Translations under genes and position numbers: made by a program
Assembly (NCBI GenBank): GCA_037305845.1
Contig: CP147778.1
Coordinates: forward strand, 2,528,001-2,592,000
Direction of reading: 5' to 3'
From: Candidatus Freyarchaeum deiterrae
GTDB taxonomy: Archaea; Asgardarchaeota; Jordiarchaeia; Jordiarchaeales; Jordiarchaeaceae
Length of the DNA stretch: 64,000 bases
Part shown: piece after piece, positions 1 through 64,000 of the stretch
Layout of the letters: every line of letters starts with the position of its first letter
How positions within the stretch are numbered: position 1 is the stretch's first letter
The notes under the pieces: model-generated
What the model was told of the DNA's origin: nothing
Seen by the model: only the letters and a program-made list of their open reading frames with translations
Database searches by the model: none

Positions 1-29
1 CTTTGGACCATCCACCGTCAGCATTCCCC

Positions 30-1928
30 CTACTCACCTAAAAAATCATTCCAACTATCGAGTGATTCTTCTGTTTTGGTTGTTTCAGGTTTGTTCGACC
101 TTTTTGCACGATAATTTTCCATAATCAGTTTCTTAAGCTGCTGAGGTTCATAGTCAATTTTGCTACTTATTCCTCCGTCTCGTGAAACAATTATCTGAGC
201 CTTACCATTAACAACATGCTCATAGGTTTCAAGAGGCACATCGGGATATTCCCTCTTAAGACTCTCAACAAAACTCGCCACCTCAGGGCTCTGGGTAACG
301 ACCAAAATAGCAGAGTACCCGTTTCCACTTCCAGAATCAAAGAGCCTCCTCAACTCATTCTTAATACCATCATCAGTACACATCGTCTCAATAACGGAAT
401 CACAATTGGTTACTTCAGCCTCGGTTTCAACCACTCGACCACTTTTTGGAACAAGGGGCTCAGCATACAACTTTTCAGGCTCCTCGATTACAGACTTCCT
501 TTTCCCAGCCTTAGACTTCACCCTAATTCCACTCTCTTTCGCCCTCTTAGAGCTCTTCTTCTCAGTTCGCGGAGCAGATACAGTATTGAAACTACGCGCA
601 TCTTTCTTAGACAAATCTTTCCGATTCCTTACTGCAACCCTTTCAACAGAGTCCGCTTCAAAAGTAGCAGTGGCTGACACCGAAGATTGTAGGTCAGTAA
701 GAAGTTTCTGAGCATTTTCAAATAATCTCGAAACATCCGCTTCACCCAGCTTCTGAGGAGTGTTTATTTCTAAGAATTGCTGAAACCCTTTCAGATTCAA
801 TCCAGTCTTTTCACAAACAAATTCCGCAACTTGTTGCAGAGACCCAAACGATGCTTTCCCAGTTATTTTCACGTAAATTTCCTTTAACCCAGAACTCACC
901 GCCCCTTTCAAGTGATAGGTACAGTTATCCCAGTCACCCTCAGCATACGATTTCTGTGCTAAATCCCATAGTCCCTCTCTTCTCTGGGCGAAAAATTTGC
1001 TATTGTTTCCTCCCTCTGTTAATAGGGGCTCAACATATTCCTCAACCTCCAACACCTTTGGAGCTTCCTCATCAGTAACGGGTTGAGAAACAGAGCTAAG
1101 CCTAAGCCTAGTGAGTTGTTTTGGAGATTCCGGGACTGTTTCGGATTTCCTTGAAATGGTTTGAGGGGGTATATCTCTTGCTGAATCTTGCACTGCGGTT
1201 AGCTCTTCCCTCAAGAGTTTTTTAAAATTGGCGACTCCCAATTCGTGTATAGCAAGTGATGCGGTAATGGTTGCTACAACGAGAACGGAGTCCAAGGTAA
1301 GCAGCGCTTGGAAAGACGCGGTGGTTTCGCTGAGAAATATTAACGGAACGAGCAGGGCTATAAGAGCCACGGTCAGGATTAACCCTTTTCTCGCACGTGA
1401 GTAGGCTTTCTGTAAAACCTCCGCCTTATTAGGTTTAAAAATTCTGTTGGCTTTCTTCAAAACATAGTTCCGCCTGCTATGCAGCAAAGATGGCAAATCA
1501 GATAGGGAAACTATCTCAACCGAGTCAACCTTGGAATCCCCCTCCTGGCGAGAACCGCTCACCAGGATTTTATCTGCTACAATAATTATTTGCTTACCCA
1601 TGTAATAGGGGGCGTTCACACCAAATACCTTTTTTAGCTCTATGCCGCTTGGAGCATTCGGACCATTGACAAATTGATTAAGCAAAAAGCCAGAAAATCT
1701 AGACAGTGTACGTCTATCTTCTCTAATTTTCTCCATAGAAGTAGCTCTGTACACGACAGCATCAAGGACACTGTAACCCTTACTTTCATATATCTTCCAG
1801 GCCACACGCACAGGAATCTTCTGATAAGACTCTACATCATATCCGTTGTCGGAAAAAATACGCGAAGCCTCACCCTTGCGGGGAGGCTCATCTCCTATTT
1901 GCTTCGTTTTTATTTCCTCCATACACAC
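30..1928 (-). CDS. Multidomain membrane protein: N-terminal alpha/beta domain, 2 TM helices, HEPN-like helical domain, basic linker, C-terminal alpha/beta domain
   Basis: 632-aa ORF with a hydrophobic pair (GLILTVALIALLVPLIF / LLTLDSVLVVATITASLAI). WDLAQKSYAEGDWDNCTYHLKGAV resembles the HEPN N-terminal helix but there is no RxxxxH. The next gene (ATG at 24, MLTVDGPK) runs off the window edge. Confidence 0.75.
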   Translation of the reverse strand: MCMEEIKTKQIGDEPPRKGEASRIFSDNGYDVESYQKIPVRVAWKIYESKGYSVLDAVVYRATSMEKIREDRRTLSRFSGFLLNQFVNGPNAPSGIELKKVFGVNAPYYMGKQIIIVADKILVSGSRQEGDSKVDSVEIVSLSDLPSLLHSRRNYVLKKANRIFKPNKAEVLQKAYSRARKGLILTVALIALLVPLIFLSETTASFQALLTLDSVLVVATITASLAIHELGVANFKKLLREELTAVQDSARDIPPQTISRKSETVPESPKQLTRLRLSSVSQPVTDEEAPKVLEVEEYVEPLLTEGGNNSKFFAQRREGLWDLAQKSYAEGDWDNCTYHLKGAVSSGLKEIYVKITGKASFGSLQQVAEFVCEKTGLNLKGFQQFLEINTPQKLGEADVSRLFENAQKLLTDLQSSVSATATFEADSVERVAVRNRKDLSKKDARSFNTVSAPRTEKKSSKRAKESGIRVKSKAGKRKSVIEEPEKLYAEPLVPKSGRVVETEAEVTNCDSVIETMCTDDGIKNELRRLFDSGSGNGYSAILVVTQSPEVASFVESLKREYPDVPLETYEHVVNGKAQIIVSRDGGISSKIDYEPQQLKKLIMENYRAKRSNKPETTKTEESLDSWNDFLGE

Positions 1929-1939
1929 CTTTCATCAAT

Positions 1940-2209
1940 TTACATAGGCCATCCACCCGATGGTGGAGGCAGAAAGGAACTTTTTTTACCTTTAACCCTT
2001 TTTTCCGAATCACCCTTCGGTTCTTCTAGCGATAGCTGATCGTCAGAACGCTTTCTTTTCAAAGTCAGCCCTAGTCTCCTTGCATGTTTCAATACAGTTA
2101 CCTCCGATACCCCAAGTTTTTCAGCGATCTCTCTCAACGTCAATCCTCGGCTGTGAAGCTGCTTCAGATCATCATCAGTAAATTTTCTACTCACCGTCAT
2201 AGGCCGCAC
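1940..2209 (-). CDS. Small helix-turn-helix protein
   Basis: GLTLREIAEKLGVSEVTVLKHARRLG is a classic HTH; alternative ATG start at 2200. Confidence 0.85.
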   Translation of the reverse strand: MRPMTVSRKFTDDDLKQLHSRGLTLREIAEKLGVSEVTVLKHARRLGLTLKRKRSDDQLSLEEPKGDSEKRVKGKKSSFLPPPSGGWPM

Positions 2210-2265
2210 CTAAGAAAGTGTTAAGTTTCAAAAAGTCTTTATAAAGACTTACCTCCTTTTACGAA
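2203..2265 (-). promoter_or_regulatory. Leftward BRE/TATA promoter inside the perfect palindrome AAGTCTTTATAAAGACTT (2233-2250)
   Basis: TTTATAAA at 2245-2238; shares TTCG.AAAAG...GTAAGTCTTTATAAAG...GTGCGGC with the rightward promoter at 2765-2827. Confidence 0.7.
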
Positions 2266-2449
2266 GAGTTCTTTTTTCCAGCTTTTGGTCTTCATTAGAA
2301 CTCCAATAATAATTCAAAAAAATATTATCGCTCTTTTTTTTGTATTAGGTCTTATAATGTTGTATTTTCTTTATCAGAGTATTATAAAGTCCTATTTTTC
2401 ATCCAAAAAAATTGCCAAACAAGTTACATATACCTCTCATTGTAAAAAA

Positions 2450-2478
2450 TGTGTAAAAATCGCCCAAAAAATTACACA
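2450..2478. promoter_or_regulatory. Inverted-repeat operator, copy 1 (TGTGTAA-N15-TTACACA)
   Basis: Perfect 7-bp inverted repeat with 15-bp spacer; same architecture at 2554-2582 and 15286-15314. Confidence 0.65.
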
Positions 2479-2550
2479 AAACCTGTTGGGGTGTCAATAT
2501 TATTAATTTATTAATTCCCTATTTTGGTTTCTCCAGTATTCGTACAACAG

Positions 2551-2585
2551 AAATATGTAATTTTTGACCATTTTTTTACATATTT
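2551..2585. promoter_or_regulatory. Inverted-repeat operator, copy 2 (AAATATGTAA-N15-TTACATATTT)
   Basis: Perfect 10-bp inverted repeat; its reverse complement shares GTTTGCAAAAAATATGTAA with 15274-15292. Confidence 0.7.
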
Positions 2586-2764
2586 TTTGCAAACGATAGT
2601 TCCGTAATGGATTCTCCATCTTTTCACTTTAGAAAAAAAGAATCTCATAAGACTCTAAAATGAAAACTAAAGAGTAAAAAACGGTATAAATTAAAAAAAG
2701 AGAAAAGATATGCCAAAAATAATTGAAAAAGTATTCATAAACCTCCAAATCAATCAAAAAAGCA

Positions 2765-2827
2765 TTCGCAAAAGTAAGCGTAAGTCTTTATAAAGGCAAA
2801 ACTGAATCTAGCATCCTTTAGTGCGGC
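2765..2827 (+). promoter_or_regulatory. Rightward BRE/TATA promoter of the radA-paralog operon
   Basis: TTTATAAA at 2787-2794; homologous to the leftward promoter. Confidence 0.7.
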
Positions 2828-2895
2828 GCAAAACATCATTGTAACCTCTCTATTATGCGACACCTGTTACATACAAATGAATTCGAGCGCCGCAC
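2821..2895 (+). ncRNA. Putative structured 5' leader (long hairpin)
   Basis: GTGCGGCGC (2821-2829) pairs with GCGCCGCAC (2887-2895); inner pairings TCATT/AATGA and GTAAC/GTTAC; a GC island in an AT-rich spacer, starting near the predicted TSS. Confidence 0.45.
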
Positions 2896-2940
2896 AACAA
2901 TAATCGCTAATCGTAAGAAAAAGGGATATGGTGAGAATGA

Positions 2941-3222
2941 ATGCCAGAAGTTTATTGTCAGGTTTTAAACCGGAATGTTGATGGAGGTTATTGTGCCTTC
3001 ATTTGTGAACTTCCAGAAACCGAGAAAAAAATCTTTTACAACCCAGTCAGAGGAATATACGCCGAATGCGACTTTTGCGAGGACACCCCAAAACCGGAAC
3101 CAGTCCGTAAAACTATCTCCACAGTTATAAAGAAGTCTGAACTGGAAAATTCCGAAGATACGCTGAGAATTCCTCAATCAGTGATTCGCAAAGTAATCAC
3201 CGTTTTGGAGGGGGACAAATAA
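2941..3222 (+). CDS. Small Cys-rich (putative metal-binding) protein
   Basis: 93 aa with C..CxxxC..CxxC; GGTGA SD upstream; stop overlaps the radA start. Confidence 0.75.
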   Translation: MPEVYCQVLNRNVDGGYCAFICELPETEKKIFYNPVRGIYAECDFCEDTPKPEPVRKTISTVIKKSELENSEDTLRIPQSVIRKVITVLEGDK

Positions 3223-4289
3223 TGGATTTGAATAACATTAAGGGTGTGGGGCCCGAGAAATCCAAGAAGCTTATGAACGCGGGTTACAGCACGGTGGAGA
3301 GTATAGCCTTCTCCTCATCCAGAGATCTCTCCATGGATTCCGGTATACCCGAGGAAACAGCCAGACAAATCATTGCTTCCGCCAAGATAATTCTTCGCTC
3401 TAAAGAAAACACGAAAGGCGGAAAACTGGTGGAGATTCTCTCCGGTAAAGACGCTAAAAAAATTCTAAATAGTATGGAACATATTACCACCGGTCTGAAA
3501 GGACTCGACAAGATTCTAGGAGGAGGAGTAGAGACCTGTGCGGTTACTGAGTTCTACGGACCCGCAAAAGCTGGAAAAACACAAATCTGCCACCAACTCT
3601 GCGTCACAGTCCAGCTCCCCAAAGAAAAGGGCGGCTTAGAAGCCCCAGCCATATACATAGACACCGAGAGAACGGTGAAATACGACCACATCAAAAGCAT
3701 AGCCGAGAGATTCGGTCTAGATCCAGACTTGGCAAGCGACAACGTGTTCTACGCCTACGCCATGAACAGTGAAGCCCTCTTCGACATGGTTCACAAGAGT
3801 CTAGATGAAGTAGTTCAAAACCGAGGAATTAAACTCGTAATCGTGGACTGCCTAACCGGACACTTCCGTGCAGAATACTGCGGAAGGGAGAGCCTGCCCG
3901 CAAGGCAGCAGAAAATTAATAGAGTTATCCACGACCTTCTGAGAATCGCCGTCTCCCACGACCTAGCAGTGGTAGTAACAAACCAGGTTCACTCACAACC
4001 CGACCTGTACGGAAAGAGTGAAAATCCCATAGGGGGACACACCGTGGCTCACGGGGTCACTTTCAGGCTGGGATTGAGCACAAGGAAACACAACATGAGA
4101 ATAGCAACCGTGGTTGATGCTCCAGCGCTGCCCCCAGACGAGACTTACTTCGCGATAACCTCCAAGGGACTAATCGACATAACCGCCAAGAATCTGAGCT
4201 CCAAGGAACCTATAGAATTCTCTGATGGAAAAGAGATAGAAGAAAAAGAAGACGAGAAAGTGGAGGAAGAGGAAGCAGTCACGGATTAA
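3222..4289 (+). CDS. radA: RadA/Rad51-family recombinase, divergent full-length paralog
   Basis: N-terminal HhH (IKGVGPEKSKKL), Walker A GPAKAGKT, YIDTE, Walker B LVIVD, HFRAEY.GR..L..RQQK, TNQV, PIGGH. Confidence 0.92.
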   Translation: MDLNNIKGVGPEKSKKLMNAGYSTVESIAFSSSRDLSMDSGIPEETARQIIASAKIILRSKENTKGGKLVEILSGKDAKKILNSMEHITTGLKGLDKILGGGVETCAVTEFYGPAKAGKTQICHQLCVTVQLPKEKGGLEAPAIYIDTERTVKYDHIKSIAERFGLDPDLASDNVFYAYAMNSEALFDMVHKSLDEVVQNRGIKLVIVDCLTGHFRAEYCGRESLPARQQKINRVIHDLLRIAVSHDLAVVVTNQVHSQPDLYGKSENPIGGHTVAHGVTFRLGLSTRKHNMRIATVVDAPALPPDETYFAITSKGLIDITAKNLSSKEPIEFSDGKEIEEKEDEKVEEEEAVTD

Positions 4290-4307
4290 TTTAGCGAGGG
4301 ATGCACT

Positions 4308-6974
4308 ATGTGGAAACGGGGAGCAACTTTGGTTCTGGTTTCTCTCATACTTGTACTGATGATTTCAGTTCTTTTTGCAGCTGTTAGTTCATTCCCCGCT
4401 TTCCCCGTTCAACCTAGTGCAGCGGCTCAGTCCAGTTATGTTCCAAAATCTGTGGTTAGTGCTGCTTACCTCACCAATCAATCAACCGTCCAAAAATGGG
4501 AGAACTACTTCGCGAGTAATTCCAGCCAGACTAATCTGCAAAACGCAGTCGGGTTTCTTTCGGGCCTAGGAACCCGATATCCATCAAGTCCGACGTGCAA
4601 CAATTCGGCGGACTATATTTACACAACTCTTTCTTCATATGGTTACACACCCCTAAGAGATTACTTCACGGTTATGTGGCAGGGCAACCCGTACATTACC
4701 CAAAATATATACTGCATCAAGCCTTCTTCTTCGTCATCGGACATAATTCTTTTAGCCTGTAACTACGACTCAATAAGGGCTTCCAGAATAGGGACAACAA
4801 TTTACGATCTTCAGAACACTAGTTGTCCGGGTGCTGTAGACGACGCGACTGGTGTGGCGGTGCTTCTTGAAACCGCTAGATTAATCGCCAATGTAAGTCT
4901 TGATAAGACTCTGGTTTTCGTTTTTCTGAGTGGAGAGGAAGGAAACAGCACAACGGAACACTGGTTCGGCTCAGAACAACTGGTAAATCAAGGATACAGC
5001 CTATTCACCACACAGCTCTCAAACATAAAACGAGTAGTATACTTGGATACTCTCGGGGAGTCCCCGTACGGGGCACCGTATGAAAATATTACGCTTTTCT
5101 CAACTCTCGCAGTATTACCACAAAAAAGTTCCCTTATTGGTGCGGCGTCTGACCTAGGTATTAACGTCATCTCTGCGAATAATTCGAGGGTTTCATCAAT
5201 TTCAGATGCTCAAAACCAGTTTTGTACGGAATGGATGTTACAATCAGTCCTGCCCACGATAACTATCTCACAGAATGACTGGAATCTCGCCACGAGCAAA
5301 AGATTAACTGAGCAGGACACGGCCTCCATAGTTGATTACACCTTTGTTGATAACGTCACAGAGGTCGTTACAGGAGCACTGGTACGGGAGTTCTTCGTCC
5401 TTCCGCCAAGCTCTCCCAGCTACGTAGACGGTTGGAAGAAGCTCGCAAACCTAAACCAATACGGGGTTAACCTATTTGAGGTGGACTATGTAGAATACCT
5501 AGCCCACCCGAATTCCGATGTTGTAATAATAGGACCTAGGCTACACTTTACACCCTCCGAGCTCCAGCAGCTAATTGGTATCGGCAAGCCTCTCATCTGC
5601 ACAGGTGGAAATGGTGTAGAGTTGCTTAACAGTCTAGGTGCCCAGGTTACTGGCATTTCCTCTAATACTGATTATGTTTCTCTAACCAGAATGGATTTGT
5701 TCTATCATCCTGTATGGGAAAACGTGGAGGAGAACACCACGGTAACAATCAATCAGGGGCAGTCCACCCTCATTACCGCCGGAAACAACTTCTTCTCATT
5801 CTTAGGATTTAATGGAACTTGCTGGATGGGATTCTACTATGGTAACCAATCACTAAAGTATGTCTTCTATGTGGGAAGAGACAACCCTTCGAATCTAAGC
5901 GATAAAGGGAAACAAATTCTGAGCAACCTGATATTCTGGAGTGCTCAACAGCAGGAAAATGTTCTACAGATTCAGCCCACAAAAATTGTAGCTGGAGAAA
6001 ATACCAACCTCACCATGGCCATAAGGAGCGCTCTGAGCTGGAACGTCATACAGGCTGACACATTGAATCTAACCATCACCCAAAACGGGGGATTAGTATA
6101 CCAAGATTCCATTCCCACGTCGAACGGCTACTTTAGTGTTAATCTTGATCTAAACCTTGGAGAGTATATCTTTACGGTGTCAAATGGCACAGTTTCTGCC
6201 ACAAGGATAATACAGGTATTAATGCCGTTTATAGTTCAGGTTTATTCTTCTCCATTATTGGTTCAGAATGAGTATGTTCTATTGGTTCTAAGAATTGATA
6301 GTCTATCATCATCCCAGCAAAATCTCGGTGTATTTATCCCAGAACTTCAGGTGTTTAATCAGGTTAATCTACCCTCAAACCAATCGGTGACGGTCCTAGT
6401 TCCCGCGATTTATACTCCTTCATCAATTTACGACCAAGGCTTTCACCTATTCACGGTTCTGGTTCAAGGTTCTTACGGTAGTGGTTCGGTTTTCCCCATG
6501 TGGATATCTCTAGATGCGAGTAGTCTGATTCTCGGGTACATTCTACCCCTAATTGCTATTTTGGCAATCAGCTTCCTTACTTACAGAAAGATATACGTGG
6601 TTAAACTTCCCGAGAAGATAAAGCTTAGGGAGACTAGGAGGAGAAACAGGAGAAGCTACTTTAACACTTTTGTCTTAGACTCGGAAATAATTGGAGTACT
6701 AAGAGAACGCCTCAAACAGAAAGGATTCCGAGAGAAGGCAAAAAACCGCTTCTACAACTCCGAAATGATAATCGAAATTGAAAATAAAGGGGATAAATCA
6801 TCCATTAGAGTCTTCTCTTCAATCCCATTCTCATCTAAAAAAGATTTCTTCAAACTAACCGAACGAATCAAAATAAACAGGGTCACCATCGCTAAAAACC
6901 AAGAAGCAAAACCTGAACCGGAGAAGGGCACAATATCCAAATTCAAAGGAGGGCTTAAGGATGATAGGTATTGA
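4308..6974 (+). CDS. Membrane-anchored surface protein with M28 peptidase-like domain (probably inactive), beta-rich stalk, TM and cytoplasmic tail
   Basis: Signal peptide; M28 motifs ACNYDS, PGAVDDATG, SGEEG, YLD; many N-x-S/T sequons; TM LILGYILPLIAILAISFLTY. Confidence 0.85.
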   Translation: MWKRGATLVLVSLILVLMISVLFAAVSSFPAFPVQPSAAAQSSYVPKSVVSAAYLTNQSTVQKWENYFASNSSQTNLQNAVGFLSGLGTRYPSSPTCNNSADYIYTTLSSYGYTPLRDYFTVMWQGNPYITQNIYCIKPSSSSSDIILLACNYDSIRASRIGTTIYDLQNTSCPGAVDDATGVAVLLETARLIANVSLDKTLVFVFLSGEEGNSTTEHWFGSEQLVNQGYSLFTTQLSNIKRVVYLDTLGESPYGAPYENITLFSTLAVLPQKSSLIGAASDLGINVISANNSRVSSISDAQNQFCTEWMLQSVLPTITISQNDWNLATSKRLTEQDTASIVDYTFVDNVTEVVTGALVREFFVLPPSSPSYVDGWKKLANLNQYGVNLFEVDYVEYLAHPNSDVVIIGPRLHFTPSELQQLIGIGKPLICTGGNGVELLNSLGAQVTGISSNTDYVSLTRMDLFYHPVWENVEENTTVTINQGQSTLITAGNNFFSFLGFNGTCWMGFYYGNQSLKYVFYVGRDNPSNLSDKGKQILSNLIFWSAQQQENVLQIQPTKIVAGENTNLTMAIRSALSWNVIQADTLNLTITQNGGLVYQDSIPTSNGYFSVNLDLNLGEYIFTVSNGTVSATRIIQVLMPFIVQVYSSPLLVQNEYVLLVLRIDSLSSSQQNLGVFIPELQVFNQVNLPSNQSVTVLVPAIYTPSSIYDQGFHLFTVLVQGSYGSGSVFPMWISLDASSLILGYILPLIAILAISFLTYRKIYVVKLPEKIKLRETRRRNRRSYFNTFVLDSEIIGVLRERLKQKGFREKAKNRFYNSEMIIEIENKGDKSSIRVFSSIPFSSKKDFFKLTERIKINRVTIAKNQEAKPEPEKGTISKFKGGLKDDRY

Positions 6975-7413
6975 ACAATTACTAGGTTGGATGGTTAACT
7001 CATTAATTTACGATGGGATTATACTCTTCATCGCATTTTTCATCGTGTTTCTGAGTCTAAAAGTAGCCATAACATTTCTAAGAGCAAACGAATCCCAAAC
7101 CGTTCCCCTGATTCCACCAAAGCTACCAGTGTCGGAAAAAGCTAATCCCTACGTCCAGCTAGCTGAAGCCCTAGAGAAGGGCGACCAAGGAGCATTATTA
7201 TGGCTGATGAGCCAAAACACAACCAAGAGCAGGATTCAAAAAACGCTAAACTCAGCTTCGGTGGACTTGTTTTTGGGAATAGCTTCCCTGTTAACAGTTT
7301 CCAGTGCTTATATCAAGATTAACGCTCTACCAGTGTCGGACTGGATAGTAATCCTAATGATTATAGCAGCCCTCATTCTTGTGGGCGTCTCATACCGGAG
7401 GGCGAAAGGTTGA
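6961..7413 (+). CDS. Small membrane protein (about 3 TM)
   Basis: 150 aa with three hydrophobic segments; overlaps the upstream stop; GGAGGGG SD. Confidence 0.8.
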   Translation: MIGIEQLLGWMVNSLIYDGIILFIAFFIVFLSLKVAITFLRANESQTVPLIPPKLPVSEKANPYVQLAEALEKGDQGALLWLMSQNTTKSRIQKTLNSASVDLFLGIASLLTVSSAYIKINALPVSDWIVILMIIAALILVGVSYRRAKG

Positions 7414-7529
7414 CTCTTATCAAAAACAAAACGCTCAACGGAGCCAAAAATCACCAAATTTGGAACAACACCAAAATCAGATGGAATAAACAATTTAAAG
7501 TAATCATATAATAAAGAGGAGGTTTAGAA

Positions 7530-8378
7530 GTGTCTGCTGAAAATGAAGAAACAGAAAAAGAAAAAGAAGAACCCAAGGAACCATATATCAAGTGGAAAGA
7601 TAGAAACGCCAAACTTTTCAGCCTCAAGAACGTAGCCAAGTTCATGGTTGTAGCAGTCGTCAGCCTACTATCCTACTTTGCTTCAACAGCATATCTCTCA
7701 TATCCGTACTGGATAATAACGACCGCTCTATGCACCTACATCTCGATGTGCTCAGTGAATTCCAAGTTTGCTTCGCCATTTCTTAGATTGCTTAGTCGCG
7801 GAAAGTGGCCTAACAAAGACAAGTTCTCACTGGTCGATCCGTTACAGGACATGACCTTCTTCTTCATGGGAGGCGAGGATTCCGTTCTAATAATGCGTGA
7901 TAGCTACAAGCTTGCCGCCTACGCTATGATGAAGGTGGAGGAAATCCCCCTGAGCATAAGAGGAAGCTTCAACTACTTCTTCCGAACACTCTATCTCCAA
8001 AAAATACCAGTAACATACTTCGTGGAAAGCAGCCCGGTCTCAGAGAGAACGGTAAGGTTCCTACCAAACCTTGAGGAAGACAGCCGCCGATCCATCGCTA
8101 AGAGGGACAAGTCTCGCAGAAAAACTTACCTCTGGGGAGGCGGAGGCATCTGGACAACACGCATAGTCCTCGGAACCAAAAAGGAGACAATAGCACCAGT
8201 ACGCCTCGACAAATCAATTGGAAAACTTGTCGAAGAGGTCAAACAGAACGCTTTCACACTAGCCACAGCGTTTGAAAACTCTTACCCCCACTGCAAAATC
8301 GAACCCCTATTAGGCGAATCCCTGCTACAGGCTACAAAGGCTATGCTAACTGGCGGAGGGGTGTCCAATTTTTTCTAA
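7530..8378 (+). CDS. Membrane protein (2 TM plus alpha/beta domain); N-terminal half of a frameshift fusion
   Basis: GGAGG SD and GTG start; ends in the slippery T_TTT_TTC then TAA. Confidence 0.8.
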   Translation: MSAENEETEKEKEEPKEPYIKWKDRNAKLFSLKNVAKFMVVAVVSLLSYFASTAYLSYPYWIITTALCTYISMCSVNSKFASPFLRLLSRGKWPNKDKFSLVDPLQDMTFFFMGGEDSVLIMRDSYKLAAYAMMKVEEIPLSIRGSFNYFFRTLYLQKIPVTYFVESSPVSERTVRFLPNLEEDSRRSIAKRDKSRRKTYLWGGGGIWTTRIVLGTKKETIAPVRLDKSIGKLVEEVKQNAFTLATAFENSYPHCKIEPLLGESLLQATKAMLTGGGVSNFF

Positions 8379-8402
8379 CCGGGTTGGAGTCGTCTCCAAC
8401 TT
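8369..8402 (+). other. -1 programmed ribosomal frameshift signal
   Basis: T TTT TTC (8369-8375), 7-nt spacer, perfect hairpin GTTGGAG-TCGT-CTCCAAC (8383-8400); the downstream ORF is in the -1 frame and open through the site. Confidence 0.75.
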
Positions 8403-9946
8403 TCGTGGACATAGCCACCTTCATGACCAAAGGCTTACCGGTCAAACCCGCCGCGGAATTCGTCAGCCCCTCAGTGGAATACGATTTTAAGCTGGGCAAG
8501 GTGCTTGAAACTGAGGTGTACAAGGAAGACGTAGACGTAGGACTAAAAATCGAACACCTAACGCGAGGAATCATGGTCGCTGGAGGAAGCCACAAGGAAC
8601 GCACCGCCACAAACCTAAGCATCATTTTCGAAGCTTCCAAATTTGCCTGGAACTATCTAATAGTGGACACCAAGAAAGAGTTCCGAAAACTGGTGAACAT
8701 GAACCCCGAAACAAGAGTGTACACCAGCAAAAGCATCTGCATAAACCCACTGGACCCCGAAGGCTCAAACGTTTCCGAGTACATTTCCCTGTTACTCAGA
8801 CTATTTCAGGTACTATGGGACCTCACCAACAGACAGAGTATCGGTCTGAACGAAGCCCTGAGAAGCATATACGAGAAACAGGACGGAGACGAAGCCCCCA
8901 CACTCGAGGACCTGAGAAATGCCCTACTTAATCAGAGCTCATCGAAGCTGCGGACACCCCAGGAGAGAGGCGAAACAGAGGAACTGATACGCGGCGTAAC
9001 GGGTCTGGTTCTCTCCGAAGAATCCCCCACAATAAACGGGCGCTCCACAGCACCCTTCGGAGAACTCACGACTAATCCCACAGTTATAGAAATTTCCAAA
9101 AAGGATCAGCTTTTCTCAAGCTTCTTCAAAGGACTAATGATAATCAAAGCCCTAGCCACGGAAAAAGGCAGATACTCCATATTTCTGGACGACGCAGAGG
9201 AGGTTTTCAAAAACGTAAGGTTCGGCTGGAAAACACAGCAAGTCTACTTCATGGAATCTCTAACCGCCTGGGTGGAAAGCCTCAAAGAAATGAAAGTGGG
9301 ATTACACATTTCAACAAGTCTACCACGATTAATATACGACCCCATCACCCCATCGATAGAAACACGAATATTCCATAAACTCGTTTCAAGCGATGACATA
9401 GAGGTAGGAGGAGATCTCATGGGACTGGATGAAAACGCCCCCGGAATACACTCCCTCAAGAGAGAACGACTCTACCAGAAAACCTACTTCAAATACCTGA
9501 AAGAGGGAGAAGCCATGTTCCACAGACCAGACCTACCCACAGGATTCCCCATAATCCTACAATACCCCGCAGGAGCAACCTCAAAGGCACCATCAGACCA
9601 AGAGATAAAAACCAGGATGGAAGAGCTCTACCCTCCACAGAACGTAAACCCGATGGAGAGTTTACCGTCCACGATACTCGAGAGAGACTTGAAAAACGAA
9701 ACTGAGAACGCCACAAAAATACTTAGTCTGCTCCACGAATACCCCCAACTATCACTAACAAATATTATACAGAGCCTAAAAACAGAAGTCGACTCGGAGA
9801 AGCTAAACTATCTAGTAGAGAAGCTCAAGGATCAGGAATACTTGAAGGAAACTCTGGAAATCTGGAAATCAAGAACCAAAAGAGTATACTCCCTTACGCT
9901 GAAGGGAGAACAGGCGCTAAAAGAATACACGGAATCCAAACGGTAA
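8384..9946 (+). CDS. HerA/VirB4/FtsK-like P-loop domain (degenerate Walker A) with C-terminal winged helix; probably made as an ~805-aa fusion with 7530-8375
   Basis: HLTRGIMVAGGSHKERT (P-loop position, no GKT), LIVDTKKEF, INPLDP, PTLEDL, IFLDDAE; C-terminal YSLTLKGEQAL winged helix. Confidence 0.8.
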   Translation: MESSPTFVDIATFMTKGLPVKPAAEFVSPSVEYDFKLGKVLETEVYKEDVDVGLKIEHLTRGIMVAGGSHKERTATNLSIIFEASKFAWNYLIVDTKKEFRKLVNMNPETRVYTSKSICINPLDPEGSNVSEYISLLLRLFQVLWDLTNRQSIGLNEALRSIYEKQDGDEAPTLEDLRNALLNQSSSKLRTPQERGETEELIRGVTGLVLSEESPTINGRSTAPFGELTTNPTVIEISKKDQLFSSFFKGLMIIKALATEKGRYSIFLDDAEEVFKNVRFGWKTQQVYFMESLTAWVESLKEMKVGLHISTSLPRLIYDPITPSIETRIFHKLVSSDDIEVGGDLMGLDENAPGIHSLKRERLYQKTYFKYLKEGEAMFHRPDLPTGFPIILQYPAGATSKAPSDQEIKTRMEELYPPQNVNPMESLPSTILERDLKNETENATKILSLLHEYPQLSLTNIIQSLKTEVDSEKLNYLVEKLKDQEYLKETLEIWKSRTKRVYSLTLKGEQALKEYTESKR

Positions 9947-9951
9947 AAAAC

Positions 9952-9984
9952 AAGCGAACTTCTTTCCCGCTTCTTTCTTTTTTA
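9952..9984 (+). terminator. Hairpin plus T-tract terminator
   Basis: AAGCG...CGCTT followed by CTTTCTTTTTT just after the stop at 9946. Confidence 0.45.
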
Positions 9985-10249
9985 TGAATTCTAAATAAAA
10001 ATTAAGGAAATGAGAGGCAATGGAAAAATGAGTGAATCGCGAGAAAATAAACTTGGCGAGGCGAAGAGTTGGATTGGTAAGGGTGATACCCTATAGTTAT
10101 TCAACATAACTTCATAGAGGCACATACAACTATTAATGAAATTCCTTGTGAAAAAGCTAGAGTTAAATTATCATTAGGAGAAAATAGATGGCTAGATTTG
10201 ATTAGAATATCTGCAACTTGATATCTAATTTTCTTTGCGACAAATTCCT

Positions 10250-10765
10250 TCATTTCTGTTCATCTCCTTCCGGTGTTTCAAGTTTTAATTTCTCATGGCT
10301 ATTCCTCAATTCAAGTAAATGCTGGTATTGCCAATCTCGTTCTTTGGCTACAGCAGCATCAGCATCAGAGGAGTTGGTGGCTCTATGAATAGCCTGTAAG
10401 GCATAAATTGCAGCACCAACAGAGTGAGCGGGAACATGTGCAGTTGCCACCGCTTGACCTGCGGCACGGGCAGCAGAACGAGCGGCATTATCCTCTCCTA
10501 CCTCGCGAGCAGCAGCATGAGCATCAAGTGAAGCTTTGCGTATTTCTGCCATCTTAAATATCCCTGTTCTTATCCATTTTTGGAGTGCTTCAATAGCTTT
10601 TCTAGGGCGATTATCTTGTGGGTATCTTTTCTCAAAATAGGGCAGGGCACGCTCAGCACAATCAATTGCCCAAATGGCTAATGCTTTTTTGTCAGTTTTT
10701 TTCACAAGCTCAACAATTCTCTCGTCTTTGTAGCGTGTAAGTGAAAATTTGGATTTTTCCTTCAT
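10250..10765 (-). CDS. Imm5-like putative immunity protein
   Basis: LAIWAIDCAERALPYFE..PQDNRPRKAIEA..AARSAARAAGQAVATAHV..AKERDWQ matches the family signature as recalled. Confidence 0.8.
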   Translation of the reverse strand: MKEKSKFSLTRYKDERIVELVKKTDKKALAIWAIDCAERALPYFEKRYPQDNRPRKAIEALQKWIRTGIFKMAEIRKASLDAHAAAREVGEDNAARSAARAAGQAVATAHVPAHSVGAAIYALQAIHRATNSSDADAAVAKERDWQYQHLLELRNSHEKLKLETPEGDEQK

Positions 10766-10839
10766 ATTCTCACCCCTTTATAGGTAACTTTTTTACTTTT
10801 TCTTAATCCTCTCTCCCACTCATAACGATTCGTAATTAC

Positions 10840-11100
10840 TTGGGTTTTATCCTTGACGTTTCGTTTAGGAGGGAAGAAGCTTTAGAATGCTACGATAAGG
10901 CGTTGGAGCTGAAACCGGAAGATGATAGTATCTGGGTAATGAAAGGCTGGACTCTAGAAAATACAGGCCGAGGCAAGGCGAGTTTAAAGTGCATTGATAC
11001 GGCGTTGCAGATCAACCCGGATAACGTGAATGCTTTGAATAATAAGGGTGCGATTATGTATGATTTGCACCGATATGAGAAGGCTTTAGAATGCTATACA
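10840..11100 (+). pseudogene. TPR-repeat gene fragment
   Basis: EEALECYDKALELKP / ALNNKG TPR motifs that run into the antisense strand of the HEAT gene; a possible 5' fragment (MSESRENKLGEAKSWIGKGDTL*) lies at 10028-10096. Confidence 0.65.
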
Positions 11101-11390
11101 CGATTTCCTATTTTTTTCAGAGCCCAAATTGCCATCTCTCGAACATTTGAATCCTTATCTTTCGATGCCTCGGTGAGCGGTTCCACTGCTTCTAAGTCTC
11201 CCAGTTCCCCAAGGGCCCCAGCCGCTCCCCTTCTCACATATTTGTTTTCATCCTTTAGTGCCTGAATGAGCCGTTCTACTATAAACTCCCAGTCCTTCTC
11301 GTATTTCGAAGATTTCACCGATGTTTCAATATTCTTCTGTTCTTTCTTTTTCTCAACTTCCTCTGGGGAGAGTTCAACTCGCATACCCAC
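11094..11390 (-). CDS. Short HEAT/PBS-lyase repeat protein
   Basis: [25 protein letters not shown]. Confidence 0.75.
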
Positions 11391-11434
11391 GCCTCCTCAA
11401 GCATTCTGCTCCCCTGTTTTTATTCTCCACTTCA

Positions 11435-11698
11435 TTAAATTTTTAACGAAAAGGCCAATGCCATGGCTGTAGCACCCCAAATATTTTTGTCTCCCATTAA
11501 AGAGGTTAGGATTTCACCGCTGTCTGCCCAAAAGATAGTTCCACAGTCATAACAAAGAGCGAGCGTTCTTCCCTTAGCATTCCAGCCTCTCAGCCTCTCG
11601 GTGTTTTTACACTTTGGGCAGGCTATTTTTTCCCCGCAGCACTCGCAAATAATTGGGTGTGTTTTATACTCCTCTACCATTTTTTCATACGCCTCCAA
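11435..11698 (-). CDS. Small zinc-ribbon protein
   Basis: CECC, CPKC and CYDC motifs; downstream of the 6-TM gene. Confidence 0.7.
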   Translation of the reverse strand: MEAYEKMVEEYKTHPIICECCGEKIACPKCKNTERLRGWNAKGRTLALCYDCGTIFWADSGEILTSLMGDKNIWGATAMALAFSLKI

Positions 11699-11725
11699 AC
11701 ATAACTAGTTGATTATTACACCATT

Positions 11726-12646
11726 CTAGAAATCCTCATCCTCCATTTCTTCCTCAGCATCGTCATCCCACTGACTCTCCGGAAAGAGTTTTTCATAATT
11801 TTTCTTCGTTCTTCTTTTCTCGGATTCCGGGAGTTGTCTCGGCTTACTCTCCTCCCTATTTCGGTTTCCACTATTGGGATTGGAATTGTGTTCCTTTCTG
11901 CTTCTTCCTCTGTAGGCTTTCTCCACCTTTGTTAGTCCTGGATTTCCCTCCGCCTTCGAGAGATGCGTTAACCCGGGTGGATTTTCATCAGGATCGTCTG
12001 GATAATCGGGATTAAGATTTGGATTTTGGTTATTGATTATGCCTTGTGTGTTCAGGTATGCTTCGTCTGATTGGTGTCTTGTCTTAAACATCCAGTATAA
12101 CTTTTTAGCTAGTGCGATGCTGATTATTGATGGGATTAAAACCAGTGCCAGTAGTCCAAGAGGGAAAGGTTGCATGATCAGCTGTGGGACCAGATACGTG
12201 TTCTCTGTATAGAGGAAAATTGCAATAATCGTGGTGATTGAGGCTGTGGATACTGGTGCTAGTCTTAAGAGCCATTTTATCTTCCTTTGGGCTAGTAAAA
12301 CTACGGTTGCTGATATCATTGTGGAAGAAAACAGGCTTACCAACTCCTTTTGCATCATGTATACTCCCGCCCAGTCGGGAAGAGCAGAGTAAAACACTAG
12401 GTAGAGGAATGGGAAAAGAATTAAACCAGAAGCGAACCTCCAGTGGTTTATGAAAAATTTAATGGTTGACCATACGAACCAGAATGTTAAGCGTACCTGA
12501 TCTCTTATAATCAAATACACTAGGGTAAGTTTCCCCTTCACGGCGAGGAAACCTAAGCATAAGACATTGATTACAATAATTATTATTACTATGGTCAAAA
12601 CGCTGCTAAGCATGGATGAGAGATTAGAAAAGAAGCTTTCAAACAT
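11726..12646 (-). CDS. Polytopic membrane protein (about 6 TM) with charged C-terminal tail
   Basis: Hydrophobic first ~185 aa, disordered charged tail; GGAGTGA SD. Confidence 0.8.
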   Translation of the reverse strand: MFESFFSNLSSMLSSVLTIVIIIIVINVLCLGFLAVKGKLTLVYLIIRDQVRLTFWFVWSTIKFFINHWRFASGLILFPFLYLVFYSALPDWAGVYMMQKELVSLFSSTMISATVVLLAQRKIKWLLRLAPVSTASITTIIAIFLYTENTYLVPQLIMQPFPLGLLALVLIPSIISIALAKKLYWMFKTRHQSDEAYLNTQGIINNQNPNLNPDYPDDPDENPPGLTHLSKAEGNPGLTKVEKAYRGRSRKEHNSNPNSGNRNREESKPRQLPESEKRRTKKNYEKLFPESQWDDDAEEEMEDEDF

Positions 12647-12744
12647 CTTATATCACTCCCATTCTTAGTTCTTGAATCAGAATATTTATCGAAATTATAA
12701 TTGTGATTAAAAAAAAAGGAAAATTGAGTTTGGGGATTGTTGCT

Positions 12745-15039
12745 TTAATTCTCTCCATCGTCCCACCCTTCCTCGTTTCCTCCTGTGCCAGATCCGTCGA
12801 GCATCCGATTATTAAGAAATTCGCTTCTGTTTTTCCTAAGCCGCGTGAACAATACTACGCTACCCAGCAATCCGAATCCGGTAACTGCCAGAACGCTAGG
12901 CAGAGTGAAGCCAGAGATGTTAGGGTCTAACAGAGAAAGCCCCGCCAATACGTTTAGTGAAGCACCCCCACCTCCTGAAGATGAAGATGTTACTCTGATT
13001 GAACTGCTTGTGGTAGCGATGGTGTAAGACTGGTTGAAGAACATCAGTATATTGTAATCTCCGGTGTATTGCGGCGTCCATTGGGTTTGGAAACAAGTCA
13101 GGTTACTGATAGTGTACATCCCTGAGAATACGGCGTTATTGTCGAGATCCGTTACCAGAAGAGTTACTGGGTCGTTAAGGTTAGGTGTGAAGCCGAGTGA
13201 ACTGAATTTCGCATTAATCTGGAGACTTCCTCCCAGTGTAATCTGTCCATTATTGGCATTGGTTTCAAGACCTGCTACAAGTTGAGAAGCTGAGAATTCC
13301 AAACCCGTGGTTACAGGGTCTAAGGTTGAGTTACCGGGGAACGTGAAGAATACGCTGTGAATTCCTCTAGTGCTTGGAGCCCACCCCAGAGAGAAAAGGC
13401 TGTCAATTCCCGTGTATATGGAGCAATTCACCATACGACCATCAGGACAGTAAATGGTTACATTTATACCAATGCTGCCCCCAAGAGGCTGTGAATTCAG
13501 AGTTAGGTTTCCCTCAAAGTTCAGGGTGTCCCCCACAGTTATACCGGAATTTGTACCGACAAGATTTACCGATAGCGCTGGTTTGCCTCTGACTGTTACC
13601 TGGGCGGCGGTCCAGTTCTTTGGCTGGCCGTCGTAATTCTTAATCCAGGCTACGATTTCGTATATTCCGATTCCCACGGGAACCCAGTTGTATGCAGCAT
13701 AACCCGAACTGTTGCTGACCTCGGAGTCCAAGAGTGTGTATAAATCAGGGTTGTTAGTGAAAGTTGCTCCTGGATAGGTTATCCGGTTTATTATGCTCAA
13801 GTAGACGACTAATCCTGGAGCGGGGTTACCCCCTGCTGTTACGCAGGCGTTTAGCAGTACCACGCCTCCGCTGAGGTATATGGTGCTGGGTGTGGCGTTG
13901 AATGCTGTTATCTTGTAATCGGTGGGTTGTACGGTGAACGATTCAAGGAAGAATAGTGTCCCATCCGTCACATTTATGGTGTAGCTGGGGCTGGGGATTG
14001 AAGGTATTTGAAATGAGGTGTAAACCGGTCCGCTGCTGCTTGTGACTACTTGGTCGGTGTGCACCGTGGTTTGGTTCCAGTCGATAACCTTCACATTGAG
14101 GTTTACTCCTCCGTAAAAGGTTAGATTTAGATTGTTTCTCGCGGCTATGCTTATGTTAGCTACTTCTGAGGCGTTGTATGAGTAATAATCTGGTTCTATT
14201 TGAATGCTGTAGGGGTTTTTATTCTTAAGCCAGTAGAGTATGTTCATCAGGGTTTGCAGGCAACTATATCCATTGGGGTCTTGGCTAATGGTTGTTATGT
14301 TTTGTAACGCCCAGTGTACCAAGTAGGGGTTTACCGAATAACTACTATAGATGCTCAAGAAGTACTCATTGAATTCTTCCCAGTCCATTGCCAGCGGAAT
14401 CAATTGTGTGGAGTTGGTTAGGGTTAGATTGTCATTGGATAGGGGTAGCTCGAAGTATCTTTGGGATACCTGCCCGTAGAGTTCCTGGGTGGTATAATTC
14501 ACTCGGTTGGGGTACTGGAATACTATGTGGTAGTGGGTGTCCCAGTTGTTGGGGCCGTATGTAATCTCAAGCCAGTGAATCGATGTGACTTTAGTGATTT
14601 TTAGAGGGGTTATCTGGGCTCCGAGATTGTTAAGAAACTCGTACCCGCCATCGCCCACAGCTAGTACTGGTTTACCGATTCCTGCTATGGTTTGAGATTC
14701 AGTCTGGTTCAGTCCTTTACAGGAAGTGTCCAAAATGAGAATATCAAAAGCACTGGCAATGGAAGAATTACTGACCAAGTTTTCTAAATAGACCTGTGTT
14801 AAGGTAAAGCCCTCTGCTTGGAGAGTGTTGTTCCAATCGTTGAAATAGTTGTTGCTACCGTTGGTGATAAAGAGGATGCTCGGCTGATTGGATTTAGAAT
14901 ATGCTGGGTTGTTATTGTTAACTCCTAGGGAAACATAGTTGAGAACAGTTGTTTGCGGTGATGCTGTTGTTAGTAAAGTAAGTTCAGTTAACGATAGTAG
15001 CGTTAAAATTAGAGCTATTATGAGTAATTTTTTCTTCAG
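12745..15039 (-). CDS. Large surface glycoprotein with Ig-like beta domains and C-terminal TM anchor; non-canonical start (CTG at 15039)
   Basis: The frame is open 87 codons upstream of the listed TTG (14778) and encodes the signal peptide KKKLLIIALILTLLSL. A GGAGAGG SD lies 8 nt before the CTG. The GIGKP..G..G.E.LN.LGAQ.T domain is shared with 4308-6974. Confidence 0.8.
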   Translation of the reverse strand: MKKKLLIIALILTLLSLTELTLLTTASPQTTVLNYVSLGVNNNNPAYSKSNQPSILFITNGSNNYFNDWNNTLQAEGFTLTQVYLENLVSNSSIASAFDILILDTSCKGLNQTESQTIAGIGKPVLAVGDGGYEFLNNLGAQITPLKITKVTSIHWLEITYGPNNWDTHYHIVFQYPNRVNYTTQELYGQVSQRYFELPLSNDNLTLTNSTQLIPLAMDWEEFNEYFLSIYSSYSVNPYLVHWALQNITTISQDPNGYSCLQTLMNILYWLKNKNPYSIQIEPDYYSYNASEVANISIAARNNLNLTFYGGVNLNVKVIDWNQTTVHTDQVVTSSSGPVYTSFQIPSIPSPSYTINVTDGTLFFLESFTVQPTDYKITAFNATPSTIYLSGGVVLLNACVTAGGNPAPGLVVYLSIINRITYPGATFTNNPDLYTLLDSEVSNSSGYAAYNWVPVGIGIYEIVAWIKNYDGQPKNWTAAQVTVRGKPALSVNLVGTNSGITVGDTLNFEGNLTLNSQPLGGSIGINVTIYCPDGRMVNCSIYTGIDSLFSLGWAPSTRGIHSVFFTFPGNSTLDPVTTGLEFSASQLVAGLETNANNGQITLGGSLQINAKFSSLGFTPNLNDPVTLLVTDLDNNAVFSGMYTISNLTCFQTQWTPQYTGDYNILMFFNQSYTIATTSSSIRVTSSSSGGGGASLNVLAGLSLLDPNISGFTLPSVLAVTGFGLLGSVVLFTRLRKNRSEFLNNRMLDGSGTGGNEEGWDDGEN

Positions 15040-15285
15040 GGTTATTTCCTCTCCTTTATTTTTCAGCTTTGAATTTTAAAAAGTGAAGAGTGGAGTATAT
15101 AAATAAATTCAAAGCCGTTTTTCGGGCTTTTTCGGGGAGTTAAAAGTATTTCTTTTATATTTAAAGAATTATTACCTGTTTAAATTTGAATTAAGTTGAT
15201 ATTTATTCTTAATTTTTCTTATTAGGAACTTTCAGCCCTTCTAAACATACTATTTTCAGCTTCCCAAAAAATGGTTTGCAAAAAA

Positions 15286-15314
15286 TATGTAATTTTTACA
15301 CCAAAAACTACATA
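15286..15314. promoter_or_regulatory. Inverted-repeat operator, copy 3 (TATGTAA-N15-CTACATA)
   Basis: Same motif, spacing and flank as the copies at 2450 and 2554; upstream of the 15039-11435 operon. Confidence 0.65.
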
Positions 15315-15502
15315 GTTTTACAAATTTCAGTTTCCGAGGAATAATTTCACAATACAATGTGGCCAATGAAAATTCAGTAACCAGTAAAGAAGATTATATA
15401 ATTGAATCAAAAAAACCCAAATGAGATTAAAATAATAAAAAATAAGCGTCTTGTTGAGTGTACGAATTAACTTTCTCTTGCCTAATACTTTATCTTTCAG
15501 GA

Positions 15503-16852
15503 TCACGAAGCTGCTTCTAGTTCCTTCTTAACCTGCCCTATGACTTTCTCAGTTTCACCCTTCTCTGTCAGCATCCTAGTCTTCTTCTCTTTGAGGACAT
15601 CTCTAGCCTTTTTTATACGCTGAGAGAGTTTTTTCCTCATCTCAGGCGTCATTTCTGGAACTTTCTCCTCAGCGATTGGAATTTCCTCTTCCTTTTCTCG
15701 CTGAATCTTCACTATGCGTATTTTGGGTATTTCGTCAGCTTTGCCTACTAGTTTCAGAAATGTCTGCTCCCACATTTTGCTCCAGGGAGTTTCATTAGGC
15801 TTCGTGTAGTGGACATCCTTTCGGGCAATCTCTATGATTTTCTCCGGACATGCTTTTTCACAAGCTCCGCAGAAACCGCAGAAGTCCTGATTAAAAGCTA
15901 TTTTATCAAACTTCTCTTTTTCCTCGAGAGTTTCGGGAATAAACCAAACCTTGGAGGGACAAATATTCAGACACGCTTTACAACCCACTGGATCGCACTT
16001 CTCCGGGTGGTGCAGCCGGATCTCCCCCTCGAAAGCCTTAGTTACACTTATTGCTTCTTTTGGGCACACCATTTTGCACAAGCCACACGTTAAGCATTTT
16101 TCTCGGTCTATTTTAATGTCTCCAGACCACTCTAACTCCTTAATTTCTCTTTTAACATCCGTTTTGCAATTAACTCTTATAGCATCATAGGGGCAAATCT
16201 TTTCACACAACCCGCAGTAGTCACACTCGTCTTCAACCACTCGGATGTTGCCTCCCGGCTTCGGATTATTGGGGGTCACGTCTCTCCAGCCAATCTCTAT
16301 GGCGTTGCACAGTCTCGCGCAGAGTCCGCAGTACGTACACTTGTCCTTATCAATGGTGATTTCTCCCTCTATTTTCGCGGGCTTCTCCCCTTCGTAGATA
16401 ACCAAGTCCTCCTTCTTGGGAATTTTAAGTTCAGCGTTAATAGACCTATTGGGACAGCATTTTTCACATATTAGACATGGCACACATTTTTCTTTGTCTA
16501 CATTGATGTCCTTAACGAACTGAGGGTAATCAGCACTATCCTCTATGTACTTATCGCCCATTTTCAGCTTCATAGCCTTGGTCAAACAAACCGCGGAGCA
16601 TAAACCACAGTAGCTACACTTGTTCTGGTCAACCACTACCTTAGGTGCTTCCACCTCATGCATCGCGATCTCCGGTATCGGTCCCATCTCTATGGCGTCA
16701 CAGGGGCAGACCAGTTTGCATAACCCGCAGCCGGAGCATCTTGTGGCGTCGTAGTCGAGTGTTTTCTTCAGCTTTTCGGTGTTCCATCTGAAGATCATTC
16801 TGTCGTCTTCAACTTCCATTGTGATTTCCAATTCTACCTGTTCGGTCAACAT
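15503..16852 (-). CDS. Polyferredoxin (FwdF/MvhB-like)
   Basis: About eight CxxCxxCxxxC(P)-type motifs in 449 aa. Confidence 0.9.
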   Translation of the reverse strand: MLTEQVELEITMEVEDDRMIFRWNTEKLKKTLDYDATRCSGCGLCKLVCPCDAIEMGPIPEIAMHEVEAPKVVVDQNKCSYCGLCSAVCLTKAMKLKMGDKYIEDSADYPQFVKDINVDKEKCVPCLICEKCCPNRSINAELKIPKKEDLVIYEGEKPAKIEGEITIDKDKCTYCGLCARLCNAIEIGWRDVTPNNPKPGGNIRVVEDECDYCGLCEKICPYDAIRVNCKTDVKREIKELEWSGDIKIDREKCLTCGLCKMVCPKEAISVTKAFEGEIRLHHPEKCDPVGCKACLNICPSKVWFIPETLEEKEKFDKIAFNQDFCGFCGACEKACPEKIIEIARKDVHYTKPNETPWSKMWEQTFLKLVGKADEIPKIRIVKIQREKEEEIPIAEEKVPEMTPEMRKKLSQRIKKARDVLKEKKTRMLTEKGETEKVIGQVKKELEAAS

Positions 16853-17016
16853 TTATCCTTCCTTTTCTAGTTTTTTATGGAAGTTCTCCGTTTTTGGTTG
16901 TGGACCTTTTGTGTGACTTGTTTTCTTTGGGTTTTGTGTCGGGTGGGTTTTTACGTGTTGATGGTTTGCTCTTTGGTTAAATGCTTCCTTGCTCGCTTGT
17001 TCTTATTGCTCTTTTA

Positions 17017-17071
17017 TTCTAGGGCACGGTGTTTCCTCTCATTTATAAGTCTTCCACATAAATCATCCGCC
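17017..17071 (-). promoter_or_regulatory. Polyferredoxin promoter, near-identical to the hdrA promoter
   Basis: GGCGGATGATTTatGTGGAAgacTTATAAATGAG..ACCGT..TAGAA; matches 22872-22926. Confidence 0.75.
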
Positions 17072-17317
17072 TCTCTTATCGACTTGTATTTACAGAGGAT
17101 TAGCAAGAAATGCCCCTATCATCCCTCAAGATGCTTTTTAAATGGTTTTTTTCTAGTTGAAACCGTTAAGAATTTAAGACAAAAAATATTTTAAATACAT
17201 TATATAATAGGATTAGAAACGACTGTTTAGCGTGCTAATTTGGGATAATATAATAACTCAGTTGGGATATAACTTATACGCTATTGGTTACATTAATTGT
17301 TTTGGGGCGTATGATAA

Positions 17318-18211
17318 ATGGGAAAACTTGAACCGGATGCGGGAAAGATATTAAAAATGATGGAGAAGAAAGATGTTAAGGGGCTGATAGGTGCCTTAAT
17401 ACAGGCCTCCAAGCCTGAATGCACGAGGCTGTGTGGCAGAAAAATGGCGGAGTCTATAACAGAGGAATTCGTCAGAATAGGGAAACCAGCAGTTGGCCCA
17501 CTCATTAAAACTCTATACTCTGCCCACTTTGAAGCTCGAGAATATATAGCTGAGGCTCTTGCAAAGATAGGAGAACCTGCTGTGGACCCCCTTATCTGGG
17601 AGCTGAGGACTAAAAATAGAAACGTTCGGGAGTACGCAGCAAAAATCCTTGGGCGGTTAGGCGATAAGAGGGCGGTAGAACCACTAATAAAAGCACTTGA
17701 AGATGATTCTAGCTGGATTCGAGATAAAGCAGCATGGTCTCTGGGAGAGTTGGGTGATAAGAAAGCAGTAAAACCACTAATACAATCACTGACCGAATAT
17801 CCCGATATGCGAAATGCAACAATAGAGGCTCTGGGAAAGCTTAGTGATAAGAGGGCGGTAAAACCACTAATAAACGCACTGGATGACGAATACCCACAAG
17901 TTCGAAGAAGCGCAGCATGGGCACTCGGAAAGATAGGGGATGAGAGAGCAGTAGAACCCCTCTTTCGAGTCATAAGCGATGGCAAATCTTATCTGACAAA
18001 CACCCAATCCATGGGAGAAGAAAATGTTAAACAACAACAAATGCTAGGCCAACAAGTGGATACCGTACTAACCGCAGCAGAAGCTCTTGGCACAATGGGT
18101 AAACTCGAATTAAAACCCCTCATACAGGCATTAGGCGAAGATGATCCTTCAGCTCGCGAAGCCGCGGAATGGACCTTAGCGCAGGTCAAGGAGAGAACGC
18201 GAGAAAAGTAA
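17318..18211 (+). CDS. HEAT/PBS-lyase repeat protein
   Basis: Repeated AVxPLIxALxD...VRxxAAxALGxxGD. Confidence 0.9.
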   Translation: MGKLEPDAGKILKMMEKKDVKGLIGALIQASKPECTRLCGRKMAESITEEFVRIGKPAVGPLIKTLYSAHFEAREYIAEALAKIGEPAVDPLIWELRTKNRNVREYAAKILGRLGDKRAVEPLIKALEDDSSWIRDKAAWSLGELGDKKAVKPLIQSLTEYPDMRNATIEALGKLSDKRAVKPLINALDDEYPQVRRSAAWALGKIGDERAVEPLFRVISDGKSYLTNTQSMGEENVKQQQMLGQQVDTVLTAAEALGTMGKLELKPLIQALGEDDPSAREAAEWTLAQVKERTREK

Positions 18212-18344
18212 TGAACAGCCAAAAGCATATAAAACGACTCAGTAAGATCTTTAAATCTTTTACTTCCCCACCTTAGATAGTGTCAACTTAAGATTAATTT
18301 GAAGGGATTTCCCTACTCTCAGTTATTATTCGACCAATTTTTGA

Positions 18345-18607
18345 GAGCGGATCAACCGTGAGGCCTGTAAACTTCGAAATCTGCGTCAAAAGCTTTCCAA
18401 TGGAAACCATTTGGCATCACTTTCCGCATAATGAGGATTTATCCAACCAACGACAAAATGATAATCCTAGAAGAGAAATGCATAGGCTGCGGAGTGTGCT
18501 CCCACAAATGCCCCAGAGAAGCCATAACCATGATAAGAGTGCGGGAAGAAATACTCGAGGAAAAGATTAGTGGGGCAATGATAGATTCGATAAGGAAAGA
18601 CTACTAA
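18345..18607 (+). pseudogene. Frameshifted 2[4Fe-4S] ferredoxin-domain remnant
   Basis: Across frames: INREACKL/EICVKSFPMETIW..NEDLSN/DKMIILEEKCIGCGVCSHKCPREAITM; a CAAC duplication causes one of the shifts. Confidence 0.7.
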
Positions 18608-18703
18608 TTTCGTTCAAAATGTGTTCTTATTTACGGTCATGTGTCTGCTAGGTAACTCTTCTTAGGTTTGGTAAGACTTATTTGTAAGAAAATGTAAGAT
18701 ATA

Positions 18704-18976
18704 TTGGTGGTAATTGTGGTATCGTTTGAGCAATTGTTTAAGGTTAAAGTTACCTCTAAAGGTCAGGTTGTTATTCCTAAACCCCTCCGCGAATTTTACC
18801 ACATTAGAGAGGGCGAAGAAATACTTATGATTCCTCTTGAGAAAGGCGTTCTAATAAAGAGAGAGGAGGGGTCATCTGAGTTAAGAGGACTACTCAAAGA
18901 GCTTGACGTTGTTGACGTAATCGAACTTGAGGATATTCTCGCTGAAGCGAAAAGAAGCCTCACAAAGATGGTTTAG
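18704..18976 (+). CDS. AbrB/MazE-family antitoxin
   Basis: KVTSKGQVVIPKPLRE..I.EGEE. Confidence 0.9.
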   Translation: MVVIVVSFEQLFKVKVTSKGQVVIPKPLREFYHIREGEEILMIPLEKGVLIKREEGSSELRGLLKELDVVDVIELEDILAEAKRSLTKMV

Positions 18977-19366
18977 ATGAAAACATACGTATCAGATGCC
19001 GTGGCTTTCCTATACTTTCTCTTGGATAGGCTTCCACACGGAGCAGATGAAGTTTTTAAAGAAGCAGAAAAAGGACGGGCTGTTGTATACTTGCCCACGA
19101 TAGCCGCAGCCGAACTCTATTATCTTTTCGAGAAAAAAGGATGGCTAGAACGGTGGGATAAACTCAGAGAAAAAATGTCAGAAGCAGTAACATTTCGATA
19201 TTACCCCTTTGATGAAAAGGTTTTAAACCTCCTTAAATCTAGCAAGGCTAAGGAACTTCATGACAAAATCATAATTTTAACAGCTAAAGCTCTTAAGGCG
19301 GATGCGCTCCTGACAAAGGATGAGGAACTGGTAAAGATTAGAGAAGTAAACATTATTTGGACATGA
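18977..19366 (+). CDS. vapC: PIN-domain VapC toxin
   Basis: YVSDAVA, AAEL, LHD.II..TA, LLTKD. Confidence 0.88.
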   Translation: MKTYVSDAVAFLYFLLDRLPHGADEVFKEAEKGRAVVYLPTIAAAELYYLFEKKGWLERWDKLREKMSEAVTFRYYPFDEKVLNLLKSSKAKELHDKIIILTAKALKADALLTKDEELVKIREVNIIWT

Positions 19367-19698
19367 GCAATTATTGACTTCCACTTTAAAGAATGCCGTG
19401 CACCAATAAAATTTTCATTCATGGTTGTGTTTTAAGAAGCTAATTAAACTTGACTTATGCCCGAATACATTGTCAACTTCTTTTAGGGGATCCCTCAAAA
19501 TTAATCTTAAGTTGACACTATCCCACCTTAGAAGACTAGATGAGAAAGCAGGCAGCAGTTCACTTCAGTTTATAAAAATCCTTTTAATAAAAAATTCCAA
19601 AGTTTTTAATATGGTTCATTGTTCCTGTTTTCAATTCCTTATGAAGCGGGACAACGAATGGTAGACCAAAACTTAATAAAACGAGCAGAACGATAATA

Positions 19699-20391
19699 AT
19701 GAGAGTACTTGGGAGGTACCCTACCGTGTCAAGAAAATCTCAGCCAGACAAAAGCAACGCTAAAACGGGGGAAAAATATGATAAATTGCTCGAAAAAGGC
19801 AACGCTCTTCATAAGCTTGGTAAACTTGACGAAGCACTAAAAAGTTTTAACGAGGCAATAAAAATAAACCCAGAAGATCCAGAAGTCTGGACTAATAAGG
19901 GTGCTGCTCTTTTTGGGCTGGGCAGGTTTGAAGATGCCCTAGAATGCTTTGATGAGGCAATAAAAATAAACCCAGAAGATGCAGTAGCATGGTATAATAA
20001 GGGTGCTGCTCTCAATGAACTTGGTAGAGCTGAGGAAGCCGTAAAATGCCATGACGAGGCAATAAAAATAGACCCCGAAGATGCGGGAGTCTGGACTAAT
20101 AAGGGTGCTGCTCTTTTTGGGCTGGGCAGAATTGATGAAGCCCTAGAATGCTTTGATGAGGCAATAAAAATAGACCCCGAGTATGAAAACGCTTGGACTA
20201 ATAAGGGTGCTGCTCTTTTTGGGCTGGGCAGAATTGATGAAGCCCTAGAAAGCTATGACGATGCAATAAAAATAAACCCAAAGTATGCAAGAGCATGGTA
20301 TAATAAGGGTGTTGTCCTTCATGATCTTGGTAGAGATGAGGAAGCCAAGCGATGCTTTGATGAAGCCGCCAAATTAAACCCAGAGCTTTAA
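19699..20391 (+). CDS. TPR-repeat protein
   Basis: About six 34-aa repeats (WxNKGxALxxLGRxxEALxCFDEAIKIxP) with near-identical DNA units. Confidence 0.92.
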   Translation: MRVLGRYPTVSRKSQPDKSNAKTGEKYDKLLEKGNALHKLGKLDEALKSFNEAIKINPEDPEVWTNKGAALFGLGRFEDALECFDEAIKINPEDAVAWYNKGAALNELGRAEEAVKCHDEAIKIDPEDAGVWTNKGAALFGLGRIDEALECFDEAIKIDPEYENAWTNKGAALFGLGRIDEALESYDDAIKINPKYARAWYNKGVVLHDLGRDEEAKRCFDEAAKLNPEL

Positions 20392-20435
20392 CCCTCATTC
20401 AGATAGGTAGGTTGCCGCAACCCACATGAAATCTC

Positions 20436-22802
20436 CTACATGGGTTTTTCCACAAGTTCTGAACCTATGGTAGGTAAACTGCGCAGTTCCTCCGTGAACT
20501 CTTTTATTACATTGGCGAACTTTTTGCCCTCTGATGCTGAGGCGCTTTCCAGCTTTAGCCTCTTTGGATTGATGCCTATTGATTTGAGCATCTCCTTTAG
20601 AACTTCTACTCGCCGCTGAGTTTTCAGGAACCCTGTTCTGTAATGACAGTCTTGAGGGTAGCATCCCATTATGAGTACTCCATCCGCTCCCTTCTCCAGA
20701 GCCTCAAGTACAAATTGTGGATTCACTCTTCCACTGCACATTACCCATATGGGTCTTACGTTGGTGGGGTATCTTACCTTGTTTAGTCCCGCGGTGTCTG
20801 CGGCTTCGTAGGCGCAGTAATTGCAGAGGAATGCAATTATGAGTGGATACTCTTTCTTCTCCTTGAGGGCGGTGTCTATCTGACTGATTATCTGGGCATC
20901 TGTGGATATTGGAATCTGTATTGCTCCCGATGGGCAAGCCGCTGCGCACGCTCCGCAACCTTCGCAGCCAGCTTCGCTTACGCTTACTCCTTCTTTGCTT
21001 ATGGTGATTACTCCTCGGTCGCAAGCGGTGGCGCATATGCCGCATTTAAAGCATTCTTCGGGGTCTATGACTGGGACGTAGGGTTCGATTTCCACCTCTC
21101 CCTTTGAGAGCAGTCCGGCAACTTTTGCTGCTGCTGCTCCTGCTTGAGAGACGCTGTCCTGTATGTCTTTGGGGCTCTGAGCGCATCCCGCGACATAGAC
21201 TCCCGGTGTCTGGGTTTCTACTGGCCTTAGTTTGGGGTGACGCTCAAGGACGAAACCGTCGCTGCTCAGAGGAACCCCTAGATTTGATAAGAGGTTTTCT
21301 TCTTCTATTGGAGGGGATATGCCTATTGAGAGTACCACGAGGTCTGCTTCAACCTCCACTGGGTGCCCCATTAGGCTGTCTTCCGCTCTTACTATGAGGT
21401 TCTTGGTTTTAGGATTCTCGAGTATCTTGCTGACTCTTCCTCTTATGAATCGAATTCTGTACTCGCTTAACGCGTCTTGGTAAGCTTCCTCGAATCCCTT
21501 GCCGAAGGTTCTCATGTCCTGATAGAATATGTATACCTCGGATTCTGGAACGTGGTCCTTTACTTCCTTGGCTTCTTTTACGGCGTAGGTGCAGCAAACC
21601 CGAGAACAGTAAGGTTTACCGATGCTTTCGTCTCTGGAACCAACACACTGTACGAAAACGATTTTTTTTGGTGGCATGCCATCGGATGGTCTGACGATGT
21701 CTCCCAGCGTGGGCCCGGAGGCGCAGAACATTCTTTCCAACTCTAGGCTTGTGACTACGTTGTCAAATCTGCCGTAGCCATAATTGTCCTTGATTGTGGG
21801 GTCGAAGGGCTCAAAGCCCGTGGCGAGGATTATTGCTCCGAAGGTATCTTCAATTATCTCCTCTTTCTGGTCTAGGTCTATTGCCTCCCTGTTGCAAACA
21901 CCTTCACAGTTTCGGCAACCCACGCAGTGATCCGGATCGATAGTGTAAACAGTGGGTGTCGCTTGGGGGAAGGGCATATAAACGGCTTTCCTCATTCCCA
22001 GTCCGCAGTCAAATTCGCTGGGGACTTCAATTGGGCAGTAGTCGGCGCAGATTCCGCAGCCCGTGCACTCTTCCTCCTTAATGAATCGGGCCTTTTTTCT
22101 TATCTTAACCTTGAAATTGCCTATCTCGCCTGATACGCTATCTACCTCTGCGTATGTGATTAGCTTAATGTGGGGGTGTCTATTCGCTTCTACCATCAGG
22201 GGCGCAAGAATACATATGCTGCAGTCATGGTAGGGGAAAACCTTGTCCAGCTGGCTCATATGGCCTCCGATGCTGGGATTCCTTTCAACCAAGGAAACAT
22301 CATATCCCATATCCGCCAGATTAAGTGATGCATTAATTCCAGCCACGCCTCCTCCTATGACCAGAACTTTCTTCTCCACGGGCACCGTGTGTTTAGGCTG
22401 TGGCTGCATGAGTCGGGCTCTCTCGATAGCCATTTTTATAAGGTCTTCCGCCTTATTGGTCGCCCTTACGCTATCCCCCTTATGAACCCAAGAACACTGC
22501 TCCCTAATGTTAGCAATCACTAATAAATACTTGTTTAATCCAGCCTCCTCCACGGTTTGCCGGAATAGCTTTTCATGAAGTTTAGGCGTACAGGAGGCGA
22601 CAACAACCCTCTCCAATTTTTCCTCTTTTATCTTCTCACTTATAATCTTGAGGCCAGGATCGGCACACATGTAGGTGTAATCTTCAACATAAACATTCGG
22701 CAACTTTTTGAGTGATTCAACAAGATTGGGCATGTTAACTACGCCAGCGATGTTCGACCCGCAATGGCATACGAACACTCCAACCTTGGGAACTTCAGAC
22801 AT
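20436..22802 (-). CDS. hdrA: Heterodisulfide reductase subunit A fused to MvhD
   Basis: GVFVCHCGSNIAG, GGGVAG, QCVGSRD, YCSRVCC, ferredoxin motifs; C-terminal MvhD FLCNYC..MCSGRV..GCYPQDCHY. Confidence 0.95.
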   Translation of the reverse strand: MSEVPKVGVFVCHCGSNIAGVVNMPNLVESLKKLPNVYVEDYTYMCADPGLKIISEKIKEEKLERVVVASCTPKLHEKLFRQTVEEAGLNKYLLVIANIREQCSWVHKGDSVRATNKAEDLIKMAIERARLMQPQPKHTVPVEKKVLVIGGGVAGINASLNLADMGYDVSLVERNPSIGGHMSQLDKVFPYHDCSICILAPLMVEANRHPHIKLITYAEVDSVSGEIGNFKVKIRKKARFIKEEECTGCGICADYCPIEVPSEFDCGLGMRKAVYMPFPQATPTVYTIDPDHCVGCRNCEGVCNREAIDLDQKEEIIEDTFGAIILATGFEPFDPTIKDNYGYGRFDNVVTSLELERMFCASGPTLGDIVRPSDGMPPKKIVFVQCVGSRDESIGKPYCSRVCCTYAVKEAKEVKDHVPESEVYIFYQDMRTFGKGFEEAYQDALSEYRIRFIRGRVSKILENPKTKNLIVRAEDSLMGHPVEVEADLVVLSIGISPPIEEENLLSNLGVPLSSDGFVLERHPKLRPVETQTPGVYVAGCAQSPKDIQDSVSQAGAAAAKVAGLLSKGEVEIEPYVPVIDPEECFKCGICATACDRGVITISKEGVSVSEAGCEGCGACAAACPSGAIQIPISTDAQIISQIDTALKEKKEYPLIIAFLCNYCAYEAADTAGLNKVRYPTNVRPIWVMCSGRVNPQFVLEALEKGADGVLIMGCYPQDCHYRTGFLKTQRRVEVLKEMLKSIGINPKRLKLESASASEGKKFANVIKEFTEELRSLPTIGSELVEKPM

Positions 22803-22871
22803 AATTTTTTACACCTTCTCCAAACTAAACGGGTGTGCCATGAAAAATTCACACACACAACTAACTCACAT

Positions 22872-22926
22872 TTCTAAGAAACGGTTATCCACCTCATTTA
22901 TAAAGATTCCACCAAAATCATCCGCC
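22872..22926 (-). promoter_or_regulatory. hdrA-mvhD promoter, near-identical to the polyferredoxin promoter
   Basis: GGCGGATGATTTtgGTGGAAtctTTATAAATGAG..ACCGT..TAGAA. Confidence 0.75.
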
Positions 22927-23118
22927 CATTCGCCTCAGAATATAAAAATCAAGCGTTCCTAAGCCAAAATTTAGACCTCTTGCGTCCAAAGTTTTGAGTC
23001 AATGCGTTTTGTGATAAAATACTAAAAAGAGGAATAGACACATACTCGAACCTAAAGCAGTCGAATTATTTTTTTTATAATTGTTCAACTTTGCGGTATT
23101 GATAATTTGAGTTTTATC

Positions 23119-23550
23119 TTATCCCTTAACTTTTCTCAGGACGATGCAGTTCTCCAGGCTTATTATCCCTTTTGTTTCTCTCATTTTTTCCACGAAGTCG
23201 TTCAGTTCTAGGAGATTATTAACGTGAACCTTCATGTTTAAGCCGCAGCCGCCGGTCATGAGATGCGCTTCTTCTACTTCCTTCATTTCGGCGATTTTGT
23301 TTATTATCTCATTCTGTCTGTGTGCTGCTGGGTGCACGGTTACCAGTGCTGTTATTCTGTTCCCGAATAATTCGGGATTCAGTATTATTGTAAATTTTTT
23401 AATGATTCCCTCATCCATTAATCTCTGAACTCTCTTTTTGACGGTTATAATGCTTAAACCGAGTTCCTCCGAAATATCCTTGATTGATTTTCTACTGTCT
23501 TCCGAGAGAATCTTAATCAGTTTCTCATCTGTATCATCAATTTTTATCAT
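23119..23550 (-). CDS. Lrp/AsnC-family regulator
   Basis: IDDTDEKLIKILSEDSRKS..ISEELGLS..RVQRL..GIIKKFT. Confidence 0.93.
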   Translation of the reverse strand: MIKIDDTDEKLIKILSEDSRKSIKDISEELGLSIITVKKRVQRLMDEGIIKKFTIILNPELFGNRITALVTVHPAAHRQNEIINKIAEMKEVEEAHLMTGGCGLNMKVHVNNLLELNDFVEKMRETKGIISLENCIVLRKVKG

Positions 23551-23760
23551 CCTTTGAAAACCTCGTTTTTTATTTAGTGAAGTTACCTGCCTGTATATCA
23601 GTGATTCCGGCTTCTATATTCGACTAATGCCAATGGATAAAATAATCCTAGTTGTGTTTTTGAAAGGGCAGAATAGATTAGCCTTTTGATAGGTGTTAAT
23701 ACTTTTGACCAGGAAAGTTGGTTCTTTTTACTGATTCTGGTTTAGAAGTTCCTGCTTATG

Positions 23761-24201
23761 CTAAATTAGTAGTGATCTTTTTAGTTCTTTTAACGCGATG
23801 CAGCTTTCTAAAGCTGTAATTGTCGGTTCCTTTTGCAGTTTTTCTAGGAAGCCGTTTAAACTCTGTAAATCCTTAACCACAACCTTCATGTTTACTCCAC
23901 ACTTCCCTGACATGGAGTATGCTTCCACCACTTCGGGCAAGTATTTTACCAGTTCTTCTACTTCTCTTTCCCTCTGGTTCTGAGGATAAGCAGTAACATA
24001 AGCAATTACCGATCTCCCGCTCTTCTCTGGATTGAGGGCTAGCGTGAACTTCTCTATAACTTTGTCCTCCACCAGTTTTTTAACTCTCTTCCTCACCGTG
24101 GATTCTGTTACTCCTAGTTCGTCAGCAATTTCTCGGTACGGTCTCCGACAATCACTGATTAGCATATCAACAATTTTCTTGTTTACTTGATCCATTTCCA
24201 T
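23761..24201 (-). CDS. Lrp/AsnC-family regulator (tandem paralog)
   Basis: DCRRPYREIADELGVTESTVRKRVKKL; shares an MxGxCG.NMKV motif with its neighbour. Confidence 0.93.
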   Translation of the reverse strand: MEMDQVNKKIVDMLISDCRRPYREIADELGVTESTVRKRVKKLVEDKVIEKFTLALNPEKSGRSVIAYVTAYPQNQREREVEELVKYLPEVVEAYSMSGKCGVNMKVVVKDLQSLNGFLEKLQKEPTITALESCIALKELKRSLLI

Positions 24202-24806
24202 GGTTATCTATCTCCTCCTTAGCGGAACCTAATTCGACTGTTTTTGATGCTCTTCATTACTTGCTATTACTTATTTCGGAAAATTTATAAACATTTTGAA
24301 ATATAAACGCATCTTTTTGAAAAAAAAATAATGAAAATGGTAATTAATAATCCCAAAAATCCGAGTGCATATTAAATATAGCCCACTTAATCATTTTAGA
24401 AGGAAATGCTCGGTAATTTTGCGAATTTAAACGTTAATCATTCCTGATTCTAACGAAACTAGCACTATGAGAAAGAAAATAAGCTCCATTCCGGTTCCAA
24501 TATCTGTAAAATGGGTATTAACTTTAAAAGTGGAAAAACCTTTCCTATTTTAGGCAAAAATTTGCAAAAACTAACCTAAAAAGTAGTATAAAATTATCCA
24601 ATTTTACCAATAATGGTACCACAAGGTTTTTAAGATGGGTTATTTTGGTGTCGCGCTGGGACTTACTTCGGAAAAAGCTTTCCTAAATTCGTACTTTTAG
24701 CTGCTTAAACTTCACAAATCATCACAGAATATGGCTTGAAATTCCTATTTCTGACCCCCACTGTATTATATTATAGAGAGAGAAAAAATTGCGGAAGTGG
24801 TGAGTT

Positions 24807-25379
24807 ATGAAAGTTTATGTTCCCCTGAAAGAGAATAAAAATCCCGGTGCGACCATGTGGGTCGCGAAAGTAGGATATGAATTAAATGTAGCCTTTTACG
24901 CCATTTCTGACAATATGAATGAGTTATACGAATCTGTAAATGAGAAAGCCCAAAACCACTACTCTGGATTACTGGAACTAAAAAAGAGCTTCCTCAATGT
25001 AAAAAAGACCCGCTTAGGCGAGGTGGACATACCGGAGAACATAATAAACTCAGCCACAAGAAAAATCGAAGAAAAGGAAAACCAAGAGGTAAAAATACCT
25101 CCAAGCATTTTGGTTCCTTTAGAACTAGAGTTGGTTCCCGTAGTGAATTTCGACACTGATGATATGGACCCCGAATTCAGTCGATTTGTTGAGGCTAGAA
25201 ACATACTATCCAAAGAAGAGATAAAATTCCTCAACGGGTTAGACGATGAATCCAAACTCACTTTAATTGCAAATGAGGACCAGCTAGTTTGGCTGTGCCA
25301 AAAGGGTAACGAAAAAGCAGATTACGACGCAATTAACGGAAAAAGATTAGTTAACGAATTAATAAATTTAAGGAGTTGA
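24807..25379 (+). CDS. Hypothetical protein
   Basis: 190-aa ORF, GGTGA SD, 6 nt upstream of the next gene. Confidence 0.7.
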   Translation: MKVYVPLKENKNPGATMWVAKVGYELNVAFYAISDNMNELYESVNEKAQNHYSGLLELKKSFLNVKKTRLGEVDIPENIINSATRKIEEKENQEVKIPPSILVPLELELVPVVNFDTDDMDPEFSRFVEARNILSKEEIKFLNGLDDESKLTLIANEDQLVWLCQKGNEKADYDAINGKRLVNELINLRS

Positions 25380-25385
25380 GAAAGG

Positions 25386-26228
25386 ATGAATATGGAAAAA
25401 ATGGTTCACGGACAATTCATAACCATAGCGCTATTCGATCCACCGGAGGGACTCGACACTTTCAAATTCGTCCATGAGGTGGAAGCCTTCTGCGGTTTCG
25501 TAGACGCCATTATGGTTCCTGACTCAACTAATGAATACATCCACATGAGCCCGATTATACCCAGTATGCTTCTTGCTCAGTGTAATGTGGAACCAATTAT
25601 GGAAATCGCTTATGGGAGCAGAAGTGAAAAAGCAGTTTTTTCCGATGTCCTAGCCGCATTAACTGCTGGAGTCCGAAACATAGTATTCGTTGCAAAAAGT
25701 GATGATGAAGTATACGCTGAAAAAAACATTCTTGAGGTCATAAAAGAGGTCCGAAAAATGGTAGATGAACTGGACTTCGAGGACCCAGACTACGAACTAG
25801 ATCTCAAGATTGGTTTATCAATTAACCCCCTAACCGAAGAAAGGGTCGACTTCAAAGAAGCCAAAGAATCAGGAGTAGACTTCATAATCGCACTCGAAAC
25901 CTACGACCCCGCCCTCATATTCGACATTCTCCATCGAGCTAAAGAAGCAGGACTATACACGATAATGAAGGTTGGAGTATTCACTTCTGTAAACCAAGCC
26001 AAATTCGCACACAAATTCATACCTGAACTATCGGTCCCCGAAGAACTCCTAGACAAACTAAGTAATGCTGAAGACCAATTAGAAACTGGTGTCGAATACG
26101 CAAGAGAGCACATAAAAACATTAATGGAACTGGGTGCCGACGGAGTATGTCTTATGCCCATCAAAGAAACCAAAGCTTACGAGATACTCCACAATACTCT
26201 AAATATTAGCGCCAAAAATATCGAATGA
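25386..26228 (+). CDS. MetF-like (methylenetetrahydrofolate reductase fold) protein, degenerate
   Basis: PPEG, VDAIMVPD, HMSP, GVRNI, VPEELL, GADGVCLMP align with MetF; TCRDRN, TGD and TQ motifs are lost. Confidence 0.75.
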   Translation: MNMEKMVHGQFITIALFDPPEGLDTFKFVHEVEAFCGFVDAIMVPDSTNEYIHMSPIIPSMLLAQCNVEPIMEIAYGSRSEKAVFSDVLAALTAGVRNIVFVAKSDDEVYAEKNILEVIKEVRKMVDELDFEDPDYELDLKIGLSINPLTEERVDFKEAKESGVDFIIALETYDPALIFDILHRAKEAGLYTIMKVGVFTSVNQAKFAHKFIPELSVPEELLDKLSNAEDQLETGVEYAREHIKTLMELGADGVCLMPIKETKAYEILHNTLNISAKNIE

Positions 26229-26681
26229 AATCAAATTTTCCCCTTTTTTTAACATTTTTTAAAAAATCCACTGACAGGTATCTAAATTCTTCCCACAAAT
26301 TTTCCTAAAAACGGAATTATTAATCTGAAATATGCCATTTTTTGTTATTTTTCCGTTTTTTATTACCAAAATCGAAAATCACTACTCATATCAATTCATT
26401 TTATCCCGATTTTAGGAAAAAATAATGCCTAAACCTCCCTTTTTTTATACATTTTCGTGATAATTTGTTGGTTTAAGGAAAAAATTCTATGAAAAATGAT
26501 TGTTTAGGAAGCTTCTCTTCCGTTTTTGATTACTTTTACCCATTTAAAACTATTACTTATTAACTATTTAGCGGTTTTATTTTCCTAATTTTCGTATTTT
26601 TATTTCCTAATACGTGACATTTACTTTATAAGTAAAGTTATTGCTAAAGTAACATAAGATAATGAAGGAGGTAGAGTTAAA

Positions 26682-26993
26682 ATGATGTCATTCTCGAAGG
26701 AAAAACTGGCTGCTGTTGAGCTAGCTGAGCTCGTAAGCAGAATAGATACGGAAGTTAGAGAGGATCTAGTAGAGGATCTAGTAGAAACCTGCCTAGAAAC
26801 TAAAAACGCTGAAACCATGCCCCCAGAATACGCTAGAGGCGTCCTACACTTGTGGAGGAATGGAAAGCTGGAATCAAACAACGGCTTGAAAGTACTCCTA
26901 AAAGCTACTCTGAGTGTGGAACCAGAAAAAACCGCAGAAGTTTTTGAGAAATACGGATGCAAAGAAATGGCTGATTACATAAGAAGCCCCTAA
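26682..26993 (+). CDS. Helical hypothetical protein upstream of mer
   Basis: 103-aa ORF with GGAGG SD. Confidence 0.75.
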   Translation: MMSFSKEKLAAVELAELVSRIDTEVREDLVEDLVETCLETKNAETMPPEYARGVLHLWRNGKLESNNGLKVLLKATLSVEPEKTAEVFEKYGCKEMADYIRSP

Positions 26994-27070
26994 ATCTCTC
27001 TCACCCCTTTTCAAGCTAACTTTTTAAAATTAAATTTTAGAACTTAAAAAAAATTAAGGGAGAATTAAAA

Positions 27071-28066
27071 ATGGTAAAACTGGGAATTGAGCTTGTACCC
27101 CAACAGAGGATTGACAAAATTGTGGAGTACATAAAAAAAGCCGAAGAACAAAATTTCGACTTCGCGTGGATCACTGACCACTACAACAATCGCAACACTT
27201 ATGTCACTCTAACTATGGCCGCGTTGAATACAACAAAAATTAAAATTGGAACCGGGGTAACAAATCCCTTTCTGGTAAATCCGGCAGTGACCGCCTCAGC
27301 CATAGCCTCTATACATGAGGTCTCGAATGGGAGGGCAATTCTGGGAATTGGAGCAGGAGACTCCACAACCCTGAAACAATTAGGCGTGGAATGGAAAAAA
27401 CCATTATCAGCTGTCCAAGAAACTATAACCATAGTTAAAAAATTGTGGGCAGGGGAATCAGTCCATTGTGAAGGTGAAGTATTCAACATCAAAAGCGCAC
27501 GATTAAACTTCAAAAACAAGTTAGGACCAATCCCAATTTATGTCGGCGCTCAAGGACCCAAAATGCTATCCATGGCCGTCGAATTGGGAGACGGAGCATT
27601 AATAAACGCTTCTCACCCCGTGGACATCGAACCAGCCACTACACAAATAAAAGAAGCGATAAAAGCGAAAGGTGACTCCCACAATTTCGACATCGCCGCC
27701 TACACCAGCTTTTCACTCGCAGACACCGAAGAAGAAGCTAAAAAACTAGCAGCACCAGTAGTAGCTTTCATAGTAGCAGCAACACCCGCAATCGTACTCG
27801 AAAGACACGAAATATCGGAGGAAAACGCAAACAAAATAAGAGAACTACTAGGACAGGGAAAAATCCCCCAAGCGTTCGCCGCGGTAACGGAAGATATGAT
27901 AGACGCCTTCTCAATCTGTGGAACAAAAGAAACCTGCACGGAAAAAATGATTGACCTCAAAGAAATAGGAGTATCACAAATCGTAGTCGGATCACCTATT
28001 GCGGAAGACAAAAATAAAGCCATTAAAACAATTGGAACCGAAATCTTACCCAACCTGAACCAATAA
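27071..28066 (+). CDS. mer: F420-dependent 5,10-methylene-H4MPT reductase
   Basis: WITDHYNNRN, GTGVTNP, GRAILGIGAGD, IYVGAQGPKML, ALINASHP. Confidence 0.95.
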   Translation: MVKLGIELVPQQRIDKIVEYIKKAEEQNFDFAWITDHYNNRNTYVTLTMAALNTTKIKIGTGVTNPFLVNPAVTASAIASIHEVSNGRAILGIGAGDSTTLKQLGVEWKKPLSAVQETITIVKKLWAGESVHCEGEVFNIKSARLNFKNKLGPIPIYVGAQGPKMLSMAVELGDGALINASHPVDIEPATTQIKEAIKAKGDSHNFDIAAYTSFSLADTEEEAKKLAAPVVAFIVAATPAIVLERHEISEENANKIRELLGQGKIPQAFAAVTEDMIDAFSICGTKETCTEKMIDLKEIGVSQIVVGSPIAEDKNKAIKTIGTEILPNLNQ

Positions 28067-28369
28067 ATTTTTTTAAACCAACCCACCCCCCATCCAATAT
28101 ATTAATGGTTACACGCCTCATTTTCAAAAAAACTCCGTATAATTCTACTTTTAACAGAAAATGAATTCCAAGGTTAAGTTAATCCGAAAATAACTCTCTC
28201 GGATAGAGCTATTTTAAAACCTATTTTAAAAACCGCTTTCCTATTTATAATATACTGCTTAAGCTTACAATCTTTAAACATACAGTCAAAAATATATACC
28301 CCTTCATAGTCGTAAACACGGGCAAAAACATTAAGCCCCACGCCTAAAAAAAGGAGGCTTGTAACAGGA

Positions 28370-29014
28370 ATGATAATTACCAAGGTTAAAAACGACGAAG
28401 AACTCAAAGCAGCTATAGAACCATTCAACAAGCTAGCAATTGTAGGATGCGGAACCTGCGCTACTTTGTGCCAGACAGGTGGCGAAGACCAGGTTAAAGC
28501 CATGGTTCAGAAGCTAACGGACATGGGCAAGCAAGTTACTGCTTCCATAGTTATCGAGAGCCCCTGCGACATGAGAATTGATAAGCGTGACTTGAAGAGA
28601 ATAGGAGACCAAGTGAGTGATGCTGATGCTCTTCTCGTGATGTCGTGTGGAGTTGGAGTCCAAGTCGTAGGAGACGCCACTGACAAAATCGCCCTAGCCG
28701 CATTAGACACCATGTTCATAGGCGAGGTCGAGCGAATCGGTAAATTCTACGAGATGTGCAGAGCCTGCGGATCCTGTATACTAAATGAAACCGGAGGAGT
28801 CTGTCCGATAACCCGGTGTGCAAAACACTTACTCAACGGACCTTGCGGCGGTATGCGTGAAGGAAAATGTGAGGTCGGAACTGACAAAGACTGCGCATGG
28901 GTACTCATCTACAATAAGCTCAAAGAGCAGGGTAGAGGCGAACTTTTCGTAAAGTTCAGAGAACCCCGAGACTACAGCGTAAAAGCTGGACCAATCGAAG
29001 TCATATGGAAGTAG
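28370..29014 (+). CDS. metV: Methylene-THF reductase small subunit MetV
   Basis: GCGTCATLCQTGG, SCGVGVQ, CRACGSC, CPITRCAKHLLNGPCGG, CAW. Confidence 0.93.
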   Translation: MIITKVKNDEELKAAIEPFNKLAIVGCGTCATLCQTGGEDQVKAMVQKLTDMGKQVTASIVIESPCDMRIDKRDLKRIGDQVSDADALLVMSCGVGVQVVGDATDKIALAALDTMFIGEVERIGKFYEMCRACGSCILNETGGVCPITRCAKHLLNGPCGGMREGKCEVGTDKDCAWVLIYNKLKEQGRGELFVKFREPRDYSVKAGPIEVIWK

Positions 29015-29032
29015 AAAGGAGGCTAAAAAAAG

Positions 29033-29956
29033 ATGACAGCAATAACTGAAGTGTATAGCGATCTTGGAAAGAGCCTTAAGGCCGGCAAATGGACCTGGAC
29101 TGGAGAAATAGAACCCGGAAAAACCACTGACCTAGAAGAAGTAATTAGCACCGCTAAACTGCTCGCAGGGCAGGTGGTGGCAGCTAACGTCACAGACAAC
29201 CCACAATCATTCGGCTGCATGAACAGCCTAGTCCCATCACACCTCATCCAGGAGGAAGCTGGACTAGAAGCCATATGGCAAGTGACTTGCCGAGACAGAA
29301 ACCGCCTCGGACTATTATCCGACATACTCGCAGCAGGCCACTTAAAAATTAAAAACATACTCGCACTAACCGGTGACCACACCGCCTCAGGAGACAACCC
29401 ACAATCCATGCCAGTATTCGACATAGATTCCGCCCAACTCGTCTACATGATTAAGAAAATCATGGACGGCAAAGACTTAGCTGGAAACGAAATCAAAAAT
29501 CCTCCAAAATTCCACATAGGAGTCGCGGGTGCGCCAGGAGCGGACCCCTTCGAGCCAGAAATCCTTAAAATCGAACGCAAAATCAACGTGGGTGGAGAAT
29601 TCATCCAAACTCAAGTAGTCTTCGATATGGAAGTAGCAAAGAAATTCTTAGAAGCAGTCAAATATCTTAATGTACCTACACTGATAGGGATTTGCCCATT
29701 GAAATCTTACAAGATGGCAAAATGGATGGACGAGTTCTGCCCAGGAATTTTTGTCCCTCCAGAAATTTTGGGTGCCTTGCAGAAGATTCAAGACGCTCCC
29801 AAAGAGGAGCGACGAGAGAAGACTGACAAATGGAATCTTGACTTTTTCGAGGACTGGATAAAAGAGCTCAAGAACACAACCAGCGCAGCGGGATGCCACA
29901 TAATGGCTGTGGGCTTCGAGTACATCGTTGCAAGTATAGTTAAAATGATAAAATAA
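29033..29956 (+). CDS. metF: Methylenetetrahydrofolate reductase MetF
   Basis: TGEIEP, NVTDNP, TCRDRNR, ALTGDH, FIQTQ. Confidence 0.93.
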   Translation: MTAITEVYSDLGKSLKAGKWTWTGEIEPGKTTDLEEVISTAKLLAGQVVAANVTDNPQSFGCMNSLVPSHLIQEEAGLEAIWQVTCRDRNRLGLLSDILAAGHLKIKNILALTGDHTASGDNPQSMPVFDIDSAQLVYMIKKIMDGKDLAGNEIKNPPKFHIGVAGAPGADPFEPEILKIERKINVGGEFIQTQVVFDMEVAKKFLEAVKYLNVPTLIGICPLKSYKMAKWMDEFCPGIFVPPEILGALQKIQDAPKEERREKTDKWNLDFFEDWIKELKNTTSAAGCHIMAVGFEYIVASIVKMIK

Positions 29957-30068
29957 ACTTCCTCCCCTTTTTCAACCTTTATTATTCTACTTTTTTATTA
30001 CCAACAATAAAAACTATCACTGAAACCTAACAAGCGACTGGACATAATTTTTTTCAGTCGCTCTCTAT

Positions 30069-30806
30069 TTATTTCTGGTTTAGAAAATCTGAGAGTTTGG
30101 CTATTTTTTCGATCCCTTTTGTATACATTGGTGATTTTATTAGTGGGGTAATCCCTGTTCCCGTTACTATCGATGGGGCTGACTTGTACACCGGGTTTGG
30201 CGTCCACTGGGGTCCTTTTTTTGTTTTTATGAGATAATAAGCCGCACCCCTAGTGTTTTCGATTGGTTCGTAGATTGATTCAAACTTGTTTGAGACCCAG
30301 TTTGCCATAACTAGCGTTTCTAGTCCCTTATTTATTGTTATGTGCCCGTGCAGGGGAGGCGATACCCAGAGCCCGCCGCTCTTTGTTTCCGTCGCCGTGA
30401 AAACCTCTACTCTGAGAGGATCTTCATCACTCCTTTTTTGTGAGACGTAAGTTGCGGTTCCCCGGAATACACCGTATATTTCAGGGTAAAGAGCCGGGTG
30501 ATAGTGCCCCGAGGTTTTTCCATACTCATCTCCCAGCATAAAGGCCTTCATTACGGTTATGTCGAACCGCACAAAGTACTCTGCAACAAGGGATCTGTGC
30601 TCTTGGAGAGCAACGTCCCTGTACATCCAATAAGCAATCTCCTGCGCATCAACTTCTAGGTCTTGGTTTCTGGCTACCTTGGAGAGCTCGCCTAGGGTTC
30701 TAACGCTTGGTTCAGGAAGCTCCAATTCCATCGAATCCGAACTCAGCATATTTGTTTTTACGTCAAAATTTACGGGAAGCCCCAAAACTTTCTCTAAACT
30801 AATCAT
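30069..30806 (-). CDS. Cupin-type glucose-6-phosphate isomerase family protein
   Basis: YWMYRDV, RFDIT, KTSGHYH, PEIY, H.TIN. Confidence 0.85.
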   Translation of the reverse strand: MISLEKVLGLPVNFDVKTNMLSSDSMELELPEPSVRTLGELSKVARNQDLEVDAQEIAYWMYRDVALQEHRSLVAEYFVRFDITVMKAFMLGDEYGKTSGHYHPALYPEIYGVFRGTATYVSQKRSDEDPLRVEVFTATETKSGGLWVSPPLHGHITINKGLETLVMANWVSNKFESIYEPIENTRGAAYYLIKTKKGPQWTPNPVYKSAPSIVTGTGITPLIKSPMYTKGIEKIAKLSDFLNQK

Positions 30807-30888
30807 CCCTTACTACCCCTACCTGTTTATTATATTATTGTTGGTTTTTAAGTTGTTGTCCGGTTTTGGTTGGTTTTTCTAAAAAGCG

Positions 30889-31296
30889 TTACTCGATTTT
30901 TTGTAGGCTTTCTTCCATGTTTTTTAGGGCATCTTTAGCTCTCTCCGTTTTTCCGTCTTTTTCCAGTCTCTCTGCATATTTTTTGTAGAGGTCTGCCGCC
31001 TTCTGGTAGCATTCTTTCATTTTATCTTCGCTTCCTGCTTGCTCGTAGCATTTTCCAGCCCTTTTGAAGTTATCCGCGCTCGTACCCAGAAAGTCCTGTG
31101 CAACTAAATTTTCTCCCACTTTTTCAAAGCAGTCTGCCGCCTTTAAGAAACTCTCTTTGGCCTTTTCTTTGTTTCCTGCGTCAAGGTAGCAGGCTCCTGC
31201 CCACTCGAAATCGTCACCAGCTTCAGCTAAATCATTTTTTTCCAAGCTATTTTCTGCCTTTTGATAGGCTTTATCTGCCTCCTTTTTAAGACTCAA
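30889..31296 (-). CDS. SNAP-like/TPR helical repeat protein
   Basis: AGxxFExAGxCYxxAG..KAxExFxKAADxF repeats, as in alpha-SNAP. Confidence 0.75.
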   Translation of the reverse strand: MSLKKEADKAYQKAENSLEKNDLAEAGDDFEWAGACYLDAGNKEKAKESFLKAADCFEKVGENLVAQDFLGTSADNFKRAGKCYEQAGSEDKMKECYQKAADLYKKYAERLEKDGKTERAKDALKNMEESLQKIE

Positions 31297-31431
31297 GATG
31301 TAACCCCCTGTAACAGAAGTAATAATAATATTAGAGCTTCAAATATATGAAATTATTCGATTTTCAATTCTCCCTTCTCCCCCAGTAAAATAATAAATAG
31401 ACAGGTTAGGAGAAAACGGCTGATGGTAGTT

Positions 31432-32928
31432 TTACTCTGTTTCTTCATCGACCCAGGAGAATTTTTTTTGGAGGGTTTTGGGGTAGTAGTTTTTCCAATC
31501 GTAGTCTACTTTTTTACCCCATTCGTAGTACACTCTGGGATCAATGTAGCTTTTGAGCGAGGTTGTGAGGTTATAGTTTTTGGTTTCCTTCATGCTTTCG
31601 ATCTGAACCTCTAATTCCTTCACCTTTTCCAGAGATTTTTCAGTTTTCTTTTCTTTCAGTTTTATAAGGCGTTCCTTCTTCTTTTCCAGCGAGCTCTGGA
31701 AGCCTTTTGACACCTGCTTTTTATGGTTGCAGATTTCAGCGGCTTTGAGGTTAGCCACTCTGGCGGTGTTTTTCTTAACATAGTCTGGGTCATCCTTCGC
31801 GGTTTTAGAGCCGTATAGTTCGCTCTCTACCACTTGGGTAGCGTGATAAGTTCTGAAGACTTTGGCGCTCAACCCGGGCATAACCTCGTAAAGAAACTGG
31901 CTAACGTTACTCGACCTAACCCCCTCAAAAATTGCTGATTTCGCTTCCGAAATAAACTCCTGAAGATTTTTAATCACCTCGGGCGGAAGAGTAACCTCTT
32001 TTTCCCACCTCACCGAGTCTTTGCCCAGAAAATTGAATTTTGTTAACCCGTTTTCACCAATTTTGATGTGACTGGGCCTAAGTGTAGTGGCGCCCACAGT
32101 GTCCGCCTCGTCCTTATCCTTCTCATCACCCACACGAAGCTTCAAAGCGTCAATAAGGTAACACACGGTAGCTATCTTCCTTCTCTTAGGATCCTCCGAA
32201 ACCAAGTTTTCCTCTATATGCTCCCTAAGCTCTTCTATTTTGCTATCAAGTTCTACGGCTTTGTTGAACTTCTCGATTTCCCTTCTCTGCTTTACGTGTG
32301 AGGTGTCTGAAAGCCATACATGCTTTAGTTTTCCACGTAACTTGTCATCCCACTTCGCCACCCACATGTAATCCGGTTCCCACACAATTTCTTTCCAATT
32401 TCCGGAGGGTCTGGGTGCGTCGGGTGAAAGGTTTAGAACAACATCCTCAGGTCTCGGGCCTCTCTTCCATTTTCCTCTAAGGGGATGTTCCCCTCTACCC
32501 ATGAAAATGCTTGAAGGCTCAGCAATGTAATTTGCAATCTCCACTTTTTTTCCATCTACAGTAACATAACCATACTTCTCTCTGTTATTTTCACGTATTA
32601 CCTTGCGTTCTGCAGCGAGTTTCTTCTTCTCCTCCTTTAGCACATTGGCCTTCCTAAGCTTCTCCTCTTCCACGTACTTTACAATTTCAGAAAAATCAAA
32701 GTCCTCTCGAGAAACTTTCTCCAGACCTAAAGCTGCACTAAAGTCATTAAAGAAGTTTTTAACGAAGACTGGATCCTCCACGTAAACTGTGCCTAGCTTT
32801 TTGACCCACGCTACAGCCATCTCTTCTTGTTCTGGCGCCAGTTTAATCTTTGTTCCCTTATACGAGATGGAGAATCCCTTTGTCTCATACTTCGGAAACA
32901 GAATGCCATTATGGATTAACTGTTTCAC
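31432..32928 (-). CDS. DNA topoisomerase IB (eukaryote-like)
   Basis: HNGILFP, FMGRGEHPLRGKWK, LRVGDEK, FLGKDS, KVFRTY, ICNHK, SYIDPR: catalytic R-K-R-H-Y pentad present. Confidence 0.95.
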   Translation of the reverse strand: MKQLIHNGILFPKYETKGFSISYKGTKIKLAPEQEEMAVAWVKKLGTVYVEDPVFVKNFFNDFSAALGLEKVSREDFDFSEIVKYVEEEKLRKANVLKEEKKKLAAERKVIRENNREKYGYVTVDGKKVEIANYIAEPSSIFMGRGEHPLRGKWKRGPRPEDVVLNLSPDAPRPSGNWKEIVWEPDYMWVAKWDDKLRGKLKHVWLSDTSHVKQRREIEKFNKAVELDSKIEELREHIEENLVSEDPKRRKIATVCYLIDALKLRVGDEKDKDEADTVGATTLRPSHIKIGENGLTKFNFLGKDSVRWEKEVTLPPEVIKNLQEFISEAKSAIFEGVRSSNVSQFLYEVMPGLSAKVFRTYHATQVVESELYGSKTAKDDPDYVKKNTARVANLKAAEICNHKKQVSKGFQSSLEKKKERLIKLKEKKTEKSLEKVKELEVQIESMKETKNYNLTTSLKSYIDPRVYYEWGKKVDYDWKNYYPKTLQKKFSWVDEETE

Positions 32929-33177
32929 TTAGAAACACCCACCAAATCTATTATCCCACGATATTCTTTTCGCGTCTTTGGAGTTATTGAATCTATACAT
33001 TGAAACCTTTATATCTCTTATCTTAACTAAAAACTGGGAAGAAAAATTTATTTTGTTTATTCCCTATCCCAATTTCACTAAACAATAGTCGATATTAAAA
33101 GTTTTCCGATTAATGAGAAAAGTATCAATCAACGCTTTTGAATACTGTTTTAAATCTTCCATTCTAGTTATTTCTAT

Positions 33178-34251
33178 GTGAGGTTAGGTAAAATGTCAAA
33201 AGATGTTTCATTTTCAGATGAGGAGAGGGATAGATACTCTAGAAATATTGTTCTCGATTACATAGGATTTACCGGCCAGAAAAAACTCAAGAAATCCAAG
33301 GTTCTGGTTGCCGGGGTGGGAGGAATCGGGTGTTACGCGGCACTGCTCTTCGCTCAGATGGGTGTTGGAACGATTCGCCTAGTGGATATGGACATCGTAG
33401 AAGTTTCAAATCTTCAGAGGCAAGGATTATACAATATGGAGCTGGTGAATTACCCTAAGGTTGAGGCAGCCAAAATTCAGCTCACCAAGTTAAACCCGGA
33501 AATAAACATAGAAGCTCTACCCTATTTTCTGGATGAGACCAATGTTATGAAATTATTAGAAGGTATTGATGTTGTGGTTGACGGACTCGACGCAATAGAG
33601 CCCAGATACATTTTAAACAAGGCTTGCTACAAGTTAGGTATACCCTACGTTTTTGGAGCCGCAATTGAGACTTACGGCAACGTTTTCACAATAATTCCCG
33701 GAGAAACCGCCTGCTTAGAGTGCTTCTATGGAAATATTAGCGATGAAACGCTACCAGCATGCGGACAGGTAGGAGTTTTTCCACCGGTCCCCTCAATAGT
33801 CGCCGATATTGAAGTGTCGGAAGCGGTGAGAATTCTTCTGGGCAAGGCGCCACAGCTGGCGGGCACTTTGCTTATCATTGATACCTCGGATCTCTCCTTC
33901 GAGAGAGTTTCCCTCAAAAAAGAGGATTCTTGTAGGGTTTGCAGCCGTAAGCCGGAGGAAATAATATTCCAATCGAAGCGAGAGGAAAAGGGTGTGAAAG
34001 CGGTTTGCGGCAGGGCGCTTAAAAGCACCTACATAGTCGTACCCGAAAAAGACCTCAATTTAGACTTTCAAAAAATAATTGAGAACATGGATGAATCATA
34101 CAAAATAGTCACGATGTCCGAACTAGGAATCGCTCTAAAAAAAGACGCAAAGGTGGATATCAATATACTCAAATCAGGAGTAGGCATTATCAAAGGAACA
34201 CGTGGAGACGAAGTAGCACAAGAAATCTATGAGCAATTAACTCAACAATAG
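33178..34251 (+). CDS. ThiF/MoeB/E1-like adenylyltransferase
   Basis: RYSR, GVGGIG, DMDIVEVSNLQRQ, CLEC, CRVC. Confidence 0.93.
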   Translation: MRLGKMSKDVSFSDEERDRYSRNIVLDYIGFTGQKKLKKSKVLVAGVGGIGCYAALLFAQMGVGTIRLVDMDIVEVSNLQRQGLYNMELVNYPKVEAAKIQLTKLNPEINIEALPYFLDETNVMKLLEGIDVVVDGLDAIEPRYILNKACYKLGIPYVFGAAIETYGNVFTIIPGETACLECFYGNISDETLPACGQVGVFPPVPSIVADIEVSEAVRILLGKAPQLAGTLLIIDTSDLSFERVSLKKEDSCRVCSRKPEEIIFQSKREEKGVKAVCGRALKSTYIVVPEKDLNLDFQKIIENMDESYKIVTMSELGIALKKDAKVDINILKSGVGIIKGTRGDEVAQEIYEQLTQQ

Positions 34252-34409
34252 CTTTGCCAGCGGTATACGATTTTATTAATGCTAAATCCTTTATATATCT
34301 TGATAATATTGTGCATATTGGACTATACATTTTGATAACAAAAAGTTTAAATTATGAAAAGTATAAATATGTTATTACTATCAAAAGGGGAAAAAAGAGT
34401 GTGAGAAAG

Positions 34410-34772
34410 ATGAAAACACCCTGCGAAGTAATGAACAAATTCTACCTACCCTCAATTCGAGCTATGATCGCAAGAGACCTGTCACAAAACTACAACTGTA
34501 CACAGATGAAAATAGCGGATTGGCTGGGAGTGACCCAGGCCGCCATAAGCCAATACCTCTCCTCAAAGCGAGCAGTCACCGAACAAATGTTACAAAATAG
34601 ACCAGAAGTAACCGAGATAATCAAAGACCTCACAACTAAACTAATGAACGGCGAGAAAGATAACTTCAACTCGACCAAAGAGGTATGCAGAATTTGCAAA
34701 ACTTTAAAGTTATGCGAAGAAGGTTATGAAGCAGTAAAGAGTTTCCAGACGGTTAAATACAAAGAAGTGTAA
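34410..34772 (+). CDS. HTH transcriptional regulator (COG2522-like)
   Basis: PCE...LPSIRAMIA..TQMKIADWLGVTQAAISQYL..KR..CRIC; ATG at 34410 preferred over the listed 34254. Confidence 0.88.
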   Translation: MKTPCEVMNKFYLPSIRAMIARDLSQNYNCTQMKIADWLGVTQAAISQYLSSKRAVTEQMLQNRPEVTEIIKDLTTKLMNGEKDNFNSTKEVCRICKTLKLCEEGYEAVKSFQTVKYKEV

Positions 34773-34861
34773 ATAGCCCCAAGAAACGAATTAGTCACAC
34801 CTGTAACCTGCTTCCACTCTTTAAAAGTTGAAAGAATCCCACAATGGTTACAAAGACGACC

Positions 34862-35062
34862 TCACCGAGGTCGTTTTATCTTTATTGTCTTATTCTTCTT
34901 CACTGGTGTTTTTGGGAATTCGTAGCCGCAAGCAGGACATAAAATGAGATTACAAGCCTTTGCGAGAGGGCAAAACGTACATCCCTCTGCCTTTTCCTCC
35001 GTGAATTCATGTCCGCATAAAGGACACCTGTAAACTTCCTTCTCAGATACTACGTCTGGCAT
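34862..35062 (-). CDS. Small Cys-rich zinc-ribbon/Fe-binding protein
   Basis: CPLCGHEF..GCTFCPLAKAC..CPACGYEF. Confidence 0.75.
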   Translation of the reverse strand: MPDVVSEKEVYRCPLCGHEFTEEKAEGCTFCPLAKACNLILCPACGYEFPKTPVKKNKTIKIKRPR

Positions 35063-35140
35063 AATTCAATACTTCCTAAATCAAAGCTGGTTAAAGTCCT
35101 CCCACTATAACCTATGGTTTAGACCTTTTAACTCTTTCAA

Positions 35141-36619
35141 CTATTTTTCCATGAGTTTTGATTTGATTTGGGTGTACTGGTACATTGCTCCTAAGGCTTT
35201 GACCGCCAAATCTATGTCAAGATAGCTGGGGTAATCTGAGGCTTCGAAAGCATTGTAAATTTTGTTAACACTCTCAGTAACAGGACCGTAAATCCAGATT
35301 ACTATGGGCTTATCTGCGGGTGTTTCAGCCTCTTTGAGCATTTTAGTGTAGAGTTCTGGTGGAATTCCCGGATAAGCGTAGATGGTGAGCAAAAGGCAAT
35401 CAACATTGTTATCTTCAGAAAAGACTTCCACCGCCTTTCTATAAGGCGTAATTGGATCCATAAGCGCGGGCATAGCCGGCCCAATGTCTAAGGGATTACC
35501 AACCATTGTGGGATGAACTTGGAATAACTTTTCATTGCTCTCATTTGACAGCTTACTCAGCACCAATCCCCATTCCGCTGCTGTATCTATAGCCATTATG
35601 CCTGCTCCGCCGGAAAGTGTAATTATTCCCAACCTGTTTCCCCGTGGAAGTGGCTGGCATCCGAACACTTTAGCGACCTGAAATAGTTCCACGAATGAAT
35701 TCACCTGAATCAAACCCGCCTGTCTGAATACCGACTCGTAAATTTTCCGGTCTCCAGCCATCGACCCCGTATGAGAAGCTAAAGCCTTTTTACTCTCACT
35801 AGTCCTCCCGGGTTTGTACACTATTATGGGCTTCTTTTTAGCGACTCTTTTAGCCACTTCTAAAAATCTCGGTCCATCTTTAATATCCTCGAGGTGCATT
35901 GCGATTACTCTGGTTTCCGGGTCGTTTTCAAGATATTCCAAAAGGTCTGTTTCGTTGACATCACACTTGTTACTCAAGTCACAGGTTTTGCTGACTCCGT
36001 ATTGCAGGTCTTCAAAGGCATATGCTTGCGCCCCTATAATTCCTGTCTGCGCGGCAAGCGCCACATGTCCCCTCCTTATACTCTTGTACCCCATTGGATA
36101 GGGCATGGTTATTACACTTAAGTAGGGGTTCACAATACCAATAGTGTTTGGACCCAATAGTCTTAATCCCGTCTGCTGAGAAATCTCCACTATCCTCTTT
36201 TGAAGTCTCGCTCCCTCATCATCTCTTTCCGCAAAACCGTCCGCTACAATAACTGCTCCCTTCAACCTCTTTTCTGCACAGTCCCTAAGTATTCCGGGCA
36301 CTGCCCTAGAGGCGGTAATAATCACCGCTAAATCCACTTCACCTGGAATTTCCTTAACATTCCGATAAACCTTAATTCCCTCAACCTCAGAATAAGAAGG
36401 ATTCACCAAATAGACGTTTCCCTTGTACCCCAAATTTTTCAAGTTGTTGAGAGCGACTTGGCCCCCAAACCAGGGGTTACTAACCACACCAATTATCGCG
36501 ATGCTTTTCGGCTCGAAAAAAGGAGTCAAATCGCTTCTAAACCTCACAGTTTCAGACCGATTCTCATAACCTTCAACGATATTCGATTCATCCCGAGTAC
36601 TTTTCAGGCCCATTTCCAT
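35141..36619 (-). CDS. Acyl-CoA synthetase (NDP-forming), alpha subunit
   Basis: FFEPKSIAIIG, LLGPNTIG, ASHTGSMAG (phospho-His), SGGAG, NPLD. Confidence 0.92.
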   Translation of the reverse strand: MEMGLKSTRDESNIVEGYENRSETVRFRSDLTPFFEPKSIAIIGVVSNPWFGGQVALNNLKNLGYKGNVYLVNPSYSEVEGIKVYRNVKEIPGEVDLAVIITASRAVPGILRDCAEKRLKGAVIVADGFAERDDEGARLQKRIVEISQQTGLRLLGPNTIGIVNPYLSVITMPYPMGYKSIRRGHVALAAQTGIIGAQAYAFEDLQYGVSKTCDLSNKCDVNETDLLEYLENDPETRVIAMHLEDIKDGPRFLEVAKRVAKKKPIIVYKPGRTSESKKALASHTGSMAGDRKIYESVFRQAGLIQVNSFVELFQVAKVFGCQPLPRGNRLGIITLSGGAGIMAIDTAAEWGLVLSKLSNESNEKLFQVHPTMVGNPLDIGPAMPALMDPITPYRKAVEVFSEDNNVDCLLLTIYAYPGIPPELYTKMLKEAETPADKPIVIWIYGPVTESVNKIYNAFEASDYPSYLDIDLAVKALGAMYQYTQIKSKLMEK

Positions 36620-36877
36620 AACTTCCCTTGAACATCATTTTTAGACTCTTGGTTTACAAATTTAAAATAACATTAAATACCACAATTATTTAAAGCTATA
36701 ATTGGACCGAATCGTTGAATTGGTTCGTGCTAGACAAAATTCACAAACTTTTCTCATTGAAACTCGCTTATTTCCAAAAAATTAATCAGCAATACTCTTA
36801 TTTATAGGATAACTAACTGCTTTGAAACAAAATAAGTTTAAGAGCTTGAAACTCGGGAAGTTCTCAGTTTAATTGGG

Positions 36878-37309
36878 TTGATTTTTATGACCGATGGTTA
36901 TGACCTATTAGTCTATTCCGATGGTGGTTCTAGGGGAAACCCTGGTCCTTCTGCTATTGGTTTTGTTGTTTGTGATGGTAAGGGTAAGGTTTTAACGAGT
37001 TACGGAGAGTACGTGGGAACTCATACGAATAATCAGTCTGAGTATTTGGCACTGATTAAGGCTCTAGAGCAGGCTATCACTCACTCTAAAGGTAGGGTAC
37101 ACTGTTTTCTTGACAGTGAGCTTGTAGTAAAGCAGCTAAACGGTGAGTACGAGGTGCGGGACAGCGACTTGAACACTTTGTTTTCGAAGGTTAAGGGTTT
37201 AGAGAAGAAATTTAAAAGTGTAAAGTATTCGCATGCTCCTAGGAACACCGGTAAGCTTTCCGTAGCTGATGGACTTGTGAATAAGGCTCTCGACTCGAAG
37301 CAGAAATGA
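36878..37309 (+). CDS. rnhA: Ribonuclease HI
   Basis: YSDGGSRGNPGP, TNNQSEY, DSELVVKQ, ADGLVN. Confidence 0.93.
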   Translation: MIFMTDGYDLLVYSDGGSRGNPGPSAIGFVVCDGKGKVLTSYGEYVGTHTNNQSEYLALIKALEQAITHSKGRVHCFLDSELVVKQLNGEYEVRDSDLNTLFSKVKGLEKKFKSVKYSHAPRNTGKLSVADGLVNKALDSKQK

Positions 37310-37506
37310 GAGAATCTTATGGTTTTTGGAATTTTTTATTCCCGTTTTTGTTGATTTCAAGAAAAAAATTACTTAAATCAAATGTTAAGGGCCTGGATTT
37401 TTCCGTTTTTTGTTTGTTTTAGTTTATTTTTTTCCGATTTATGCATTCCATACGACTTAATTAAGCAGAAACATTTATAGAATAAAAAAATAATAAAACT
37501 GTTTAG

Positions 37507-38010
37507 ATGCAGTCTAATACAAACATGTTAGAAGGAAGGAGGAAAATGGCCTTACTAGAAAAAATTCAAAGCAAAATAAAAGACGATCACGTATCCGCAT
37601 CCGAAAAAAAGTCAAAAGTAGACTTCAAGTGGGAGGAAGTCGTCACCGTCGACAGCTTAAAAGAAAAGTGGCAGGAATACCTCGACGACATCAAATCCGA
37701 CATAGACAATCTATCACTTTCCCGGGCACAAGTTCTTGCCGAGGGCTATAGACTATACGAGAAAGACTCGGTAAAAATACTGGACAGACTAGAAACCATA
37801 ATAAAACAGAGAAAAATAAAATGCGAAAGAGAACCCGACCAACTAAAAATGAGCCTCGACGAAGAATACGATAAGAACAGACTAGAAAAACTCGGAGACA
37901 AAGACCTAGACAAAACAGTCGAAGAAGCCACCAAAACCCTACAAGCCAAAGTAAAAGACGTCTGGCACGCCTTAGGAAGAGTAATATTCCGAGAAGTCGC
38001 AGAAGAATAA
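37507..38010 (+). CDS. Hypothetical coiled-coil protein
   Basis: Charged helical ORF; likely start at MALLEK after a GGAGG SD. Confidence 0.7.
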   Translation: MQSNTNMLEGRRKMALLEKIQSKIKDDHVSASEKKSKVDFKWEEVVTVDSLKEKWQEYLDDIKSDIDNLSLSRAQVLAEGYRLYEKDSVKILDRLETIIKQRKIKCEREPDQLKMSLDEEYDKNRLEKLGDKDLDKTVEEATKTLQAKVKDVWHALGRVIFREVAEE

Positions 38011-38252
38011 ATCCCCCTATCTTTTATTATTCCATAAAAATAATGAGCTTTCAAATTACTCATCTCCCTCTAACACTACATCTGTTAATTTAGCTTTATA
38101 AACAACCTTCCCCTGCTTCGGGAAGATTGAATCCCAACCCTTAACTTGCGGTTAAACTAATTTCTAACAAGTTTAAAATTTCCGGATTCTAAGTAAAATA
38201 TCGGCTTAAAATCAGGGAATTGATACTTTTTTGCACTTTCTCGCTCCAAATA

Positions 38253-38510
38253 CTATTGCTCAAGTATTTTGGTTTTGATTGGTTGACAATGCATTTCTTC
38301 AATAATTTTTGTCAGATCAATCAGCATATCTTCTGTTTCATCCAGCAAGTCTTCGTTTTTTTCATCGGAGGCTCTTAAGTTACTAAGGAACGCCTCGATT
38401 TCTCGTTTTACCGATGAAAGATCGCCCTTAATCATTTCACGCTTGGCATATCGATATTTCTCACGGATTTCATCAATACTTGGCTTCAAACAGCTAAACC
38501 TTCCTTCCAT
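38253..38510 (-). CDS. Hypothetical protein
   Basis: 85-aa helical ORF. Confidence 0.5.
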   Translation of the reverse strand: MEGRFSCLKPSIDEIREKYRYAKREMIKGDLSSVKREIEAFLSNLRASDEKNEDLLDETEDMLIDLTKIIEEMHCQPIKTKILEQ

Positions 38511-38884
38511 ACATCTTTTTTTTATTACTATTACTCAACATTTTACGGTAATTATTCTTCACTATACTGAATTACTTCATGTCCTTAATTTTTTAAAAAG
38601 GTACCTTAACGTGGAAAGTCAGTTTATCTTTTCCAAAAATAGCGGATGAAACACCTATATTTTCATTGAAATTTTAAAAAGTACAACCGTATTTTTATTC
38701 TCTCAAAAATTTGACCAAAATTCCACTAGTGGGAATTGTAAAAAGTGGGATAAAAAATTACCTTACATTTTTATCAGGGTAAAACTTATATAGTTCTACT
38801 AAGCGCTCTTTCTCAAAAAGGAACATTTCAAGACTCCTTCTATGGAAACAATAATTTAAAAGAGAGAGGTCATATTAAATCCTA

Positions 38885-39313
38885 ATGGTGGTAACTGTGT
38901 CCAAGAAGATGAAAATTCGCTTTCTCATGTGTAAACCAGGTCTAGACGGTCATGATAGGGGAGCCAAAGTGGTCTCTATGGCATTAAGAGACGCCGGAAT
39001 GGAAGTAATATATACGGGGCTTCACCAAACTCCCGAACAAATAATCGAGGCTGCCATACAGGAAGACGCAGATGCTATAGGACTCTCCATCCTCAGCGGA
39101 GCACACATGACCCTCGTACCACGCGTACTAGAATTAATGAAGGAACACGGAATCCAAGACCGGCTGGTACTAGCAGGAGGAACAATAGTCCTGAAGGAAG
39201 ACATAGCAGAACTCAAAAAACAAGGCGTCGCCCAAATATACGGACCCGGAACCCCCACAAAAGAAATAGTAGACTTCATAAACAATTACTTCGAAAAAAG
39301 CGTCAAAAAATAA
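38885..39313 (+). CDS. Cobalamin-binding subunit of a methylmalonyl-CoA mutase-family enzyme
   Basis: [25 protein letters not shown]. Confidence 0.93.
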
Positions 39314-39522
39314 AATATAAAAAAATAATTACTTTACTTTAAAATAGTATAACCGCTTTTTAATTTTTATAAAAATTAGAATGCCAAGATTCTCCTATGA
39401 TTCTCTCAGTCTGCTATTTTTAGAGAATTAGGCACGCTTATTTCACGCAAGACTCTGCGGAATAGTAATAAGCAAAGTTTAATAGGTGCCACTAGTGTCG
39501 TTTTTCAGGAGATGATACCAGC

Positions 39523-40137
39523 ATGGACGACGAATGGCAAGACGTACCAGAGTTTTCAATTGGTGAAAAGGACACTAATATTCTGCAAATAATAGGAGAA
39601 GAGGATTTAACAAGTTTCACCTTCGAAGGACTAAAGAGGAGGCTGGGAGTTCATCCCGAGACTCTTTCCAGAATTCTCTACAGACTCGAAGATCAAGGCA
39701 TCGTGGAAAAAGCGTTGGAAGGCTATAAGGTTACACCGAAGGCCAAGGAATTTCTCAGATTAAAACCACTAGGCACCGAAAAACCCCGCGTGCACCTACT
39801 CCACACACTACCAATACCCGATGTGCCAATTCAAGAAGTTGTCTCCAATCTTAGAGGTAAATGGTTTGGGACGCTTCGTTGGCTGGGCTACTCCGAGAAT
39901 GACGAAAGCATAACACTCAAGTGGATTACCGAGGACGGCGGAATCCAGGTAGAAGTTAATTTCTCAGAATCCGAACTCAGCATAGAAGCCAAGATGCTGT
40001 GGGAGGATGACACCAATATTGCTCTAAGCGCCTCTTATCAGCTCATAGGCTATATATCAAAGCTTTATTCCAGACTAGGGAGAATCAACCAAATTCCCCG
40101 CTTCAGAACACTCAATCTATACTTAATAATAGATTAA
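39523..40137 (+). CDS. Winged-helix protein
   Basis: FEGLKRRLGVHPETLSRILYRLEDQG. Confidence 0.8.
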   Translation: MDDEWQDVPEFSIGEKDTNILQIIGEEDLTSFTFEGLKRRLGVHPETLSRILYRLEDQGIVEKALEGYKVTPKAKEFLRLKPLGTEKPRVHLLHTLPIPDVPIQEVVSNLRGKWFGTLRWLGYSENDESITLKWITEDGGIQVEVNFSESELSIEAKMLWEDDTNIALSASYQLIGYISKLYSRLGRINQIPRFRTLNLYLIID

Positions 40138-40206
40138 TGTGACTGATTTTCTTCTATTCCCCATCAACAAATCCCTCCGCGACTTCTAGTATTATTAGGT
40201 GAAAAC

Positions 40207-41130
40207 ATGAGCCAAGATTTTACACCATCACAGATATTGAAGTCGCTCTCAGACGCCACTGCTGAAGTGGTTGAAAAGGCAGCTTCCTCCCTAGTAAGCG
40301 TAATCTCTGAAAAGCACGGTCACAGAGGTTCAGGTGTTATATGGAGTTCCGACGGCTACATAGTAACCTGCAGCCACGTAGTAAGTAAAAGCAAAACAGT
40401 CACCATCGGACTTGAAGACGGCCGAAAACTTGAAGCAAACGTAGTTGGCCAGGATTCCTATTCCGATGTAGCATTACTGAAAATCGAAGACGGAGGCACA
40501 TTCGAACCGATAGAACAGGGAGACTCCGAAAGCATAAAGGTTGGACAATTCGCACTCGCCGTAGCCAAATTCACAGGCCGACATCCAAGCGCCACTTCGG
40601 GCATGATCACCAACGTGGGTCTTTCATTCCAAGGATGGAGAGGAATGACGATGGACAACCTCATCGTCACAGACGCACCATTGAACCCCGGCTACTCAGG
40701 AGGCCCACTGCTGGACGCTTCCGGCAAGATGATAGGAATGAACGCAGCCTACGCCTGGTCCAGAGGCCTATCAATTCCAGTCAGCACCATAAAACGAGTC
40801 ACTGACGGTCTAGTCCGCGAAGGTAAAGTCCAAAGAGCATACCTGGGCATAAAATCGAGCACCATCATGCTACCACAGGAAATCGCCACACAAGAGGAAG
40901 TAAATCAAGAAGAAGGCGTAATGGTCTTCTGGGTCGAAAAAGACAGCCCCGCCAAAAAAGCAGGACTAGCCCTAGGCGATATCATAGTAAAATTCGACGA
41001 AAAACCAGTCACAAACGTCTATGACCTGCCCAAACTGCTAACCGAAGAAGTAATCGGAAAAAAGACCAAACTCGAAGTACTACGGGGAGAAAAGCCGATA
41101 AACCTCACAATCACTCCAATCGCAGCATAA
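40207..41130 (+). CDS. HtrA/DegP-family serine protease with PDZ domain
   Basis: GSG, TCSHV, DVALLK, NPGYSGGPL; C-terminal PDZ. Confidence 0.92.
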   Translation: MSQDFTPSQILKSLSDATAEVVEKAASSLVSVISEKHGHRGSGVIWSSDGYIVTCSHVVSKSKTVTIGLEDGRKLEANVVGQDSYSDVALLKIEDGGTFEPIEQGDSESIKVGQFALAVAKFTGRHPSATSGMITNVGLSFQGWRGMTMDNLIVTDAPLNPGYSGGPLLDASGKMIGMNAAYAWSRGLSIPVSTIKRVTDGLVREGKVQRAYLGIKSSTIMLPQEIATQEEVNQEEGVMVFWVEKDSPAKKAGLALGDIIVKFDEKPVTNVYDLPKLLTEEVIGKKTKLEVLRGEKPINLTITPIAA

Positions 41131-41321
41131 TTTTTGGAATCGACGAGTCAAAGCCTTTGAACACAACCAAAGGCTAACCCTCCTTTTTTTTAACCCTAGC
41201 ATGGAGCACAATCTCATGCTGCATTCGAAATCACCCATTTTTGACGAAAAATTACTGCATTTCCCCTCTCTCCTATTTTGAAAATCGGAAAAGAACTGAA
41301 AAAAAAATAATGAGAGAAATT

Positions 41322-41708
41322 TTAAAACTTTATAAAAATCTTATCCTTCTCTACCTTGGACTCAGTCTTTACAAGATCAAAAGTTTCTATTTCTCTACCT
41401 TCCTTCTCCAACATCTGCATGAATTCTTTGGGAAGTTTCGAAGCAATCTCTGGGGGGAATTTAAACACGGGTTCAGAGAGTTTCTTTCCTGTTGTCACGT
41501 CGAAAGTAGCGTAGTGTAATGGACATGTAAGTACCTTACCTTTTAGAACACCATTATGAAGGGCACCATTCATGTGCGGACAACGGTCATAGAAGGCATA
41601 GAACTTGTCATCAACATTAGCCACCGTTATGGGTATGCCTTTTTTCTTTACCATTTTCATTTTGCCTTTTGGTATGTTTGCGACCTTATCAAATTCTACC
41701 CACGACAT
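41322..41708 (-). CDS. Rieske [2Fe-2S] ferredoxin
   Basis: CPH...CPLH. Confidence 0.9.
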   Translation of the reverse strand: MSWVEFDKVANIPKGKMKMVKKKGIPITVANVDDKFYAFYDRCPHMNGALHNGVLKGKVLTCPLHYATFDVTTGKKLSEPVFKFPPEIASKLPKEFMQMLEKEGREIETFDLVKTESKVEKDKIFIKF

Positions 41709-41915
41709 GGTTCTTTAACCTCTTCGCACAGTTATTAACTGTTTTTAGCACACTAAATGCACTTAAAAACATTATGTTAACTCAGCTATGGTAATGTAGA
41801 TTTACAAAAATCTTTTCGAAGCGAACGAATCTCTGTCGCTATTGCTGTTGATAGAAAGGTTTATATATGGGGCCTTATTGTATGTTTACAACTATTATTT
41901 GTATACAATAATAAG

Positions 41916-42455
41916 ATGTATACTGGAGGGCTGACCATGAGTGAAGTAATAAAAGAAAAGGAATCTACCGAAATAGAACCATCTCGAAAGAGGCCATTGG
42001 TTTACACTCCCTTTGAAGACTTGTTTGGAGAAATATTTGGAGACTTTGACCGGATCTTTGAGGATTACTCAACAGGTGCTCTTGAGGAATTCTCAAGACA
42101 AATTATTAGATTTCGACCAATAACCCGGTTCCCGAGATTGGACATAGAAGACACCGGTGACGCTTACAAGGTAACCGCCGATATGCCGGGAATCTCAAAG
42201 GATAAAGTAAACATAAATGTCACAAGCGACAGCTTGGAAATTAGTGGCGGAGAAGAGAAGGATGTAACAGATAAGAACTATCTGCACAGAGAGAGGTTCT
42301 ACGAGTCATTCAGGAGATACGTCGTCTTTAAGGAAGATATTCTATCTGACAAGGTTGAAGCTGAAATAAAAGATGGTATCCTAACAATAAAAATTCCTAA
42401 GAAGTATACTGCTCATATTGAGGAACCGGTAAAAGTCGAAGTAAAGGAAGATTAA
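41916..42455 (+). CDS. Small heat-shock protein Hsp20
   Basis: Alpha-crystallin motifs ADMPG, RER, DGILTIKIPK. Confidence 0.93.
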   Translation: MYTGGLTMSEVIKEKESTEIEPSRKRPLVYTPFEDLFGEIFGDFDRIFEDYSTGALEEFSRQIIRFRPITRFPRLDIEDTGDAYKVTADMPGISKDKVNINVTSDSLEISGGEEKDVTDKNYLHRERFYESFRRYVVFKEDILSDKVEAEIKDGILTIKIPKKYTAHIEEPVKVEVKED

Positions 42456-42652
42456 GAGAAGAGTGAAATTCCCTTAATCTATCCTTCCATAATTGTTTTT
42501 TATATAATTTTTTGTTGCTGACAATTTTTGTCTTTTTTTGATATCGTTTTTTTTAAATAGTTTTGGAGACTTTAATTTTTTGTCGTTCTTGATTGGTTTT
42601 TTAGCAAAGTTAAACTAGGCCAAGAAAAAATAAAAAAAGGAGTAGGTAAATT

Positions 42653-43072
42653 TTAAATTTTTACGAAAATAATACCCTCCTCCACCTTGACCTCAATTGT
42701 CATGAGGTTGTAGGTTTCTATTTCCCTTCCTTCTTCCTCAAACATCTGGAGGAGTGCAATCGAGAGTTTCGAAGCCATCTCTCGAGGGAATTTAAACACA
42801 GGATCCCCGAGTTTCTTTCCGGTTGTAACGTCGAAGCTGGCGTAGTGTAATGGACATATAACTACCTTACCTCTTAGAAAACCCTTATGAAGGGCGGCAT
42901 TCGTGTGCGGGCATCGGTCGTTGAAGGCATAGAACTTCCCATCAACATTAGCCACCGTAATAGGTATGTCCTTTATCTTTACCATTTTCATTGTACCTAA
43001 GGGCACATTTGTTACTTTATCAAACTCTACCCACTGCAGATTTTCTGCTTTATCGACTTCCACCAACGCCAT
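42653..43072 (-). CDS. Rieske [2Fe-2S] ferredoxin (paralog of 41322-41708)
   Basis: CPH...CPLH; closely similar to the first copy. Confidence 0.9.
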   Translation of the reverse strand: MALVEVDKAENLQWVEFDKVTNVPLGTMKMVKIKDIPITVANVDGKFYAFNDRCPHTNAALHKGFLRGKVVICPLHYASFDVTTGKKLGDPVFKFPREMASKLSIALLQMFEEEGREIETYNLMTIEVKVEEGIIFVKI

Positions 43073-43492
43073 ATTTTTAGACTCTTCTTTTACTATTGTT
43101 GTATATTTTTGAAAAGTATATTACTTATAGTAGTATACACCAAGTTGTAAAAAATAAGGCTATGTATATAAACCTTTTGACCAAAAGCCACAGCGATAAA
43201 GATTCAACTCTGGGGAAAGATTTTTTCAATCAGACATAACTTTAACATCCCCCTTTTCTGGATAATGCTACTGAAACTACCACTAAAACAATTTTCGCTC
43301 GCAATTCCCATCATACCTGATGCGCTTAGAGCAGTCCCTCCATCCCACGACGGCAGACTAAATTAACCGTATCATTTAACCATCCAATATTAGAAGCCCG
43401 ATTATTACGCGATTCATTGCCGATTGACTGAAAACATCACCACGAATTTTTTAATCGACAAGACGCCGCCAGTATTAAATACTATTTTCCAA

Positions 43493-45385
43493 TTATTCTG
43501 TCTCTGATTTTTGTATGGCTCCCTCAGGACACAGGTCCTGGCATATCGCGCAGCCGAAGCATAGGTTCGATGAAATCTCTACCTCATCTCCCTCAACGAG
43601 AAACGCTGGACACCCCAGAGTGGAAATGCAGAGTCGGCACTTGGTGCACTTGTTCTTATCAATCTCGTAGGGAACGATCTTCTCATTGGCTTTCCTCTTT
43701 TTACGCTGACTAACCAGGGTGCAGTCCTGACGCGAAATAATTAGAGCCGGGCCGTCCCTAAACGAAACCGCTTCCAAAATCGTGTCGACAGTGCTTTTAA
43801 GATCGTAAGGATCAGTTACCTTAATGTATTTCACTCCGCATCCTTCAGCAATTTTTTCCATCTGAATCTTGGGGGACGGGGAACCATCTATTCGAAAACC
43901 GGTTCCCGGGTGGGGTTGATGTCCGGTCATTGCGGTGGTGCCGTTGTCAAGAACAACGACGATGACTTTGCTACCGTTGTAAACCAGGTTAATGAGTGCC
44001 GGGATGCCTGCATGGAAAAATGTTGAATCACCCAATATGGCGAAAATGGGGCTATCCTCACCCGCCTTTGAGAAACCGTTAGCCATACCTATGCTCGCCC
44101 CCATGCATAAACAAGTCTCAATTGTCTCCAAGGGCGGATAGAATCCCAGAGTGTAGCAGCCTATGTCAGAGCTGTATATGAATTTTGTTTTGCTTCGGTT
44201 CTCCGCCAACTTCAAAGCGTAGAAGAAGGCCCTGTGCGGACATCCGGGGCATAGTACGGGTGGACGGGGTGGGGCTTTTACTTCCTGCTGGTTTTGGATT
44301 TCCTTTTTCTGCGTTGAGGCTGGTTGCCCTTTCTCAAGGAAGTTGTTTATTGCTTCTCCGACAACATCTGGTGACAACTCACCATATTGAGGTAACAACT
44401 TTTTGCCAACTATTTCTAGAGCTGGATTGAATTCTTTAGCATACATGTTAACATATTCCTCAATGAAGGGTTCAAGTTCTTCCACCACCAAGACGCGGTC
44501 CAAGTTAGACACAAATTCTCCGATTAATTTTCTTGGAGGCGGGAATGTTGTAGCCAACTTCAGGTAGGAAACCCGGTTCTTGAGATTGCTTTTCTCAAGG
44601 TATTCGCTTACGTACGTGTGTGATAGGCCCGACGCTAGGATGCCGGTTCTTGTATTTTCGTTGATAACCATCTTGTTGAAGGGATTCGACTCAGCCGCTT
44701 CTTTTATTCTCTCAATTCTCTCAAGCATGACTCTTCGCTGAATCCTCGCGTTAACCGGTAGAAAGGTCCAACGGCTCTTATCATGGTCAAATTTACCCGC
44801 CTTCTTTATCGGAGGAATCTCTCCCAGAGTGACATCCTGCTGAGAATGGCTTAACCGGGTAGTGGTGCGCAGCATTACCAGAGTTTTGTACTGCTCCGAA
44901 AACTCAAAAGCGAACTTAGTCATCTCCTTTGCTTCATTCGCACTCGCCGGTTCAAGAACCGGGCAAAAAGCAAGTTTTGCCAATTGACGGTTATCCTGCT
45001 CATTCTGGCTCGAGTGGCAGTCCGGGTCATCAGTGCTAACCAGAACAAACCCTCCTCTGGCTCCCGCATAGCACGCCGTTACAAAACTATCCAGAGCAAC
45101 GTTCAACCCAACGTGCTTCATACAGGCAATTGATCTTACTCCACACATTGAGCCGGCGAAAGCGGTTTCAAAACCGACCTTTTCATTTATTGACCACTCC
45201 ACATACATCTCTGGGTAAAATTCGGACATAGCCGCGAGGGTTTCAATAATCTCTGTTGCTGGAGTTCCGGGGTATCCCGCCGCAACTCTGACCCCCGCCT
45301 CAAGAGCCCCACGAGCTATAGCTTCATTTCCCAAAAGAATTACACGTGTACCCGGTGAATCCTGAGCAAACATTGGCCTAACCAT
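43493..45385 (-). CDS. iorA: Indolepyruvate:ferredoxin oxidoreductase alpha subunit
   Basis: GNEAIARG, GYPGTP, KHVGLN, SSQNEQD, CPGCPH, DIGCY, GDSTF, AMTG; C-terminal ferredoxin. Confidence 0.95.
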   Translation of the reverse strand: MVRPMFAQDSPGTRVILLGNEAIARGALEAGVRVAAGYPGTPATEIIETLAAMSEFYPEMYVEWSINEKVGFETAFAGSMCGVRSIACMKHVGLNVALDSFVTACYAGARGGFVLVSTDDPDCHSSQNEQDNRQLAKLAFCPVLEPASANEAKEMTKFAFEFSEQYKTLVMLRTTTRLSHSQQDVTLGEIPPIKKAGKFDHDKSRWTFLPVNARIQRRVMLERIERIKEAAESNPFNKMVINENTRTGILASGLSHTYVSEYLEKSNLKNRVSYLKLATTFPPPRKLIGEFVSNLDRVLVVEELEPFIEEYVNMYAKEFNPALEIVGKKLLPQYGELSPDVVGEAINNFLEKGQPASTQKKEIQNQQEVKAPPRPPVLCPGCPHRAFFYALKLAENRSKTKFIYSSDIGCYTLGFYPPLETIETCLCMGASIGMANGFSKAGEDSPIFAILGDSTFFHAGIPALINLVYNGSKVIVVVLDNGTTAMTGHQPHPGTGFRIDGSPSPKIQMEKIAEGCGVKYIKVTDPYDLKSTVDTILEAVSFRDGPALIISRQDCTLVSQRKKRKANEKIVPYEIDKNKCTKCRLCISTLGCPAFLVEGDEVEISSNLCFGCAICQDLCPEGAIQKSETE

Positions 45386-45466
45386 TACCTCATCATCCCA
45401 TTAACCCTTTATTTACAAGCTTGCTTAAAACAAAATTTTTAATACCAAATTTTGAAAACTGTTTAA

Positions 45467-46303
45467 TCAAGAATTCTTAGCTATGATTTCTCGGCCTTTT
45501 TGAACACCAGTTTGAAACGCCTTCAAATTAATATCCACTAGGTTCGCTGGAACCAGCCTTGAGATACAAGACTCCACTATCTCAACACTCAAAGGCACTT
45601 TCCCAGTTCCCAATAATATTCCTAACAGTAAAATATTTGCTACCTTGGGATTGCCTAACTCCTTAGCGTAATCTGTCGCAGGAATTATGAATACATTATT
45701 TGTGACCTTTTTCAGCTCGTTAGTGATTTGCTCGATTTCTGGGTAAGCGGTTTTTTCCAATAGTTTTTTTGCTGACCTTGGGCAGACGGAAAAACATTGG
45801 GTGCATCCCGTACAGGAAGGCTGAATGACACACTTTCCACTAATCACACTCGAAGCCGGGTTACTCAAAGCCAGAAGATCATTATCCCCCTTAAAGTAAT
45901 AATTAACTTGGCAGAAAGCGAGGCAATTTCCGCACCCAGAGCAAAGAGACGGGTCGACGTCCACCTTCTGTCCCTGAAGAGATACCGGAGGAATATTAAT
46001 GTCACTGTTTATAACCGCTATGGAGCCGTCGTATAAATAATCCATGTAGCGTAACCCCTCCGCTAGCTCAAGTGAGAGAAGCGCGTCAGCCGAACCCTTA
46101 GCCACTAACGGGCTATCCACAGTCGGACCGAATCTGAGGTGAACAATAACCGAGGCGGAGCGTTGACTCATGCCCTTAATCTGCGAGGTTCTAACCCTAT
46201 TCTCCGGACCTTCCTCAAGGGCTGCCATAGCCAAAATATCCGACGCCAATAAAACTCCCTGGCCGCCGATTCCAGTCAACACCATATTATAGTCTTTATC
46301 CAA
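45467..46303 (-). CDS. iorB: IOR beta subunit with inserted 2[4Fe-4S] domain
   Basis: GIGGQG, GMSQR, SPL; insert CSGCGNC..C / CTGCTQC..CP. Confidence 0.88.
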   Translation of the reverse strand: MDKDYNMVLTGIGGQGVLLASDILAMAALEEGPENRVRTSQIKGMSQRSASVIVHLRFGPTVDSPLVAKGSADALLSLELAEGLRYMDYLYDGSIAVINSDINIPPVSLQGQKVDVDPSLCSGCGNCLAFCQVNYYFKGDNDLLALSNPASSVISGKCVIQPSCTGCTQCFSVCPRSAKKLLEKTAYPEIEQITNELKKVTNNVFIIPATDYAKELGNPKVANILLLGILLGTGKVPLSVEIVESCISRLVPANLVDINLKAFQTGVQKGREIIAKNS

Positions 46304-46468
46304 ACTGGTATCTCCACGCTTAATATTGTCTACAACGCGGACAATTGAAGCTAAGTAATAGTGGTATTTAATTATATTCTAAAAGCAACTTCGACTAAAA
46401 ATACGTAACTATGAAACTGGTTCAAGCGAGTTTGTGTTTTGCTCGTTGATTTATAATGCACTCTGCTT

Positions 46469-47101
46469 TTAGCATAAGGGCTCAATAATCATATGAGGGA
46501 ATCTCTCTAGATCTAAAAGATAATATTTCATCACGATGTTCTCTTCGGATAGGTTCTGAACTTCTTCAAGAATGTCTAATGGAACTTCCTTCGTGAACAC
46601 AAACATCACTTTGAACGGCACGCCTTCCCTTTCCTGACGCTTGAGTTTGTACAGAATTGGATCCGATGTACTATGCCCCTTTAATGTTTCCAAAAATTCA
46701 TGTAGACTTTTTATTAAGCTAAAACACTCTTTTGGTTCATTAATTATCCATGAAAATCCCCAAGAGTTTCCCACTCTAAGAAGCAAATCGGTCTTAAAAT
46801 CCCCTAAGCAAAACTCTCGAATGAACTGATCAGGCGCCAGATACTTTACAAACAGGTTTAGAACGAAAACTTGATCCGCGTTGTCTCGCCATCTGGGAAA
46901 TATCTGAAAGTCCTCGTTAGCGTATATTAGCGCCCTCACCAACTGTTCCCGAGCCTTCTCCAAGCGGATAAGCATCGGGCTGAGCTCTTCGTCAAACTCT
47001 CCTCCTCTCAAATCCCGCCTAATGTCCGAAATGAGACGATTAATTAGGGTAAGCTCATCCTCCAACCTAACCCTAACGGTTTCAACCATCAAATCCGACA
47101 C
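46469..47101 (-). CDS. Hypothetical protein (N-terminal coiled coil, alpha/beta C-domain)
   Basis: 210-aa ORF. Confidence 0.65.
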   Translation of the reverse strand: MSDLMVETVRVRLEDELTLINRLISDIRRDLRGGEFDEELSPMLIRLEKAREQLVRALIYANEDFQIFPRWRDNADQVFVLNLFVKYLAPDQFIREFCLGDFKTDLLLRVGNSWGFSWIINEPKECFSLIKSLHEFLETLKGHSTSDPILYKLKRQEREGVPFKVMFVFTKEVPLDILEEVQNLSEENIVMKYYLLDLERFPHMIIEPLC

Positions 47102-47442
47102 CCACCAACCAGCACCTAAAAATAAGAAACCGTATTACACCTTAACAAATCCCAATTGTATCTTCCGAATCCTACTCAAATTTTAGTAGGACCTATTATA
47201 AAATTCTTTCTACGAAACTTAAACTATACTAAATTCAAAACCCAATTTTTTGAGTATTTTTCATGAAAAAGCACCCTTTTTAGACAAAGAAATAAAAGTG
47301 TGAACCAAATTCCCTATTTTTAAATTTAGATAAAGCAAGTATCACCAAAATTTTCGACCATAATTCCAGAATACCCAAAATGGGAAACATGTAATCAATA
47401 TTTAAAAGGACAAGTTAAATTATTCCTTTCAAGGGTGAGAAT

Positions 47443-48315
47443 ATGATTGGTATCCTAACGGAAGGAGGAGAAAAAGGCTACGCAGTCCCCCAACTGCTTG
47501 AAGCGGCCGAAAGAAAAAATATTAAGACACTAATAATTCCCATGAGAAAACTGATTCTGGGAGTCTCGGCGAATTCCCCCGCCTCATTCGGAGACCTAAA
47601 CCTTCTGGATTTCGACGCCCTGCTTTTCAGAGGTTTCAACTTAGGATCCTTGGAGGAGGTAATACTCAGAATGGACGCCCTCCACCGATTACAGCGTTTA
47701 GGCATGAAAATCTACAACTCCCCATCAGCAATAGAGAAATCCAGCGACAAGTTTTATGCGTCAGCACTACTGGAGGAAGCCGGACTACCCACACCCCGCA
47801 CCTTCGTAACCGAGGACGAGAATGAAGCACTAAAAATTTTCAGAGAAATGGGTGACGTGGTCGTCAAGCCCCTATTCGGCTCCCAGGGAAAAGGAATGAC
47901 CAGAGTCACCGACGTTGAAACCGCCTCCAGAGTCTTCGAAAACCTCGTCTTCTCCAACCTCGTAATTTATATGCAGGAATTCGTCCCCCACGGAAACCGC
48001 GATATACGAGCCTTCACCATAGGAGAAGAAGTCGTAGCCGCAATGCACCGAATATCAGACTCATGGAAAACAAACGTCTTCCAAGGAGCGAAACCAGTCG
48101 CCCTCAAACTTGAACCCGAACTGGAAGAACTAAGCATAAAAGCCGCAAAAGTAGTAGGATGCGAATACGCGGGAGTAGACATACTCGAAGGTCCAAACGG
48201 TCCCGTAATAATCGAAGTCAACTCCTCCCCCACCTGGAAAGGCTTATACCAGGCAACAAAAATACCCATAGCCGACCTACTCCTAGACTACATCATAAAA
48301 AATACAAAGCAATAG
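47443..48315 (+). CDS. RimK-family ATP-grasp alpha-L-glutamate ligase (MptN/CofF-like)
   Basis: GSLEEVILR, DKF, KPLFGSQGKG, QEF, DIR, GVD, EVNSSP. Confidence 0.9.
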   Translation: MIGILTEGGEKGYAVPQLLEAAERKNIKTLIIPMRKLILGVSANSPASFGDLNLLDFDALLFRGFNLGSLEEVILRMDALHRLQRLGMKIYNSPSAIEKSSDKFYASALLEEAGLPTPRTFVTEDENEALKIFREMGDVVVKPLFGSQGKGMTRVTDVETASRVFENLVFSNLVIYMQEFVPHGNRDIRAFTIGEEVVAAMHRISDSWKTNVFQGAKPVALKLEPELEELSIKAAKVVGCEYAGVDILEGPNGPVIIEVNSSPTWKGLYQATKIPIADLLLDYIIKNTKQ

Positions 48316-48351
48316 TTCCGAGACCATCCCCCTTAAATTTCCTTAACCATC

Positions 48352-48594
48352 ACATTTAGCTGATGCGATGAAAAAAATGGCAACATAAGGAGGGAGGAGC
48401 CAGGAAAACTCGAAAAGTAGAAGAGGGGATGGATGCGGTTCAAACAATACCCTGGCTCCTAACAAAACCCCGAACCAAACTCTTTGGAGAGGGAGGGGGA
48501 TACAATTTATATCCAAAGTCACCCTAAAAACCCCACCTTTTCCCCAAAAAAAAGGAAATAATCGATGCAAGAACCGTTTTAATCAGCTAAATGT
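48352..48594. repeat. 13-bp perfect inverted repeats bounding a 243-bp intergenic segment (possible degenerate MITE)
   Basis: ACATTTAGCTGAT (48352-48364) / ATCAGCTAAATGT (48582-48594); CCTTAAC on both sides but offset. Confidence 0.35.
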
Positions 48595-48645
48595 ACACAC
48601 CCTTAACTAAAATCTGCCAAAACGATAGATGAGAATCATCAGTTA

Positions 48646-49635
48646 TCAAATTTTAATATCGATTTTGGCTTTCTCCCTTAAAAATTTTTGAAGCTCCTCC
48701 CTATCCGGTAAGGCTGTTATAGCACCCCTCTTAGTAACTACAAGAGCCCCTATCGCGTTTGCAATGGTAATACATTTCTTCAAGTCCCACTTCTTGATCA
48801 GCCCCACTAGGAGACCCGCATTCCAGCCGTCTCCAGCCCCCGTAGTATCAATAGGCTTAACCTTGAAGGCTGGCATCTCGATTTTTTCATCCCCCTTACT
48901 AAATATCATGGAGCCCCGCGAACCCAATTTGATACCCACTATCTTGATTCCGTATCCCAGCGCCCTGTGAGCAGCCTCTTCGGGATCCCCTGTCTGAAAA
49001 ATAAACTCTGCCTCCTCCGTGGAAAAAGTCGCTATATCCGACAATTTAAGTGCCCTGTCATAGGTTTTTCTCAAAACACTGAGGGAATCCCACACATCCA
49101 CTCTCAGTGTCGGATCGAATGAAACTCTTACCCCCGCCTTCTTAGCGTAATCTATGGCTTTGAAAACGGCGTTTCTACAGGGATTCTGTGAGAGCGAGAA
49201 TCCGGAGACGTGGAGAATACTGGCACCCGAAACGTAGTTCTTGTCGATATCCTTCACCTCGAGTGAAGTGTCCGCTGTACCGCCAATCCATGGCTTCCTA
49301 TAAAACATGAAGCTCCTTTCACCGGTAGCGGGGTCATTCGCAACAAACGTAACGGTGGTTCGTTTCCCCTTCTTAACCACAACATGAGAAACATCAACCC
49401 CATTTCTCTCAAGCTCATTTCTCAAAAAATTCCCAAAGGAATCTTCACTCACAGCGGTTATTACTCCACTGCTCACACCCAGCCGAGATACCCCCACTAT
49501 GGTATTCATTGGTGCGCCGCCGAAACACTTCTCGAAAAATTTGACATCCCCGTAAGAAACAGGTTCAGAAGCGACAAAATCTATCAATATTTCACCGATG
49601 GCAATTACCTTGGGAGCCAAAAATACACCACCCAA
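48646..49635 (-). CDS. PfkB-family carbohydrate kinase
   Basis: GEILIDF, GGAPMN, FDPTLR, DTTGAGD. Confidence 0.93.
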   Translation of the reverse strand: MGGVFLAPKVIAIGEILIDFVASEPVSYGDVKFFEKCFGGAPMNTIVGVSRLGVSSGVITAVSEDSFGNFLRNELERNGVDVSHVVVKKGKRTTVTFVANDPATGERSFMFYRKPWIGGTADTSLEVKDIDKNYVSGASILHVSGFSLSQNPCRNAVFKAIDYAKKAGVRVSFDPTLRVDVWDSLSVLRKTYDRALKLSDIATFSTEEAEFIFQTGDPEEAAHRALGYGIKIVGIKLGSRGSMIFSKGDEKIEMPAFKVKPIDTTGAGDGWNAGLLVGLIKKWDLKKCITIANAIGALVVTKRGAITALPDREELQKFLREKAKIDIKI

Positions 49636-49873
49636 TATTCTCGAAAGAATTATGAATTTTTAAATTGTTTTTTAATTCTTAATTTTTATCCATTAGATTT
49701 AAAATATGTTGGTAAAAGGTTTACTTAGTAAATCTTTCTACTGATGTGACCATAACACAGCAGAAAAGTAATCATGGTTCAACATCAGTATTGAGATTTG
49801 GTTCACTCGGTTAAAGTTTCAGAAATAAATAGTTGATTCTCTTCTCAATACTAAGAGTGTTCATATAGGGTGT

Positions 49874-50671
49874 TTGAAATTGGAAAGAACAGAATCCATA
49901 AAAATCACACGCCTAAAGGATGGACAAGCCGAAGAAACCCAAGATAAAGTAGTAAAAGAAAATATCCTAGTAATCAGAGTAAACGGCAAACAGGTCGTAG
50001 GCTTAGTCTATCTTCCCGGCGAGGAAAAAGAACTCGTCTTCGGGCATCTATTCACAACCGGCATAATAGAGAACGTAGACGAAGTGCAAGATTACTCCTA
50101 CTCTAACCTCACTGCAAATCTCAAATTCAAAGAAGGAATTGATGTCGAGGACAGAATTGCAACGTGCGTTACTGGTGGAAGACTGGTAACCACAGCCTGC
50201 GGGCCCCCCGAGTATTTCGTCCAGTTGAAGCAAGGCGTAGGAATACCAAGACTCCAGTCAGAGCTCAAGGTAGAGAGTGAGACAATATTCTCCGCCGCAA
50301 AAACCATGAGTAAAGGCTCAGTGATCTTCCGCGAAACCGGAGGAACCCACGCCGCAGCCCTCTTCACCGAGAAGGGAGATTTGCTGCATCTATCAGAAGA
50401 CGTCGGAAGACACAACGCAGTGGACAAAGTAATAGGAGCATCCATTCTTTCCGGCATCCAACTAGAGAAAACATTCCTGATAAGCACCGGCAGACAAACC
50501 GTGGACATGGTGGTAAAATCGGCCAGAGCCGGCATACCCATAGTCGCATCTCTCTCCGCAGCCACCGACTCCGGAATCTCCGCAGCGGAATCCACCAATA
50601 TCACCCTAATCGGATTCACCCGCGGAACACGAATGAACATATATACCCAACCCCAACGTGTAGTACTATAA
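49874..50671 (+). CDS. fdhD: Formate dehydrogenase accessory sulfurtransferase
   Basis: TTACG, TGGTHAAA, EDVGRHNAVDKVIG, TGR. Confidence 0.93.
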   Translation: MKLERTESIKITRLKDGQAEETQDKVVKENILVIRVNGKQVVGLVYLPGEEKELVFGHLFTTGIIENVDEVQDYSYSNLTANLKFKEGIDVEDRIATCVTGGRLVTTACGPPEYFVQLKQGVGIPRLQSELKVESETIFSAAKTMSKGSVIFRETGGTHAAALFTEKGDLLHLSEDVGRHNAVDKVIGASILSGIQLEKTFLISTGRQTVDMVVKSARAGIPIVASLSAATDSGISAAESTNITLIGFTRGTRMNIYTQPQRVVL

Positions 50672-50725
50672 TCCAAAAAATTGTAATCTCGATAAATCAT
50701 CAACGCCGTCTCGGAGAACATCACT

Positions 50726-51355
50726 ATGATACCTGATTCCGCCGTAGCAATTCTCTGTGGAGGAAAATCAGTAAGAATGGGAACCGACAAAGGACTGGTC
50801 CCCCTCAGCGGCAAACCGATGTTGCTCTATTCCCTAGAAACCTGCGAGGAGGTCTTCTCTGAAATATTCGTCGTCCTAGGCTCAAACCTTAACAAATCCT
50901 ACGAAGAGCTGATAGGCGACAGAGCCAGCATACTAACCGACAAACTTCCGGATATCACTAGCCCCCTAAACGGAGCCTACACAGCCTTTGAGAATTGCAA
51001 ACAAAAATATCTCTACATACTCTCCTGCGACATGCCCTTCGTGAACACAGAGGTACTCAAACTATTGAGAGAAATAATTACCACAGAGGGCGCAGTAGTG
51101 CCCAGATGGCCTAACGGTAACATAGAACCCCTACACGCCGTCTACCGGGCGAAGCCTTCCCTAGAAGCTGCGGAAAAAGCCCTATCAGAAAACCGAATGG
51201 ACATGCTCTCCATGATAAAAAATCTTAGAAGCGTACTATATCTCTCCACCCTTGTGATTGAACAACTGGATCCCAAACTTGAAACATTTTTCAACGTCAA
51301 CACAGTTAACGAACTGAAGAGAGCCGAAGACAAAATCAAAAAACACACCAAATAA
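50726..51355 (+). CDS. mobA: Molybdenum cofactor guanylyltransferase
   Basis: ILCGGKSVRMGTDKG, PLNG, CDMPF, EPLHAVY, FNVNT. Confidence 0.93.
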   Translation: MIPDSAVAILCGGKSVRMGTDKGLVPLSGKPMLLYSLETCEEVFSEIFVVLGSNLNKSYEELIGDRASILTDKLPDITSPLNGAYTAFENCKQKYLYILSCDMPFVNTEVLKLLREIITTEGAVVPRWPNGNIEPLHAVYRAKPSLEAAEKALSENRMDMLSMIKNLRSVLYLSTLVIEQLDPKLETFFNVNTVNELKRAEDKIKKHTK

Positions 51356-51496
51356 ACCAAAAAACACTCCTCACCTCTAAAAAATAATCAGTAGAAAAAT
51401 GTTATGAATTCACGTTAAATATTAGAAGAGGTGTTTAAATTCGAATTTTTATCTCTGTTTACCATAAAGTATTAAATTTGACAAATTAATGTAAAC

Positions 51497-51718
51497 ATGG
51501 TGAATATTTTGATTGAAGTGCGGAAACTAGATAATCAGGGCAGAATAGTTCTTCCGAAGGAGTGGAGAAAAAAGTTCGGCGGTGAAGTGGTAGTCCTAAC
51601 GCTAGAGAATAAAATAGAAATTTTCCCGAGGAAAGGAAACCTGCTGAAGTTCATAGATTTAATCGAGGTTGAAGAACTCAAAGAATGGAGTGAAATGAAG
51701 AAAGAGCGGCTAAGCTAG
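51497..51718 (+). CDS. AbrB/MazE-family antitoxin (orphan)
   Basis: KLDNQGRIVLPKEWRK; no toxin ORF follows. Confidence 0.85.
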   Translation: MVNILIEVRKLDNQGRIVLPKEWRKKFGGEVVVLTLENKIEIFPRKGNLLKFIDLIEVEELKEWSEMKKERLS

Positions 51719-51884
51719 AAATGAAACCGCTAAGCTCCTTTCAACATCTCAATAAAACTTAACTCAACTAAGATAACAATATAAATGCTAAATTGATTGT
51801 TCACTACGGAATTAGGATAGTTTAACGCCGCGTCCATTCAAAAATCGGCATAATTCCTATTTTAAATACTGGTAGTGTTGTGGA

Positions 51885-53007
51885 ATGAAAGATTTAGAAT
51901 TCCTTAATGCTTTCAAGGACCCCAAATTCGCGAGCAAAATCTCCGAAACCATAAAGAGTTTAGCTCCGGAAGAAAGGGTGAAGTTTGTTCATATATGCGG
52001 GACAGCCTAGAAGACTCCCCTAGACCTCGAAACATGAACAAACTATAAGCAAAAACGGCTTGAGAACCCTTCTTCCAGACAACGTCGAAGTAATAGCAGG
52101 CCCAGGATGCCCGGTCTGCGTCACACCATCCATGGTTCTAGATGAAACTATCGAGCTCGCAAGGAGAGGCATCACCATCACGGCTTTCGGCGACCTCCTG
52201 ATGGTCCCCGCAACCCAGACCTCCCTCTACAGTTTAAAGGCAGAAGGAGCCGACATACGAATAGTTTACGGTCCACACGACGCCGTGGAAATCGCCGAAA
52301 AAAACCCCGACAAAGACGTAGTCTTCTGCGCAGTAGGATTCGAAACCACAGCCCCCGGAATAGCATCCGAGATACTCAGAGGCGTCCCCAAAAACTTCAG
52401 TATCATAAGCGCACAAAGACTAATCCCCCCAGCAATGGAGCTCCTCATGGGCTTAGGAGACCTCCAAATAGACGGATTCATCTGCCCAGGACACGTAGCA
52501 ACCATAATAGGAATGAAACCCTTCAGACGCTTCTCAGATGCATACCACATGCCCGCCATCATATCCGGCTTCGAGCCAAACGACGTCCTCCTCACCCTAG
52601 CAATGCTCCTCAAACAGCTAAAAGACGAAGACCCCAAATGCGAAAACGAATACACCCGACTAGTCAAAGAAGAAGGCAACCTCAAGGCCCAAAAAATACT
52701 CGGAGAAGTTTTCGACGTTGCCAACGCCCACTGGCGGGGAATAGGACGAGTACCCGAATCCGGCTACGTGCTCAAAAAAGAATTCGAAGAACACGACGCA
52801 GAAAAAAAGTACGGAATCACAATAAAAAAATCCGTAGACATACACCCCGGATGCAACTGCCACCTAGTCATGATTGGAAGAATATACCCACCGGAATGCA
52901 AACTATTCGGAAACGTGTGCAGACCAGAAAAACCATACGGACCATGCATGGTCTCAAGCGAAGGAACATGCAGAATCTACCACAAATACGGAGCACACTT
53001 CAAATAA
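51885..53007 (+). CDS. hypD: Hydrogenase maturation factor HypD, join(51885..52003,52032..53007), 364 aa after splicing
   Basis: Exon 1 MKDLEF..KFVHICGT; exon 2 HEQTI..GPGCPVC..GFETT..PGHV..GFEP..CMVSSEGTC. Removing 28 nt restores CGTHE. Confidence 0.9.
52004..52031 (+). other. Putative bulge-helix-bulge (BHB) mRNA intron, 28 nt
   Basis: CGGG (51998-52001) / CTCG (52026-52029) 4-bp helix; 3-nt bulges ACA and AAA; flanking helices on both sides; canonical cuts restore the frame. Confidence 0.85.
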
Positions 53008-53097
53008 ATAATATAATAGCGGTCCCATTTCTTCAGAAACTCATGCTCCATAAACAAGAGAAATTATTAGAAAAAAGAAGTTTCCTCTAAAAAGGAA

Positions 53098-53202
53098 GAT
53101 GATGATAATGATAACTGCAATGATGATGATAATGATAATGATGCAGAAAGAGAAGGAGAAAGAAGAGAAGGAGAGAAAAGAGAAGAGGAAGAAGAAGATT
53201 AG
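53098..53202 (+). repeat. Low-complexity GAT/AAT then GAA/GAG tract
   Basis: gatgataatgat... followed by a purine-only run; no credible gene. Confidence 0.55.
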
Positions 53203-53590
53203 AAGAACTTAACTTTATGAAGAAGGAATTTTTTCTCAGGATTAGAAAACCTAGAACAATTCAACGAACGAACGAGAAAAGCTAATCGTAGATTCTTCTA
53301 TTATTTTATTCTCTTGATTTTTGCCAAATCTTTATACGTTTACAAAATGTTAATCAAATTGAGAATTTAAGGATTGGAAGAATGTTAATGAATCACATGA
53401 CGCCTCAGACACATTATATTATAGATGAGAAGTGCTGAAGTAAGATGGAGGGCATCTCCAAGGGGGTAAGCGTCTGTAAGATAATACAGCATATTAGCTT
53501 GTTCCGCAATTTTTTTTTGGATCCTATTATTTTATTAGATAGGAAAATATTTATAGATAGTACTCATACTTCCTTGTTTGAGGTTTTTTT

Positions 53591-53818
53591 ATGCGAACTA
53601 CCGTGAAGGTGACAAGAAGGGGTCAAACCACAATTCCCAAAGAGTTTAGAGAAAAACTCGGAATTAAAGAGGGGGACGAGTTAATGGTAGAGTTCACCAA
53701 AGAAGGTTTGCTCTTTAGAGTTATTCCTAAGCTTGAAGAATTGGCTGGCGCATACTCAAAGTTTGGCAAGGTGGAGGAGATTAAAAAAGAGATAGAAAAG
53801 CTAAGAGAGGAATACTAG
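53591..53818 (+). CDS. AbrB/MazE-family antitoxin
   Basis: KVTRRGQTTIPKEFREKLGIKEGD. Confidence 0.92.
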   Translation: MRTTVKVTRRGQTTIPKEFREKLGIKEGDELMVEFTKEGLLFRVIPKLEELAGAYSKFGKVEEIKKEIEKLREEY

Positions 53819-53819
53819 C

Positions 53820-53935
53820 CTGAATGAAGTATTGGATAGTCGGTTTCTTGTTGAACATTTTTACCCCGTCGAAACAGTAGCACACGACCTAAAAAAATAC
53901 TATGAGAGAATTGTAAAGAACCAATTCACTCTTCT
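53820..53935 (+). pseudogene. Decayed VapC 5' fragment
   Basis: VLDSRFLVEHFY PIN-like start right after the antitoxin, truncated by the convergent gene. Confidence 0.5.
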
Positions 53936-53941
53936 ATACAT

Positions 53942-54841
53942 CTATTTTGTCATTACGGCTGAGAGGTATCCCACTATAGCGTCAGAGCTTCCCCGAATAT
54001 CATAACTGGTCGCGTACTGCAGCTTCATCCCCTTCGTAGCACCCAACTCTTTCGCAGCCACTATCGCGGTAGACACGGGTGCAGAACCACACATAGTAAG
54101 ATCCTTCGTCCGAACCAACCTAAGCAAGCCCTCAGCATCCAAGCTTTCAACCTTACCAATTATTTCCCCATCGGTATCATGAACCCATTTCACAACCTTC
54201 TCCAGCGGCTTCGTCCCAGCAGGAGCATAACCATACATCGCCCCATAGTGAGTAAGATCCGTACTAGCGATTATCACCGCATTCACGTTTTCTTCCTTGA
54301 TTGCCGCCGCCACACCCATCCCAACATCCTGACAAGTTTGCCAATCAGACATACCCAAAGATATCGGAACAATCTTCAAATCCGCATAGAGCTCCTGCAG
54401 GAAGGGAAGCTGAACCTCCAGAGAATGCTCCTCCCTCTGAGCACTAGCATCATCAAGAATTATCCCCGCATTAGTAATTATTGATTTAGCCAACGCGGAA
54501 TCCACAGGAACACTCCCCTCAGGCATAATCCAGTTCCCCTCCACCATAGTCGACGCACCCGGATAACCCATATGACTCGGACCAATCAAAACAAAAGAAT
54601 CCGGCTTACCATCATCAGCAACAGCACTATACGAGTGCGCCGCAACAGGCCCCGAATAATAATAACCCGCATGAGGACAAACACACGCAACAATCCTCCT
54701 CGGACCCTCAGGATTAACCTTCGGAAGACTCTTCGGACCAAACTCGCTAAGATAACATTCCTCAATCATTTTCTTCAAAGCTTGCTTATTACCCGGATAA
54801 AACCCAATCGCAGCAGGACTTCTGTCCCTCAACTCCATCAA
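53942..54841 (-). CDS. MEMO1 family (AmmeMemoRadiSam system protein B)
   Basis: R.PA..GFYP, PHAGYYYSG, GPSH, EHSLEVQLPFLQ, ASTDLTHYG, TMCG. Confidence 0.93.
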   Translation of the reverse strand: MMELRDRSPAAIGFYPGNKQALKKMIEECYLSEFGPKSLPKVNPEGPRRIVACVCPHAGYYYSGPVAAHSYSAVADDGKPDSFVLIGPSHMGYPGASTMVEGNWIMPEGSVPVDSALAKSIITNAGIILDDASAQREEHSLEVQLPFLQELYADLKIVPISLGMSDWQTCQDVGMGVAAAIKEENVNAVIIASTDLTHYGAMYGYAPAGTKPLEKVVKWVHDTDGEIIGKVESLDAEGLLRLVRTKDLTMCGSAPVSTAIVAAKELGATKGMKLQYATSYDIRGSSDAIVGYLSAVMTK

Positions 54842-55060
54842 ACACTCCTACAACATTTTAGAACCATTCTCGAACAGATTAACACCCTTTTTAGGCACAT
54901 TCTCTTTGATATTTCTTCCTACTGAGCACCCTAATACAGTTTTTTAACTATCCTCCTTCACCGAAGGTGTGCAAGGGTTACATATTTTTTAAATAAGCTT
55001 CGCGGGTTAGTCGCCCTTCCATCAGTATACTAAACATCATTTAGCTTTCCTCAAATGGGA

Positions 55061-55172
55061 TAAGTTGTTTTTTCTGCTGTAGGTCTCACAATGTCACCCC
55101 AACATGGGTAGATGGGAAAACATCTTAAAACCTAAAAAAGATTCCTCCAAGACCTAATAAATCTACACCACC
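55061..55172. repeat. ~110-bp dispersed direct repeat, copy 1
   Basis: Closely similar to 59066-59173 (CTCACAAT.TCACCCCAACATG.GTA.ATGGGAAAACAT..TAAAACCT..). Confidence 0.8.
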
Positions 55173-55229
55173 TAGCAGTGGTGAAGGAAAGTTTATTTAG
55201 CTCTCGATGAGAAGAAAGTGTGGTGAAGA

Positions 55230-55439
55230 ATGATGGATAGGGATAGTCTTATACAGAAGGTTAGATCGTTGCCTGAAGACAGTCTTAAAGAGGTCATGGA
55301 TTTCATCGAGCATCTAGAAGAGAAGAGGAAAACTGGGGAGAGGAAAAAAGAGAAGAAAGACCTCTTAGCAGACGTGATAGGGATTTGTGAAGGTCCTTCT
55401 GACTTGGCGGAAAGGCATGATAAGTATGTCTATGGCTAA
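55230..55439 (+). CDS. Antitoxin (DUF2281-like)
   Basis: LPEDSLKEVMDFIEHL..DLAERHDKYVYG; overlaps a PIN gene. Confidence 0.85.
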   Translation: MMDRDSLIQKVRSLPEDSLKEVMDFIEHLEEKRKTGERKKEKKDLLADVIGICEGPSDLAERHDKYVYG

Positions 55440-55863
55440 ACTAGTTTTCGTGGACACATGGGCCTGGTTGGCTCTGGCGAATCGGAGGGATTCAAACCAT
55501 AAAAGTGCTGTTAAAAAATATAAAGAAATAAAAGGAGAAGGGTGCAGAATGATTACCTCCGACTACGTGCTCGATGAGGTGATAACAGCTCTCTTCAGAA
55601 ACGTTGTTTTCGTTACTGCAGTTCGATTTATAGAGACTCTATATTCGATGATAAAAAACGACCAGTTAAAGTTAGAGAGAATCGCAGAGGAAAGATTTAG
55701 AATCGCCTGGCAGCTGAGGAAAAAACTGCAAGATAAACCAAATATTTCATTCACAGATTTGACATCTTTTGTTTTGATGCAAGAGTTGGAAATAACCAGG
55801 GTTTTCACCGGCGATGCTGATTTTGAGAAAGTGAACCTAGGATTCGAGATAGTACCAAAATAA
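55432..55863 (+). CDS. vapC: PIN-domain VapC toxin
   Basis: VFVDTWAW, DYVLDE, SFTDLTSF, FTGDADF. Confidence 0.9.
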   Translation: MAKLVFVDTWAWLALANRRDSNHKSAVKKYKEIKGEGCRMITSDYVLDEVITALFRNVVFVTAVRFIETLYSMIKNDQLKLERIAEERFRIAWQLRKKLQDKPNISFTDLTSFVLMQELEITRVFTGDADFEKVNLGFEIVPK

Positions 55864-56011
55864 ATATACTGCTCACAAGACCGCCTCCCAGCATGCGTGT
55901 TTTACTTAGCAAGAGCAGGTATTGTTTCAAACAATAATTATTTATAATAGTCAAACGAATAATGAACAATAACTCACGCTTAAAGCATTTTAATTTGGGA
56001 CGTGTGTTAGG

Positions 56012-57652
56012 ATGCAGCTAAAAAATACTAGTATCATACTGGTAGCCTTCGGAATAACGGCTGCTGTTTCTCTTTTCTGGAACTGGCCCTTCAAAGTCGC
56101 CGAAATAGGTGGAGGACCATCAGTACTCATGTACCTCGCCCTACTCCTGGTAGTAGGAATACCCGTAGTCCTAGTCGAACTAGCCCTCGGCTCCTGGTCC
56201 AAGACCAGCTTCCCCAAATCCCTCAAAATGATACACTCCAAACTCGAATTCTTCGGATGGTTCGCAGCCGTAAACACCTTCTGGCTACTAATAGGAATAT
56301 GCGCAATCCTCAGCTGGGCCGCAAGCTTCGCCATCTACTCACTAAGCCCACTCTACCCCCTATCCAACTGGCTCTACCCCCTAACCGGAGCCTTCGACTT
56401 CACAAACTACTTCTTCAACTACGCAGACTCCCTCTACCCACTCATCGGACTAGCAATAATATGGAGCACAATCTTCCTCATCCTAGTAAGCACCAAGTGG
56501 GGACCAAGAATCAGAAGCATCGCCATCAAAACCGTGTTCCCCACACTAACAATCGTCCTAGCAATCATACTCGCCCTAATCATATTCTTCGCGGGCGGCG
56601 TAGACCCCGGAATAAACTTCTACCTCGGCTTCAACCCCAGCGTCTTCCTAAACGGCTCATCCTGGCGCACAATCATAACCATACTCTTCTTCAACCTCGG
56701 AGCCGGACTAGGCGTCCTCAGCTTCTACACCAGCAAAAACCCCGCACAAAACAAACTAACCACACTCTCAATAATCGCACCACTACTAGGAACCGCACTA
56801 ATCTTCATAGGCGGACTGGTCTTCTTCTCCATGAGCGGCGCAAGCGGACTCACCAACACGTTCAACACCACGAACATACTCAACCCCAGCAGCCTCCTCC
56901 CAATGGGAACCCTAGGCTACCCCGCAGCACCATTCATAGGATGGCAAGCAGGCTTCGCAACCATAACACGCACCATGGGACCCACCATCGGCAAAACCCT
57001 AGCCTTCCTCTTCTACACACTCACCCTCATCGCCGGAACCCTAGGACTAACCCTCATAATAGAACCCATAAAAGAAACAATAAAAACCAAATTCAACCTA
57101 AGCCCACGAAAACTACTAGCAGCAATCGTAACAATAGGATTCCTAGCCAGCATACCCCTAACACTAACATCAACAACACCCCTAGGCTACAACCTAACAA
57201 CACTATCCAACTGGTGGGTAGAAGGCTTCGGACTAACCATAGTAATAATCGTAGAGCTAATCGCAGCAGGATGGATATGGGGAGCAGACAACACCGTAGG
57301 ATACATAAACAACAACACCCGAATCAAAATCCCAAAATGGTTCAAATGGATAATCAAAATAGTAGCACCCGCAGTCGCAATAATCGCACTAGCAGCAGCA
57401 GTATACGACACAATCAAAGGATACGTACTCAACAACTGGGGATACCTAACACCACTAATAACATCATGGCAAACACTAGCACCATGGTACACCGACCCCA
57501 ACTTCGTATTCCTACTCCTAGTTGCAGTATGGCTCGCAAGCAACCTCATCATAGCCGCCATCCTAACAAGAAGAAAACCCAAAGAAGAAGAAAAAGAAGA
57601 AAAAGGCGAACCGAAGAAAAAAGAGAAACGGAGCAAAGAAAAAAATGCTTGA
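56012..57652 (+). CDS. Neurotransmitter:sodium symporter (NSS/LeuT) family transporter, divergent
   Basis: About 12 TM; WPF..GGG..Y..GIP..ELALG; TM1 motif degenerate. Confidence 0.8.
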   Translation: MQLKNTSIILVAFGITAAVSLFWNWPFKVAEIGGGPSVLMYLALLLVVGIPVVLVELALGSWSKTSFPKSLKMIHSKLEFFGWFAAVNTFWLLIGICAILSWAASFAIYSLSPLYPLSNWLYPLTGAFDFTNYFFNYADSLYPLIGLAIIWSTIFLILVSTKWGPRIRSIAIKTVFPTLTIVLAIILALIIFFAGGVDPGINFYLGFNPSVFLNGSSWRTIITILFFNLGAGLGVLSFYTSKNPAQNKLTTLSIIAPLLGTALIFIGGLVFFSMSGASGLTNTFNTTNILNPSSLLPMGTLGYPAAPFIGWQAGFATITRTMGPTIGKTLAFLFYTLTLIAGTLGLTLIIEPIKETIKTKFNLSPRKLLAAIVTIGFLASIPLTLTSTTPLGYNLTTLSNWWVEGFGLTIVIIVELIAAGWIWGADNTVGYINNNTRIKIPKWFKWIIKIVAPAVAIIALAAAVYDTIKGYVLNNWGYLTPLITSWQTLAPWYTDPNFVFLLLVAVWLASNLIIAAILTRRKPKEEEKEEKGEPKKKEKRSKEKNA

Positions 57653-57863
57653 AAGAATATACTGGGCACTAGAAAAATACGACAACCTAGGAGCCTGGAT
57701 AATAATCTGCCTATTCACAGTCATAGGAGCACTAACAGCAGCCGCACTCAGAATACTGGGATACCTCAACCCCTTCACTATAATAACCATAGTAGCAGTA
57801 GTAACAGTAATACCGGGAATAATCCTCGCAGTCAAGTACCTAGACTACATAAAAGGAAACTAG
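57645..57863 (+). CDS. Small 2-TM protein coupled to the NSS gene
   Basis: 72 aa, overlaps the upstream stop. Confidence 0.65.
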   Translation: MLERIYWALEKYDNLGAWIIICLFTVIGALTAAALRILGYLNPFTIITIVAVVTVIPGIILAVKYLDYIKGN

Positions 57864-57882
57864 CTCAATATCAATTCTTTTA

Positions 57883-58212
57883 TCAGCAATGTTTGAAAAA
57901 GACACCCTCTTCCTTCACATTCAGCAAAAACGGAGAGTTATAATTCTTGAAGAAATGCTCAGGCACAACTATAACCGAAATCAATTCTCCCTTTTCGAGG
58001 AGAATATCAAGAATAATATCACCCAACCTTTCTCTCACATCAGAAGGATTAAGAAAATCATCAACCACCACCAACACATCAACATCCGAATCTTTCGTAG
58101 CCTGACCCCTCACATGAGAACCATACAGTATAACCTGCTTGACCTTTCCCCCATACGTCTTAATCAGATATTCTTTAATCTGATTTACCAGTTCTTTTAC
58201 TCTTTTATCCAT
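57883..58212 (-). CDS. Minimal nucleotidyltransferase (MNT antitoxin), no HEPN partner
   Basis: LYGSHVRG..DSDVDVLVV. Confidence 0.9.
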   Translation of the reverse strand: MDKRVKELVNQIKEYLIKTYGGKVKQVILYGSHVRGQATKDSDVDVLVVVDDFLNPSDVRERLGDIILDILLEKGELISVIVVPEHFFKNYNSPFLLNVKEEGVFFKHC

Positions 58213-58395
58213 TTATATACACCCATCACAGTGAACCCCGACATCCTGCCAGCTCCAGTACGGCTTTAGGTCCCTCATTCCTCTCTAAATCGGGTCAGTT
58301 TTGTAGTCCCTCCTCTTCTTTTCTTCGTACCTAACTATTTTTTCAAGAGCCTTACGGATCTCCTTATCCTCCAGAAAAGGAGTAATATCATCCAT
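58213..58395 (-). pseudogene. 5' gene fragment with an internal TAG
   Basis: MDDITPFLEDKEIRKALEKIVRYEEKKRRDYKTDPI*RGMRDLKPYWSWQDVGVH, then truncated. Confidence 0.4.
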
Positions 58396-58515
58396 TCGCT
58401 TAACCCCCGCTTCAGTTATTTCAAAAAAAAGATTTCGACCCCGAGCACTTGCTATTTGTACCTGTATTATATTATATCTTTAAAGTTTTACTAATACTTT
58501 CTCATCGCATCCCCT

Positions 58516-58656
58516 CTACAGAGCTTTCACACGCTTAACTATGGGCGGCCGTTTTTTGTAAAGGACACGGTAACCGCATTCAGGACATTGAATTCGATCC
58601 CGTGAAAGTTCCTCTCTTGTTATTTCTTTTCCACACTTCCCACATATATACGCCAT
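58516..58656 (-). CDS. rpoP: DNA-directed RNA polymerase subunit Rpo12 (P)
   Basis: Hand-translated, 46 aa, below the ORF cutoff: [37 protein letters not shown]. Confidence 0.92.
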
Positions 58657-59065
58657 CACAATCAACTCCTATCATGATTTTTCTGGTAAAAGAAAAAAGA
58701 ATCCCCTCACGAAGAATAATGCTTTGAAATAGGGCGAAAAGTCGTTATTATAATATTTTACATCAAAACCCTAATTTTTAGCCGATTATTACTCACGCAT
58801 ACCCATTTTTCCATTCCTGAATGGTTCCCCCCAATTTACTACGATTTAAGTTAATAGTGGAGAACGCCCTCTATCTGTTGGTGGACTTTTTTCAAGTGTT
58901 CCACGATTCTATCTCCGTCCACTTCGCTGAACTTGAAGATTTTGTTGATTTCATATGATGCGCCCAGCGTATAGATTAGACCAATTTCCATATTAACATT
59001 CCCATACAGCTCGATTCCAGAACCCATTCCTCTCTCATCTACCATACAACAACAAAAAATAAAGT

Positions 59066-59173
59066 TAAGCTGTTTTTTGCTGGAGGCCTCACAATATCAC
59101 CCCAACATGAGTACATGGGAAAACATGTTAAAACCTCAAAAATATTCCCCCAAGACCTAAAATCTACACCACC
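59066..59173. repeat. ~110-bp dispersed direct repeat, copy 2
   Basis: Matches 55061-55172; its tail GACCTAATAAATCT is repeated again at about 59178. Confidence 0.8.
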
Positions 59174-59318
59174 ACCCGACCTAATAAATCTCCATCACCT
59201 CTACTTGTTTCTTGAAGTTGAAACCTGCTAGGAGATAAATACTGAAAAATAATAAAAAAGAAAAAAAGTTTTAGTATAGAGAATAAACAGAAGAAGAAAA
59301 GGAACTCGGTTTACTGTT

Positions 59319-59810
59319 TTAATTACGGGGACGCCCGAGCCACTTGTCTGCCTCTTTTAGTGTTTTTTCCAACTCACTTTGAGATATGGTTTGAGAGTAC
59401 TTGCTTCCGACGACACTTTCCACGATGCCCCCGAAGGATCTTTCATCGTAGGTTGCGAGCATACCTATCTTAAGCTTCATCATAACGGCAATTATCGAGG
59501 CGTCCGTTAAGCTCAACTCTCTTTCCCTGTACTTGGAGAAAATATTGACCGCTCCCTCGTACAATTCTTCGTCCACGAAGATAATCCTCACTCCCGACTT
59601 ACTCACCGAGTCTAGAAAAGCTAGGGCTGCATTAACACCTACTCTGTACCGTAGTAGCGTAGCAGTCTCAGCCACAACGAGTATCGTGGTGAAGACACCA
59701 CCCCACCTCCCCTCTAGAGCGTGAAGTATCAAGCACAGCGAGTCTGGATGATGAATATCCTTTCGATTGTAGAAAGCATAAAAGACCCCAGTATCTATGA
59801 GGATGCTCAA
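59319..59810 (-). CDS. vapC: PIN-domain VapC toxin
   Basis: ILIDTGVF, VAE, LSLTDA, ATYDERSF. Confidence 0.9.
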   Translation of the reverse strand: MSILIDTGVFYAFYNRKDIHHPDSLCLILHALEGRWGGVFTTILVVAETATLLRYRVGVNAALAFLDSVSKSGVRIIFVDEELYEGAVNIFSKYRERELSLTDASIIAVMMKLKIGMLATYDERSFGGIVESVVGSKYSQTISQSELEKTLKEADKWLGRPRN

Positions 59811-60049
59811 TCCTCACTCCTCCGGTACAGTAACTCGTCAACCTGTTCCGAGTCTCTCTCTCCAGCCTCACCAGAAAACCTCAGACTTTCGAAGAACACA
59901 TCAGGGTCTCCTTCCCACCTGTCCAACTCCTTTTCGGCAGTATTAATTATAATCTCCAAGAGCTTAGACATGCTCTTTATACGAAGCTTCCTTTTGAGAA
60001 TCTCTAACCTGTCGCGAACCTCAGGACTAATCCTTATTACAGAACTCAT
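59807..60049 (-). CDS. VapB-type antitoxin
   Basis: MSSVIRISPEVRDRLEILK..SEQVDELLY; ATG at 60049; overlaps the toxin start. Confidence 0.8.
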   Translation of the reverse strand: MSSVIRISPEVRDRLEILKRKLRIKSMSKLLEIIINTAEKELDRWEGDPDVFFESLRFSGEAGERDSEQVDELLYRRSED

Positions 60050-60066
60050 ATTACCACTCGCGGAAA

Positions 60067-60082
60067 ATGTTACATGTAACAT
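60067..60082. promoter_or_regulatory. Perfect palindrome ATGTTACATGTAACAT, likely TA autoregulatory operator
   Basis: 16-bp palindrome between the TATA-like element and the antitoxin start. Confidence 0.55.
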
Positions 60083-60204
60083 GTATACATTGTTATATAT
60101 AAATACGCTGGTTCAAAGAAACCAGAAACTGCAATCTTTTGATCAAGTCAAAATCGCCTAAAACTTATTTAGCTCACGATGAGAAGAAAGTGTGACGAAG
60201 AACG

Positions 60205-60417
60205 ATGGATAAGGATAGCCTTATACAGAAGGTTAGATCGTTGCCTGAAGACAGTCTCAGAGAAGTTATGGATTTCATAGAGCATCTAGAAGAAAAGAAG
60301 AAGAGGGAAACTGAGAAGAAGAAAAAAGAGAAGAAAGACCTCTTAGAAGACGTAATAGGAATTTGTGAAGGCCCCTCTGACTTGGCGGAAAGGCACGATA
60401 AGTATGTCTATGGCTAA
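60205..60417 (+). CDS. Antitoxin, near-identical duplicate of 55230-55439
   Basis: MDKDSLIQKVRSLPEDSLREVMDFIEHL..DLAERHDKYVYG. Confidence 0.85.
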   Translation: MDKDSLIQKVRSLPEDSLREVMDFIEHLEEKKKRETEKKKKEKKDLLEDVIGICEGPSDLAERHDKYVYG

Positions 60418-60460
60418 ACTAGTTTTCGTGGATACATGGGGTTTGTTGGCTTTATTTTTA
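60410..60460 (+). pseudogene. Truncated VapC (16 codons)
   Basis: MAKLVFVDTWGLLALF* matches the start of 55432-55863, then diverges. Confidence 0.75.
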
Positions 60461-60563
60461 AACCATTTGTTATGGTGCTTAAGGGTTTTTAAAAAAAGAT
60501 TTATACTTAAAGTTCATAAATTAGAGTGATATTATAGAGAATTTTTGGCTAATAACGTTATGG

Positions 60564-60788
60564 ATGGTGAAAGTTTTGGATAAAGCTGACAAATCTATTG
60601 AAGCTGTGTACGAGGAGGGAGTGTTTAAACCCGTGGAGAGAATCGACCTTCCAGAAGGAATTAGAGTCAGGATAGTTGTAAAACCGAGCATTAACGCGTT
60701 AATGAAAGACTTGGAGAATGTTGAAGTAAAGGAAGATTCAGAAGAAGCCCTTAAGGAAGCGCGAGGAAGGAAAAAATACAATGAGTAA
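60564..60788 (+). CDS. AF2212/DUF104-family antitoxin
   Basis: IEAVYEEGVFKPVERIDLPEG. Confidence 0.9.
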   Translation: MVKVLDKADKSIEAVYEEGVFKPVERIDLPEGIRVRIVVKPSINALMKDLENVEVKEDSEEALKEARGRKKYNE

Positions 60789-61263
60789 ACGCTTTGTACT
60801 TGACACTACAGTTATTGTTAAGGGCCTCTTAAAACCTTACCAAAGACTTCCAGCCGAGATTTATGACAGGGAGCTTGAAACTCATCATAAGTGCAAGTTC
60901 ATTCTTGATAGATTCGAGAAAGAAGCCTTTGAGATTTATATTCCTCTAGTGTGTGTCGTAGAAGTTGCAGCAGTTTTCAAAAGGCTTACTGGTAAAGAAG
61001 AATTAGCACTTAGTGTATCATCGAAAATACGGGAAATTTATTTCATGGTCAGTGAGGAAAAATTTTTTGATGAAGCATGGAAAACCGCAGCCAAAACAGG
61101 TTCCTCAGGCTTTGACTCCTACTTTTTAGCATTAGCAAAAATTATGGATGCAACACTAATTACCGACGATGAAAACATGTCAGAAAAAGGGTCAATTACA
61201 AATACAAAGACAATACTCGTAAGAAAAACAAGCCTAAAGAAGTTAGAAGAACAATTAAAGTAG
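60781..61263 (+). CDS. vapC: PIN-domain VapC toxin
   Basis: FVLDTTV, VEV, FDSYFLALA, LITDD. Confidence 0.88.
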   Translation: MSKRFVLDTTVIVKGLLKPYQRLPAEIYDRELETHHKCKFILDRFEKEAFEIYIPLVCVVEVAAVFKRLTGKEELALSVSSKIREIYFMVSEEKFFDEAWKTAAKTGSSGFDSYFLALAKIMDATLITDDENMSEKGSITNTKTILVRKTSLKKLEEQLK

Positions 61264-61264
61264 T

Positions 61265-61560
61265 AAATAGGCGACTGACAAAGAAACGTTTTAATCATAA
61301 ATCAAAAAAACACCAAAAAGTTTCAAACTAAAAAAAGCGATTTTGAATATAAAAAAGCAACTCCACACATCGTAGAGCCAAAAGGAAACTAAATAAAAAG
61401 AGAGTATCCCCTGTACGAAAAATATTACGAGATAACAACAGTCACAGAGAAATATTTATGCTTCGTAGTTAAGGTATTAGTCGATGACCTGTTTATTATA
61501 ACTGCGTATTTTACAGACACCGTAAAGAAAGGTGAAATACTATTATGGGAAAGGAGATAA
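61265..61560 (+). pseudogene. Decayed DUF4258/RelE-like toxin
   Basis: Intact 3' end (KYLCFVVKVLVDDLFIITAYFTDTVKKGEILLWERR*) overlapping a DUF2283 gene; 5' part disrupted. Confidence 0.6.
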
Positions 61561-61823
61561 AAATCTGGTACGACAAGAAGGGAGACAACTTAGAAGTCAT
61601 ATTCGAACGAAAAGAGGGATACTTCAGAGAAACAGAAAACGAAGCAGTAATGGAAAAAGTCGACAATGAAGGAAAGACAATCGGCTTCTCCATCCTGAAC
61701 GTGAGCGTACTCAAAGACAAACCACTCTCATTAAGCCTCAAAGAACATCAACACCCCCCACAACAAAGAGAACCTAATCAACTCTACCTGCCGTCAAAAG
61801 CAGCAGTTTCATTTTGCACTTGA
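61545..61823 (+). CDS. DUF2283-family antitoxin
   Basis: IWYDKKGDNLEVIF..KVDNEGKTIGFSILN. Confidence 0.8.
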   Translation: MGKEIKIWYDKKGDNLEVIFERKEGYFRETENEAVMEKVDNEGKTIGFSILNVSVLKDKPLSLSLKEHQHPPQQREPNQLYLPSKAAVSFCT

Positions 61824-62070
61824 ATTCAGCTCCCTACATTTGATGGACCCGAAGAACCTGTTCCAACACGAGATAATCATAAAAATTCAGGAAATATAAA
61901 GGCGTTATTTCAACAGATAATAGGCGCCCTTTTTGAAACCCTAGGAACGAAAACTTGAATTGGTGCAAAACAATCGGCGGAAATTAAGTAATCTTTATAT
62001 AACTATAGAGATAAAGCTTGAAAAGAGGGTTTATAAAGCGTATGTAAAGAAGTTTGAGGAGAGAGAATGA

Positions 62071-62604
62071 ATGAATGTTTCCAAAGACAGCAAGGTTTAT
62101 CTCTTCGTATTTACAGGGATGACCCCGCTGAATTCGGATCTTCAACAAGCTTTGGAGCAATGGAGTAAGGAAGCAGAAGGCAACTTATTTGTTGGAATCT
62201 GGCCCAAGTCTGATACAGATTACCAGAAAGTTGTTTCCCAATTCTCAATTGATAAAAGCCCAACGATATTGATTACAGCCAAGCCGGAACTTGCTCTTAT
62301 GGATGATCTGACAGAAGAAAACGTATGGGTCAAAATCGACAATGAAAAAATCTTGCACAATAAAAATTATATTGAACAAGCAAAAAAAATTTTAGAACAC
62401 GTCTATTATCTTTTCCTCAGTGGTAAAATTAAGGAAGCTGTAAAAAGTGTTAAAAAATCTTCTGACAAAGCAAAAGTAATAACGGCCATTTATGGTCTCA
62501 AGGATACTTTGGGCGGTACTGTGGGGAAATGGCTTAATGATCACAATTTAAAGGTGGCGTGGGGTTCATTTAAATTAGATATCGAACATAGCAAAAATGT
62601 TTAA
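62071..62604 (+). CDS. Hypothetical protein (possibly thioredoxin-like fold, no CxxC)
   Basis: 177 aa; FSIDKSPTILIT motif; TATA and SD upstream. Confidence 0.7.
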   Translation: MNVSKDSKVYLFVFTGMTPLNSDLQQALEQWSKEAEGNLFVGIWPKSDTDYQKVVSQFSIDKSPTILITAKPELALMDDLTEENVWVKIDNEKILHNKNYIEQAKKILEHVYYLFLSGKIKEAVKSVKKSSDKAKVITAIYGLKDTLGGTVGKWLNDHNLKVAWGSFKLDIEHSKNV

Positions 62605-62757
62605 CAAGAGTGTATGTCATACTTTTGGCTTTTCGTTCTTTTGCTCAATGGCATCAAGGTATTCTCTTAGCACTTTCATGCTTGTAACCTTTTTTAGAGC
62701 ATGAATTTTTTTAAAAATAAAAAAATAAGTAGATTTTGGAATTCTTGAATGGCTTAC

Positions 62758-62946
62758 TTACTGTTTCTTTCTCAAGTAGTATACTAGACCCAATGCGACG
62801 CCTACAACTGCTATAGCCGCCAAAGCGATTAGGCCTACTGGGGAGCTACCTGATCCCAGTCCAGCAAGTGCAAGGGGTAACGCTGAAGAGCCTGCTCCAG
62901 AACTCTGATTGATTACTCCTATCGCTAAGGGAGACAGAATTGGTGA
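62758..62946 (-). pseudogene. Orphan 3' end of a surface-protein gene (linker, TM anchor, basic tail)
   Basis: ..SSGAGSSALPLALAGLGSGSSPVGLIALAAIAVVGVALGLVYYLRKKQ* with no start codon. Confidence 0.6.
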
Positions 62947-62987
62947 AAAGCTTAAAAATATAAGACATTAAAATAGTCAAAACGGGG

Positions 62988-63935
<948 letters not shown>

Positions 63936-64000
63936 CCCCCCCACAAATTCCCAACCAATACACAAGCAACTCCTCATTCATAGTGAAACTTAGTTCCCTG

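Follow-up and report, generated by a model that had tools for sequence, protein, structure and literature searches.

The locus analyzed here raises the question of whether two adjoining open reading frames, ORF A and ORF B, encode separate proteins or form a single gene whose reading frame changes partway. It lies in a 64,000-nt stretch of Candidatus Freyarchaeum deiterrae DNA, referred to below as the window. The single-contig genome comprises 3,576,204 bp at 40.7% GC and has been reported as complete (3.58 Mbp), with curation from Illumina reads and a long-read check of its overall topology (PMC11291895). Database annotation lists a 281-307-aa hypothetical protein and a second ORF with arbitrary starts. 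A first-pass annotation proposed programmed -1 ribosomal frameshifting, and our comparative and computational analysis strongly supports this reading through a conserved U6N-stop arrangement, natural controls and a match in register with fused orthologues. We conclude that ORF A and ORF B very probably constitute one gene expressed via programmed -1 ribosomal frameshifting, with slippage itself still unobserved.

ORF A (7530..8378, on the plus strand, as are all window features below unless stated) starts with GTG, ends with TAA and encodes 282 aa (32 kDa). Its 3' end reads AAT TTT TTC TAA. The slippery heptamer U UUU UUC, encoding Phe-Phe in the 0 frame, occupies 8369..8375 inside the ORF overlap, where the first-pass annotation had placed it, and the 0-frame stop TAA (8376..8378) abuts its 3' end; the -1 frame reads CTA (Leu) at this point. 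The next ORF had been described as lying exactly in the -1 frame and open across the site, which proved correct: the -1 frame contains no stop from 8276 to 9946, and the first ATG, GTG or TTG there is TTG 8384. Read post-shift, ORF B spans 8375..9946 (523 aa), and tandem slippage at the heptamer would yield a predicted trans-frame protein of 805 aa and 92 kDa. The product sizes originally put forward, 282 aa and about 805 aa, match our translations. The predicted A-B junction would be covered by the 31-residue tryptic peptide AMLTGGGVSNFFLTGLESSPTFVDIATFMTK, and the standard-termination product of ORF A by the 12-residue C-terminal peptide AMLTGGGVSNFF. An SD-like element, GGAGGGGTG (8355..8363), ends 5 nt 5' of the heptamer, with its GGAGG core ending 9 nt before it. 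This element pairs with the anti-SD at -11.5 kcal/mol and doubles as codons for conserved Gly residues. It is a possible 5' stimulator, a role that has not been shown, and it is weak or absent in the Hermodarchaeia loci.

The site is followed by a putative stimulatory stem-loop at 8381..8402, consisting of 9 bp (7 Watson-Crick and 2 G-U) and a 4-nt loop, in agreement with the 7-bp stem plus two G-U pairs first noted 7 nt downstream. The core stem (8383-8389/8394-8400, loop TCGT) starts 7 nt past the heptamer, and the G-U-extended stem starts 5 nt past it. The 48 nt after the heptamer are predicted to fold at -16.3 kcal/mol (not probed), the most stable of 122 folding windows in ORF B (p=0.014 vs. 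synonymous shuffles). No Rfam match was found in the 64-kb window. Genome-wide, a long -1 ORF running across a stop occurs in 145 pairs, and in 14 of them a slippery heptamer lies in the overlap. Among these 14, the 3' fold is most stable at the present site, the next reaching -9.6 kcal/mol (a gap of 6.7 kcal/mol), and the heptamer stands directly before the stop in two, this site being one. The other long pair with this placement (G000 C1:1532453-1533361, plus strand) carries G GGA AAA, a 307-aa -1 ORF and a weak 3' fold (-5.7).

A homopolymer indel, which the first-pass annotation had asked to exclude, finds no support, as independent contigs carry T6 and not T7. The site is crossed without any indel by contigs of three DNA runs, one of which may be the source of the genome while the other two come from other samples; the check used contigs rather than raw reads, so rare variants would escape it. 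The runs holding this DNA are wetland and freshwater-sediment metagenomes. The T6 run is also present in 12 other Freyarchaeia loci, ORF A is single copy, and the genome contains no second, fused copy of the gene. We regard the sequence at the site and its reality as established. The sole RNA contig at the locus covers 8805-9072 (268 nt, inside ORF B) and shows neither the junction nor an expression level, and no peptide, ribosome-profiling or RNA read was found across the site.

At 24 loci (23 distinct) from five Asgard families and unassigned assemblies, a U6N sequence abuts the stop and ORF B continues in the -1 frame; all U6N-stop sites that we found lie in Asgard genomes or in assemblies without assignment. 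Each of the other five genomes of the genus shares xAT TTT TTC-stop with a -1 ORF B, as do three metagenome contigs and a further four assemblies, and all 13 protein clusters close to ORF A (13/13) end in [NHY]FF. At about 30% protein identity, the arrangement recurs in f2 (L009), Hermodarchaeia f12 (L011, L051, L065), f28 (L066) and f26 (L067). Five unassigned assemblies (L110-L113, L115) provided further cases; these were selected by a protein ending in FF, with codons and hairpins unknown beforehand. Across the 24 loci, the run is T6C in 18, T7 in five and T6A in one, with a T8 homopolymer at five loci, and the stop is TAA in 18 and TGA in six. The codon 5' of the run ends in T at every locus (24/24), although the residue it specifies is variously H, A, N, R, Y or P. 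Given local codon usage, NNT TTT would arise by chance with a probability of 0.01 to 0.37 per locus; because the loci share ancestry and are not independent, the product of these values overstates the case. A single-protein scan of genome contigs matched only Hermodarchaeia, and the database names of ORF A homologues are Freyarchaeota/Jordarchaeum.

Conservation of the 3' structure is more uneven. The 3' region folds at -12 kcal/mol or lower at 18 of the 24 loci, and hairpins of unrelated sequence occupy the same place in f12, f26 and f28, bringing the families with a hairpin to four. The hairpin is the most stable 48-nt ORF B segment in L001, L003, L011, L051, L065, L066 and L067 (p 0.002-0.028, synonymous shuffles), and those of the five unassigned assemblies reach p 0.002-0.036. 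Within the f26/f28-like clade, pairing is kept in 85% of cells, and compensatory changes on both sides affect 6 of 16 pairs; no shuffle (0/500) paired as highly, and the value lay above all slid controls. This structure was derived from the same sequences on which it was tested, which favours it. Freyarchaeia alone showed no significant covariation (300/500 shuffles as high), and RNAalifold left only a 5-bp core of their alignment; on these two grounds, we did not count that alignment in support of the hairpin. In the Freyarchaeia subclade L004-L007 and L032, the hairpin is down to about 5 bp and is no better than synonymous shuffles, and those of L031, L034 and L009 are likewise no better than shuffles. 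Of the anticipated conservation of heptamer and hairpin, the heptamer has held, whereas the hairpin differs in its exact form between lineages and is weak in one subclade. On these sequence comparisons, the signal is shown to be conserved, under selection, beyond what the protein constraint accounts for.

We also examined whether ORF B could start independently. The first-pass annotation had stated that its TTG lacks an SD, and the anti-SD pairing of TTG 8384 is indeed only 0.2 kcal/mol; GTG 8405 and ATG 8423 reach -2.9 and -3.0 kcal/mol, respectively. The five upstream operon genes pair at -8.7 to -11.3 kcal/mol, and ORF A is preceded by a strong SD. The position of TTG 8384 is CTG or GCG in relatives, and a start there would drop the junction motif shared with fused orthologues. 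In the Hermodarchaeia loci, the first canonical start lies 116-146 nt past the stop. Given the missing SD, the change of TTG in relatives and two Hermodarchaeia loci (L011 and L051) without a canonical start until 146 nt, independent initiation of ORF B is unlikely, and the refutation once envisaged on this ground is not upheld.

Fused and independently started orthologues without the signal serve as natural controls. Split relatives with their own start codon possess neither the heptamer nor an unusual hairpin: L008 uses an SD and ATG, L012 has GTGATGA, and L013 and L030 keep the same frame with a stop, an SD and a start. Many relatives are in-frame fusions, 750-1000 aa long (families f6, f7, f10, f13, f27 and f33), and these lack the signal; a shared-word search, which is weak evidence, did not find any longer relatives of ORF A, and the fused relatives were later found by profile. 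Among 25 loci checked that are fused or probably fused, a T6 run persists at the junction in one (L069, a neighbour of L066), in a non-slippery frame. The fused orthologues share the junction motif F-[YF]-x-[TS]-G-x-E (e.g., S-F-Y-A-T-G-E-E), and the shifted product would read N-F-F-L-T-G-L-E, which is demonstrably in gapless register with it. In a model of a fused orthologue, this junction folds as a short strand and a helix lying between the two modules (pLDDT 55-66 there). The reading would have been refuted had close orthologues all been in-frame with no conserved signal, yet all close ones keep the split and the heptamer. A mirror-image signal in the fused orthologues, shifting -1 into a stop as in dnaX, was sought and not found.

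The module B tree implies about four transitions for the frameshift state, whose members are scattered among fused and split forms, and a single clade of frameshift-bearing proteins was rejected (p-AU 0.012). The tree is unrooted and cannot separate one old origin with losses from repeated gains. A single base in the Phe-Phe codons suffices to switch between states. Because both the heptamer and its position are the same throughout, a single old origin followed by reversions would be the simpler reading, which the tree does not prove.

Translational coupling would produce two proteins and no fusion, through termination at the stop and re-initiation on the overlapping -1 codon (CTA/CTG/TTG/ATG), aided by the SD-like element. 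Overlapping starts exist in relatives (ATGA in L009, GTGATGA in L012), the SD-like element lies 11-15 nt before CTA, and the split forms show that B is viable without a covalent anchor. For L009 and L012 themselves, re-initiation is likely; at L009, the ATGA overlap and an SD mean that re-initiation alone could explain the arrangement. However, the overlapping codon is CTA at 15 and TTA at 3 of the 24 loci, neither being a table 11 start, and coupling leaves the T before TTT under six different residues unexplained. Moreover, the truly coupled relatives have lost both heptamer and hairpin. A strong hairpin over a start codon impedes initiation, and such a hairpin would lie over the start here. 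We consider coupling quite unlikely at the Freyarchaeum site.

Slippage of RNA polymerase, inserting an extra U in the T6-T8 run so that the mRNA is then read normally, would suit a homopolymer site with T8 at five loci; its product would be identical, and protein-level evidence cannot discriminate it from ribosomal slippage. Transcriptional realignment usually takes runs of 8-9 or more, and T6 is short for it. The run is also phased exactly as X XXY YYZ, and the structure 3-7 nt downstream would still be untranscribed when the polymerase slipped, yet lies at the ribosome entry tunnel. We give this possibility very little weight. That one more T would create an in-frame gene, as in many Asgard genomes, might suggest an assembly error at the homopolymer or a pseudogene arising by a recent inactivating one-base deletion. 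This is hardly tenable against zero indels in the three runs, the same split at 24 loci in five families and an ORF B that is intact and 75-81% identical across the genus. Archaeal transcription terminators are U-rich, and the U-run could in principle be mainly a terminator lowering ORF B expression, its frame relation being incidental. That idea, to which we attach almost no credence, does not explain why the -1 phase is fixed, why a 3' hairpin follows, why the register matches or why B has no start.

ORF A comprises a hydrophobic N-terminal segment (about residues 28-75) and an alpha/beta module. It has no Pfam match and no PDB sequence match, its Atlas matches are all under 0.9, and no homology was found between modules A and B. 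Going by the models, the alpha/beta module may resemble the VirB4 N-terminal domain: the fused-orthologue model aligns to TrwK 7o42 over residues 97-711 with Z 17.8 but an rmsd of 17.3, and the N-terminal domain was not searched separately. The module B model (pLDDT 84) has VirB4 4ag5 and HerA 4d2i as its best structural matches, with a Foldseek E of 3.7e-12 against 4ag5; for the fused-orthologue model, the match to 4ag5 gives Z 28.5 and an rmsd of 3.2 over 328. The Walker A of module B, GGSHKERT (8582..8605), is degenerate and does not meet the expected GxxxxGK[ST], and GK[ST] is absent from Walker A in every family member (0/39). Because this holds in 39 of 39 members, module B is, as far as its sequence can tell, a pseudo-ATPase that retains the VirB4/HerA fold only and would work as such, if at all. 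A C-terminal winged helix of MarR/PadR type (9719..9934) has a weak Pfam match (HTH_34, E=0.027) and, in the fused-orthologue model, matches MarR/PadR folds at Z about 12.9. Of the first-pass description as a TM-ATPase-like-wHTH fusion, the VirB4/HerA fold is borne out by the models, and the ATPase is not, the Walker A lysine being absent.

Other members of the family combine the modules differently. Family f9, probably Lokiarchaeia (not verified), and many database proteins of 1230-1340 aa place two A modules before one B (A-A-B). Such proteins include L023, L025 and P0059-P0152, and G017 encodes three such genes. G155 encodes a fusion plus an extra free A gene, and no second free-A gene was found in five genomes with a 1:1 fusion. 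A 452-aa open frame, L027 (G050), joins module A straight to the winged helix without the pseudo-ATPase, and L114:1385-3040 encodes a 253-aa free A gene followed by a gene with an A-like N-terminus (WFW motif) and no slippery site. A two-copy model of A residues 85-282 scored 0.55, compared with 0.00 for the best control. Solved homodimers attained this mark in 20 of 30 cases, single chains in 1 of 23. The dimer runs showed contact agreement of at least 69% and pLDDT of at least 63. The dimer score may reflect likeness to solved VirB4 dimers.

The gene is preceded by a run of upstream genes (2941..7413) whose order is the same in other Freyarchaeia loci. The run begins with a 93-aa Cys protein and continues with a RadA paralogue (3222-4289), an 888-aa M28-like membrane protein (4308-6974) and a 150-aa membrane protein (6961-7413). 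Just before the window, the cluster extends into a divergent run on the minus strand (G000 C1:2521242-2528033) of Hel308-like (736-aa open frame), RadB-like, membrane and FEN1-like genes; the Hel308-like, RadB-like and FEN1-like identities were read by eye from translations and by likeness to annotated neighbours elsewhere. In most long loci, RadA, Hel308-like, FEN1-like or XPD-like genes lie near the gene, and several unannotated membrane proteins are among the neighbours; comparable neighbourhoods are seen again across the phylum. Fold and context lead us to infer a role in membrane DNA handling. No active ATPase partner was identified, and the other HerA-like genes of the genome sit elsewhere.

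Several other features of the window were recorded. By BLAST, a 677-aa membrane protein (12745-14778, minus strand) groups with the operon's 888-aa M28-like protein, and a 498-aa eukaryote-type topoisomerase IB with all three Pfam domains is encoded at 31432-32928 (minus strand). A 546-aa multi-pass membrane protein (56012-57672) is accompanied in another frame by a 471-aa shadow ORF, which looks non-coding and has no Pfam match. A perfect (AAC)104 repeat at 63286-63598 gives a run of about 100 Gln in a 315-aa ORF (62988-63935); with the reads unchecked, this may be either a genuine poly-Q tract or an artefact of gap filling during assembly.

Returning to frameshifting, we infer slippage by the ribosome, its rate and its purpose from the evidence above. 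For most ribosomes, translation would end at UAA 8376, yielding the free 282-aa membrane module A. In a fraction of cases, ribosomes would stall while two tRNA-Phe occupy UUU UUC, with the hairpin 5-7 nt further on holding them in place and slow release at the adjoining stop possibly contributing. These ribosomes would slip one base to UUU UUU and continue on CUA (Leu), giving an 805-aa product made of the membrane module, the VirB4/HerA-fold pseudo-ATPase and the winged helix. By inference again, the long form probably has no catalytic activity and acts as a ring or scaffold subunit in a membrane system that handles DNA and is linked to recombination.

The likeliest purpose, at roughly even odds, is that surplus free A pairs with the A module of the long form, one gene thereby supplying what others encode as A-A-B. 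Surplus A is not needed in every lineage, as the five 1:1-fusion genomes show no second A, and the shift may only lower the amount of B. The fixed subunit stoichiometry is plausible in view of the A-A-B fusions and the predicted A dimer, but remains unproven. A broader hypothesis, which we offer tentatively and rate somewhat short of even, is that the site is ancient, older than several Asgard classes, and sets the ratio of free A to anchored pseudo-ATPase in an undescribed DNA-transfer and recombination machine, with four encodings swapped during evolution: frameshift, 1:1 fusion, A-A-B fusion and two genes.

The proposed recoding can be compared with several known systems. The HIV-1 gag-pol slippery site is U UUU UUA. 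Like the ratio-setting -1 frameshifts of E. coli dnaX, the phage tail chaperones G/GT and HIV-1 gag-pol, the Freyarchaeum site combines X XXY YYZ, a 3' stimulator at 5-9 nt, a possible 5' SD-like element and products sharing an N-terminus (PMC5009743, PMC8211752), and the canonical -1 site features as reviewed match this signal (PMC8211752). It differs from these three in host domain and gene, and in a stop that abuts the heptamer at every locus. In architecture, the product resembles CedD/CedB of the crenarchaeal Ced system for DNA import and VirB4, with the order TM, N-terminal domain and HerA/VirB4-like domain (CedD architecture, PMC11868833); the likeness extends to the fold match with VirB4 and to the DNA repair and recombination neighbours. 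It departs from CedD and VirB4 in that the Walker A lysine is missing, a winged helix is added at the C-terminus and the junction is, on our reading, recoded; the Ced paper is silent on frameshifting (PMC11868833).

Among archaeal cellular genes, -1 frameshifting has been demonstrated only for fucA1 of Saccharolobus (Sulfolobus) solfataricus, at 5% in E. coli and about 10% in vitro with S. solfataricus ribosomes, and this split is confined to strains P2 and 98/2 (PMC1616953; PMC8211752). A 2021 review left open whether archaeal genes beyond fucA1 use it (PMC8211752). Our literature search, which mostly did not cover subscription journals, turned up no article describing ribosomal frameshifting in a cellular gene of Asgard archaea. 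Predicted cases comprise haloarchaeal virus tail genes (PMC5009743, PMC8211752) and chlD (Mg/Co-chelatase), which is frameshifted in bacteria and, by prediction, in Methanocaldococcus/Methanococcus (PMC5009743, PMC9227772). The first-pass statement that few archaeal cases are documented therefore stands for fucA1 as the demonstrated one, and needs chlD added as a predicted conserved precedent; for the same reason, we dropped the claim of a first conserved archaeal cellular frameshift.

The present candidate is kept over five Asgard families, and recognizing it corrects the annotation from a separate hypothetical protein and a second ORF to one gene, very probably recoded. Because of this conservation, the U6 heptamer abutting the stop and the natural controls, the question is directly testable with a short cassette. 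If true, the site would provide a natural reporter of how the reading frame is controlled in the closest archaeal lineage to eukaryotes. Like fucA1, it is an archaeal chromosomal gene split by -1, with a slippery heptamer, a 3' stem-loop and full-length relatives. The fucA1 heptamer is A AAA AAU and demonstrated, whereas here U UUU UUC abuts the stop, recurs in five families at about 30% identity and is untested. Like chlD, which yields a short and a long subunit of one complex, it is a conserved -1 site in a cellular gene. Unlike chlD, whose heptamer A AAA AAR also occurs in bacteria and links chelatase subunits, it consists of U6N-stop in a membrane pseudo-ATPase. The site is thus distinct from the known archaeal cases in heptamer class, abutting stop, host lineage and gene.

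Follow-up and report, generated by a model that had tools for sequence, protein, structure and literature searches.

The cassette at positions 18276-19522 of the window, the 64,000-nucleotide stretch of Candidatus Freyarchaeum deiterrae DNA analysed here, is a transposase-less derivative of an archaeal IS6-family insertion sequence (IS), its ends being homologous to those of an IS6 element of the same genus. It measures 1247 bp, lies in a complete single-contig host genome (G000) of 3,576,204 bp, recovered from California wetland soil (PMC11291895), and encloses the broken tail of an iron-sulfur protein gene together with an intact AbrB-PIN toxin-antitoxin (TA) pair, a cargo which derives from Freyarchaeia chromosomal genes and has host-like composition. 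The closest known kind of element is the mobile insertion cassette, and no earlier one was found for the IS6 family or for Asgard archaea.

An earlier reading of this DNA from the letters alone (the sequence-only reading) had described perfect 25-bp terminal inverted repeats and a perfect 8-bp target duplication around 1247 bp, containing a captured, frameshifted ferredoxin fragment and an intact AbrB-VapC pair and lacking a transposase, and this description was borne out in all its parts. The outer nucleotides of the repeats agree at 25/25 positions, and complementarity of the arms (18276-18308 and 19490-19522) is 94% over 33 nt. With up to three mismatches allowed the end 25-mer occurs at two sites in the window, namely the arms, shuffled sequences (n = 100) leading one to expect none, and in the 3.58-Mb host genome no further copy of the cassette ends was found beyond these two arms, either with the 25-mer at up to three mismatches or with blastn-short using both ends. 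The direct repeat CCACCTTA lies directly against the repeat tips at 18268-18275 and 19523-19530 (8/8), a match that would arise by chance at a fixed position with a probability of about 1.5e-5. Identity of the direct repeats runs to 11 nt in all, the surplus being overlap with the first and last bases of the ends, and the true duplication is 8 bp because intact family members have the element tip at the same GA. No transposase gene was detected inside the 1247 bp by ORF and profile checks or by tblastn with an intact transposase, and no RNA family was found in 17800-20000 by Rfam at a permissive threshold. The cassette is present as a single copy in the complete genome, with no second insertion of it known. 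Its features are listed below, related genomes being given as G001 to G005, contigs as C and loci as L.

18268-18275, no strand: left target-site duplication, identical to 19523-19530 and abutting the tip; the 8-bp length is as in three other members of the IS lineage.
18276-18351, plus strand: left end, an IRL-type repeat (perfect core 18276-18300) with about 50 bp of the IS 5′ region and a few decayed transposase codons; against the IRL side of the G005 IS its identity is 76% over 76 nt, and against the intact IS from the metagenome it is 85% over 40 nt; IRL class in the end alignment.
18350-18611, plus strand: captured 3′ fragment of an Fe-S protein gene; 79% nucleotide identity to G004:C90 (L016 4888-5150), with matches also to G005:C96 and G003:C145.
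18612-18667, no strand: spacer; no significant match in the genome, in relatives or at the candidate source locus.
18668-18715, plus strand: upstream region of the TA operon with a short direct repeat, presumed to act as its own promoter/operator; from here on the cassette is homologous to chromosomal TA loci in G001 and G004.
18716-18976, plus strand: gene for an AbrB/SpoVT-type, VapB-like antitoxin of 86 aa, counted from the GTG start at 18716; matches to MazE_antitoxin and TIGR01439 AbrB.
18977-19366, plus strand: PIN-domain toxin gene (VapC-like), 129 aa; Pfam PIN match, the start codon abutting the antitoxin stop.
19386-19485, no strand: AT-rich spacer, 31% G+C; no significant match anywhere searched.
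19486-19522, minus strand: right end, an IRL-type repeat (perfect core 19498-19522); 89% identity to the G005 IS IRL and 88% to the intact IS, with the IRL-specific subterminal palindrome and not the IRR sequence.
19523-19530, no strand: right target-site duplication, identical to 18268-18275.

The family of the ends was established from related elements outside the host genome. On contig 55 of G005 (L015 8134-8905) there is a 772-bp IS whose ends are closely related to those of the cassette; it is flanked by an 8-bp duplication of its own, and its transposase, which is broken, weakly matches DDE_Tnp_IS240. G002 holds several copies of the IS lineage, mostly at contig ends, with ORF pieces matching NCBIfam transpos_IS6 and PF13610. 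An intact IS was found by a degenerate end pattern on the metagenome contig Ga0315314_1000030 (L043 1306-2082), the flanks of which are 82-93% identical to the host genome such that the contig is taken to come from a close relative. This element is 777 bp long, is flanked by an 8-bp duplication without mismatch and encodes a transposase of 248 aa, which scores 134.8 bits over its full length on NF033587 (cut-off 125) and shows the E--F---K-R spacing described as a signature of archaeal IS6 transposases (PMC6807381). The cassette and the intact IS (at its IRL) share their first 17 nt, and over 34-40 nt they are 85-88% identical. Alignment of the ends separates two classes in the IS lineage, an IRL (transposase-proximal) class with a subterminal GGAGGG..CC palindrome and an IRR class with a different conserved sequence, and both cassette ends are of the IRL type in inverted orientation, with 76 bp of IS sequence kept at the left and about 37 bp at the right.

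The cassette tip is GA and not GG, and the core GTGTCAAC is only partly like the IS6 consensus (GG tip, cTGTt, caaa); many archaeal IS6 members are without the GG tip and have longer repeats (PMC6807381). Members of the family are 700-890 bp in length and generate 8-bp target duplications (PMC7986276), and a duplication of this length is also seen in the G005 copy and the intact metagenome copy, with 6/8 positions matching in a miniature inverted-repeat element (MITE) of G004. The duplication length and end homology of the cassette fit IS6 membership; an own transposase gene and a length of about 700-890 bp it does not have, and because it is transposase-less and 1247 bp long it is regarded as an IS6 derivative and not as an IS. 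The sequence-only reading had assigned the ends to the IS256 family, in which an 8-bp duplication and inverted repeats of about 25 bp would be compatible with those seen here. That assignment is to be given up, the probability of an IS256 derivative being vanishingly small, since the cassette ends show direct homology to those of an IS whose transposase passes the NCBIfam IS6 model and there is no Transposase_mut (PF00872) in the complete host genome. The G+C content of the IS (54-55% at L043 1306-2082, L015 8134-8905 and L020 863-1635, as against 39-46% for the hosts) suggests that the IS6 lineage entered the genus from a G+C-richer donor. At 39% G+C the cassette is close to the genome (40.7%) and not to the IS (54%), and its cargo is therefore native-like with the IS being compositionally foreign.

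The antitoxin ORF of the TA pair, with a mechanical start at the TTG at 18704 and a GTG at 18716, ends at 18976, where its stop adjoins the PIN start at 18977, and it scores 29 bits on Pfam MazE_antitoxin (cut-off 24.7) and 38.9 bits on TIGR01439 AbrB (28.3); the toxin ORF (18977-19366) scores 33.4 bits on Pfam PIN (cut-off 23.6). The operon region as a whole (18668-19385), with its about 48 bp of upstream sequence, has a counterpart at 77-79% identity in a chromosomal AbrB-PIN operon that occurs in G001 and G004, the two genes being kept together in G001 and the PIN gene being broken in G004. Measured against G001, dN/dS is about 0.06 for PIN and about 0.18 for AbrB, and by these ratios the TA genes are under purifying selection. 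Among 28 PIN homologs, D7 is invariant and E46, D96 and D115 are conserved in at least 90%, and the homologs carry the annotation VapC family toxin. Homologs at 91% and 87% identity occur in other Freyarchaeota contigs and the subfamily is patchy, being present in 3/400 Asgard species representatives. A structural model of the toxin (pLDDT 66, moderate confidence) has its best fold matches only to PIN/VapC structures (3zvk, 9h6a and 6sd6; probability 0.96-1.0, with weak E-values).

In common with type II VapBC systems, the gene for a small AbrB-fold antitoxin abuts that for a PIN protein of 129 aa, which keeps the acidic quartet and has its fold matches among VapC structures. The pair differs from them in that a search with the PIN sequence against solved structures returned nothing meaningful and no close relative, in that neither TA protein matches a PADLOC defence model, and in that its function is a predicted one. 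On this comparative evidence the AbrB-PIN pair is probably a working type II VapBC module that would disfavour loss of the cassette.

Upstream of the pair, the ORF at 18431-18607 matches Fer4 (Pfam) and is what remains, out of frame, of the tail of a larger gene. The fragment to which it belongs (18350-18611) corresponds to the last ~85 codons and the stop of the gene for a 361-aa 4Fe-4S protein, to which it is 79% identical, and is broken by four small indels with loss of cysteines. Its differences from the G004 gene number 7/8/31 at codon positions 1/2/3 in addition to the 4 indels, and given this third-position excess the fragment diverged mostly while it still belonged to a functional gene. 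The substitution pattern suggests that it was captured and broken recently. In G003, G004 and G005 the source gene sits between the genes for a P-type ATPase and a helicase. A full-length copy is absent from the host genome, in which the best paralogs are 55% identical and 14 kb separate the orthologs of the ATPase and helicase genes, the Fe-S gene being missing from the interval.

Inside the 14-kb block that replaces the Fe-S gene there is a 74-nt AbrB relic (G000:C1:2853222-2853295; L044 15223-15296) which is 68/74 (92%) identical to the cassette antitoxin as against 60/74 for the G001 and G004 genes. At a distance of 70 bp from this relic lies a duplicate of the helicase 3′ end (139 bp, 91%; G000:C1:2853365-2853503, L044 15366-15504). 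This arrangement suggests that the Fe-S gene tail and the TA pair may once have been neighbours at the ATPase-helicase locus and have been captured together, although the spacers give no confirmation of this, and the site of the AbrB relic and the helicase duplicate is possibly the scar of the capture event. The spacers at 18612-18667 and 19386-19485 had been considered by eye to resemble the helicase-proximal region of the source locus, an origin that was dropped when their alignment scores proved no higher than those of shuffled controls.

Searches of the complete host genome with the PF13610 and NF033587 profiles and by tblastn with the intact transposase identified no IS6 transposase, the last returning only a 40-aa N-terminal and a 43-aa C-terminal relic, and because the genome has neither an IS6 nor an IS256 transposase the cassette is unable to move now. 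The sequence-only reading had proposed that the inverted repeat be used to look for a partner element, and related ends with a cognate IS do exist, the latter in relatives of the host, so that the refuting outcome named in that reading did not come about. There are three IS6 relics in the host genome, relaxed searches with the end core yielding one related element and one relic. The related element (G000:C1:3478235-3478896; L018 2236-2897) is 662 bp long with IRL-type ends on both sides and no intact transposase, and contains the first ~40 transposase codons, a TPR-gene fragment of about 90 bp and one copy of an unrelated 110-bp repeat; no clear target duplication was found at it. The relic, from the IRR side (G000:C1:3033115-3033307), consists of the last ~43 transposase codons and the end, 74% identical to the intact IS. 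Many decayed and internally deleted IS6 copies are present in congeners, and the G004 MITE of the same IS lineage is 225 bp long (L030 1332-1556). At a solo IRL in G002:C182 no partner end was found within 5 kb, and viral contigs scanned with the end pattern of the IS lineage gave no match. In a published survey of mobile elements in this Asgard genome no integrated elements were discernible (PMC11529989).

Other mobile DNA was encountered in the course of these comparisons. An intact IS6 element of a different lineage lies on G001:C556 (L059 1443-2199; 757 bp, transposase scoring 136 bits on NF033587), with its ends in common with those of the cassette lineage over the first ~11 nt only. In the close relative represented by the metagenome contig, about 1.56 kb comprising a 162-aa gene and the intact IS (L043 612-2173) is present where the host has about 36 bp (G000:C1:1396560-1396597), and the host homolog of the 162-aa gene is located elsewhere (3059959-3060354; 83% aa identity). 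Positions 509-618 of the second IRL/IRL element had been compared with an insertion by the G003 Fe-S gene as a possible link to the source locus, a candidate that was rejected as these 110 bp belong to a distinct repeat found dozens of times in G003 and G004. The ~110-bp repeat (L018 2744-2853; for example G003:C177:21505-21610 and G003:C145:33572-33680) is most numerous in G003 (at least 35 copies), followed by G004 (about 15) and then by G001 and G005 with fewer; the host genome has one copy in the second element and a weak 48-nt match (79%). By its appearance the repeat is an unrelated MITE present in high copy number in the genus.

The origin of the cassette is best explained by mobilisation in trans, and it is likely that the IS6 transposase of an autonomous copy used the two IRL ends by a replicative cointegrate route which, with homologous recombination, would leave the 8-bp duplication, the helpers being lost later. 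On this account two inverted IRL-type ends would have come to enclose host-derived DNA in the former place of the transposase gene, both ends would have been bound by the DDE transposase acting in trans, and the 1247-bp unit would have been inserted between the HEAT-repeat and TPR genes as a cointegrate subsequently resolved by recombination between the two element copies. Loss of the autonomous copies from the host lineage would then have stranded the cassette, and the AbrB-PIN operon with its own promoter may penalise loss of the cassette or of its carrier replicon. Replicative cointegrate formation with resolution by homologous recombination is described for IS6 transposition (PMC7986276). 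Several points speak against this account: in bacteria, IS6 composites with their flanking copies inverted should not progress beyond the cointegrate (PMC7986276), the archaeal IS6 branch being mechanistically unstudied (PMC6807381); the cassette is known from one insertion; no clean empty site was found at the G002 locus or in the metagenomes scanned with the left flank; and published population data gave no sign of integrated elements (PMC11529989). The second IRL/IRL element without an intact transposase and with a TPR-gene fragment would, from its layout, support such a habit of the family. Movement in trans is not visible in the host genome because no transposase is present there. The recent transposition in trans and the addictive effect put forward in the sequence-only reading stand as proposals.

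The same structure would be left by a composite transposon decaying in place, in which two complete inverted IS6 copies with IRL outward were inserted by their own transposase and both IS bodies were then deleted in situ, with no mobilisation in trans. Both cassette ends are of the IRL type as the outer ends of inverted copies would be, the left end retains 76 bp of IS including decayed transposase codons, the genus abounds in decayed or internally deleted IS6 copies, and intramolecular IS6 transposition makes inverted IS pairs around an inverted segment (PMC7986276), all of which agrees with this course of events. It is nevertheless unlikely, as it needs two independent ~700-bp deletions of the G+C-rich IS body that spared the outer 25 bp, with no IS-body sequence left in the cassette, and the second element of the same layout better fits a class of short IRL/IRL elements than a repeated double decay; moreover inverted IS6 composites are predicted to come to a halt as cointegrates (PMC7986276). 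More improbable still is the assembly of the cassette in another Freyarchaeia lineage and its arrival by horizontal transfer on a plasmid or virus that the TA pair stabilised. The missing full-length Fe-S source gene, with paralogs no closer than 55%, is consistent with such an arrival, as are the PIN homologs in other Freyarchaeota contigs and the patchiness of the subfamily, but the AbrB relic in the host, exactly where the Fe-S gene was lost, points to a source within the lineage, and neither vector sequences near the cassette nor a match to the end pattern in viral contigs was found.

Beyond the trans-mobilised origin favoured here, it may be speculated by analogy with Pack-MULEs that IRL/IRL IS6 derivatives form an Asgard gene-capturing class that would take up gene fragments and operons by illegitimate recombination, with a captured TA pair keeping the cassette by addiction after the autonomous copies die out and the AbrB relic being a capture scar. 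This wider proposal is held only tentatively.

Mobile insertion cassettes such as MIC231, derived from IS231 in the Bacillus cereus group, consist of IS ends and passenger genes without a transposase, which is needed in trans. In keeping with this, the cassette has IS ends, a target duplication of the parental length, passenger genes and no transposase, and it would likewise depend on a transposase supplied in trans. The parent of MIC231 is an IS4 element and that of the cassette an archaeal IS6, and the cassette differs further from such elements in having two ends of the same (IRL) type, a TA operon beside a dead gene fragment, a single copy and no partner in the genome, its mobility being a proposed one. 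The sequence-only reading had called it a MITE-like cargo cassette, of which the cargo-carrying and transposase-less part stands and the MITE part does not: MITEs are small (tens to a few hundred bp), non-coding and multicopy, and the cassette has 1247 bp, two intact genes and a single copy. The term mobile insertion cassette, cited in PMC4133298 and PMC6199540, is the better one.

For the whole IS6 family ISfinder lists two MITEs (MITEBth2 and MITEHarch3, of 227 and 336 bp) and one passenger-carrying IS, ISDsp3 (PMC7986276, PMC6807381). The two MITEs are, like the cassette, IS6-derived and non-autonomous with 8-bp duplications, and unlike it they are gene-free, whereas ISDsp3 is likewise an IS6 passenger carrier with an 8-bp duplication and keeps its transposase. 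Compared with the 225-bp G004 MITE of the same IS lineage, the cassette is five times larger and carries genes. Among bacterial elements, TIME-based mosaic non-autonomous transposons resemble it in being transposase-less with transposon ends that move the intervening DNA, and the TA-carrying Tn3-family element Tn4662a resembles it in having a TA operon inside a transposon (PMC4133298). Tn3-family elements differ in their 38-bp ends, 5-6-bp duplications and dedicated resolvase, and they are bacterial with mobility shown by experiment; in that study the TA operon was in an autonomous transposon and not in the non-autonomous one (PMC4133298).

The cassette, like the other IS6 relics, records that IS6 elements were once active in the host lineage, which later lost the transposase. 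To the ISfinder list for IS6 it would add a non-autonomous derivative that carries genes and comes from an archaeon. Should mobility in trans and TA-based retention both be true, this would be a compact case of non-autonomous elements moving functional operons and outliving their helpers. At present the cassette is a well-defined and fairly ordinary mobile-element relic with no new mechanism.

The cassette is separated by 57 bp from the HEAT-repeat gene that precedes it and by 168 bp from a TPR gene that follows. The only relative keeping the HEAT-HdrA locus is G002, which is 76% identical there and has the HEAT gene, a 180-bp spacer and then hdrA (L017 4150-4331, G002:C449, compared with window 19531-20435). 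The G002 spacer aligns with the left flank of the cassette as far as the duplication, where a TPR-gene remnant of about 70 bp follows at once, G002 having lost the DNA from the insertion point to within the TPR gene. From this alignment the order HEAT-TPR-HdrA is taken to be ancestral, and G002 has no trace of the cassette but is deleted at the critical point. The empty site that the sequence-only reading had proposed to look for was not found in clean form either at the G002 locus or in the metagenomes, where an exact left-flank pattern that fits both filled and empty alleles gave 0 matches. The target sequence of the cassette occurs within the 3′ end of G002 hdrA, which was judged a coincidence given the opposite strand and coding context. 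Population analysis of the host genome has shown even read coverage (PMC11529989), which fits a fixed insertion of the cassette. The TPR gene downstream of the cassette contains, at 19804-20384 of the window, tandem units of 102 bp in four copies that are 77-81% identical, and has several paralogs in the genome.

What the first reader, a model, noticed from the sequence alone, without database searches (positions are those of the whole stretch)
51982..52044. Canonical bulge-helix-bulge intron inside the catalytic CGTH motif of hypD: candidate archaeal mRNA splicing
Seen: hypD begins at ATG 51885, reads ..VHICGT and hits TAG; the motif resumes (HEQTI..GPGCPVC) in another frame 28 nt later. The junction folds as an exact BHB. 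Outer exon-exon helix: AGUUUGUUC/GAACAAACU plus AUG/CAU. Central 4-bp helix: CGGG/CUCG. Bulges: ACA (52002-52004) and AAA (52030-52032). Inner helix: GCCUAG/CUAGAC (one mismatch). Cutting after the second base of each bulge, the known rule for the archaeal splicing endonuclease EndA, removes 52004-52031 and gives UGC GGG AC|A CAU GAA = CGTHE in a 364-aa HypD. Known: BHB introns occur in tRNA and rRNA, and the classic protein-coding case is crenarchaeal cbf5, also at a catalytic motif. I know of none in hypD. Splicing could gate hydrogenase maturation, and gene callers would miss such introns genome-wide.
Basis: partly seen in the sequence, partly recalled or inferred. Interest (0 to 1): 0.93.

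Follow-up and report, generated by a model that had tools for sequence, protein, structure and literature searches.

The report
tRNA-type intron inside Asgard hypD
The only gene for the hydrogenase-building protein HypD in this Asgard archaeon is split by a 28-base insert shaped like a tRNA intron, and every sampled genome of its class keeps such an insert at the same spot, so the messenger RNA is very probably cut and rejoined by the tRNA-splicing enzymes, something I found published inside a coding region for only one other archaeal gene.

Summary
Confirmed. Removing 52004-52031 from the genome's only hypD restores a 364-aa protein reading CGTHE. The insert is in independent assemblies, so it is not an error. 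All 11 sampled genomes of the class (Jordiarchaeia/Freyarchaeia) and one genome of another Asgard class carry an insert at this site. Lengths are 16, 17, 24 or 28 nt; each breaks the frame or adds a stop, and the 4-bp central helix stays 98% paired. Both exons are under purifying selection. The Gly codon in the helix is the only one of 57 invariant four-fold residues with a frozen third base. Two EndA subunits and RtcB are encoded. About ten other protein genes in this genome carry similar inserts (cbf5, kae1, pcm, porA, tyrS, mvhD, rtcB). Best reading (0.92): a BHB pre-mRNA intron spliced by EndA and RtcB. Nothing supports a regulatory gate. This scan noted the same hypD intron earlier in at least five other genomes. 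In print I found only crenarchaeal cbf5 (coding) and one Haloferax 5' UTR.

The parts
51885..52003 (+). hypD exon 1 (Met1 to the second base of Thr40; holds Cys38)
   Evidence: pN/pS about 0.1 against congeners
52004..52031 (+). 28-nt BHB intron with an in-frame TAG at 52008-52010
52032..53007 (+). hypD exon 2 (third base of Thr40 to the stop)
   Evidence: Pfam HypD positions 39-351 on the part from 52060, E 3e-125
51998..52001 (+). central helix, exon arm (CGGG: third base of Cys38 plus the Gly39 codon)
   Evidence: TGC GGG in 12/12 intron-bearing genes; synonymous-site control
52002..52004 (+). 5' bulge ACA; predicted cut after 52003
   Evidence: sequence; cut rule from PMC2738675
52005..52025 (+). 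inner hairpin (GCCUAG / CUAGAC arms, 9-nt loop)
   Evidence: closing G-C pair in 12/12
52026..52029 (+). central helix, intron arm (CUCG; CCCG, CCUG or ACCG in relatives)
   Evidence: 97.9% of cells paired
52030..52032 (+). 3' bulge AAA; predicted cut after 52031
51995..51997 (+). outer exon-exon helix, 5' arm (AUG), pairs with CAU 52033-52035
   Evidence: UG/CA pairs in 12/12; both arms are fixed by the protein, so this is weak evidence
51982..51990 (+). extended exon-exon helix, 5' arm, pairs with 52036-52044
   Evidence: strong in this genus, looser in the other family
52060..53007 (+). 315-aa truncated ORF from TTG that gene callers report; lacks Cys38

Best explanation
The insert is an archaeal bulge-helix-bulge intron in a pre-mRNA. 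Shown: the DNA has it, it breaks the frame, and its removal restores the family motif. Inferred: in the hypD transcript the exon bases CGGG pair with the intron's 3' end to form a 4-bp helix between two 3-nt bulges; the two-subunit tRNA-splicing endonuclease EndA cuts after the second base of each bulge; RtcB joins the exons; the spliced mRNA gives full-length HypD with its essential Cys38 and the following His41. [quoted passage not shown] It is one of about ten such introns detected in protein genes of this genome and is most likely constitutive, not a switch.
For: Same site in 11/11 genomes of the class and in G016 of another class. Lengths 16, 17, 24, 28 nt; all frame-breaking or stop-bearing; removal restores CGTHE in 12/12. 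Central helix 97.9% paired, whole motif 93% against 24-50% for slid registers. Exon codons TGC GGG in 12/12, against 33/81 and 15/81 in intron-less loci; among 11 intron-bearing genes only 1 of 57 invariant four-fold residues has an invariant codon, and it is this Gly. pN/pS about 0.1 in both exons within the genus. Only hypD in a one-contig genome that encodes NiFe hydrogenase large subunits. Two EndA paralogues, one with the Tyr/His/Lys residues in the family motifs (motif positions from my own knowledge), and RtcB. E. coli Cys41, the counterpart of Cys38, is essential for maturation (PMC6886295). Genome scan: 12 frame-restoring BHB candidates against 0 and 0 for cuts shifted by one base.
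Against: The exact BHB is 4.4 kcal/mol above the predicted best fold. True covariation is slight (3 pairs with a double change; 21-83 of 500 shuffles as high), because the exon arms are fixed by the protein. The genomes are kin, so the counts are not independent. The 12/0/0 filter was picked after looking; a looser one gives 20/6/11.
Confidence: 0.92

Rival explanations
1. The mRNA stays intact and the ribosome skips the insert (programmed bypass or frameshift).
For: A stop codon inside a hairpin follows two codons after the break in this genus, which recalls phage T4 gene 60 bypassing (own knowledge).
Against: Lengths fall in all three classes modulo 3, so no single shift works. Take-off and landing triplets do not match in any of 12 genes. 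Several relatives have no stop until 5-9 codons later. Bypassing does not explain the exon-intron helix with two 3-nt bulges.
Confidence: 0.03
2. hypD is translated without splicing from a downstream start, or as two pieces, and works without the N-terminal motif.
For: A 315-aa ORF from TTG 52060 covers Pfam positions 39-351; databases list such forms.
Against: Called starts differ from genome to genome (about 296-340 aa), so no start is conserved. The form lacks the essential Cys (PMC6886295). Exon 1 is under purifying selection right up to the break.
Confidence: 0.03
3. The gene is a pseudogene broken by a small DNA insertion, or the insert is an assembly error.
For: No transcript evidence in hand.
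Against: Identical insert in independent assemblies. Both exons intact and under selection across two families whose HypD proteins are 65-69% identical. No other hypD. No target-site duplication.
Confidence: 0.01
4. It is an intron, and its splicing is regulated so as to gate NiFe hydrogenase maturation (an addition to the best explanation, not an alternative to it).
For: Kept at one site across a class; a hydrogenase subunit gene (mvhD) has a similar 31-nt insert; the outer helix has a competing register.
Against: Like inserts lie in unrelated genes (cbf5, kae1, pcm, porA, tyrS). Loop sequence and length are not conserved, so there is no sign of a sensor. Retention is explained if precise intron loss is rare.
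Confidence: 0.12

Closest known systems
BHB intron in cbf5 pre-mRNA of Desulfurococcales and Sulfolobales (Yokobori et al. 2009, PMC2738675, building on Watanabe et al. 2002)
   Same: Short insert in a coding region at a functionally essential motif; BHB at the borders; cuts after the second bulge base; variable interior; some lengths keep the frame; host has a two-subunit EndA.
   Different: Different gene and phylum (Asgard); splicing shown by cDNA for cbf5 but not here; this genome has about ten such genes, not one; the hypD motif is canonical, whereas the cbf5 ones are mostly relaxed.
BHB intron in the 5' UTR of Haloferax volcanii HVO_1309 (PMC7714728)
   Same: mRNA substrate of the splicing endonuclease.
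   Different: Non-coding position; does not break a reading frame.
tRNA introns of Freyarchaeia/Jordiarchaeia and Atabeyarchaeia (PMC11291895; bioRxiv 10.64898/2026.10.13.758758)
   Same: Same lineage, same motif and enzyme; repeated gains reported.
   Different: Those papers treat tRNA genes only; my term searches of their main texts found no mRNA intron.
Eukaryotic HAC1/XBP1 non-spliceosomal mRNA splicing (from my own knowledge; named in PMC13149111)
   Same: A protein endonuclease and a tRNA ligase remove a short frame-shifting mRNA intron.
   Different: Cut by IRE1 at stem-loops, not by EndA at a BHB; regulated, which is not shown here.

Membership tests
Archaeal BHB (EndA-spliced) introns | 4-bp central helix between exon and intron strands | tested here: met
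   4/4 pairs here and in 11 of 12 genomes; 3/4 in G016
Archaeal BHB (EndA-spliced) introns | Two 3-nt bulges on opposite strands, flanked by outer and inner helices | tested here: met
   Pairs next to both bulges form in 12/12; not the minimum-energy fold in this genome
Archaeal BHB (EndA-spliced) introns | Cuts after the second base of each bulge give the functional product | tested here: met
   CGTHE and an open frame restored in 12/12
Archaeal BHB (EndA-spliced) introns | Splicing endonuclease and ligase encoded by the host | tested here: met
   Two PF01974 genes and RtcB PF01139
Archaeal BHB (EndA-spliced) introns | Spliced RNA or excised intron circle observed | tested here: inconclusive
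Archaeal BHB (EndA-spliced) introns | Cleavage by EndA in vitro | not testable with these tools
   Bench experiment
HypD (PF01924) | Match to the family profile, with GPGCPVC and GFETT motifs | tested here: met
   E 3e-125; motifs in the ORF
HypD (PF01924) | N-terminal CGxH motif with the essential Cys | tested here: met
   Only after splicing; the same VCGTHE stands at Cys38 of the solved HypD 2Z1D
Programmed translational bypass (T4 gene 60 type) | Matched take-off and landing codons | tested here: not met
   0 of 12 match
Group I or II self-splicing introns | Ribozyme core of hundreds of bases | tested here: not met
   Insert is 16-28 nt; no Rfam match in 50000-55000

The most novel reading that the evidence does not exclude
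Jordiarchaeia, among the closest prokaryotic relatives of eukaryotes, routinely splice the mRNAs of many core genes (hydrogenase maturation, central metabolism, translation, and the RNA ligase itself) with the tRNA-splicing enzymes, and gain such introns lineage by lineage, so that dozens of their 'truncated' or 'frameshifted' genes are really intact split genes.
Probability: 0.8. Interest if true: 0.88.

Novelty: new variant of a known kind. Interest (0 to 1): 0.8.

Why it matters
The papers I could search know one archaeal coding region with a spliced intron (cbf5). A conserved intron in hypD, with about ten more in the same genome, would make endonuclease-based mRNA splicing a routine part of gene expression in an Asgard lineage. 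That bears on how introns spread before the spliceosome and on the ancestry of ligase-dependent mRNA splicing in eukaryotes. It also means that public proteins of this class are mis-annotated: every HypD listed lacks its essential motif, which can mislead metabolic reconstructions. The claim is cheap to test with existing metatranscriptomes and recombinant EndA.

Tried and rejected
An exact search for the spliced hypD junction in JGI contigs found nothing. A search for spliced cDNA products in the protein collection found none for hypD (12 cluster members were not listed) or for porA: the 392-aa porA entries were mis-called starts on intron-bearing DNA. Loose ab initio BHB scans showed no enrichment over the shifted null; only filters that demand a good inner hairpin did. 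Two scan candidates (genome 2152285 and 1152688) look false by Pfam; 735531 was not checked. The first scan timed out. Whether G016 gained the intron on its own is open: the tree needs two changes, but one clade is not rejected (p-AU 0.44). Tocchini-Valentini 2011 was not held. The promoter scan was uninformative.

Full report
Observation. The window lies in a one-contig genome of 3,576,204 bases. Its closest hypD relatives are labelled Jordarchaeia, Freyarchaeota and Ca. Jordarchaeum madagascariense. The size matches the 3.58-Mbp complete genome of Ca. Freyarchaeum deiterrae in PMC11291895; that identification is my inference. hypD starts at 51885, stops at TAG after CGTA, and resumes in another frame. 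Removing 52004-52031 gives 364 aa with FVHICGTHEQTISK. The exact motif is not the lowest-energy fold (-12.0 against -16.4 kcal/mol) and the region's folding z-score is only -1.79, so the case has to rest on comparison.

Not an artefact. The insert is letter for letter in two independent Logan assemblies, and variants stand in three JGI contigs. There is no other hypD in the genome, which encodes NiFe hydrogenase large subunits.

Conservation. All 11 genomes of the class that the tool returned carry an insert at the same base: 28 nt in the six of this genus, 16 or 17 nt in the five of the other family. One genome of another Asgard class (G016) has 24 nt with an in-frame TGA. In all 12, cutting after the second base of each bulge restores CGTHE. 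The central helix is paired in 97.9% of cells and the whole motif in 93%, against 24-50% for slid registers; double-sided changes are few, since the exon arms code for fixed residues. The other hypD loci that I aligned, from Asgard, other archaea and bacteria, have no insert there. A pattern search of 400 Asgard genomes showed no further BHB-shaped case by eye, but the pattern can miss divergent flanks and I did not check each hit. A tree needs two changes for the trait, and a single origin is not rejected.

Selection. Both exons evolve under purifying selection: pN 0.06-0.08 against pS 0.65-0.76 for the last 30 codons of exon 1 within the genus, and similar values for exon 2. The exon arm of the helix is frozen at synonymous sites. 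All 12 genes read TGC GGG, whereas 81 intron-less loci (a few duplicated) use TGC 33 times and GGG 15 times, and GGG is the rarest Gly codon in this genome. As an internal control, across 11 intron-bearing genes only 1 of 57 invariant four-fold residues has an invariant codon, and it is this Gly; of 45 two-fold residues 3 do, one being this Cys. That is the signature of an RNA-level constraint at the predicted helix.

Machinery. The genome has two EndA paralogues. One keeps the Tyr, His and Lys of the catalytic motifs and the other lacks the His (motif positions from my own knowledge), which fits the two-subunit type that the Asgard tRNA preprint reports as common. RtcB is present. The lineage is known for very many non-canonical tRNA introns.

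Why the message must be repaired. The unspliced frame yields a 41-residue peptide. The ORF that callers report starts at TTG 52060 and lacks Cys38. The E. coli counterpart Cys41 is essential for hydrogenase maturation (PMC6886295). Every public HypD of this class that I could list lacks the CGxH motif and starts at a different place. Ribosomal bypass fails its test: no matched take-off and landing codons in 12 genes, and lengths in all three classes modulo 3.

One of many. A genome scan for BHB motifs whose removal joins two coding frames gave 9 against 1 and 0 for cuts shifted by one base under a strict motif, and 12 against 0 and 0 when a good inner hairpin was required (filter chosen after looking, a looser one gives 20, 6, 11). 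Pfam places the two halves of kae1 and pcm on adjacent positions of one model, and shows cbf5, porA and tyrS cut near the start of theirs. The cbf5 insert falls after the first base of the catalytic Asp codon, as in Crenarchaeota. The porA insert is 28 nt here and 33 nt in four congeners with a 4/4 helix, and the other family has long open frames there. mvhD (31 nt, 4/4 helix) and rtcB (29 nt, relaxed) have inserts too. Earlier notes of this scan pointed to most of these and report the hypD intron in five other genomes; they are leads, and the counts above are my own.

What is missing. I saw no spliced RNA. Two earlier notes claim RNA-derived contigs without the insert for other genes of relatives; I could not check them.

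Comparison. The closest known case is the cbf5 pre-mRNA intron of Crenarchaeota (PMC2738675); PMC7714728 calls it the only other mRNA example and adds a 5' UTR intron in Haloferax. Ten searches of the held library found no report of mRNA introns in Asgard archaea or in hypD (among them); the library lacks most subscription journals. The mechanism is known; the gene, the phylum and the number of genes are new. Verdict: a real intron with probability about 0.92, regulation unsupported (about 0.12), new variant of a known kind, interest 0.8.

Noticed in passing
L140 (genome 1483415-1483446, minus strand): 32-nt BHB insert in cbf5, after the first base of the catalytic Asp codon, the same register as the crenarchaeal cbf5 intron.
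   Followed up: partly
L141 (genome 1589354-1589381, minus strand): 28-nt BHB insert in porA (YP/ITP); 33 nt in four congeners; long open frames in the other family, so probably gained in this genus.
   Followed up: yes
L143 (2203715-2203742), L145 (2244134-2244165), L146 (1873137-1873166): BHB inserts in kae1, pcm and tyrS; Pfam halves adjacent for kae1 and pcm.
   Followed up: partly
L142 (2636158-2636190), L144 (1876899-1876927), L147 (2285374-2285405): BHB inserts in an aconitase-family gene (33 nt, in frame with a stop), an adenosylhomocysteinase-like gene and an endoQ-like gene (last name from motif memory; no Pfam hit).
   Followed up: partly
L166 (genome 1144985-1145015) and L151 (1452796-1452824), minus strand: 31-nt insert in mvhD (GIFC/NWCSY; 4/4 central helix) and 29-nt relaxed insert in rtcB (PD/AHQGY); both were missed by my scan, so the count is a lower bound.
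   Followed up: partly
L015 (G016 contig 67): 24-nt hypD insert with a near-perfect 9-bp palindrome and an in-frame TGA at the same site, in another Asgard class whose four other genomes have intact hypD; independent gain, transfer or ancient origin is undecided.
   Followed up: partly
whole genome: ARAGORN finds only 17 tRNA genes, several of them doubtful, in line with heavily interrupted tRNA genes in this lineage.
   Followed up: no
window 51497-51718, 53591-53818: hypD stands apart from other hyp genes (a hypC-like start lies near genome 1797645) and is flanked by small AbrB/MazE-type genes.
   Followed up: no
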